32,000 nt of DNA from Acaryochloris thomasi RCC1774 (GCF_003231495.1 NZ_PQWO01000010.1:169645-201644); one strand, 5' to 3'. Counted from the first letter of the stretch, positions 1 to 32,000 are shown. The notes: generated from the letters alone by a model not told the origin. Made by a program: numbers and translations.

Positions 1-2
1 TA

Positions 3-263
3 CCGCGCTATATCAGGACTGACACCAGTAAACTCCGCCAGATCTTGATGAATTTGCTCGGGAATGCCCTCAAGTTTACCGCTCAGGGCACAGTACACCT
101 GACAGCCCAAGTCAACAAAGATCTAAACAACCGTCGTGCAGGACAAAGAACGAACGCTGCAGCTGATTGCCAACCTTCCCTCTGGGCAGCAAGCGTTGAG
201 CCAGGCGCTGCGCCAGTTAGCAGGCAGCTTTCGCTTCGATGTGATCATGACTCAACTGGATAA
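3..263 (+). CDS. Sensor histidine kinase fragment. The 5' end lies outside the window. Only the HATPase N-box is present, so the gene is probably degenerate.
   Basis: The frame entering at the window edge reads DTSKLRQILMNLLGNALKFTAQGTVHL, a classic HK N-box. The expected DxGxG (G1) and G2 boxes do not follow in any frame before the stop at 263. Confidence 0.5.
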   Translation, partial: PRYIRTDTSKLRQILMNLLGNALKFTAQGTVHLTAQVNKDLNNRRAGQRTNAAADCQPSLWAASVEPGAAPVSRQLSLRCDHDSTG

Positions 264-297
264 AATTTTCCCCACCAGTTCTTGCCTTTGAACCACG

Positions 298-789
298 CTA
301 TTGAGCAGGCACTTGGACAACGCTCCGCGGCTGGAATTCTGAAGCCGACCGCTGGCAAGTCTTGAGGCTATTTTTCTCACTGCTTCCTATAGTTCCAACA
401 GCATGGAGTTGAGATAGAGGCACATTCACCGATGAGGGCGCTTCTTCTCCCAAGGCAAGGGTTACAACCTGAAGCCGCTTGTTGATCATTTTGCCTGTAA
501 AACAGCTAAATTCGGACTGCGGGTAGTGGAAGGCCCCCACAACGCTGTGCCCCTGTCGCTGAAAAACGACATAGCCTTTTCCGACTTGGTTCGCCTGGGC
601 CGACTCGCCATACAGGTAGGTTTGGGTCTCCAGACTCTGGTTTGCTTCAGGAACCAGAGTCTCTGCGAGGGCAGCGGGGGGCGTCAACCTCACAATACTC
701 AGCATAAAGATTGTCCCAATGGTTAATGCTTGGCGGTGACTAGCGGCAAAAGCCTTAATTTTGGGGAACACCATCTCTTCTCTCCTCAT
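298..789 (-). CDS. Hypothetical secreted or membrane-anchored protein
   Basis: 163-aa ORF with an N-terminal hydrophobic segment (LTIGTIFMLSIVRLTPPAALA). No recognisable catalytic motif. An alternative start lies at 774. Confidence 0.5.
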   Translation of the reverse strand: MRREEMVFPKIKAFAASHRQALTIGTIFMLSIVRLTPPAALAETLVPEANQSLETQTYLYGESAQANQVGKGYVVFQRQGHSVVGAFHYPQSEFSCFTGKMINKRLQVVTLALGEEAPSSVNVPLSQLHAVGTIGSSEKNSLKTCQRSASEFQPRSVVQVPAQ

Positions 790-904
790 CCAGTGGTGTC
801 ACCATCTTCAGAGATTTAAGACGATCAAGCAGTGACCTCAGGCGACCCATCCTGTGTGCTGCATCAGGCTGCATCGTGATAGAAATCACAGGCTACAGTG
901 AGGG

Positions 905-1756
905 TCAGTCGGTCCCTAGCATGACCGATGATTTAGCCTGACTGGATTCTTGGGTCGCCAGACTACGTCGCATTGATTCAACGAAACGGCTGACGCGAAT
1001 GGGATCGACGGGCTGGTCAATCTGACCGTGACGCTTCAAAGAGCTGGAGATAATCACGCCGTTCGCGGCCTGAATGAGCTCGGGGATATTTTCCCAATCG
1101 GCACCGCTGCCGATCAAAACCGGCACCCCTTGGGCGGCAGCCATCGCCAGCTCTAAATCGCTCAGGTTAGGTGGGCTACCGGTAGCCCAGCCAGACAGAA
1201 TCACACCGTCCGCTAACCCCCGCTCGATGGTTTCCCGCACTGCCGTCGTTAGGTTGGGAGTCCCCAAGGGGCGGGCATGCTTCACCAACACGTCTGCAAA
1301 AATCTTGACGTCGCTTCCTAACTCCCGGCGATAGCGGAGTAGCCGATGGGCTTGCCCTTCAATGAGCCCCTGATCCGTTGCCATCACCCCCGTGAGCACG
1401 TTGACACGAATAAACTGAGCACCCACACAGGTTGCGATCGCCATTGCACTACAGGCATCGTTCCGCAAGACGTTGAGGCCAATGGGCAAGGTAACCAGAT
1501 TCATGACCCGCTGCACCACTAGGCTCATGGCACTCACCACGGCGGGATCAACCCGATCCTTGGGGAATGGCGCATCAAAGAAATTTTCGATAATCAGCCC
1601 ATCAACGCCACCAGCCGCTAGAGCAGCCGCTTCTTGCTCAGCCCGATCGATGACGGGCTTAAGGTTCCCGCCCCAGCGTGATGACGTGGGTAACGGAAGT
1701 AGATGGATTACCCCAATCACAGGATGAGGGGATTTAAATAGTTGCTGTAACTCCAC
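905..1756 (-). CDS. btpA: BtpA/SgcQ-family protein (photosystem I biogenesis protein BtpA)
   Basis: The length (283 aa) and the N-terminus HPVIGVIHLLPLP...GGVDGLIIENFFDAPF are typical of cyanobacterial BtpA TIM-barrel proteins. Confidence 0.85.
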   Translation of the reverse strand: MELQQLFKSPHPVIGVIHLLPLPTSSRWGGNLKPVIDRAEQEAAALAAGGVDGLIIENFFDAPFPKDRVDPAVVSAMSLVVQRVMNLVTLPIGLNVLRNDACSAMAIATCVGAQFIRVNVLTGVMATDQGLIEGQAHRLLRYRRELGSDVKIFADVLVKHARPLGTPNLTTAVRETIERGLADGVILSGWATGSPPNLSDLELAMAAAQGVPVLIGSGADWENIPELIQAANGVIISSSLKRHGQIDQPVDPIRVSRFVESMRRSLATQESSQAKSSVMLGTD

Positions 1757-1916
1757 GGATCTCTAAGTTGAACTTTTCGAGGAAGCTGGAGACAGGCAAA
1801 GAGCCTGAGGTGAACTTAGAGACATATCAACTCAAGGAATCTATTCATAAAGCAGTGTCTCGGCCTCTCAGCATAGCAGCCTATCTGTACAGTATATATT
1901 TCTGTGGAGCGAATTC

Positions 1917-2477
1917 TTGAATCAGGCAACAGCCGCCATTGCTCTGGGCAGCAATCTCGGCAATTCTCTAGAAACTTTGCAGGCTGCCGTCCAGCAAATC
2001 GGTGCAAGCCCAGGATTTCGGCTAACCAACCAGTCTCACTGGTATAGAACTCAAGCGGTGGGGCCACCACAGCCCAGCTATATCAATGGCTGCCTGCTGC
2101 TCCAGACCCATCATCCACCATCACAGATTTTACAGAGATTGCTCGACATTGAGCTACAGTTCGGGCGTGTGCGCCAGCAACACTGGGGCCCCCGCACATT
2201 GGATCTTGACCTACTGCTCTATGACCAGGTTGTCATGGAGACCCCTGCACTGACTCTGCCACACCCGAGACTGCATGAGCGGGCCTTTGTTCTCGTTCCG
2301 CTCGCTGAAATTTTGCCGACCTGGGTTCACCCCATCCTAGGAACGCAGGCTGCCGAAGAAGAGGGTCTGCCAAACCCCGGGCTTACCCAAAGGCAATCTT
2401 GGACCATTGCACAGCTCAGGCAAGCGATAGACTGTACAGGCGTCGAACGTTTGCCTCCACGTCTGGAGGCAACTTGA
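1917..2477 (+). CDS. folK: 2-amino-4-hydroxy-6-hydroxymethyldihydropteridine diphosphokinase (HPPK)
   Basis: HPPK signatures are AIALGSNLG near the N-terminus, GPRTLDLDLLLY, and LTLPHPRLHERAFVLVPLAEI. The ORF uses a TTG start. Confidence 0.85.
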   Translation: MNQATAAIALGSNLGNSLETLQAAVQQIGASPGFRLTNQSHWYRTQAVGPPQPSYINGCLLLQTHHPPSQILQRLLDIELQFGRVRQQHWGPRTLDLDLLLYDQVVMETPALTLPHPRLHERAFVLVPLAEILPTWVHPILGTQAAEEEGLPNPGLTQRQSWTIAQLRQAIDCTGVERLPPRLEAT

Positions 2478-2573
2478 ACGGTTCCTCGCCCTGACATATA
2501 CGCCCTCCAAATTTTTCTGTCTGAAAGACTTTGACGCTTCGGACTGCTAGCTCTGCAGGCCAGGGCCAAAGAC

Positions 2574-3161
2574 ATGACCACTGTTGCCCTTTTCAATCTC
2601 TTCACGCCTATGTCCCTTTCTCTTGAACCACCAGAAATTCTGCAGCAAAAGCTTTTTTGCAATGCCCGCAAGTTTTCGTTTGAGATTAATCATTTGAGGC
2701 TTCCCAATGGCTCAACGGGAGATTGGGCCTGTGTTCGACATCCGGGGGGAGCGATGGCGGTGCCGGTGCTAGAAGACGGCAGGTTTGTCTTGGTGAAACA
2801 GTATCGTTTTGCCCTGCAGGGCCGCTTGCTAGAATTCCCGGCGGGTACCGTGGAGATCGAGGAAGAACCCTTTGTGACAATCCAGCGCGAGATTCAGGAG
2901 GAAACGGGGTATAAGGCCCACCGCTGGCAGCCACTGGCGGAGTTCCCGCTGGCACCGGGCTATTCTGATGAGATTATCTATGCCTACTTGGCGCAGGATC
3001 TAGAGCGGTTAGAGACGCCACCCGCCCAAGATGAAGATGAGGATATTGAGACCGTCTTGATGACGGCGGACGAACTGGAAACGGCCATTCGGAGCGGTGA
3101 ATCTATCGATGCAAAAACGATCTGTACGTTTTTTATGGCTCGCTCGCTGCTAAAGCTTTAG
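2574..3161 (+). CDS. NUDIX hydrolase (ADP-ribose pyrophosphatase-like)
   Basis: A Nudix box GX5EX7REUXEEXGU is readable as GTVEIEEEPFVTIQREIQEETGY. A possible alternative start lies at 2610. Confidence 0.85.
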   Translation: MTTVALFNLFTPMSLSLEPPEILQQKLFCNARKFSFEINHLRLPNGSTGDWACVRHPGGAMAVPVLEDGRFVLVKQYRFALQGRLLEFPAGTVEIEEEPFVTIQREIQEETGYKAHRWQPLAEFPLAPGYSDEIIYAYLAQDLERLETPPAQDEDEDIETVLMTADELETAIRSGESIDAKTICTFFMARSLLKL

Positions 3162-3837
3162 CCAGATCGCGCGTGAGCTGCTCCAGCACCTGCAGTCCTT
3201 TCAAGGATCCGCGAATCAGTCGGATTGCCCCTGCCGGTTGACGGAGCATGCCAACGGCCATCGGCAAGGGTTGGAGCTTCCCTTCGGGACTGATGGCAGA
3301 GGAAAGGTCGGGCAAGTCATGATGGAGGTCGTCGCTGACCACTCGCAGCATGGCGACGGGAATATTATGCTGCTGCAGCACGTCTAAGGCAGCAAAGCCT
3401 TCCATATCGACAACATCGGCCCGATAGTGGTCGGCTAAAGCCTGTTTTTCCTGGGACTGATGGATGATGCGATCGCAAGTCAAAGCCACCCCTTCCGTAG
3501 CGACTAGGCCATCTTTCAAACGCATCGTCCAGAGATGATCGCAAGGCAATCGGCGTACATCCGTTGCCCGACCATCTAGACAGGCTTGATAAATTACGGG
3601 AGCACCCACCCCCAGATCAGAACGGAGACTACCGCAGAGCCCCATCATTAGGACGGCCGCCCCCGGAGAAGAAGCCCACGGATCAGTCCTGCACCAGTCC
3701 TGCAAAAAAGCCGCTACCGGCCCCGGCCCCACCGGGAGCGCAACCGGCTCTGGACAAAGCACAGCCCCTCGTAGTCCCCTGCAGACTGCCTGATACTCAG
3801 CCCCTTGCGGAACTAAAAACCTGGATTGCATCGTCAT
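3133..3837 (-). CDS. Phosphorylase-superfamily (PNP_UDP_1 / MTA-SAH nucleosidase-like) protein, possibly the hopanoid-associated phosphorylase HpnG
   Basis: Motifs VLMMGLCGSL and ADVVDMEGFAA...PVAMLRVVSDD match the nucleoside phosphorylase fold. The gene is divergently adjacent to squalene synthase. Confidence 0.6.
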   Translation of the reverse strand: MTMQSRFLVPQGAEYQAVCRGLRGAVLCPEPVALPVGPGPVAAFLQDWCRTDPWASSPGAAVLMMGLCGSLRSDLGVGAPVIYQACLDGRATDVRRLPCDHLWTMRLKDGLVATEGVALTCDRIIHQSQEKQALADHYRADVVDMEGFAALDVLQQHNIPVAMLRVVSDDLHHDLPDLSSAISPEGKLQPLPMAVGMLRQPAGAIRLIRGSLKGLQVLEQLTRDLAKALAASEP

Positions 3838-3963
3838 GCACTAAGACCCCTCGCATGGTTACGAGTGCCAGCGGCAGAGACAGCCCCAAGGCAGGCTAAA
3901 GTCAGCAGACGTGGACGGACCTGTGCTATCTTCCCTGGATATAGTAATAAATACCGACGAGCA

Positions 3964-3985
3964 TTCATTCTGATCTGAGAATGAA
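3964..3985. promoter_or_regulatory. Near-perfect 22-bp palindrome in the divergent promoter region; candidate operator
   Basis: TTCATTCTGA-TC-TGAGAATGAA pairs at 9 of 10 positions. It lies between the divergent starts at 3837 (minus) and 4076 (plus). Confidence 0.25.
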
Positions 3986-4075
3986 CGAGATGGACTGTAC
4001 TCAAGGTATATTTCATTAACCGTTGTGGTTGGGTGTGATTATTTTAATTTTGGTTTAAAGCGGGAGTGAACGGTT

Positions 4076-5146
4076 ATGTTACAGATAGCACAGGAATTAT
4101 CGATCGATCAGAAGCAGGTCGAGAAGTTTTGCCAAGAAATTTTGCCTCAGGTGTCCCGCACCTTTGCAATCAGCATCCGATTCTTACCCGGCAATCTCGG
4201 GCGCTCTGTTCTTTGTGGCTACCTACTTTGCCGCATTGCCGACACCATTGAAGACGACCCGGTTGCCACAGTTGAGACCAAAATTCGTCTCCTTGACTGT
4301 TTCCTCAACTGCTTTGAGGATCCCAGCGTTGCCAACGCCTTCCCACAATCCATTGAGCATTTAGAGGGGGAAGCAGCTCATCTATTGTTAGTGGAGCACA
4401 CTGATTTAGTCTTTGCCCTCTACCGCAGTTTGACAGAGCAATCCCAGCAAACCCTCCGTCACTGGGTCACCGAGATGGTGCAGGGAATGCAGAAATTTGT
4501 CCATCGCTATCCTCAGGGGATTCGGATCAAGACCTTAGAGGAATATCAAGAGTACTGCTATTACGTGGCGGGCGTGGTCGGCTATTTGCTCACGGACCTT
4601 TGGTACGAGCATTCCCCCAGCGTCGATTTTGAGATCTATCACGTACTGCGGCAAACCTGCGCGGCCTTTGGTGAAGGTCTACAAACGGTCAACATCTTGA
4701 AAGACATTGCCTGGGATGCTGAACATGAGAACTCTATCTATGTGCCCCAGCAGTCTCTAGAGGCCCACGGCAGCAGTCAAGAGCTGCTACTCAGTCCTGA
4801 TCATCTTCACCAGAATCACGCGGCGATTAAGTCCTTGGTAGAACTCGCTTGGAAGGACTTGGACAAGGCGGCAGAATATCTGCTGTCAGTACCTCGATCT
4901 GCGATTCCGATTCGGTTGTTCTGCATCTTGCCTTTGGTGTTCGCCTACGGGACGCTGCGAGATATCACGAAGTCTACGGCGATGCTGGTTTCTGGCGGCA
5001 ACGTCAAGATCTCACGATCTGAGGTGAAGTCTTTGATCATGGTGGGTCCGATTGCAGCCGTTAGTAATGGTCTGATCCGCTGGCTCATTGATCAGGTGAA
5101 ACAGCAGCCTTTCCTGTGGGGTTCCAAGCCACAAGACGTGGGTTGA
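4076..5146 (+). CDS. sqs: Squalene synthase (farnesyl-diphosphate farnesyltransferase), squalene/phytoene synthase family
   Basis: Motifs are SRTFAISIRFLP, CRIADTIEDD (Asp-rich), YCYYVAGVVGYLLT and GLQTVNILKDI. The hydrophobic C-terminal region matches SQS-type rather than CrtB-type enzymes. Confidence 0.8.
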   Translation: MLQIAQELSIDQKQVEKFCQEILPQVSRTFAISIRFLPGNLGRSVLCGYLLCRIADTIEDDPVATVETKIRLLDCFLNCFEDPSVANAFPQSIEHLEGEAAHLLLVEHTDLVFALYRSLTEQSQQTLRHWVTEMVQGMQKFVHRYPQGIRIKTLEEYQEYCYYVAGVVGYLLTDLWYEHSPSVDFEIYHVLRQTCAAFGEGLQTVNILKDIAWDAEHENSIYVPQQSLEAHGSSQELLLSPDHLHQNHAAIKSLVELAWKDLDKAAEYLLSVPRSAIPIRLFCILPLVFAYGTLRDITKSTAMLVSGGNVKISRSEVKSLIMVGPIAAVSNGLIRWLIDQVKQQPFLWGSKPQDVG

Positions 5147-5222
5147 TGCCCTCTCCTTTGCCTCCTGTGGAGCACTTGAACCGAGTTCGGTAGAATAGCA
5201 GGTAAGCGTACGGCTGAATGAT

Positions 5223-5783
5223 ATGGTTACCAACTCGATTCGCTGGACAGTGCGAGATTTGGGCGCGATGCCTGATGATGGGGGCTGGAAGCGTTACGAA
5301 ATCATTGATGGAGCATTAATTGTGACCCGCGCCCCTCACTTTCGTCACCAAAGGGCCGGTGGAAATATTCACGTTGAGTTAGCAAACTGGTCTCGCAGAA
5401 CTGGACTCGGTGAGGCATGTGAAGCGCCAGGAGTTATCTTCACTGAAATGGATGCCGTGATCCCAGATGTGGTGTGGGCCAGTCACGATTGCCTAGAAAA
5501 AGGAATGGACAATGCGGGCCATTTTGTTGTTGCGCCAGAGCTGATTGTAGAGATTCTTGCTGCGGGTGAAGTAAATGAGCAAAGAGATCGTGAGGTCAAG
5601 CTGAAGCTGTACTCACTCCATGGGGTGCAGGAGTATTGGGTGGTTAACTGGCGGCTGAACAATATTGAAGTGTACCGGCGGCGAGAGATGCAGCTCCAGA
5701 AAGTAGCCACGCTGCTGCAAGAAGATAGATTGACTTCGCCTCTACTGCCAGGACTTGAATGTGAAGTTGCAACCGTTTTTTGA
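5223..5783 (+). CDS. Uma2-family (DUF820) putative endonuclease
   Basis: RYEIIDGALIV, PDVVW, APELIVEILAAGE..RD...KLKLYSLHGVQEYWVVN is the PD-(D/E)xK-like Uma2 pattern that is highly expanded in cyanobacteria. Confidence 0.85.
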   Translation: MVTNSIRWTVRDLGAMPDDGGWKRYEIIDGALIVTRAPHFRHQRAGGNIHVELANWSRRTGLGEACEAPGVIFTEMDAVIPDVVWASHDCLEKGMDNAGHFVVAPELIVEILAAGEVNEQRDREVKLKLYSLHGVQEYWVVNWRLNNIEVYRRREMQLQKVATLLQEDRLTSPLLPGLECEVATVF

Positions 5784-5873
5784 TGGTTTGCGCTGGATGG
5801 GTGTGTCTCAACACCAAGATTGGTGAAAAGTATTGGTATCTTAGATGGATATCTTTTAAAGTCATCATCCTGC

Positions 5874-7028
5874 ATGAGTAATAAACCTGCCCAACGCCCG
5901 CAATCTCCTAACTTCTCTTCTGGTCCTTGCTCTAAGCACCCCGGCTGGTCCGTGCAGTCTCTCGGTAATGCGCTGGTGGGCCGGTCTCACCGCTCCAAGC
6001 CAGGGAAAGCCCGTATCAAAGAAGTCATCGACGGCACCAAAAAGATTTTAGGCATCCCCGATGATTACCTTTGTGGCATCGTCCCTGCCTCCGATACCGG
6101 TGCTGTGGAACTAGCGATGTGGTCACTCCTAGGTGAGCGAGGTTTGGATATCTTGGCCTGGGAAAGCTTTGGTAAGGGCTGGGTTACTGATGTACAAAAG
6201 CAGCTCAAGCTGTCAGATTGTCGGGCAATGGAAGCTGACTATGGACATTTACCTGATTTATCGCAGGTGGATTGCGATCGCGACGTTGTTTTCACCTGGA
6301 ACGGCACGACTTCCGGCGTCAAAGTTCCTAACGGCGACTGGATCCCTGACAATCGCCAAGGGTTAACCATTGCTGACGCCACCTCTGCCACCTTTGCCAT
6401 GCAGATGCCCTGGTCCAAGCTTGATGTGGTCACCTGGTCCTGGCAAAAAGTGATGGGGGGCGAAGCGGCTCATGGAATGCTAGTGTTGAGCCCTCGCGCC
6501 GTCGAACGTCTAGAAAGCTATACGCCCGCTTGGCCGCTGCCCAAGATTTTCCGGCTCACCAAGGGCGGCAAGCTGATTAAGGGGATTTTTGAAGGGGCGA
6601 CCATCAATACACCGTCGATGATTTGTGTTGAGGATGCTCTAGATGGTTTGAAATGGGCTGAGAGCTTGGGTGGGCTGACCGCTTTGATCAAAAGATCAGA
6701 AGCGAATTTAGATGCGATCGCAACCTGGGTTAACCAAACCCCTTGGGCAGATTTCCTGGCCGTCGAACCCGCCACCCGCTCCAACACCTCAATCTGCTTA
6801 AAAATTGTAGATCCTTGGTACACCGCTCTACCTGCAGAGGAGCAGGCCCAAAAAGCCAAACAGATGGCAGCACTCCTAGATACCGAAGGCGTCGCCTACG
6901 ACATCGCCTCCTATCGAGATGCCCCACCCGGACTCCGCATTTGGGGTGGGGCAACTGTCGAGGCTGCCGACATTCAAGCTCTGCTGCCTTGGTTAGACTG
7001 GGCCTTCGCGGAGATCAAAGAGGGATAG
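5874..7028 (+). CDS. serC: Phosphoserine transaminase (SerC, short alpha-proteobacterial/cyanobacterial type)
   Basis: The N-terminus [25 protein letters not shown] is characteristic of this SerC subtype. I placed the start at the ATG at 5874 inside the longer ORF that begins at 5820. Confidence 0.8.
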
Positions 7029-7066
7029 ACTTCTTGTAAAGTAAAACAAGAATGGAGCGCGATTAA

Positions 7067-7423
7067 ATGTCAGATGCGATGAATGTGTTGGGCAGTAAAC
7101 TTGAAAGCTGCTGCACGTCTCCAATGACTGGTTTTTATCGTGACGGGCTTTGCCGCACGGGGGGCGGTGACTTTGGGGCCCATGTCGTCTGTGCTCAGAT
7201 GACAGATGACTTTCTCGCCTTTACAAAGGCAAAAGGCAATGATCTCAGCACACCATCTTCTTATTTTCCAGGGCTAAAGCCTGGAGATTGCTGGTGTCTG
7301 TGTGCCTCTCGCTGGCAAGAAGCGATGGTTGCAGGCGTCGCCCCGCCTGTGGTGTTGACGGCAACTCATGCCAGTGCCTTAGAATATGTGTCGATAGATG
7401 ATCTGCAGCAGCACGCCCTCTAG
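7067..7423 (+). CDS. DUF2237-family protein
   Basis: 118 aa reading NVLGSKLESCCTSPMTGFYRDGLCRTGGGDFGAHVVCA...CLCASRW, the Cys-rich pattern of DUF2237. The stop lies 10 nt before the next start. Confidence 0.8.
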   Translation: MSDAMNVLGSKLESCCTSPMTGFYRDGLCRTGGGDFGAHVVCAQMTDDFLAFTKAKGNDLSTPSSYFPGLKPGDCWCLCASRWQEAMVAGVAPPVVLTATHASALEYVSIDDLQQHAL

Positions 7424-7433
7424 GAACAACCCA

Positions 7434-8807
7434 ATGGCTAAAAATACACCCCCTACCTTTAATTTGCTCAGTATTGGTCACCGGGGAGTCGGTAAAACCG
7501 TTTTCTTGGCTGGTAGCTACGCCGAACTACAGTCCGGGCGGCAGGTGGAATCAAAAGATATTTGGTTTGAAGGGGCTAACGATCAGGCCCAGACGACCCT
7601 TGAAAAGCTGTTGGGTTACATGGCCCAAACAGGCCAATATCCACCCGCCACCATGAAGGTGACAGACTTTACCTTCACAGCCAAGGCACATGAGGGCCGT
7701 AAAGCTAAAACCCTCTGTGAATTTCGCTGGGCCGATATCCCGGGCGAAATTTGTCATCTCGACAATCCTAACTTTGAGTCCATGCTGCTCAAATCCCACG
7801 GCTGCTGCGTGTTTATTGACGCAGGCGCTCTGGTACAAGACCCTCAGTACTTAGCGCAGCTAGAAGATACCGTTAAGCAGGTGGAAACAATTTCTTCCTT
7901 AGCCGCTCAGAGTGGCCTTCAGTATATCTTCGCCCTGATTTTGACCAAGTGCGATCTACTTGATGCGGGGCCAGCCAAGCTGATCAAAATTGAGCAAAAG
8001 TTGCGATCGCTCACCACTCGCCTAGATGAAGCTAACACCATTTACCGTCGTTTCTATTCTTCAATCTCGATTATTCCAGCCGGTGGTACCTCAGTCGTCA
8101 AAGCAGAAGGTGCCTCGGTCCCCATTCTGTGGCTGGTCTCAGAACTGAGCAAGGTCTATCAGGCTCAAACACCCAAGAATTTGGGCAGCGGCTTTGAAAA
8201 AACGCTCTCAAATGCCCAACCAGAACCCAGCTATGCCAACAATATTTCAAGTCCTGGCCTGACTTCTAACCGTCAGACCGGCATTTTGCCCAAAGTTCTC
8301 GCCGGAGTTGCAGCGGTCGGAGTTGTCGGGGGACTCCTCTTCGGGCTGAGCAAACTACTGCCCAATAGTAGTTCAGTGATCGCGGGTAGCAGTTCTGAAA
8401 TCGGTGCGCAATATGAGAAAGCGCTGAGGGAAAATCCAGAAGATACGGAGGCACTGGCAAAGCTTGTTGAGCTACACCAAGAGCAAGAGCAATATGAACC
8501 AGCGATAGGCTACCTAGAACAGCTCATTGCTCTCAAGCCTGATGATATGAATCTCTACTTTCAGAAAGCCGGTCTGTACGCGATCATGGGTCGCAAAGAC
8601 AAAGAGGAGGCATCCTATGACGAGATTTTAGCGAGGCAGGGAAATAACGTCATGGCTTTAACAAATAAAGCGATTCTGCGCAGTACGCAAGGCGATTTGG
8701 ATACAGCAAAGACCTTGTTCGCGAAGGCAGAAGCATCCGTCCCTGAAGGGGAACTTAAACAGACAATTCAGGACGTCGCTAAAGATTGGTTAGAGGGTAC
8801 GGAATAG
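7434..8807 (+). CDS. Ras-like/TRAFAC P-loop GTPase domain, one predicted TM helix and a C-terminal TPR array
   Basis: G1 is GHRGVGKT (aa 15-22), G3 is DIPGE (aa 101-105) and G4 is TKCD (aa 171-174). The hydrophobic helix is ILPKVLAGVAAVGVVGGLLFGLS (aa ~284-306). TPR-like repeats span aa ~325-440. The start is at MAKNTPP. Confidence 0.75.
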   Translation: MAKNTPPTFNLLSIGHRGVGKTVFLAGSYAELQSGRQVESKDIWFEGANDQAQTTLEKLLGYMAQTGQYPPATMKVTDFTFTAKAHEGRKAKTLCEFRWADIPGEICHLDNPNFESMLLKSHGCCVFIDAGALVQDPQYLAQLEDTVKQVETISSLAAQSGLQYIFALILTKCDLLDAGPAKLIKIEQKLRSLTTRLDEANTIYRRFYSSISIIPAGGTSVVKAEGASVPILWLVSELSKVYQAQTPKNLGSGFEKTLSNAQPEPSYANNISSPGLTSNRQTGILPKVLAGVAAVGVVGGLLFGLSKLLPNSSSVIAGSSSEIGAQYEKALRENPEDTEALAKLVELHQEQEQYEPAIGYLEQLIALKPDDMNLYFQKAGLYAIMGRKDKEEASYDEILARQGNNVMALTNKAILRSTQGDLDTAKTLFAKAEASVPEGELKQTIQDVAKDWLEGTE

Positions 8808-8989
8808 TCCAGGCCAGCAGAGTCTCTAACAAAGTCAAGGAGAGAATAGTCACCGCCCAGGACCGAAAGGATTCATAATAAAGGCAGTGCTTCCGCGGGG
8901 GTTAGGAAACACTAACTTAAAATTTTGGCAACTCAAGTCTAGCCGCACGGATCTACCCGTAGGGGGGTGACCGTTATTGATAGGAACCT

Positions 8990-9802
8990 ATGTCGTTAGT
9001 CGTCGGCCAGATTGTCTACTCCAGCTTCCCTCGGATTGGCTATCAAATCTTCGCCAACGCTGAGATGCCAGAGTCTGTGCAGTCTGCATTCGTTGAAGAT
9101 ATTGTTCATAAACATTGGGATGTCTATGAGCCACCACCGCCAGGATATCGGGCAGGCTTTATTCATCAAGCTCATCCTGACCACACGTTGTTTGGTTGGC
9201 TCTTCAATGATGGGGACGACGATCATGGCCGTCCCCATACGCCCTACTGCTTGAGCTACCACCTCAATCAACCCCTCGAATCTGACATCGCCAATTTTAT
9301 TGTTCAGTGCCTGCAGAAAGGGCCAGTCGCACTCATCCCAAGACACATCATCCCTGAACAGCCTGGGCAACTTGAAATTACGAGTGACTATGAACCGGCG
9401 GGCCTTGGCGTCACATTTACAGCAGTGCAGCAGCAGCAAATCCAAGAACAGCTTCAGCACCCATCACTACTGCAGTGTTTCTTGGCTGATAGCGGTGTAC
9501 CAACCCTCATAAATGAACCCATAACAAAGGCTGTAGAAGATGAATTCATCGAGCCTCAGGTATGGCACCAGCCACTGATTCACCCAGATTTGGCGGCTCC
9601 CGCTCCTGCACAATCAGTAGCTACAGCCTCAGGTCAACGGACGTTGCCCACCTTGACGACATCTCAGCAGAAAGGAGACCTGGCCACTCTTTCTGCTGGT
9701 CCTCCTTCGGGGAACCCTCCTGGGCAGCGGGCTGTGACGCGCAAGCCCCCATCAGAGGACTTAGCCCGTCAGATTATCTCGATCTTAGACGAAACGCTTT
9801 AA
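8990..9802 (+). CDS. Conserved hypothetical protein with a globular N-terminal domain (~135 aa) and a Gln/Pro-rich disordered tail
   Basis: 270-aa ORF. The N-terminal region reads IVYSSFP..GYQIF...WDVYEPPPPGYRAGFIHQ...TLFGWLFNDGDDDHGRPHTPYCLSYHL. It is followed by QQQQIQEQLQ, a Pro-rich tract and an acidic C-terminus ILDETL. Confidence 0.65.
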   Translation: MSLVVGQIVYSSFPRIGYQIFANAEMPESVQSAFVEDIVHKHWDVYEPPPPGYRAGFIHQAHPDHTLFGWLFNDGDDDHGRPHTPYCLSYHLNQPLESDIANFIVQCLQKGPVALIPRHIIPEQPGQLEITSDYEPAGLGVTFTAVQQQQIQEQLQHPSLLQCFLADSGVPTLINEPITKAVEDEFIEPQVWHQPLIHPDLAAPAPAQSVATASGQRTLPTLTTSQQKGDLATLSAGPPSGNPPGQRAVTRKPPSEDLARQIISILDETL

Positions 9803-9870
9803 AGACTCAGGACTGGCGAGTCATGCTGCAGTTCTATCGCTTTTGGGAAGCTCCGAGAAGGCGATCACGT

Positions 9871-10725
9871 TTAAGGCTGACGATTGACCACGGAAAAGAG
9901 GGCCGAATAATCATCATCTGCATGCTGCTCCATCGCCTGCTGGAGGAGGTCTTGAACCGCGGCGACCATCCCTGTCTGCAAATCTGCCGATGACGCCAAG
10001 AACAGGTTGAGGTCTTTGAATAAATGCTTGGCAGGAAAATTTGGATTGTCGTAGTTTTGACTTTCCATACGCGGCAGTTTCTTATCGAACGTGGGCGCGT
10101 ATAGAGCACTCGTTCGCAAAATCTCCATCAGCATCTCTGATTCAACGCCGTGGTGCTGCGTGAAACTGAGGCTGAGGGCAAAGGCCGTGGTCAAGGAGCC
10201 AATCAGCTGATTAAGAGCTAGCTTAAGGGCAGCAGCTGTTCCCACAGGGCCAATCAGGCGAGGCTGAGTCCCCACACAGCTCAAGATCGGTAGCCAGCGC
10301 TGGAACTGTGCCAGTTCAGCCCCTACCATCACGATTAGCTCGCCGGTCTTAGCTTCTGGGATGCTTCCTAGCACGGGAGCTTCTAGGTAATCACCTCCGG
10401 CTTCAACAACGGCGTCTCGAATGTTTTGACTCTCGGCCGGTGCAATTGTCCCCATCTGGAGAATGGTGTGCCCAGGCAAGGCAGCTTGAGCGGCGTCTGT
10501 GAGGATCAGCTCATGAATGGCAGCGGCATCGGTCAGCATTAAGATAGTGCAGTCAGCAGCCGTAATCACCTCTGCAGGTGACGCAGCAAGGTTGGCCCCT
10601 GCAGCCTGGAGTGGAGGCAGTTTATCTGGCGTTCGGTTATAGACCGTCAGGACATGATGATTAGCCAAGAGTCGAGTCGCCATCGGTAGCCCCATGAGTC
10701 CAGTACCGATCAAACCGATCTGCAT
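9871..10725 (-). CDS. NAD(P)-dependent beta-hydroxyacid dehydrogenase (3-hydroxyisobutyrate / 6-phosphogluconate dehydrogenase-like)
   Basis: N-terminal Rossmann motif MQIGLIGTGLMGLPMATRLL. The length (284 aa) and the LKLALNQL helix region are typical of the family. Confidence 0.85.
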   Translation of the reverse strand: MQIGLIGTGLMGLPMATRLLANHHVLTVYNRTPDKLPPLQAAGANLAASPAEVITAADCTILMLTDAAAIHELILTDAAQAALPGHTILQMGTIAPAESQNIRDAVVEAGGDYLEAPVLGSIPEAKTGELIVMVGAELAQFQRWLPILSCVGTQPRLIGPVGTAAALKLALNQLIGSLTTAFALSLSFTQHHGVESEMLMEILRTSALYAPTFDKKLPRMESQNYDNPNFPAKHLFKDLNLFLASSADLQTGMVAAVQDLLQQAMEQHADDDYSALFSVVNRQP

Positions 10726-10888
10726 TTTCGTTCTCCGTCCGTCTGTTTTAGAGTCCTATGCTATCTCGTCGTGCCGTTCTGGCCTGATTTCAGACGGCTT
10801 TACGCAATCCGTGTTTAAACGGTAGCGTGGTAGCCTGAAGTCTTTCAAGCATTGAGAGACTCCAGCCCCTACGAATGAGGCTTCGCCC

Positions 10889-11212
10889 ATGCCCCTAAAG
10901 ATTATTGAGAACTTTGACGGCAACTTCACACTGGCCCCAGAGGTGAAAGTCGCGCTCTTTGAGATGCTGACGCAGGATGCCTTTTTGGCACAGGTCGCTC
11001 AGAATGCCGGGTGTCCGGCCGTAGAGTTTACGGAGCTCATTTTTCAGCCACTGCCCTACAGCAAAAGTACGCCGAAAGGGATGCCGTCTCTGTTTGAGCA
11101 GTACCACGACTCTGAAGACTATGTGATTATTAATGTGCCGCCCAACTATATGTTCAAGGCAAAAGTGTTTAAGCCCAGTCGCCTATGTGCAATCTATCGG
11201 CGACAGTCATAG
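10889..11212 (+). CDS. Hypothetical protein
   Basis: 107-aa ORF in an otherwise empty gap, with protein-like composition. No motif recognised. Confidence 0.45.
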   Translation: MPLKIIENFDGNFTLAPEVKVALFEMLTQDAFLAQVAQNAGCPAVEFTELIFQPLPYSKSTPKGMPSLFEQYHDSEDYVIINVPPNYMFKAKVFKPSRLCAIYRRQS

Positions 11213-11320
11213 CGGCGAGAAGGGTACACTAAGGGGCATAACCGGCATCTCTCGGGGCTTTGAATTGACAGAACCTCTTAGATTACGCCAAAATTAAGAA
11301 ATGTTAACGCGATAGGCAGC

Positions 11321-11968
11321 ATGGTATTTGACTGGCTTTCTATAGAAACAGTACAGGGGCTCGCGCAACAGTATGGCTACGTCGTTGTTTTCTTGGGAAT
11401 TTTACTGGAGAGCCTAGGATTACCTCTACCAGGGGAATCGATTGTGCTGGTGGGTGGCTTTTTAGCCGGACAGGGAGATCTGAAATTTCTTTGGGTGGTC
11501 CTCAGCGCGCTTGCGGGTGCGATTGTGGGCGGCAACTGCGGCTACTGGATTGGGGTCTATGGGGGTTGGCCACTGCTCTTGAGAGTGGGCAAGGTCTTTC
11601 GGGTGCCCACAGAGAAGCTAGAGGAACTACAGCAGCGCTTTAGCTACAACGCAGGTCGAGCGGTTTTCTTAGGCCGCTTTGTGGCTTTATTGCGTATTTT
11701 TGCTAGCCCTTTGGCCGGAATTGCGAAGATGCCCTACGGGCGGTTTATGATTTATAACTGTGCAGGGGCAATGCTCTGGGCAACAGTTATGGTCTCGCTT
11801 GCTTTCTTTGCAGGTGAAATTATTTCACTGGGCCAGTTAGTGGCCATTGTCAGTGAGTTTAGCCTGTTGATCCTAGGGGGACTGATCGCTTGGTTTGTGT
11901 TCCCTTATTTGCTAAGGATGACGAAGCGACAGAGGCTGAAGCAAGCGGGTGAATCTGAGAGTTCTTAG
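11321..11968 (+). CDS. DedA-family (VTT domain) membrane protein
   Basis: YGYVVVFLGILLESLGLPLPGE followed by multiple hydrophobic helices is the canonical DedA N-terminal motif. Confidence 0.85.
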   Translation: MVFDWLSIETVQGLAQQYGYVVVFLGILLESLGLPLPGESIVLVGGFLAGQGDLKFLWVVLSALAGAIVGGNCGYWIGVYGGWPLLLRVGKVFRVPTEKLEELQQRFSYNAGRAVFLGRFVALLRIFASPLAGIAKMPYGRFMIYNCAGAMLWATVMVSLAFFAGEIISLGQLVAIVSEFSLLILGGLIAWFVFPYLLRMTKRQRLKQAGESESS

Positions 11969-12016
11969 GCCTTGGCTCTGATCTCTGCGCTGTTGTTCAA
12001 GAGGTCAAGGTTAGCC

Positions 12017-12535
12017 ATGGTGGCTCCTACTGAAGAGCTAATCGCGTCTGTCCCAGGACCAGAGGCGGACCCTATCTTGGCACTGCAGGCTGCAGAGCGT
12101 CAGGAATCGATTAAGGCAGCTTTATTTTCAGCAGTGGCGGTGGCGGTCACGTTTAGTGCGCTGACGGCTTTCAACCAGATCGTAGCGACGGCGATTCCGT
12201 CTTTATGGATGCTGCAAATGCAGGGGCTGAACTGGCAGGGGCTAGGCAGTGGTGCGATCGCAACTTTAGCGGGCTGTGTGTTTGGCATCAACTATCGCTA
12301 CGCGGTGCGCACCGATCGCAATCCGCATCTAGGGTCAGGAGTAGTGATGGCATTTGGCACGGTACGGGGACTAGCCCAGCTTGATGTGGGACTAATGGCG
12401 CAGGGCGTGATTTGGCCGTTTGTGGTGCTGGCGGCGGAGAGCTTGTTTTTATTTGCGATCGCACGTCTCGTACTCGACCTTGTTCTCCGGCTAGGCTGGG
12501 TAAAATATTCGGTTCTGGAAACCAACTCAGACTAG
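12017..12535 (+). CDS. Hypothetical integral membrane protein
   Basis: The ORF has about 4 hydrophobic segments. The ATG at 12017 lies in frame within the TTG-initiated ORF 11972..12535. Its stop overlaps the stop of the convergent protease gene (shared CTAG). Confidence 0.5.
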   Translation: MVAPTEELIASVPGPEADPILALQAAERQESIKAALFSAVAVAVTFSALTAFNQIVATAIPSLWMLQMQGLNWQGLGSGAIATLAGCVFGINYRYAVRTDRNPHLGSGVVMAFGTVRGLAQLDVGLMAQGVIWPFVVLAAESLFLFAIARLVLDLVLRLGWVKYSVLETNSD

Positions 12536-14571
12536 AGGCTATTGGCTCGCTCTAGCCAAGTCTCAGCGGAAGAGGACTCTCCCTGCTTTTGATAGAGCTT
12601 GGCAACCTGACGATAATCGGCCTTCGCCCCTTCGATCTGACCCGCCTTTTCCCGAGCATCACCGCGCACAATGTACCAGCTGGGCTGCGAAGGCTGGAGT
12701 TTAATCAAGGTGGTGAAGTCTTTGATCGCGGCTGGATACTGCTCCTGCTTTTCGTATAACTGGCCCCGATTGTAATACAGCGAAAAAGAGCGGGGGGTTA
12801 GAGCCACAAGCTGGTTATAGGCTGAGATCGCACCCTCTAGATCATTCATATCTTCACTGAGGGACGCGATTTGCTCATAGGCACGCGTATTGCGAGGATT
12901 AATCTTGGCCATCATCCGATAGTCTGCGAGCGCTCCCTGGGGGTCACCACTATAGCGACGGACATGGGCACGGCGATCGTAGGCTTCTGTATCTTTGGGG
13001 TTGATCTTGATTAACTGTGAATAGTCTTTGAGCGCCCCTTGATGATCCCCCTGGACGAAGAGCATACCGCCACGGGCGCTGTAGGCGAGGGCATTCTGGG
13101 GATCCAGACGAATCATGGCTGAATAGTCTTGAATGGCGGACTGCTGATCCGATTGAGCCATATACAGGGTTGCCCGCCATAGATAGGCCTGGAGACGGTT
13201 GGGGTTCAGCTCAATCACCCGACTAAAATCAGAGAGTGCACCTAATGTATCGCGACTGGCATTACGGTAGGCACCCCGCAGCCAATAGGCTTGCTCTGCC
13301 TTCGGATCAAATGCAATCACCTGGTCTAGATCCTGCAGTGCAGCTTGGGTTTGACCACTTGCGATCGCATAGTTAGCCCTGGCCAAATAAAGACGAGCCT
13401 CACGGGGCGAAGTTTGAATGACCTGCGACAAAACCGCCCGCGCACCCACATAGTCTCCCGACTGGGCCTTGATGGCAGCAGTAATCAGAGCATCATCCAC
13501 GGGGGAAGGCGGAGGAGCAGTGGCGGGCAGGTGCGCCTTAAGCGTCATTCCCATCGCTTTGGACTGCTTTAGAAACGCTTCAATAGGAATACCGAGATTA
13601 AAACCTGTTTTAACGCGAATGTCGGTATTGAGAGTTGACGCTTCCAGGCGACTGTCCACATCGCCTCGACCGTGGATACCTACCAGTTCACCCTCACGAT
13701 TAAAAACGCCGCCACCACTCATCCCAGGTAAGGTACGGTTCGTGTAGATCATGGCATAGCCATCGTCAAAACTGCGACTGCTGCGGGCGGTAATTTTACC
13801 ATCGGTAAAGTTGTAGACCGGCTGGGTAATGGCGGCTGTTGTGGCCGGGAAACCTGCCACAAAGACCGGCAACCCTTCGCTGGCCGTTTGAGCCTTGGCC
13901 AGCGAACAGACGGTGTAGGTGCGATCGCTCTCGAAGGTCACTACGGCTAAATCAATGCTTTTTAAGGAACGCACCTCTCTTGCTGTGTACTGCTGCTGAT
14001 CGGCGGTGGTAATGCGATAGGGAATATCGCGGGCAGCCACGACGTGAGCTGCTGTCAAGAGGGTGTAGGTGTTGCCTTGGCGCTGGATAATCACGCCTGA
14101 CCCCTCAGTGATGCCATTCCCCAAGCTGACGGTGACTTGTTTGGCCTGCTTAGCAATGTCACTCGTCGCCAGCGCGACTTGAGGTGCCTTCGGCTTGCGG
14201 GTCCGGGGCAAAGGCCGTGCATCTGTTTGGCAAGGCGCGGCAACGGCTCCCGTTGTGACACCGCCAGGAAGCGGAACGGCGCTGCCTAAACCCTGGAGCG
14301 GGAGACCGGGCTTTTTGGTCACAACCTGACCTTCGATGAGCACGCCATGCCCAATGCTGACGTGCGGGCCAATTCTCACGGTGGCGGGCTGCGGCGAACT
14401 CCCGACGGTCAAAGGCGATAGGCCCACTGGTAATGTCGGCGCGGCGGTGCGATCGCAGCTTTCAGTGGAGGTCTGAGCCTGACTCGATTCTGAGACCAAT
14501 ATCGCTGACAGACCCAGTCCGTTCAGCCCCATCAACAGCAATCCCCACGCTGTACCCCGATGTCGCTTCAT
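12532..14571 (-). CDS. Secreted trypsin-like (S1/S1C) serine protease fused to a long TPR array
   Basis: Signal-like N-terminus (GLLLMGLNGLGLSAILV). Triad context is TAAHVV (His), IDLAVV (Asp) and GMSGGGVF (Ser). About 8-9 TPR repeats follow (AYxxRGxxxxxxGDxxGAxxDYxxxIxxNP). Confidence 0.8.
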   Translation of the reverse strand: MKRHRGTAWGLLLMGLNGLGLSAILVSESSQAQTSTESCDRTAAPTLPVGLSPLTVGSSPQPATVRIGPHVSIGHGVLIEGQVVTKKPGLPLQGLGSAVPLPGGVTTGAVAAPCQTDARPLPRTRKPKAPQVALATSDIAKQAKQVTVSLGNGITEGSGVIIQRQGNTYTLLTAAHVVAARDIPYRITTADQQQYTAREVRSLKSIDLAVVTFESDRTYTVCSLAKAQTASEGLPVFVAGFPATTAAITQPVYNFTDGKITARSSRSFDDGYAMIYTNRTLPGMSGGGVFNREGELVGIHGRGDVDSRLEASTLNTDIRVKTGFNLGIPIEAFLKQSKAMGMTLKAHLPATAPPPSPVDDALITAAIKAQSGDYVGARAVLSQVIQTSPREARLYLARANYAIASGQTQAALQDLDQVIAFDPKAEQAYWLRGAYRNASRDTLGALSDFSRVIELNPNRLQAYLWRATLYMAQSDQQSAIQDYSAMIRLDPQNALAYSARGGMLFVQGDHQGALKDYSQLIKINPKDTEAYDRRAHVRRYSGDPQGALADYRMMAKINPRNTRAYEQIASLSEDMNDLEGAISAYNQLVALTPRSFSLYYNRGQLYEKQEQYPAAIKDFTTLIKLQPSQPSWYIVRGDAREKAGQIEGAKADYRQVAKLYQKQGESSSAETWLERANSL

Positions 14572-14743
14572 ACCCTGCTTTTACTCATTTTGCTCAAATC
14601 CATGATAGCTGCCCATTTTCTAAACCGCCGATTATGCGACTTATAGAAATGGACAAAACTCTGCGAGATGTCTCAACGTAAGCCGATCACGCAATATGAT
14701 CGTGATGTACCAGCCCCTGATCTGTACAGCTCTCATTCGTTAT

Positions 14744-15313
14744 ATGGTCGACGATATTTTGACGTTTTGGTTCGGGTCGCCGGATCAGACAGGCTTCGGA
14801 AAGCCGCAAAAAAAATGGTTCCGTAAGAACCCAACGTTTGATCAAGAGATTTGCGATCGCTTCCTATCGACGTATAAAAAAGCCGCCGCTGGCAGCCTTA
14901 ATCACTGGCAACAAGAGGCCCAGAGTTGCTTGGCACTCTTGCTATTGCTCGATCAGTTCCCACGCAATATGTTTCGAGGAACGCCACAGGCCTTTGCCAC
15001 AGATGCACAGGCACTAGCGGTGGCCCAAAGCGCCGTTGAACGCCAGATCGATCAGCAGCTTATTTTTATACAACGATGGTTTGTCTATTTACCCTTTGAA
15101 CACAGCGAACAGTGGGAGCACCAGCAACAGTCTTTACAGCTCTGGAAAACACTGAAAGATCACCCCGACAGCGACAGCGCCATTGACTATGCCCAGCGCC
15201 ACGCTGACGTCATTCAGCGCTTTGGCCGTTTCCCTCATCGCAACGAGACTCTAGGGCGAGAGAGCACACCCGACGAACGAGCCTTTCTCAATCAACGCGG
15301 CTCTTCGTTCTGA
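14744..15313 (+). CDS. DUF924-family protein
   Basis: ILTFWFG...KKWFRKNPTFDQEICDRF...LLLLDQFPRNMFRG is the DUF924 signature. The upstream in-frame ATG at 14696 is an alternative start. Confidence 0.8.
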   Translation: MVDDILTFWFGSPDQTGFGKPQKKWFRKNPTFDQEICDRFLSTYKKAAAGSLNHWQQEAQSCLALLLLLDQFPRNMFRGTPQAFATDAQALAVAQSAVERQIDQQLIFIQRWFVYLPFEHSEQWEHQQQSLQLWKTLKDHPDSDSAIDYAQRHADVIQRFGRFPHRNETLGRESTPDERAFLNQRGSSF

Positions 15314-15554
15314 CACAGCAACATCTGTCGGCATTATCCTTCCAGAATGGGGGCCAATCTAGAAGCATTCAGAAACTCATACAAGAGATCGACGCCAGCA
15401 ATTGAATGCAGCAGCACTGACAGATAAAACACAGACAGAGCCTCTTTTCTCTCAATAATTAATCTGGACTGAAATATTCAGGCGTATGATGAAAAGCGAT
15501 TGTGGTCGCCGTCTTCATAAATGACTGAGCAGCCAGCGTGTGGAGTGAATATTC

Positions 15555-17723
15555 ATGATTAAATCAGCAACGTTTGCAGCCGTTGTCTCATTGGCGGTGG
15601 CAGGCTGGTCTTCCCCCAGCGCGGCACAAACCTTCGATCCCCTCCAGCAATTACTCGAAACACGAGCCTGTCAAAACTGCGATTTGAGTAATCTTGACCT
15701 CAGCGGCCAAGATCTGAGCCAGATTGATTTGCAGGGAGCCACGCTAACCCAGGCCAACCTCAGCGGCGCAGACCTCAGCAACGCCAATCTCACGGGGGCC
15801 AATCTCACGGGCGCTAATCTAAGCGGTGCCAACTTACAGGGCGCACAGCTAGAAACCGCGATTCTCACCAATACCGACCTTTCCAACGCAAATTTAGAGC
15901 AAACGATTCTAGCGGAGTCTGAGCAAATCGAGAGCGAAGCCCCAATTGACGGCGAGGGACCAGCAGATCGCGAAACGCCAACCGTTGAAGAAGATAGCGA
16001 CGCTGAAACAGCCAGCCTCATCTCACCTCTCTTAAATCAACAGTTTCAGCAGCCCACGGCCCAAACGTTGCCGCAGGGTACGGTGGCACTCAAGGGCACC
16101 TCTCGTCTTTTTTCTCTATCAGATGACGTGGCAGGTGATAACGACACACCTGTTTTTATTCACTTGGGCTTCAGCGTTGGCATTACGGATGATTTAGAAC
16201 TATCCGCAGCCTTCCAGCAAGCCGATAGCAATTCTCCAGGGCAGCAGGGGCCCTTCATCGTGAACCGAGGCGGTGACGATCCAGGTAACGACGAGCTGAC
16301 GTTCCAGCTTAAGCAGAAAATCTGGAAAAATGCTGATCGCAGCTTGGAACTCAGTGGAGTTGCGGCAGTTTCTTTCCCTCCTTCGGGGCGTCTGAGTACG
16401 TTTATTGGCAATGGAGACGTTGTATCCGTTGAGAATGATGCCGTTGTTCCTGCATTGCAGCTTCCCCTCACCGCAACCGTGGGTGAACGCACAAAATTGA
16501 CGCTATCGCCCACCATTGCCTTTTTTCCGTCCGGCAGTGCTCTCTTTCTCTCGACACCCCCGATTGCTAATTCAGGCTCCTTTGGTACCACCTTTGGCTT
16601 AACCGGGGCTGCATCCTTTAACGCTTTTGATCGTCTAACGCTGTTCGCAGATGCCTTTGTCCCCTTCACCGGCAACAACAGCATCAGCCCGACCTCCGGC
16701 CTACCCAATCGAGAAATTGTCTTTAACGCAGGTGCCCGCTACTTAATCAATCCACGCTTGGCCGTTGACCTGTTTGCCACCAATGCAGCAGGCAGTTTGG
16801 GGCCTCTGGCGCTCACAACCCAACCCGATTCTGTGGGCATCGGTGCGAATTTAATTTTCATGCCTGACCTTGCCCCCCGCAACCGTCGGATTGCCGACAA
16901 TCGGAAAGGAGAGCTTGATCAGCCAGATTCTCCTCGGACCATTGACGGCCTAGGCTTCTTCGATGGCGGTACTGTTCCGAAAGGCAAATTTGCCTTCCAT
17001 CTGCAGGGCGGGAGCCAAGGATTGCTCACGGCTCTTCGCTATGGCCTGCTCAAAGATTTTGAGGGCGGCATCTTTCTAGACTCAATTTCAGGAGCGGTGG
17101 ATGAGTCAGAGCAGGGCATCAGCGGTAAGATTCGGCTCTTAAATCAAGATAAAGGTGCACCTTTTACCTTGAGTGTGGCGGGTACACTCAGCCAAACCAA
17201 CGATGTGTTTTCTAATTTCGTCAATAACGATGCAGGTGCCTTTGATGCTCTGGGCATTGATGAAGGGTTCCCCTTTATTGGTAATCGAGATCGAGACGAT
17301 CGGCTGTTTATCGTAACGACTTCAGTGCCGATCATCTATAAGATCAGTGAGCGAGCCAACGTTTGGTTTACCCCCACGGTGGGTCTGGTTCAGCGCGAAG
17401 GGGTTGAGTTAGCTGGCTTTAACTTGGGAGGAGAACTACAAGTGCTTCCAGCCTTCAGTGTGTTAGCCGAGGTCGGTGCTAATTTTGCGGGCTCGGGCAA
17501 TGCCTTTAGCGGCAACAGCCTAGTGGATCGCATTCCGTTTAATTTTGCAGTGAGGGTAGACCCGCTCCGTTTGTTTGGAGATGATTCAGATACACCGCGT
17601 GCCAACCGTCCAAACGTAGAACTGTTTCTCACCAACCGCGTCGGTTCATCACCTTGGCATCAGTTGCGAGTGCGTGATCAAAACGACATCGCCGTAGGTG
17701 CAGGGATCCTGATTCCATTCTAG
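15555..17723 (+). CDS. Exported pentapeptide-repeat domain fused to a large beta-rich, outer-membrane-barrel-like domain
   Basis: Signal peptide (AVAGWSSPSAAQ). About 16 A(D/N)LxX pentapeptides follow (NLSGADLSNANLTGANLTGANLSGANL), then an acidic linker. The ~550-aa Gly/Ser/Asn/aromatic-rich region has alternating hydrophobicity and ends in a terminal Phe (GILIPF). Confidence 0.8.
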   Translation: MIKSATFAAVVSLAVAGWSSPSAAQTFDPLQQLLETRACQNCDLSNLDLSGQDLSQIDLQGATLTQANLSGADLSNANLTGANLTGANLSGANLQGAQLETAILTNTDLSNANLEQTILAESEQIESEAPIDGEGPADRETPTVEEDSDAETASLISPLLNQQFQQPTAQTLPQGTVALKGTSRLFSLSDDVAGDNDTPVFIHLGFSVGITDDLELSAAFQQADSNSPGQQGPFIVNRGGDDPGNDELTFQLKQKIWKNADRSLELSGVAAVSFPPSGRLSTFIGNGDVVSVENDAVVPALQLPLTATVGERTKLTLSPTIAFFPSGSALFLSTPPIANSGSFGTTFGLTGAASFNAFDRLTLFADAFVPFTGNNSISPTSGLPNREIVFNAGARYLINPRLAVDLFATNAAGSLGPLALTTQPDSVGIGANLIFMPDLAPRNRRIADNRKGELDQPDSPRTIDGLGFFDGGTVPKGKFAFHLQGGSQGLLTALRYGLLKDFEGGIFLDSISGAVDESEQGISGKIRLLNQDKGAPFTLSVAGTLSQTNDVFSNFVNNDAGAFDALGIDEGFPFIGNRDRDDRLFIVTTSVPIIYKISERANVWFTPTVGLVQREGVELAGFNLGGELQVLPAFSVLAEVGANFAGSGNAFSGNSLVDRIPFNFAVRVDPLRLFGDDSDTPRANRPNVELFLTNRVGSSPWHQLRVRDQNDIAVGAGILIPF

Positions 17724-17942
17724 CTGTTGAGCGAGGCACAGCGGATGTGTGCCATATTCAGCAAATTAGGCCAATTCTGGCATTACGCCAGTAAAGTAAG
17801 GCAGTGTGGTGATTAGGGCCCATGCCCCCGACTCTACAGGAATTGGCTCATAGCTCTGGAAGCCCTTCCCTAAGACAGTTTCAAGGTTTAAACAGGAGCT
17901 TTTAGAAGAAAATCCATAATCGAGCTAAGCTGTCGACAGTTC

Positions 17943-18479
17943 CTATCTATGTTTTCTGTCTGGTTGTGCCATCTCCGCCAAAACAGCCTCGATAACGCGC
18001 ACAATTTTTTCACATTTTTGTAGATTTAATGCATCTGGATGAGGCGATGCAAACTGACCTAAATCGTTATCGAAGTACTGGCCTGAAGCGGCCGCGAATT
18101 CATCTGCCAAAGTTGCTCGACTCAGTATTTCCCCGCCTATACGGATATCGCCACCAGCCACTCCATAGGCCTGTTTCACCATTTTGCTCCCGAGCATTGA
18201 GCCCGGATTAACCGCGATCATGGTAGAGCTGTCTTCCTTGAGCGAAAGTGCGCGCGACCACATCGTCAGCGCCAGCTTGCTTTGCGCATAAGCTGCACCA
18301 GCGGACAGCTTGACTCGTCCAGCCAGTGCGTCAAAATCGACGGGAGCCTGAGCTGCGGAGGACAAATTGATAACCCGTCCAGATATCCCCATCAGCGGTA
18401 GAAGCCATTGTGTCAGAAGATAGGGTGCGATCTCGTTTTCGGCCTTAACGTTGAAAGTGGTGAAATTGTCGTAGCTCAT
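17943..18479 (-). pseudogene. Short-chain dehydrogenase/reductase (SDR), N-terminally truncated remnant
   Basis: The ORF retains the SDR C-terminal half (VINLSSAA...YAQSKLAL, i.e. the Ser and YxxxK region). It lacks the TGxxxGxG Rossmann N-terminus, and the upstream 150 nt show no SDR-like coding sequence. Confidence 0.6.
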
Positions 18480-18630
18480 ATTGCAATACCTAGAACAAAC
18501 ACATCTACGTTCAGAGACACTGACCTATCTATCCACTGCTAAATATCCTTATTCGGAAATGGTTTAGAACACTCACAGTCCGCATCCAGTAACAGTACAC
18601 GAACATCCGGCTTAAAGAACGAGGGAGCGT

Positions 18631-19653
18631 TTAACTGCATTCCGTACCAAGACCATCCAACACAGTCTTGCCGATTGCCTTTCCACTCTCCTGAAGTTCG
18701 TGTGCGGCACGCAGACTCTCTACGTTGAGAACGCCGCCATGATTGTTTACGGTCGGAATTAATGTGCCATCATCCAGAAGTTTCGAAACCCGATTCAATA
18801 GCTTATGCTGCTCGTTCATATCTTCTGTCTGGAACATGGAGCGGGTGAACATGAACTCCCAACTCACAGAGAGCGCTTTTTTCTTAAGTGGAATAACATC
18901 CAATGACTCTGGGTCATCGATGAGGGCGATGTGGCCGCGCGGTTTAATTAGCGCTTGAATCGCCTCATAATGAATGCCAGTATGCGTGAGTGAGGCAACA
19001 TACCGTGGCGAAATACCCAGCGCCTTCATCTCTTCGTCGAGTGGATTATGGTGGTTGATGATATGGTCAGCGCCCATCTTTTCCGACCACTCTCGGGTAG
19101 CATCACGCGATGCCGTCACAATCACGGTCAGCTTCGTAAGTTTCTTCGCTAGCTGAGTCAGAATAGATCCCACACCGCCAGCGCCGCCGACCACAAGCAA
19201 AGCTTCACCTGCCCCTTCACCCTCTTTGAGTCCAAAGCTATCGAACAGGATTTCCCAAGCCGTAATACTGGTTAGGGGCATTCCTGCCGCTTCGGCGAAA
19301 CTAAGGGAGGATGGCTTTCGACCCACAATGCGTTCATCAACGCGGTGAAACTCGGCATTGGTGCCAGGGCGGGTTATATCGCCTGCGTAGAACACCTCGT
19401 CACCAGATCGGAACTGCGTGACATCGGAACCGACCTCTTTGACAGTTCCAGCAGCATCGAAGCCAAGAATCCGAGGCCCGTTGTCTGGCTGCGCACCGGC
19501 GCGCACTTTGACGTCAACCGGATTCACCGAAATTCCGCGAACTTCTACGAGCAGATCGTTCGGACCGGGCTTCGGGATGTCGGTTTCAAATTCGATCAGG
19601 GCGTTTTCCGCTGAAATTGGACCCGCATCCGTGTAGCCAATTGCTTTCATCAT
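18631..19653 (-). CDS. Medium-chain dehydrogenase/reductase family (zinc-type ADH / quinone oxidoreductase-like)
   Basis: MMKAIGY...[22 protein letters not shown] and the cofactor loop [18 protein letters not shown] strong SD, AAGGAGA, lies 5 nt upstream of the ATG at 19653. Confidence 0.85.
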
Positions 19654-19701
19654 TGATGTCTCCTTTCGGTTCGTGGGGAGCGTTACTCGCATGACAATCA
19701 T

Positions 19702-19718
19702 TTATGTAAAAAAGATAA
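19702..19718. promoter_or_regulatory. Candidate LysR-type regulator binding box (T-N11-A type interrupted palindrome)
   Basis: TTAT-N9-ATAA lies in the 106-bp divergent intergenic region between the MDR gene and the LysR gene. Confidence 0.3.
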
Positions 19719-19759
19719 TCAGGCTTGCTGCGAAATAATAATTCGGATATTTTTGACAA

Positions 19760-20644
19760 ATGGATATTTTATCGCTCCGCTTGTTCCTGAGAATTGCAGA
19801 ACTTGGCGGCGTCACAGCGGCGGCGCGCGACCTGTCACTTTCGCCCGCGAGTGCGAGCGCCCGTCTTGTCAAACTCGAAGAAACAGTTGGATTCCGTTTA
19901 TTCAACAGGACGACCCGAGCCGTATCGTTAACAACGGATGGTGAGACATTTATACCCTACGCTCAACAAACTGTAGAGACACTGGAAACTGGACTAAAAG
20001 CGGTCAGGGGTCAAGGGTCAGAGGCCCAGGGGCTGCTGCGAGTAGCAATGCCCGGTTCCTTTGGACGTATGTATGTCATTCCAGCTTTAGCCGAATTTCA
20101 CGCACTCCATCCACTCGTCAGCCTTGATTTACGGCTATCTGATGAAGTTCTCGATGTCGTTGAAGGTGCTTATGACCTCATTATCCGAAATGCAAGCTTG
20201 ACGGATAGCAGCCTCATTGTGCGGAAGTTGGCCGCTGACCGGCGCCTTCTCGTTGCCTCTCCTACCTATCTAAAACGGCATGGCGTTCCCTCAACGCCTG
20301 ACGATCTTGCAGAGCATCAATGCGTAATCCTTGCCGAAAACAATAGGTGGAAGTTTGAAAATGGACAGGCCGTTAGTGCTCCGCGCTCATTTGTTGTTAA
20401 CGATGGTGAGGCGATGCGAAAAATGATCGAACACGGGATGGGTATTGGTACAAAGTCAGTCTGGAATGCCAGCGAAAGTTTAAAATCCGGGCTTCTCATC
20501 GAGGTGCTACCGGAATTTCCGCTTGTTACAGAGGCCTCTATATGGCTTCTGTATCCGAGTCGCCGAATCATGGCATCGAAAGTTCATGCCATGATTGATT
20601 TTTTACTCAAACGGTTCCAGCCCGTTCCACCATGGGAGTGCTAG
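19760..20644 (+). CDS. LysR-family transcriptional regulator
   Basis: N-terminal wHTH LRLFLRIAELGGVTAAARDLSLSPASASARLVKLEETVGFRLFNRTTR with a C-terminal substrate-binding domain. It is divergent from the oxidoreductase gene, the classic LTTR arrangement. Confidence 0.9.
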   Translation: MDILSLRLFLRIAELGGVTAAARDLSLSPASASARLVKLEETVGFRLFNRTTRAVSLTTDGETFIPYAQQTVETLETGLKAVRGQGSEAQGLLRVAMPGSFGRMYVIPALAEFHALHPLVSLDLRLSDEVLDVVEGAYDLIIRNASLTDSSLIVRKLAADRRLLVASPTYLKRHGVPSTPDDLAEHQCVILAENNRWKFENGQAVSAPRSFVVNDGEAMRKMIEHGMGIGTKSVWNASESLKSGLLIEVLPEFPLVTEASIWLLYPSRRIMASKVHAMIDFLLKRFQPVPPWEC

Positions 20645-20783
20645 AAAGGACCGAATAACATTGCGGTCAAAACTTATGGCTCAGAGTTTTCTCTAGCGCT
20701 TCAGCCGTTAGATCTGTTCAATCGTTACGTCAGCAGCAAAAATAGGTATTTAGATTAATCTAAGCGGCTCGGCTGAATGTGGG

Positions 20784-21827
20784 TCATATTATTGACTCTT
20801 TAAAGATCGCTCGATCGCAAGAGATGCGATCGCGTCCTTGGTGTTTGGCTTGATAGAGCGCTTGGTCGGCTTTAACAATCAAATCCTGGGGCAGCTCGTT
20901 GTCCTGCGGCATGGATGTGGCGACGCCAAGGCTAATGGTGATGCGATCGCAAAGGGGCGATGTCAAATGGGCAATCTTTAGATCTCTGACATCTGTGCAA
21001 ATTCGTTCTGCGACCTGAATAGCCCCCGTTTCTGAGGTCTCTGGGAGGATGACAACAAATTCTTCACCCCCGTATCGTGCCACTAAATCCTGAGGCCGAT
21101 GTAGCCCTGCTTCGATGGCTTGGGCGACCCGCTTGAGACAGCGATCGCCTTCTGGATGACCGTAGGTATCGTTGAACTGCTTGAAATAATCAATATCAAT
21201 CATGATCAATGATAGCGATGTGCGATTACCAATCGCACGGAGCCACTCCTGCTCCAGCTTTTGATCAAAGCCCAAGCGATTTTTGATTTGGGTCAGGGCA
21301 TCGATAAAAGAAATCGTTTTTAGCACCTGCACCTGCTCATGCATTTGATGAATAGCTGTGGTCCGCCTTTTAAGGCGATCTCGAAGCAGCAAATTCAATT
21401 GCTGCATCTGCTGCTCATGGGTTCGAATCTTTTCCAATAGTCGAGTCCGTTCCATCGCATGATAGATGGTTCGCTTTAGCCAAGTTGAATTGACTTGGCC
21501 TTTCATCAGATAATCCTGTGCGCCTAGCTGCAGAGCTTGGGTCGCAAGATCTTCATCATCAAGACCGGTGAGGATCACAATCGGTAGCCCAGGATTTTTG
21601 TTATGAAGAGACAGCAGGCTATCCAATCCAACACTATCTGGAAGATGTAGGTCTAACAAGCACACGTCAAAGTGGTTTGAGTCTAGACAGGTACAGGCAT
21701 CGCTTAAACGTTCAACTGTCGCGAGCTCAAATTGAGAACCAAGACTTGCTGTTAATAGTTTGCCAATCAGAAAAGCATCGTCTGGGTTATCTTCAACTAA
21801 AAGAATATTCAGGATCTTGTTGAACAT
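20784..21827 (-). CDS. Response regulator receiver + GGDEF diguanylate cyclase
   Basis: REC domain: ILLVEDNPDD...FDVCLLDLHLPD...PIVILTG. GGDEF domain: an intact GGEEF with an RxxD I-site (RPQD) five residues upstream. The start is placed at MFNKILN. Confidence 0.85.
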   Translation of the reverse strand: MFNKILNILLVEDNPDDAFLIGKLLTASLGSQFELATVERLSDACTCLDSNHFDVCLLDLHLPDSVGLDSLLSLHNKNPGLPIVILTGLDDEDLATQALQLGAQDYLMKGQVNSTWLKRTIYHAMERTRLLEKIRTHEQQMQQLNLLLRDRLKRRTTAIHQMHEQVQVLKTISFIDALTQIKNRLGFDQKLEQEWLRAIGNRTSLSLIMIDIDYFKQFNDTYGHPEGDRCLKRVAQAIEAGLHRPQDLVARYGGEEFVVILPETSETGAIQVAERICTDVRDLKIAHLTSPLCDRITISLGVATSMPQDNELPQDLIVKADQALYQAKHQGRDRISCDRAIFKESII

Positions 21828-22095
21828 CTCCGATGGCCTCAATCAGAGCGAAGGCTTGAAGCAATTCAAGCGTAAAATCGACATGAATATCGCTACAACA
21901 GCTTTGTAGAGCAGCGATAAGGGTTTGGGTACAACGGTGCTGTAGTGTCACCGTTTTATTCCAGCTACTGTTTGTTAACCCAGCAAAACCTGTAAGCATC
22001 TTGTGAATCAATTTAGGATACCCAGTTAAAGACAGGAATCTGCAACAAGACCGAGGTAATTTTGTACGTTGGCCTTCTACACAGCAGTTATTCAT
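21793..22095 (-). CDS. Possible HPt-like phosphotransfer protein (weak)
   Basis: 100-aa ORF containing LIHKMLTGFAGL, reminiscent of the HPt motif HxLKGxxxxxG. It overlaps the start of the downstream REC-GGDEF gene by ~35 nt. A 37-codon ORF (22088..22201) abuts it in another frame. Confidence 0.3.
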   Translation of the reverse strand: MNNCCVEGQRTKLPRSCCRFLSLTGYPKLIHKMLTGFAGLTNSSWNKTVTLQHRCTQTLIAALQSCCSDIHVDFTLELLQAFALIEAIGDVQQDPEYSFS

Positions 22096-22231
22096 CCGCT
22101 TGCAGGCGCTCAGAAGCTGCTCTCAGGGCGATTGTGGAGTTTGCGTTATAGCAGCAGAAGTACTCGGCTGAGTTAGGACAGCCTTTATTGATAAAACTCA
22201 TGGGCAATGTATATCTGCCGCTCGTCAATCC

Positions 22232-23197
22232 TCATCGGCTAATTTTATTGAGCACAAGCTGAACAGCTTGCACCATAACCTCAGGCTGATCAACCCAGAC
22301 AAAATGGCTACTTTCATCAGCTGGGAGCTGTGTGCAATCAGTTGATAGACCCATCAAGGCATGGTGAATCTGGTCGCGGAGTTGATTAATGCCTTTTAAG
22401 GGAATGCAAAACGTCCAAAACGAGGGTGTAAAAAATGAGTGGGACTTGATGCTAACAATCGGTAGACTTCCCAGATTATTTGCGACCCTCAGCTGACGGC
22501 CACTGGCATCCATACTCCAGAGTTCTCGAGCCATGGTGAGCCAGTGCTTGGGGCGACAAAATGAGCGCGTCACAGGCGTCAGCTCTGACCGCGAAAACTG
22601 TCGTAAATTAGGCTTGAGCAGTTCAAATACCTGCAACAGCCGCAGGAGTCGGATGATCCCGAACCCTGCCCCCAAGATAGACATCAAAAAACCAGAAATA
22701 AAGATCAGCTTCAAGATCTGCAGCGGCCAAGACATCTTGAGCATGCCCACTTCGTGGAGACCATCGGTAAGGACCAGCCCCTGCACCTGCTCAGGAAACT
22801 GATGGGCATACAGGCGCATGTTGTAGCTACCGAATGAGTCGCCCACCAGGATATAGGGCGGCTGAATGTCTGCTTTCGCTAACGCCGTCTCCAGCTCCTG
22901 GACAATTTGGCCGCTGGTGCGGGGATGGGGACTGTGATCGCTCCAGCCATAACCTGCACGATCCCAGGTGACAACGCGCCCCAGTGGCGCTAGCTTCTGC
23001 AGCAGCAGATAGCCCTCAACACCACCCAGGCTGTGATCAAGGACGATGGTCGATTCACCCTCGCCTGAAACAGAAAGATGTAGCGCATATCCACCCACAT
23101 CGACCCGCTGTCCGGGTGGTTTTTGCCGCTGCTCTCGCTGACAGGCCACGACTTGGTACAGCGTTGTCAGCAGCAGCAGATATGTTGAAACCAGCAT
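22232..23197 (-). CDS. Alpha/beta-fold hydrolase with an N-terminal TM anchor and a hydrophobic lid insertion
   Basis: Oxyanion region IVLDHSLGG and nucleophile elbow GDSFG. The N-terminus is LVSTYLLLLTTLYQVV and the internal hydrophobic stretch is LIFISGFLMSILGAGFGIIRLL. Confidence 0.8.
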   Translation of the reverse strand: MLVSTYLLLLTTLYQVVACQREQRQKPPGQRVDVGGYALHLSVSGEGESTIVLDHSLGGVEGYLLLQKLAPLGRVVTWDRAGYGWSDHSPHPRTSGQIVQELETALAKADIQPPYILVGDSFGSYNMRLYAHQFPEQVQGLVLTDGLHEVGMLKMSWPLQILKLIFISGFLMSILGAGFGIIRLLRLLQVFELLKPNLRQFSRSELTPVTRSFCRPKHWLTMARELWSMDASGRQLRVANNLGSLPIVSIKSHSFFTPSFWTFCIPLKGINQLRDQIHHALMGLSTDCTQLPADESSHFVWVDQPEVMVQAVQLVLNKISR

Positions 23198-23288
23198 TGG
23201 CTCATCCCTAGACTGTCGGACCCAACCGCAGCAGCGGTGCAAAAGACGACACTTGCAAAGCGATAGGGTCTAAAATCCAAAGCTTAGC

Positions 23289-24221
23289 CTAACTTGGAAC
23301 TTGGCTCATAATCTTACGGAGATAGCCGAGCGCAATCTCAAAATTAGCGGTTTTTCCCTGCTGACGAAAAAGCTGAGCTGCGTACTGAATATCGGCAATG
23401 GCACCCTGCTGATCGCCAACATTGGAGCGCAATAAACCGCGAGCGCCATAGGCTCTAGCGTTATCAGGACAGAGATTTAAGGCTTGTGTATAGATGTTGA
23501 TGGCCTGCAGGTAAGCATTGGTCTCAGCTTTAGCAGCGGCTATCTGCATCAAGGCTGTAGATTTTTTGTCAATTGTGCGAGCTGATCTATTTGGTGAGTT
23601 AAGCTCTGGACCGTTTTTACAAGAGATTTGCGAACCCATCGCAGCTTTCGACTCTCCGTTACTGAGTTCTGCGGGCGTTGACGGTGTCGCAGAAGATCGG
23701 AAACTTGAATTTAAGTGACCGATGGCTTGAAACTTTTGAATTCTCGGGAGAATCTTCAGCGCTAGCGTTCGCCATTCTGGATCGGTGGAGAGAGTCTCTA
23801 CGGCAGCAATCGCTGAATTACCTACCTTTGCAAGTCTCTTACAGACCGATTCATCAAAGCTGTCATCTTCAGAAGCTTTAAGAACGTCAATCAAGCCTGT
23901 GATTAAGTCAGACGAGGAGATCTGTGTCAGGCTATGTTCAAGCAGTTCAATAGATTCTGTATCAAGGTTCTGCTGCCTACGCAGCACAATTAGAGGCGGA
24001 ACTGCCTTGGCACCGAAATGAGGCAGGAGATCAGCCATCTGCATTCGAACACGTGGGTCAGTCTCAGCAAGGAGTGTATAGAACGCCACCCCTAGAAATC
24101 GATCTAAATCCCACCAATCGAGGGCAACCGCTTTGATATGCTGTCCCGCAACGGGCAGCAGCTTTTCAAAACACTGATAGTAAAGCGCGTTACTTTGCTC
24201 CGGCGTATGCGAGGCTGACAT
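23289..24221 (-). CDS. Hypothetical protein with a helical-repeat (HEAT-like) N-terminal region and C-terminal TPR motifs
   Basis: The ATG at 24221 is preceded by AGGAGGA. The C-terminus AYLQAINIYTQALNLCPDNARAYGARGLLRSNVGDQQGAIADIQYAAQLF is TPR-like. Confidence 0.6.
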   Translation of the reverse strand: MSASHTPEQSNALYYQCFEKLLPVAGQHIKAVALDWWDLDRFLGVAFYTLLAETDPRVRMQMADLLPHFGAKAVPPLIVLRRQQNLDTESIELLEHSLTQISSSDLITGLIDVLKASEDDSFDESVCKRLAKVGNSAIAAVETLSTDPEWRTLALKILPRIQKFQAIGHLNSSFRSSATPSTPAELSNGESKAAMGSQISCKNGPELNSPNRSARTIDKKSTALMQIAAAKAETNAYLQAINIYTQALNLCPDNARAYGARGLLRSNVGDQQGAIADIQYAAQLFRQQGKTANFEIALGYLRKIMSQVPS

Positions 24222-24370
24222 TCTAGGTTCTCCTCCTAGAAATACACTGCACTTAGTATCGCGCATTACAGGAGGGCAAAGCAATCGCACCATGAGAGAA
24301 TCGTATACCCATTAATGAAGGATTGCATTACCACTCATTGTGAAGAGGATGATGGCTTGCGCCGTCCTAT

Positions 24371-25360
24371 TTAGATGGCTTCTAATAATCCTCTCGTAGC
24401 TTCTGTTTCCATACGGGGGCCAAGATGAGTGACCAAGCGGGCGGCGGCCAATGACCCCAGGCGTCCGGCGTCAGCGAAGCTCATGCCGTGGGTGATGCCG
24501 TACAGAACAGCGCCAGCGTACATATCACCGGCACCGACGGTATCCACGGCTTTGACCGGGAGTGGATCAATGTTGATCAGGCGTTCACCATCAAAAATGA
24601 CGGAGCCTTCAGGGCCACGGGTGATGGCAAAACAGGTTGCGAGGGTTTTGAAGTAGTCAACGGCAGTATTAAAGTCTTCTGTCTCAGCCATACCGAGTGC
24701 TTCGCTTTCGTTGGCGAATAAGAAATCAACGCCAGGGCCAATCATTTCTAGCAGGCCGTCTCTGAAGAACTTAACCATGTTGAAGTCCGACAGCGTCAAA
24801 GAAACCTTCTGGCCTGCGGCCTTAGCTAACTCTCTGGCTTTGATGGTAGCGGCTCTGGAGTCAGGTCCGGTGACTAAGTATCCTTCAAGATAGGTGTATT
24901 GAGAAGATGCGATCGCATCTTCGTCTAGGTCATTCACCGATAGCCCCCCCGAGATGCCCAAGAAAGTCGTCATCGACCGATCTGCATCGGGCGTCACAAA
25001 GACCAAGCATTTACCCGTCACGCCTTCATCTAGCGCATGGGCCTGCAGATTCGTTTCTACACCACAGGCCAGCAAATCGGACAGATAGAACTGCCCCGGC
25101 TCATCATCAGCCACCTTGCAGGAATAGAAGGTCTTGCCTCCAAACTGATTCACAGCAATCATTGTATTCGCTGCTGATCCACCAGACGCTCGCTTGAGTC
25201 GGTGGCTATTTAGACTCGTCAGAATTTTGTGCTGATGATCTTCATCAATGAGCGTCATGACTCCCTTATCGATACCCAACTCCTCTAGAAGCTGGGGTTT
25301 AACTTCGCATTCAATATCAACGAGGGCATTACCAAGACCATAAACGTCGTACCGTGTCAT
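24371..25360 (-). CDS. PfkB-family carbohydrate kinase, adenosine kinase-like
   Basis: YDVYGLGNALVDIE at the N-terminus and the DTVGAGDMYAGAVLYG (DTxGAGD) ATP-site motif near the C-terminus. Confidence 0.85.
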   Translation of the reverse strand: MTRYDVYGLGNALVDIECEVKPQLLEELGIDKGVMTLIDEDHQHKILTSLNSHRLKRASGGSAANTMIAVNQFGGKTFYSCKVADDEPGQFYLSDLLACGVETNLQAHALDEGVTGKCLVFVTPDADRSMTTFLGISGGLSVNDLDEDAIASSQYTYLEGYLVTGPDSRAATIKARELAKAAGQKVSLTLSDFNMVKFFRDGLLEMIGPGVDFLFANESEALGMAETEDFNTAVDYFKTLATCFAITRGPEGSVIFDGERLINIDPLPVKAVDTVGAGDMYAGAVLYGITHGMSFADAGRLGSLAAARLVTHLGPRMETEATRGLLEAI

Positions 25361-25418
25361 ATCGCTCCTGAAGGGTCAACAAATCTCCTAAAGTGTAGTT
25401 GATTCAGGAACCGCTTCT

Positions 25419-26096
25419 CTAGGGATAAACGCGCCGACGCAACTCGATGGAGTCCGGCTCACCCATAAGACCCTTGACTATATTTGCGATCGCCTTATCC
25501 ACGACATCATCAAGTACATTACTGTTCGGCTCTGACTCAACACCCAGGCCCCCTGAGGGCGATGGCACATCTCCAGACTGCTCTCGCGTCATGCTCACAT
25601 TGCTCCGCCGCGTCGCGACATTACCTGAATCCACCTCAATCATGCTGCTTTCAATATTGATCTGAGCCTTTGTCTCAGGTGAGCACTGACCACCGACACA
25701 GGCTTGCTCCGCTTTAAACTCAGTAATGGTACCTGTGATCACAACGTCAGCGCTCAGATTTTCACCTAAGCTGATCGCATCCGCCTGCGTGAGCGGACCC
25801 GTTAAATTCAGGGTTGCGAGAGCCTGCTGAACTCGGTTAGGGTCTACGACGATAAAAGCATCTTCTGCAGCCAAAGCTTCCACCATTCTGGCGCTCACTC
25901 CCTTAGAGACCCCCACGTTTTTATAGGATGCGTAGTGAGGAGAGCGAGTGTCGCCATAGCTAAAATCCACCACCGCAATTTGCTGGCGGCTATCGGGGCT
26001 TTCTTGAGCCACAACGGTCTGTAGAGTCGGGGACAGAAGCGGCCCCGTTAGCAGCAGAATGCCTAGCCCAATCCGGGCTGCAATATGAGTTGGCAT
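25419..26096 (-). CDS. Exported CsgG/LpoB-like domain protein
   Basis: Signal-like N-terminus. IAVVDFSY...GVSARMVEALAAEDAFIVVDPNRVQQAL...ISLGENLSADVVITGTITEF resembles the CsgG/HfaB/FlgO fold pattern. There is no lipobox Cys. Confidence 0.5.
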   Translation of the reverse strand: MPTHIAARIGLGILLLTGPLLSPTLQTVVAQESPDSRQQIAVVDFSYGDTRSPHYASYKNVGVSKGVSARMVEALAAEDAFIVVDPNRVQQALATLNLTGPLTQADAISLGENLSADVVITGTITEFKAEQACVGGQCSPETKAQINIESSMIEVDSGNVATRRSNVSMTREQSGDVPSPSGGLGVESEPNSNVLDDVVDKAIANIVKGLMGEPDSIELRRRVYP

Positions 26097-26184
26097 ATCA
26101 AAGTCTCTTCAACTGATTTTTTCTTTTAAATGCGTCATCTTATATAGATAGCGAAGCTGCACCTGTAGTTCCATCGGTAAAGAA

Positions 26185-26787
26185 ATGGATACACTCACTG
26201 CTAAAACTCAGCTTTTCGATCACTGGGCACCTAGCTACGACTGGTTACTGCCCTCCGTCTTTTATCAAGCCATTCATCTGCGCCTGCTGGACTACATTCA
26301 GCTTTCAGACTCAGCAAAGGTGCTTGACATCGGCTGCGGCACCGGGCGCTTGCTCAACCGTCTAGCCCAAGCCTATCCCCACCTTCAGGGAACCGGCCTC
26401 GATCTCTCACCCGAGATGCTACATCAGGCTCGCTTGAGTAATCGCCACGGTGACCGTTTACGTTTTGTTCGCGGCATTAGCCACACCATCCCCACCGAAG
26501 ATGAGCAGTTTGAAGGCGTCTTCAGCACCATTAGCTTCTTGCACTACCCTGAACCGGAACGAGTTTTTAAGCAGGTTTATCGAGTACTGAAGCTTCAGGG
26601 GCGTTTTTATTTGGTAGACTACGCAACACCTCTAGGAACGTTATTCCCGCAGTCTTCGATGGCGAAGATGCAGTTTTACAGTGGTCAAGCAAGAGAGCAG
26701 CTAGGGAATCAGGCTAATCTCAGATGTGAAGCCCACCAACATTTAATAGGACCGGTTTTGCTAAGCATTTTTGTGCGGGATGCATGA
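26185..26787 (+). CDS. Class I SAM-dependent methyltransferase
   Basis: Motif I VLDIGCGTGRL, followed by a post-I acidic residue (GLDLS) and the motif II/III region FEGVFSTISFLHY. Confidence 0.85.
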   Translation: MDTLTAKTQLFDHWAPSYDWLLPSVFYQAIHLRLLDYIQLSDSAKVLDIGCGTGRLLNRLAQAYPHLQGTGLDLSPEMLHQARLSNRHGDRLRFVRGISHTIPTEDEQFEGVFSTISFLHYPEPERVFKQVYRVLKLQGRFYLVDYATPLGTLFPQSSMAKMQFYSGQAREQLGNQANLRCEAHQHLIGPVLLSIFVRDA

Positions 26788-27192
26788 GAGACGACCGGTT
26801 GCAGCATTAGCATCGGGCTTGATTTGTGCGCTCAATAGTTCTATGAGACGACGGGCAAGCGCCTATCACCGATGCCAGAACCACCACTATGCCAAAGAGG
26901 TTGAGGGACTTATAGAGAGCATTGAACGTACACAGATTGATCCACAATTTGGTGCCGCCGTCCTCATTGGGGCCACGAATGCAGGCACACCCCAGCGATG
27001 GCGATGGGATTCATTCAACGGACCGTTAAGATCGCGGAGTTACTGATAAGTCGGAGGTTTTGAATACGTTACTTCTTGACTGAACGATGCCAAGCTCTCA
27101 ACCTACTAGCTATCTCCATCTCTGATTGTTGCAACAAAACCTTGGATCCTGCGGACTCCTCACCTCATAATTCTGTCTAACTATTTATTTTA

Positions 27193-29586
27193 TTATTTGC
27201 GCGTTTGTTCAAGTAATTTAGATTGATGTAGAGCAACTCCCATTTGCTCTGCAACCTGATTCAAGAATCGAACATTCATAGGCTCCCACTGCCGTGGTCT
27301 CGAATGCTGATACATTGCCAGAAGCCCCCACAGGTTCTTACCAACAAAGATAGGAACAATAGCATAGGCACGAATTCGATATTGTTCTAGCAACTCAATA
27401 TGGCAGGGGGAATGCCCCGCTTTGTAAATATCCTCAACGGCAAAAGTTTCTTTATGACGGTAGCGTCCGCCTTGCGTTTCCTGAAGATAGGTATCGTCCC
27501 AGATCGAATTCATGCCAAGTTTGCTCAATCCTTCCCAACTGCCAGTAGCAAATTCAAAATCGTTGACGAACTGTCCTCCCCAATCTTCATTAAATTGGTA
27601 AACAGCCACGCGCTCTGCCTGAACAGCATGACAGATTTCTCGCGTAGTGGTTCGAAAGATGGTTTCAACGTCTAACGACTGTCGGATTTTAGTAATCACA
27701 TGCAACAAAATTTGCTGTTGATCGCTGACTCGTTGAAGATTTTTAGCTTGTTGATGAGCCTTCTGGTGTAGCTCAGATTGAAATATGGCGACCCCGAGCT
27801 GATCTGCAACCTGATTCAAAAATTGGACGTCGCTATCATCCCAATGACGTATGCTTGAATGCTGATATATGGCTAAGAGTCCCCACAACTGTTTGCCAGC
27901 AAAAATAGGAACGATGACAAATGCACGTATCTGATATTGCTCCAAGATTTCAATATGGCAAGGAGAATATTCAGCCGTATAAATGTCCTCTACAACAGAA
28001 ATCTCTTTATAGCGATAGCGCCCGCCTTGCGTTTCTTGCAAGTGTGTATCATTCCAAGTCAGATTCACTCCAAGCTTGCTCAATCCTTCCCAATTACCAG
28101 TAGCAAATTCGAAATCGCTGACGAACTCTCCTCCCCAATCTTCATTGAATCGGTAAACAGCCACGCGCTCTGTCTGAACGGCGTGACAGATTTCTCGTGT
28201 AGTGGTTCGAAAAATGGTTTCAATATCTAACGACTGTCGAATTTTAGTGATCACGCGCATCAATAGATGCTGATGCTCCATCCCGTGATTTGAGGTCGCA
28301 GCGTTTTGCTGCACCTGTTGTTCAAGACGATGAGTCAGACTTTGCCTCTGGGATTGAGATCGAGACCGTTGCAATGCGGCCGCAAAATGCATTCCGATCG
28401 TTTGTCCAAGTTTGGTCTCATTCAATGTCCATTTCTGAAGCGGTTGCTCATACGACGAGGTTCCCACCTCAGCTCTATTTCGAAAAATAGTCAAGTATCC
28501 TAAACATTGCTGGCCATACCATAATGGCACCATGAAAAGGCTACAAATCGAGGTCGGCTGAAACAGCGATTGTAGTTTGTCTAACTCTGCTTCTAAATAA
28601 AGATCATTGATCGCCCAGATCGGTTCATCCTGAATTTGGAAATGGTTTTGCCAAACGTGATATTGCTCGATTGAACTATACTTTGCAAACGCTGAAGAGG
28701 TTGGCTGGATACCGTGGGTATAGATTTGTGCCGCTGTCGACGAACTCCCATCAAGTGTCTCTCTCAATCCAGCAGTGAGCACTTGGTCAGATGGGAAGAG
28801 ATAGAGTCGCCCTCCTGATCCATGAAAGGCACGGACAGTTGTTTCTAGGGCAGCTTGTAAATCTAAAGTTGGTTCTAGATGCAGCACGTGAGCGATCAGA
28901 GAGATCGCAGATTCTGATGGTTCAGTTATTTTAGAACTGGTACGTGAACCTCCCTGATGCTGAGCAATGATCGCAGAGAGTTGCTCAACTGCCAGCCAAA
29001 CGGGTTCTATCTCTACTACGGAGAAGGGACGAGCCGAGGTGTGGTAAATCATCAGCATCCCCCAAAGATCTTGCTGGTGAAAAATGGGTGCCATCAGCAC
29101 TGCACGAACGTTCATCGCGGCAAATGCTTCAGCTAAGGCCGGTTCCACATAATGTAATTGCAGCGGGTTGTGATCTTCTTCGAATTGTTTGCCCCAGCCA
29201 AGAGTTTTCCAACTTCGTCGATTAGAGACATCAAGCGTTGACATCATGGGTATCGGTGACAACAGTTCGAGAACCGGAGATAACACTTCAGCACCACATT
29301 GAGGAATCTTTAACCGCATGCGCACTGACTGCTTTTGGCTAGATTCAACCACTGCTCGACATTTGCCATCCGATTGAAGTTGGCAAATCTGTGCAAAATC
29401 AACTTTCAAAAACGAGCGGAATTCGATCACACTTGCCAGGAGCAGTGTCTTGAGGCTGGAGGGACACCGCCAGTGCTGTACTAGCCGAGCCATCAAGGTT
29501 TTTGTCAGGTACGCTTCATACTTTTGAGGCTGTGAGGATGTATTGGCGTCATTTTGAAGCTGTCGGAACGTATTTGCGTCGACCAC
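27193..29586 (-). CDS. Multi-GAF (about 4 GAF domains) signalling protein without a recognisable output domain
   Basis: The 797-aa ORF has a GTG start with GGAGGA 8 nt upstream. GAF hallmarks repeat (LWGLLxxYQ/H, VPIF). The protein ends about 15 aa after the last GAF. Confidence 0.85.
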   Translation of the reverse strand: MVDANTFRQLQNDANTSSQPQKYEAYLTKTLMARLVQHWRCPSSLKTLLLASVIEFRSFLKVDFAQICQLQSDGKCRAVVESSQKQSVRMRLKIPQCGAEVLSPVLELLSPIPMMSTLDVSNRRSWKTLGWGKQFEEDHNPLQLHYVEPALAEAFAAMNVRAVLMAPIFHQQDLWGMLMIYHTSARPFSVVEIEPVWLAVEQLSAIIAQHQGGSRTSSKITEPSESAISLIAHVLHLEPTLDLQAALETTVRAFHGSGGRLYLFPSDQVLTAGLRETLDGSSSTAAQIYTHGIQPTSSAFAKYSSIEQYHVWQNHFQIQDEPIWAINDLYLEAELDKLQSLFQPTSICSLFMVPLWYGQQCLGYLTIFRNRAEVGTSSYEQPLQKWTLNETKLGQTIGMHFAAALQRSRSQSQRQSLTHRLEQQVQQNAATSNHGMEHQHLLMRVITKIRQSLDIETIFRTTTREICHAVQTERVAVYRFNEDWGGEFVSDFEFATGNWEGLSKLGVNLTWNDTHLQETQGGRYRYKEISVVEDIYTAEYSPCHIEILEQYQIRAFVIVPIFAGKQLWGLLAIYQHSSIRHWDDSDVQFLNQVADQLGVAIFQSELHQKAHQQAKNLQRVSDQQQILLHVITKIRQSLDVETIFRTTTREICHAVQAERVAVYQFNEDWGGQFVNDFEFATGSWEGLSKLGMNSIWDDTYLQETQGGRYRHKETFAVEDIYKAGHSPCHIELLEQYRIRAYAIVPIFVGKNLWGLLAMYQHSRPRQWEPMNVRFLNQVAEQMGVALHQSKLLEQTRK
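27196..28305. repeat. Tandem duplication of a 555-nt (185-codon) unit inside the GAF gene
   Basis: Sequence at 27646 (agtggttcgaaagatggtttcaacgtctaacgactgtcgg) recurs at 28201 (agtggttcgaaaaatggtttcaatatctaacgactgtcga). The offset is exactly 555 nt. The two encoded GAF domains are collinear and highly similar. Confidence 0.85.
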
Positions 29587-29753
29587 TCAAAAATTCCTCC
29601 ATCTCATGGCAATTCATTAAATAATAGACCATGAACGTTAGACTTTTATCTGCCTAAAAGAAATATTAACTTTCCTCATTTTTATTGGTAAACGTTGACA
29701 TTACCTCAAAAGAGTGGACAGGTAATTGAGAAAAACAAAATTAACTCTAAACT

Positions 29754-30194
29754 TTATCCAAACAAACTTTCATCATGTTCTTGAATTCTTACTATTTTTT
29801 CTTCAGGTGTTAATCTGCGTTTAAGTTTCTGGCTGAGATTGTTCAGATTATCATTTAGCATACTAGAAATGTCCTGCAAGACAAGGGAGCATTTCTCGAC
29901 AAAAACACTCACCCAATCATAAATGCAAAAGGAGTAGACACTAGGCATCAGTAATCCCGAACTTCCATAAAACACAATCTCTGCCTTGTGATTCATTTCA
30001 AGATTCTTAGCCCACTCATACTGAGGACGAGAAGCATTCCAGTACTGCATCGTTAGCTTCACGCCTAAATACTTACTTATAGCCTGGCTTAAGTTACTGA
30101 GATCTTTTAACAAAGCGACAAACTCTTCATCAGCTTTATCCTGAGCATAAAGATTCTTAGCAATTGGGCTAATATAGTGTTGATTAATAGTCAT
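29754..30194 (-). CDS. Hypothetical protein (orphan, AT-rich gene)
   Basis: 146-aa ORF with GAGGG 7 nt upstream of the ATG. It is the only long ORF in an AT-rich segment and lies upstream of, and co-oriented with, the multi-GAF gene. No motif recognised. Confidence 0.5.
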   Translation of the reverse strand: MTINQHYISPIAKNLYAQDKADEEFVALLKDLSNLSQAISKYLGVKLTMQYWNASRPQYEWAKNLEMNHKAEIVFYGSSGLLMPSVYSFCIYDWVSVFVEKCSLVLQDISSMLNDNLNNLSQKLKRRLTPEEKIVRIQEHDESLFG

Positions 30195-30396
30195 AGCGAA
30201 CCCTCAACATCAACAAACTAGTGCAATATATTCCATATTCCATTCTTCTTTAGTTTAGGAATTTATTGCTCGCTAATGCGAGACTAAAAGAACACAACTG
30301 GACAATTGACTATTCATTAAATATATTTCAATAAAGTGAAGGAAGAGAAATAGAATCGGGAAGAAATCGGGAAATTGCTTGCATTGCACTTATATT

Positions 30397-30670
30397 AACT
30401 ACATTCCGCAGGTAGTACACTTTTCTAGAAGCCATGCTAGAGAAGGGTTACAGGGTCTGTCAAAAATCGGCTCTGTTCCATCAATCCAGGTTGCATCACC
30501 TGAAAAAACAGATCACAGACTCTCTAGAAGCCAGACTGGAAAAGCAATACAGGTTAATCGGCCACCTGTATTTCAATGCTCTGCGGGAGGTATTCTTGAA
30601 TTTCGGGCTAAGGCTCAAAGCCCTTACTGGAAAAGGCTTACAAGAATTCACTAACCTGCGGAATGTAGGA
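30397..30670. repeat. Element of ~270 bp bounded by 15-bp perfect inverted repeats (MITE-like, invertible segment or structured RNA)
   Basis: CTACATTCCGCAGGT at 30399..30413 is the exact reverse complement of ACCTGCGGAATGTAG at 30654..30668. ATATT occurs just outside both ends (30392..30396 and 30670..30674). An internal 11-nt direct repeat TCTAGAAGCCA occurs at 30424 and 30523. Confidence 0.5.
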
Positions 30671-31233
30671 TATTAGGCTGAAATAATATTGCCAGTTTAA
30701 CTAGAATTTCCCGTCTGAAATCGCAAAGGGAAGAGATAGCATACCTTCAACCTCATGCTGAAGATGAGATTGCACTATGACTAGCAGTTTGTGGAGAAGG
30801 GAGAGTGGTAGGAACGGTAGCTTGGAATAATAGATTCTGCATTCTTAATCTCTACGATAGTCTACCTACAGTAGATTGCAACGCTTCAGCATCATCCATT
30901 TTTCGTGTAAGAGAAGCGAATTTAAGTTTCCATCAATCTCCTACATATCTTAGACTACTTCCTCTAAAACGCTTTAAACCCTTATTCAGTCCTGAGAGGC
31001 CATTGATACTTCCCTCGTATAACTGGGTATCTTACAAGAAAAGTGTGATTGGGGAAATCGCTCAATTTAGCGGAAAAACTTAGTAACAATAAATCTCATA
31101 GCCTTTTGACCTCGCTTGATATATGGCAAATTTCCGCAGTAAGGATGAGACGCTCACGATGCAATATAAAACTTTCTAAAAACTTCATAGGCGTTCAGAT
31201 AGCTGAGAAATTCGAAATAGAATTCTAAAGGCC

Positions 31234-31893
31234 ATGACCATGACACCAGCACGAACAGACCCAGCTTCTCAAGACACTACTGCGTCGGATTTTGAGTCAT
31301 TCTTTCATCTTTCGCTAGATATGCTTTGCATTACAGACTTTGATGGCTACTTCAAGCAATTAAACCCTATATGGGAAGAAATTCTGGGTTTTACCCAAGC
31401 TGAACTTCTAAACACCTTGTTTATAGATCTGATTCATCCTGACGATCGCATAGCCACGTTTGAGGAATTTCAAAAATTATTAAACCATACTAGAAGCATT
31501 GGATTCGAGACTCGTTACCGCTGCAGTGACGGTTCTTATCGATGGCTCAGATGGAATGCAACCCCTTGTCCAAAGAAAAAACAGATCTACTGCATTGCTC
31601 GTGATATAACCGCAGACAGGCAAACCGAAAGCGAGCTTCACCTAGCCCTGAAGTCTTTGACCAAGTTAAAGCTTGCGCTAGATCAGGCCGCGATAGTGGC
31701 AGTAACAGATCAAAATGGCAAGATTATCTCAGTCAATGATCATTTTTGCGAACTGTCTCAATACTCCCGAGAAGAGTTGCTCGGCAAGACACATAGAGTT
31801 ATCAACGCAGATTACCATGACCAAGTATTCTTCCAAGAGATGTGGTCAACCATTCGTCAAGGACATGTTTGGAACAGGGTTGTTTTAAGTTAA
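31234..31893 (+). pseudogene. PAS/PAC-domain sensor protein, 3'-truncated within the second PAS domain
   Basis: Two PAS modules are present (FFHLSLDMLCITDFDGYF...YRWLRWNATP...CIARDIT, then AIVAVTDQNGKIISVNDHFCELSQYSREELLGKTHRVINADYH...MWSTIRQGHVW). The second breaks off right after GHVW, where (R/K/Q)GEIxN normally follows. No kinase or output domain follows. Confidence 0.6.
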
Positions 31894-32000
31894 CAGCGAA
31901 AAAATAACATCAACCCGATTAGCAAGCTTTGTCATAGCGGCTTTGAGCGATTGGAAGCCATTCAATCTCAGCAGATTAATCACAATTGTTCTGAGCAACG
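31885..32000 (-). mobile_element. 3' end of a DDE transposase gene (ISAs1/IS4-like C-terminus); IS element continues beyond the window
   Basis: The minus-strand frame entering at the window edge reads LLRTIVINLLRLNGFQSLKAAMTKLANRVDVIFSLLT-stop. This resembles the conserved C-terminal tail of ISAs1-type transposases (NLLRxNGFxS...A). It abuts the truncation point of the PAS gene. Confidence 0.45.

Follow-up and report, generated by a model that had tools for sequence, protein, structure and literature searches.

A candidate two-gene membrane GTPase switch with a modular partner in Acaryochloris thomasi RCC1774 and other cyanobacteria

To our knowledge, few bacterial GTPase switches come with dedicated regulators, and MglA/MglB is the best studied of them. 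The DO-GTPase (double-GTPase) family, represented in Pfam by PF19993 and PF19975, was defined in GTPase-centric conflict systems (Kaur, Burroughs, Iyer and Aravind, eLife 2020; PMC7159879), and its defining feature is a conserved Walker-B Glu. The systems built around it sometimes carry transmembrane (TM) segments and TPR-bearing components, and they are described as 'nearly completely absent in cyanobacteria' (PMC7159879). A further point of reference is provided by the longin GAPs, which hold an arginine finger within the longin domain and a GP motif before beta2 (PMC12290439).

Here, a locus of Acaryochloris thomasi RCC1774 is set beside these systems. It lies in a window of 32,000 nucleotides, by which is meant the whole stretch of DNA that was analysed. 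The genes at 7434..8807 and 8990..9802 of this window on balance probably form a two-gene, cyanobacteria-specific membrane GTPase switch with a modular adaptor. No description of such a GTPase–partner pair was found in the literature searched.

The locus and its two conserved products

Three open reading frames lie on the + strand at the positions originally predicted, 7067..7423, 7434..8807 and 8990..9802. The first encodes a DUF2237 protein of 118 aa (Pfam PF09996, E 2.4e-53, full length), the stop codon of which, at 7421-7423, is separated from the ATG of the GTPase gene at 7434 by the 10 nt already read from the sequence. A further in-frame ATG occurs at 7398, but the starts of homologues match 7434 instead (MAKN.PPTFNLL). 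The GTPase gene encodes 457 aa plus a stop, with 100% identity to the A. thomasi RCC1774 protein P0001, and is followed after 182 nt (8808..8989) by the partner gene, which encodes 270 aa plus a stop. No terminator-like or promoter-like site and no Rfam match was found in this spacer; its 3' ~130 nt are conserved in the closest orthologous locus (L001) and absent from L002, whose two genes are 15 nt apart. In the window, GTPase and partner may be co-transcribed across the spacer.

The GTPase begins with a DO-GTPase-like G domain of TRAFAC-class fold (aa 1-~245; 7434..8168). The original prediction had pointed to three GTP-binding motifs, all of which are present and conserved in orthologues and paralogues, namely the P-loop or G1 motif GHRGVGKT (aa 15-22; 7476..7499), the G3 or Walker B motif DIPGE (aa 101-105; 7734..7748) and the G4 guanine-specificity motif TKCD (aa 171-174; 7944..7955). 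As judged from sequence, these motifs are far above chance. Indeed, across 78 family sequences G15, R17, G20, K21, T73, P103, G104, E105, T171, D174 and F207 are invariant, D101 is found in 77 and C173 in 73, position 22 has T in 75 sequences and S in the other 3, and position 172 holds K in 63 but Q in the remaining 15. The invariant T73, in the stretch ATMKVT (7650..7652), is the candidate switch-I (G2) Thr from its position between G1 and G3.

In the AlphaFold model, the blocks of the G-domain core mostly have pLDDT values of ~85-96. The best 50 Foldseek matches listed from the PDB are all TRAFAC GTPases, with a probability of 1.00, and include EF-Tu, eEF1A, Ran, RagC/D, Arf/Arl (Arl6 among them), Rab, SR-beta (5ck3_D), EngB, G-alpha, Hbs1 and CysN-type proteins. 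In the Pfam scan of the 457-aa protein, the sole G-domain family match is to DO-GTPase2 (PF19993; aa 14-209, E 4e-7), which at 30.4 bits exceeds the gathering score of 27 by a small margin. The same match is precomputed for many homologues, and the nearest outgroups in a family-profile search are DO-GTPase1/2 proteins. Moreover, the Walker-B Glu of the DO-GTPases is present as E105 of DxPGE in 78/78 sequences. The G domain falls inside or beside the DO-GTPase family, within the TRAFAC class.

Beyond the G domain, a linker (aa ~246-282; 8169..8279), which is poorly conserved in the alignment and from its pLDDT mostly predicted to be disordered, leads to a single TM helix at aa ~283-306 (8280..8351), with a Kyte-Doolittle value of 2.19 over 19 aa; model confidence is below 50 over aa 258-300. 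An equivalent helix is found in 75 of 77 family ORFs. It is followed by ~3 TPR repeats (aa ~318-440; 8385..8753), to which TPR models align (TPR_17, E 1.8e-11; TPR_19, E 3.6e-8), those of TPR_17, TPR_19 and TPR_14 lying above their cut-offs over aa ~325-426; both designed and natural TPR structures in the PDB match aa 318-445. The architecture originally proposed, a G domain, one TM helix and TPR repeats, is therefore confirmed and is conserved in the family.

There is no signal peptide, the N-terminus leading directly into beta1 and the P-loop. The 15-aa flanks of the helix contain on average across the family 3.1 K+R on the N side versus 1.15 on the C side, so that the positive-inside rule gives a cytoplasmic G domain, with the TPR repeats across the membrane from it, in agreement with what had been proposed. 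The protein of the window itself has one K/R in each flank, so its topology rests on the family trend. The TPR repeats are accordingly a predicted extracytoplasmic unit, which would occupy either the periplasm or the thylakoid lumen depending on the membrane in which the helix resides.

The partner contains a single globular domain (aa 1-167, ~165 aa; 8990..9490), followed by a tail of low model confidence. No Pfam (at E <= 1), NCBIfam or PADLOC model matched its 270 aa, and a comparison with PDB sequences gave no match. The domain is nevertheless modelled with confidence, the means of 10-residue blocks being 85-97 over aa 1-160, and across 46 sequences Q7, S12, G17, W43, F68, G69, W70, D77, P85, L108, G111 and G140 are invariant. 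The 'DDxGR' loop joining beta4 to beta5 contains the nearly invariant R81 (at least 90% of sequences). The linker beyond it (aa ~168-254; 9491..9751) is variable, poorly conserved in orthologues and probably disordered; block means are 41-54 over aa 171-250, and values fall below 50 at 170-181, 209-214 and 244-249. The protein then ends in an acidic amphipathic peptide, SEDLARQIISILDETL (aa 255-270; 9752..9799), predicted to be helical at aa 255-269. This peptide is strictly conserved, being kept in 10/10 sequences of the window clade (the window protein and nine orthologues) down to 46% overall identity, and is probably a docking motif for some protein.

Linkage of the genes and comparison with conflict systems

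The gene at 8990..9802 had been put forward as a conserved downstream neighbour, and the related loci bear this out. The partner N-domain is present at 56 of 80 loci by tblastn, and at 59 by ORF clustering. Of the 68 well-flanked loci, defined as those flanked on both sides by 1.5 kb or more, 47 have the partner no more than 400 nt from the GTPase gene, and 52 have it no more than 2.5 kb away. Typical gaps are of 11-40 nt, with both genes on the same strand. In addition, the partner is the only other gene family that ORF clustering finds to be conserved across the loci. Distances between GTPases and between partners are correlated (Mantel r 0.79; the highest value among permutations was 0.25). 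The family, with 198 representatives among 1.84 billion protein clusters, is apparently restricted to cyanobacteria.

In several respects the pair is like the DO-GTPase systems. It has a TRAFAC-class G domain with the Walker-B Glu, a PF19993 match above threshold and an association with the membrane, and the next gene encodes a co-evolving partner with variable C-terminal domains. The pair could in principle be a conflict system of this type, serving in anti-phage defence or programmed cell death, in which the GTPase would be a threshold-setting switch and the partner would take the role of GAP1, with variable sensor or effector domains deployed on infection. Such a role is unlikely, if not without substance. 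In its favour, DO-GTPases are the closest described family and were defined in such systems, some of which have TM segments and TPR-bearing components. Several paralogous pairs can occur in one genome; one MAG, for example, contributes four loci, and A. thomasi has three paralogues. Moreover, the partner C-terminus is highly variable in other cyanobacteria, where it consists of caspase plus WD40, WD40, PBP_like_2, Robl_LC7, V4R or SepF domains, the form with caspase (Peptidase_C14) and WD40 being that of Acaryochloris marina and relatives.

Against this stands, in the first place, the near absence of the described systems from cyanobacteria, to which the present pair is apparently restricted. 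The composition of the pair is also different. Two frequent features of DO-GTPase systems are missing: the GTPase has no N-terminal zinc ribbons, for which there is no space judging by the listed ORF starts and the alignment of N-termini, and no tandem paralogue, since each of the 77 loci with a GTPase ORF has one such ORF and tandem GTPase genes occur in 0/77. It is anchored by one C-terminal TM helix, after which TPR repeats often come. The partner has one globular domain rather than the three of GAP1 (GAP1-N/M/C), and its lack of a Pfam match at E <= 1 means that there is no GAP1 match either, although a very remote homology to GAP1 may exist. No GASH or FNIII component accompanies the pair, ORF clustering across the loci having found no third conserved gene family. 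PADLOC returned nothing for the partner and two weak matches (E 0.0095 and 0.048) for the TPR part of the GTPase protein. As to the variable domains, the PBP-like, V4R, SepF and Roadblock forms look like sensors or cell-biology modules and not toxins, while the partner in the window has no effector domain at all, only its linker and the 16-aa conserved peptide. The surroundings, lastly, are housekeeping genes, collinear in relatives, rather than a mobile island; the chromosomal context is stable, and neither mobile nor defence genes were found near the locus.

Cyanobacterial TPR membrane proteins are often assembly factors. In this regard, the GTPase might act alone, perhaps as a factor in assembly or biogenesis that is bound to the membrane and uses the TPR repeats as a chaperone-like platform, the downstream gene being unrelated and retained by synteny. 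The 182 nt between the genes in the window would fit with this, as would the 16 of 68 well-flanked loci that have no adjacent partner; these mostly hold TPR-bearing forms of the GTPase, and show that it can exist lacking a neighbouring partner gene. Independent action of this kind is nonetheless improbable, because the adjacency persists across cyanobacterial orders while the rest of the neighbourhood changes. Moreover, either gene order occurs, junctions are short or overlapping (some upstream copies of the partner overlap the GTPase start), and the co-divergence of the two proteins extends to paralogues.

Comparison with Ras-like GTPases

The original prediction placed the GTPase among Ras-like small GTPases, forming a cluster of three genes together with DUF2237 and a regulator like MglB, on the pattern of MglA/MglB or Rup. 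The present pair is like these systems insofar as a bacterial GTPase gene lies beside that of a presumed regulator, some members of the partner family carry Roadblock/LC7, and the G domain is similar at the level of fold to Arl6, Rab and Ran. The G1, G3 and G4 motifs agree with the assignment too, but are common to all TRAFAC GTPases and so do not discriminate for Ras, Rup or MglA. The Pfam scan, run to E <= 1, gave no match to a Ras, Roc, Arf, MMR_HSR1, Gtr1 or MglA-type model. DxxG is followed by Glu105 in 78/78 sequences, and not by the catalytic Gln of the Ras type. The distance from G1 to G3 is 86 aa, as compared with ~47 aa in Ras, on account of an inserted helix and beta-hairpin in the model; the folded domain, of ~245 aa, has an extra helix and hairpins relative to the compact Ras-like domain of ~170 aa. 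In other words, of the motifs 'spaced as in Ras', the motifs stand and the spacing does not, and the protein is not a member of the Ras, Roc or MglA groups.

DUF2237, despite its 10-nt distance, precedes the GTPase gene at only two of the 80 related loci (L001 and L002), which are the closest to the window and in which the whole neighbourhood is collinear. It is thus a local neighbour, and the gene at 7067..7423 lies outside the conserved module. The downstream gene is conserved, but the window partner has no match to Roadblock/LC7 (PF03259) in the Pfam scan. In the family, Roadblock is a C-terminal add-on of some relatives only (L068, P0131), and hhalign gives a probability of 0.2 for the partner N-domain profile against the Roadblock domains of the family itself, such that the notion of an MglB/Roadblock partner falls. 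Further differences from MglA/MglB and Rup are the membrane anchor and a G domain of ~245-250 aa with insertions, outside the MglA/Ras superfamily by HMM. Ras-family membership and DUF2237 linkage are largely refuted, and a Ras-like three-gene cluster is very improbable. Equally, an ATPase identity for the N-domain, or a role as an inactive pseudo-GTPase scaffold, is scarcely credible. The TQCD in place of TKCD in 15/78 sequences might speak for such a reading, but Asp174 (guanine specificity), P-loop Lys21, T73 and the PGE of DxPGE are invariant in 78/78, and the best 50 structural matches listed contain no AAA+, RecA, KaiC or other ATPase fold; the identification of a GTPase-type rather than an AAA- or KaiC-like P-loop domain is upheld.

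A putative membrane switch and its partner

A two-gene membrane switch with a modular adaptor, the reading preferred here, would work as follows. The first protein would be a nucleotide switch held in the membrane by its one helix, with the G domain facing the cytoplasm and the ~3 TPR repeats on the other side. The second, cytoplasmic, would most likely bind the G domain through its N-domain, and in doing so serve as the cognate GAP or GEF of the GTPase, or else as an adaptor that senses its nucleotide state. Binding of a ligand or protein by the external TPR repeats, or the state of the membrane, would bias the GTP/GDP cycle of the G domain, presumably including GTP hydrolysis, and the partner would couple the nucleotide state to a downstream target. 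[quoted passage not shown]

As to the nature of the partner N-domain, the model shows a weak likeness to GTPase regulators of the longin type. Its confident part has the DSSP order b1-b2-a1-b3-b4-b5-a2-(b)-a3-(b), which fits the longin order b-b-a-b-b-b-a-a. Foldseek matches include TagF (probability 0.98) and a chain of the FLCN-FNIP2 complex (0.99), both with E ~4-5e-3, and chains of the GATOR1 complex (0.54-0.60), the E values of the longin-type matches being ~5e-3 or weaker. TM-scores, which refer to the full-length model, are 0.2-0.26. The comparison with FLCN-FNIP, GATOR1 NPRL2/3 and C9orf72-SMCR8, which are longin GAPs of Rag or Arf, is a working analogy only. It draws on the combination of a membrane G protein with a 'platform' domain, alpha/beta in type and ordered b-b-a-b-b-b-a, on the nearly invariant loop arginine of the partner, and on the Roadblock domain that some partner-family members add, as in longin/Roadblock pairings. 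In contrast to the longin GAPs, the partner has no sequence similarity to them and a weak likeness of fold (Foldseek E ~5e-3). Invariant G17 stands before beta2 with no Pro next to it, so that the GP motif is not present as such. The G protein, moreover, is not a Rag or Arf, and the partner is only a candidate GAP.

A similar logic is found in SR-beta, a membrane-anchored TRAFAC GTPase that binds the longin-like SRX of its partner. Unlike the present GTPase, SR-beta is a eukaryotic protein with its anchor at the N-terminus. No sequence relationship between SR-beta/SRX and either protein of the window was detected, and no link to targeting machinery appears at these loci; a weak SRPRB match (E 0.003) occurs only in the Roadblock-bearing partner homologue P0131.

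A wider formulation, which is tentative, is that of an apparently cyanobacteria-wide and previously undescribed transmembrane G-protein system. In this, a DO-GTPase-like switch with a cytoplasmic G domain and a TPR sensor across the membrane would be paired with a new longin-like regulator domain, a universal 'handle' for plug-in modules (caspase plus WD40, WD40, phosphate-binding-protein-like, V4R, SepF and Roadblock). The system would relay signals through the plasma membrane or the thylakoid membrane towards a range of outputs, cell-death proteases included, as a bacterial counterpart of the eukaryotic logic of longin/Roadblock domains and small GTPases (Rag-FLCN/GATOR1, SR-beta/SRX). Were the partner N-domain truly longin-like, the pairing of longin platforms with GTPases would extend into bacteria, which bears on the origin of the eukaryotic systems. 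The Acaryochloris orthocaspase-WD40 proteins would, likewise, gain a candidate upstream regulator.

The family is compact, uniting a membrane-anchored G domain with a partner domain that has no counterpart in Pfam, NCBIfam or PADLOC, and the interchangeable partner C-termini suggest that one switch design has been reused for many inputs or outputs. For cyanobacterial cell biology it offers a two-gene target, with multiple paralogous copies in several of the sampled genomes. The 457-aa protein is named 'Beta-barrel assembly-enhancing protease' in the public record, which looks like a misannotation arising from the TPR repeats and needs correction.

Identity and topology of the GTPase

Three co-oriented open reading frames lie in the window as the original prediction described them: a DUF2237 gene (7067..7423, + strand; PF09996, E 2.4e-53), the gene of the 457-aa GTPase (7434..8807, +), which starts 10 nt past the DUF2237 stop, and, after a gap of 182 nt, the gene of a 270-aa protein (8990..9802, +), here termed the partner. 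No tRNAs occur within the window. In the GTPase, the motifs GHRGVGKT (aa 15-22), DIPGE (101-105) and TKCD (171-174) are readable directly, and are followed by a hydrophobic helix at aa ~283-306 (Kyte-Doolittle 2.19) and by a region, aa ~318-440, that is covered by TPR models. The public record of this protein (P0001 of A. thomasi RCC1774, 100% identical) is named 'Beta-barrel assembly-enhancing protease'; the product of 7434..8807 contains no peptidase domain, and the name looks like a misannotation stemming from weak TPR similarity to BepA (NCBIfam M48_BAM_BepA, E 0.028, far under its cut-off). P0020 and P0029 are A. thomasi paralogues of the GTPase.

The G domain can be called Ras-like only as regards its TRAFAC fold: Glu rather than Gln follows DxxG, G1 and G3 are 86 aa apart, and the domain reaches ~245 aa with its extra elements. 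Membership of the Ras, Roc, MMR_HSR1 or Arf families is rejected, there being no match to these models or to Gtr1 in a Pfam scan at E <= 1. The sole G-domain family match in Pfam is to PF19993 DO-GTPase2, over aa 14-209, with 30.4 bits vs a gathering score of 27. Kaur et al. (eLife 2020, PMC7159879), who defined the DO-GTPases, describe a TRAFAC-clade family in which the Walker B glutamate is conserved, a definition that the DIPGE motif fits. When the family profile was searched against 1.84 billion cluster representatives, 198 proteins matched at E <= 1e-3, 86 of them at <= 1e-30, and the weak tail of these matches consists of DO-GTPase1/2 proteins. The family is a compact one, placed within or beside the DO-GTPase clade.

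G15, R17, G20, K21, T73, P103, G104, E105, T171, D174 and F207 never vary across 78 family sequences, D101 is kept in 77 of them, and position 172 carries K in 63 and Q in the other 15; by its position, T73 is plausibly the switch-I threonine. The AlphaFold model of the single chain, for which a 33-sequence alignment served as input, is confident over aa 1-255 (most 10-residue blocks at pLDDT 85-96; overall mean pLDDT 80.3, pTM 0.77). Its best PDB matches in Foldseek are all GTPases, EF-Tu at E 3.7e-8, with eEF1A, Ran, RagC/D, Arf/Arl6, Rab, SR-beta, EngB and G-alpha among the others. The possibility that this N-domain is instead an ATPase of the AAA or KaiC type is rejected, as no AAA+, RecA or KaiC ATPase occurs among the top 50 Foldseek matches listed. 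Since the best structural matches are all to GTPases and the TKCD and DIPGE motifs are conserved in the 78 sequences, the assignment to GTPases holds.

Homologues of the GTPase fall into two size classes: one of ~320 aa, with a G domain, a TM helix and a short tail, and one of ~450-470 aa, in which TPR repeats follow the TM helix. Of 77 ORFs, 75 have a TM-grade helix after the G domain. The GTPase lacks a signal peptide, its N-terminus leading directly into beta1 and the P-loop; the G domain is therefore predicted to lie in the cytoplasm and, with a single span, the TPR repeats or tail on the far side (periplasm or thylakoid lumen). This agrees with the earlier proposal that the TPR repeats sit across the membrane from the GTPase, and is supported by the charge distribution in the family ORFs, where K+R averages 3.1 in the 15 residues before the TM helix and 1.15 after it; the prediction rests on this family trend because the window protein has one basic residue per flank. 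Two members, one from the only Gloeobacterales MAG among the best 80 of 109 loci (L058) and one from L073, have no TM-grade helix (Kyte-Doolittle 1.02 and 0.63, respectively) and no adjacent partner, and may be soluble, stand-alone versions.

Conservation of the gene pair

Genomic loci carrying GTPase relatives were collected from one genome per species, and the best 80 of 109 were analysed. Wherever the title names a taxon these are cyanobacteria, with one exception, and several are titled just 'uncultured bacterium'. The exception, a locus from a 'Candidatus Gracilibacteria' MAG (L032, JAAUUT010000015.1), carries a typical TPR-form member, close to the Hydrococcus copy (L029), and probably reflects a binning error and not a true occurrence outside the cyanobacteria.

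The first ~165 aa of the partner were found in 56/80 of these best loci by tblastn, or 59/80 by ORF clustering. Usually the partner gene lies 11-40 nt downstream of the GTPase gene on the same strand, and in some copies directly upstream of it with overlapping stop and start codons. Of the 80 loci, 68 have 1.5 kb or more of flanking sequence on each side; in 47 of these the partner gene lies no more than 400 nt from the GTPase gene and in 52 (76%) no more than 2.5 kb from it, a distance within which short GTPase forms have a partner in 31/36 cases and TPR forms in 21/32. The same cannot be said of DUF2237, which the original prediction included in the co-oriented cluster: by tblastn it is present at only two of the best 80 loci, L001 and L002, and is rejected as a component of the module. 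At both, and only there, the 402-aa gene upstream of DUF2237 (5820..7028), orf10889, a DedA/VTT gene and orf11972 also recur, with an NAD-binding dehydrogenase and a squalene/phytoene synthase gene (4076..5146) recurring in L001 only. As L001 and L002 are, of all the orthologous loci, the two closest to the window (86% and 75% identity), this is ordinary local synteny. The 402-aa ORF, which lacks any Pfam match at E <= 1, shares ~90% identity with its L001 and L002 counterparts; the TTG start listed for it is probably too far upstream. Further downstream, at a distance of 2.7 kb from the module, lies the gene of a 679-aa protein in which a trypsin-like peptidase domain is joined to a long TPR array (12532..14571, - strand; Trypsin_2, E 1.8e-22); it is unlinked to the module in other loci.

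Clustering of 794 filtered ORFs from the 80 loci gave no third conserved component, the GTPase and partner families alone being conserved, and a third module member is rejected; the other neighbours are lineage-restricted. In a Nostocales-type subset (L020:5621-5923, L063:3427-5589, L027:1829-3283 and ~10 further loci), a short GTPase and WD40-partner pair adjoins three other genes, labelled by eye from their sequences: one for an ABC exporter of ~720 aa whose N-terminus is C39-peptidase-like (12 loci), one that is HlyD-like (11 loci) and, immediately before the GTPase gene, an ORF of ~100 aa with a leader of the double-glycine type ('...EQEQINGG'; 7 loci). This association may be due to synteny within the lineage, or may connect the pair to peptide export.

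Pairwise distances between G domains correlate with those between partner N-domains at r = 0.79 across 55 pairs, the maximum from 2000 permutations being 0.25, and nearest neighbours are concordant in 33/55. Species phylogeny accounts for part of this correlation, which, given the multiple paralogous pairs present in several genomes, also points to each GTPase-partner pair diverging as a unit.

In the window, the 182-nt spacer between the two genes gave no Rfam match at E <= 1 and contains neither a consensus promoter-like nor a terminator-like site, and an RNA element or terminator is rejected. Its 3' ~130 nt (8860..8989) are conserved with the orthologous L001 spacer and may represent a 5' UTR or promoter specific to the clade; L002 lacks this part, and its genes are 15 nt apart.

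The partner protein

Searches of Pfam, NCBIfam, PADLOC and PDB sequences brought no match to the N-domain of the partner, although it is strongly conserved. Its invariant residues are Q7, S12, G17, W43, F68-G69-W70, D77, P85, L108, G111 and G140, and R81 is conserved in at least 90% of sequences. In the single-chain AlphaFold model, aa 1-160 have 10-residue block means of 85-97 and the order b1-b2-a1-b3-b4-b5-a2-(b)-a3-(b); aa ~170-250 are of low confidence and probably disordered, and a terminal helix follows at 255-269. Only two of the listed Foldseek matches are of high probability, namely TagF (E 4e-3, prob 0.98) and one chain from the FLCN-FNIP2-Rag-Ragulator complex (E 5.3e-3, prob 0.99). 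Another FLCN-FNIP2 entry, 6nzd_I, has prob 0.57 and chains of the GATOR1-KICSTOR complex 0.54-0.60, the remaining listed matches being at prob <= 0.30 and mostly GFP-like barrels. Because of these matches, weak as their scores are, and the order of strands and helices, we tentatively suggest a longin-type GTPase-platform fold. The TagF match is left uninterpreted because the DENN paper is silent on TagF and type VI secretion, and nothing tying TagF to the longin fold was found in the literature searched. In longin GAPs the arginine finger sits inside the longin domain (PMC12290439); R81, located in a 'DDxGR' loop between b4 and b5 of the partner model, is by analogy a candidate counterpart. 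A Roadblock identity for the N-domain has no sequence-level support: hhalign gives a probability of 0.2 against Roadblock domains of the same family, the N-domain has no Pfam match in any of 49 members, and the profile matches no PDB sequence.

Past the N-domain the partner is highly variable. Appended modules include WD40 alone (~600 aa; many Nostocales), PBP_like_2 (L065, L071, L072, L077, L075), Roadblock/LC7 (L068, P0131), V4R (L051), SepF (P0304) and, from hydrophobic stretches seen by eye in the alignment, the partner's own TM segment (L041, L067, L038). Two ~1045-aa partners, L007:7397-10531 of Acaryochloris marina MBIC11017 and L009:7590-10748, also of A. marina, join the N-domain to a Peptidase_C14 caspase (aa ~229-450) and a WD40 propeller, so that an orthocaspase is hard-wired directly to the GTPase module. 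In the window clade the tail is instead a variable linker and a strictly conserved 16-residue acidic amphipathic peptide, in the window SEDLARQIISILDETL, with the consensus SEDLA[RS]QI[IV]S[IL]LDETL, kept down to 46% overall identity, which looks like a docking motif. C-terminal peptides are frequent ligands of TPR domains; an interaction with the TPR repeats of the GTPase is not proposed, because the predicted topology sets the two on opposite membrane sides.

Switch or conflict system

The best-supported reading, and one that we consider modestly probable, makes the pair a two-gene membrane GTPase switch, in which the cytoplasmic G domain would cycle between GTP and GDP. The partner N-domain would bind it, whether to regulate it or to serve as an adaptor sensing its nucleotide state. 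The partner's C-terminal module would supply a lineage-specific output or input, and the external TPR repeats, if present, would be a site for extracytoplasmic ligands or proteins.

The main rival, that the pair is a conflict system of the DO-GTPase type, we regard as rather unlikely. The affiliation of the GTPase with that family, the variable partner C-termini, caspase-WD40 included, and the multiple paralogues all speak for it, but Kaur et al. (PMC7159879) describe such systems as nearly absent from cyanobacteria, and there is no recognisable GAP1 (their adjacent partner protein), zinc ribbon, tandem GTPase or third component. Moreover, PADLOC, used to look for a known defence system, gave nothing meaningful for either protein, and the window copy has no effector and stands among housekeeping genes.

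No description of the cyanobacterial GTPase-partner pair was found in the literature searched, and MglA and Rup are the only groups dealt with in a survey of prokaryotic Ras-like GTPases. What is new, in terms of the two-gene switch, is a distinct cyanobacterial branch of DO-GTPase-like switches with a different architecture, together with a partner domain that is absent from Pfam, NCBIfam and PADLOC. Among the outgroup matches of the family profile, the distant P0274 (1124 aa) has an unusual architecture, in which a GUN4-like domain (E 2.2e-36) is fused to a G domain of the DO-GTPase1 type.
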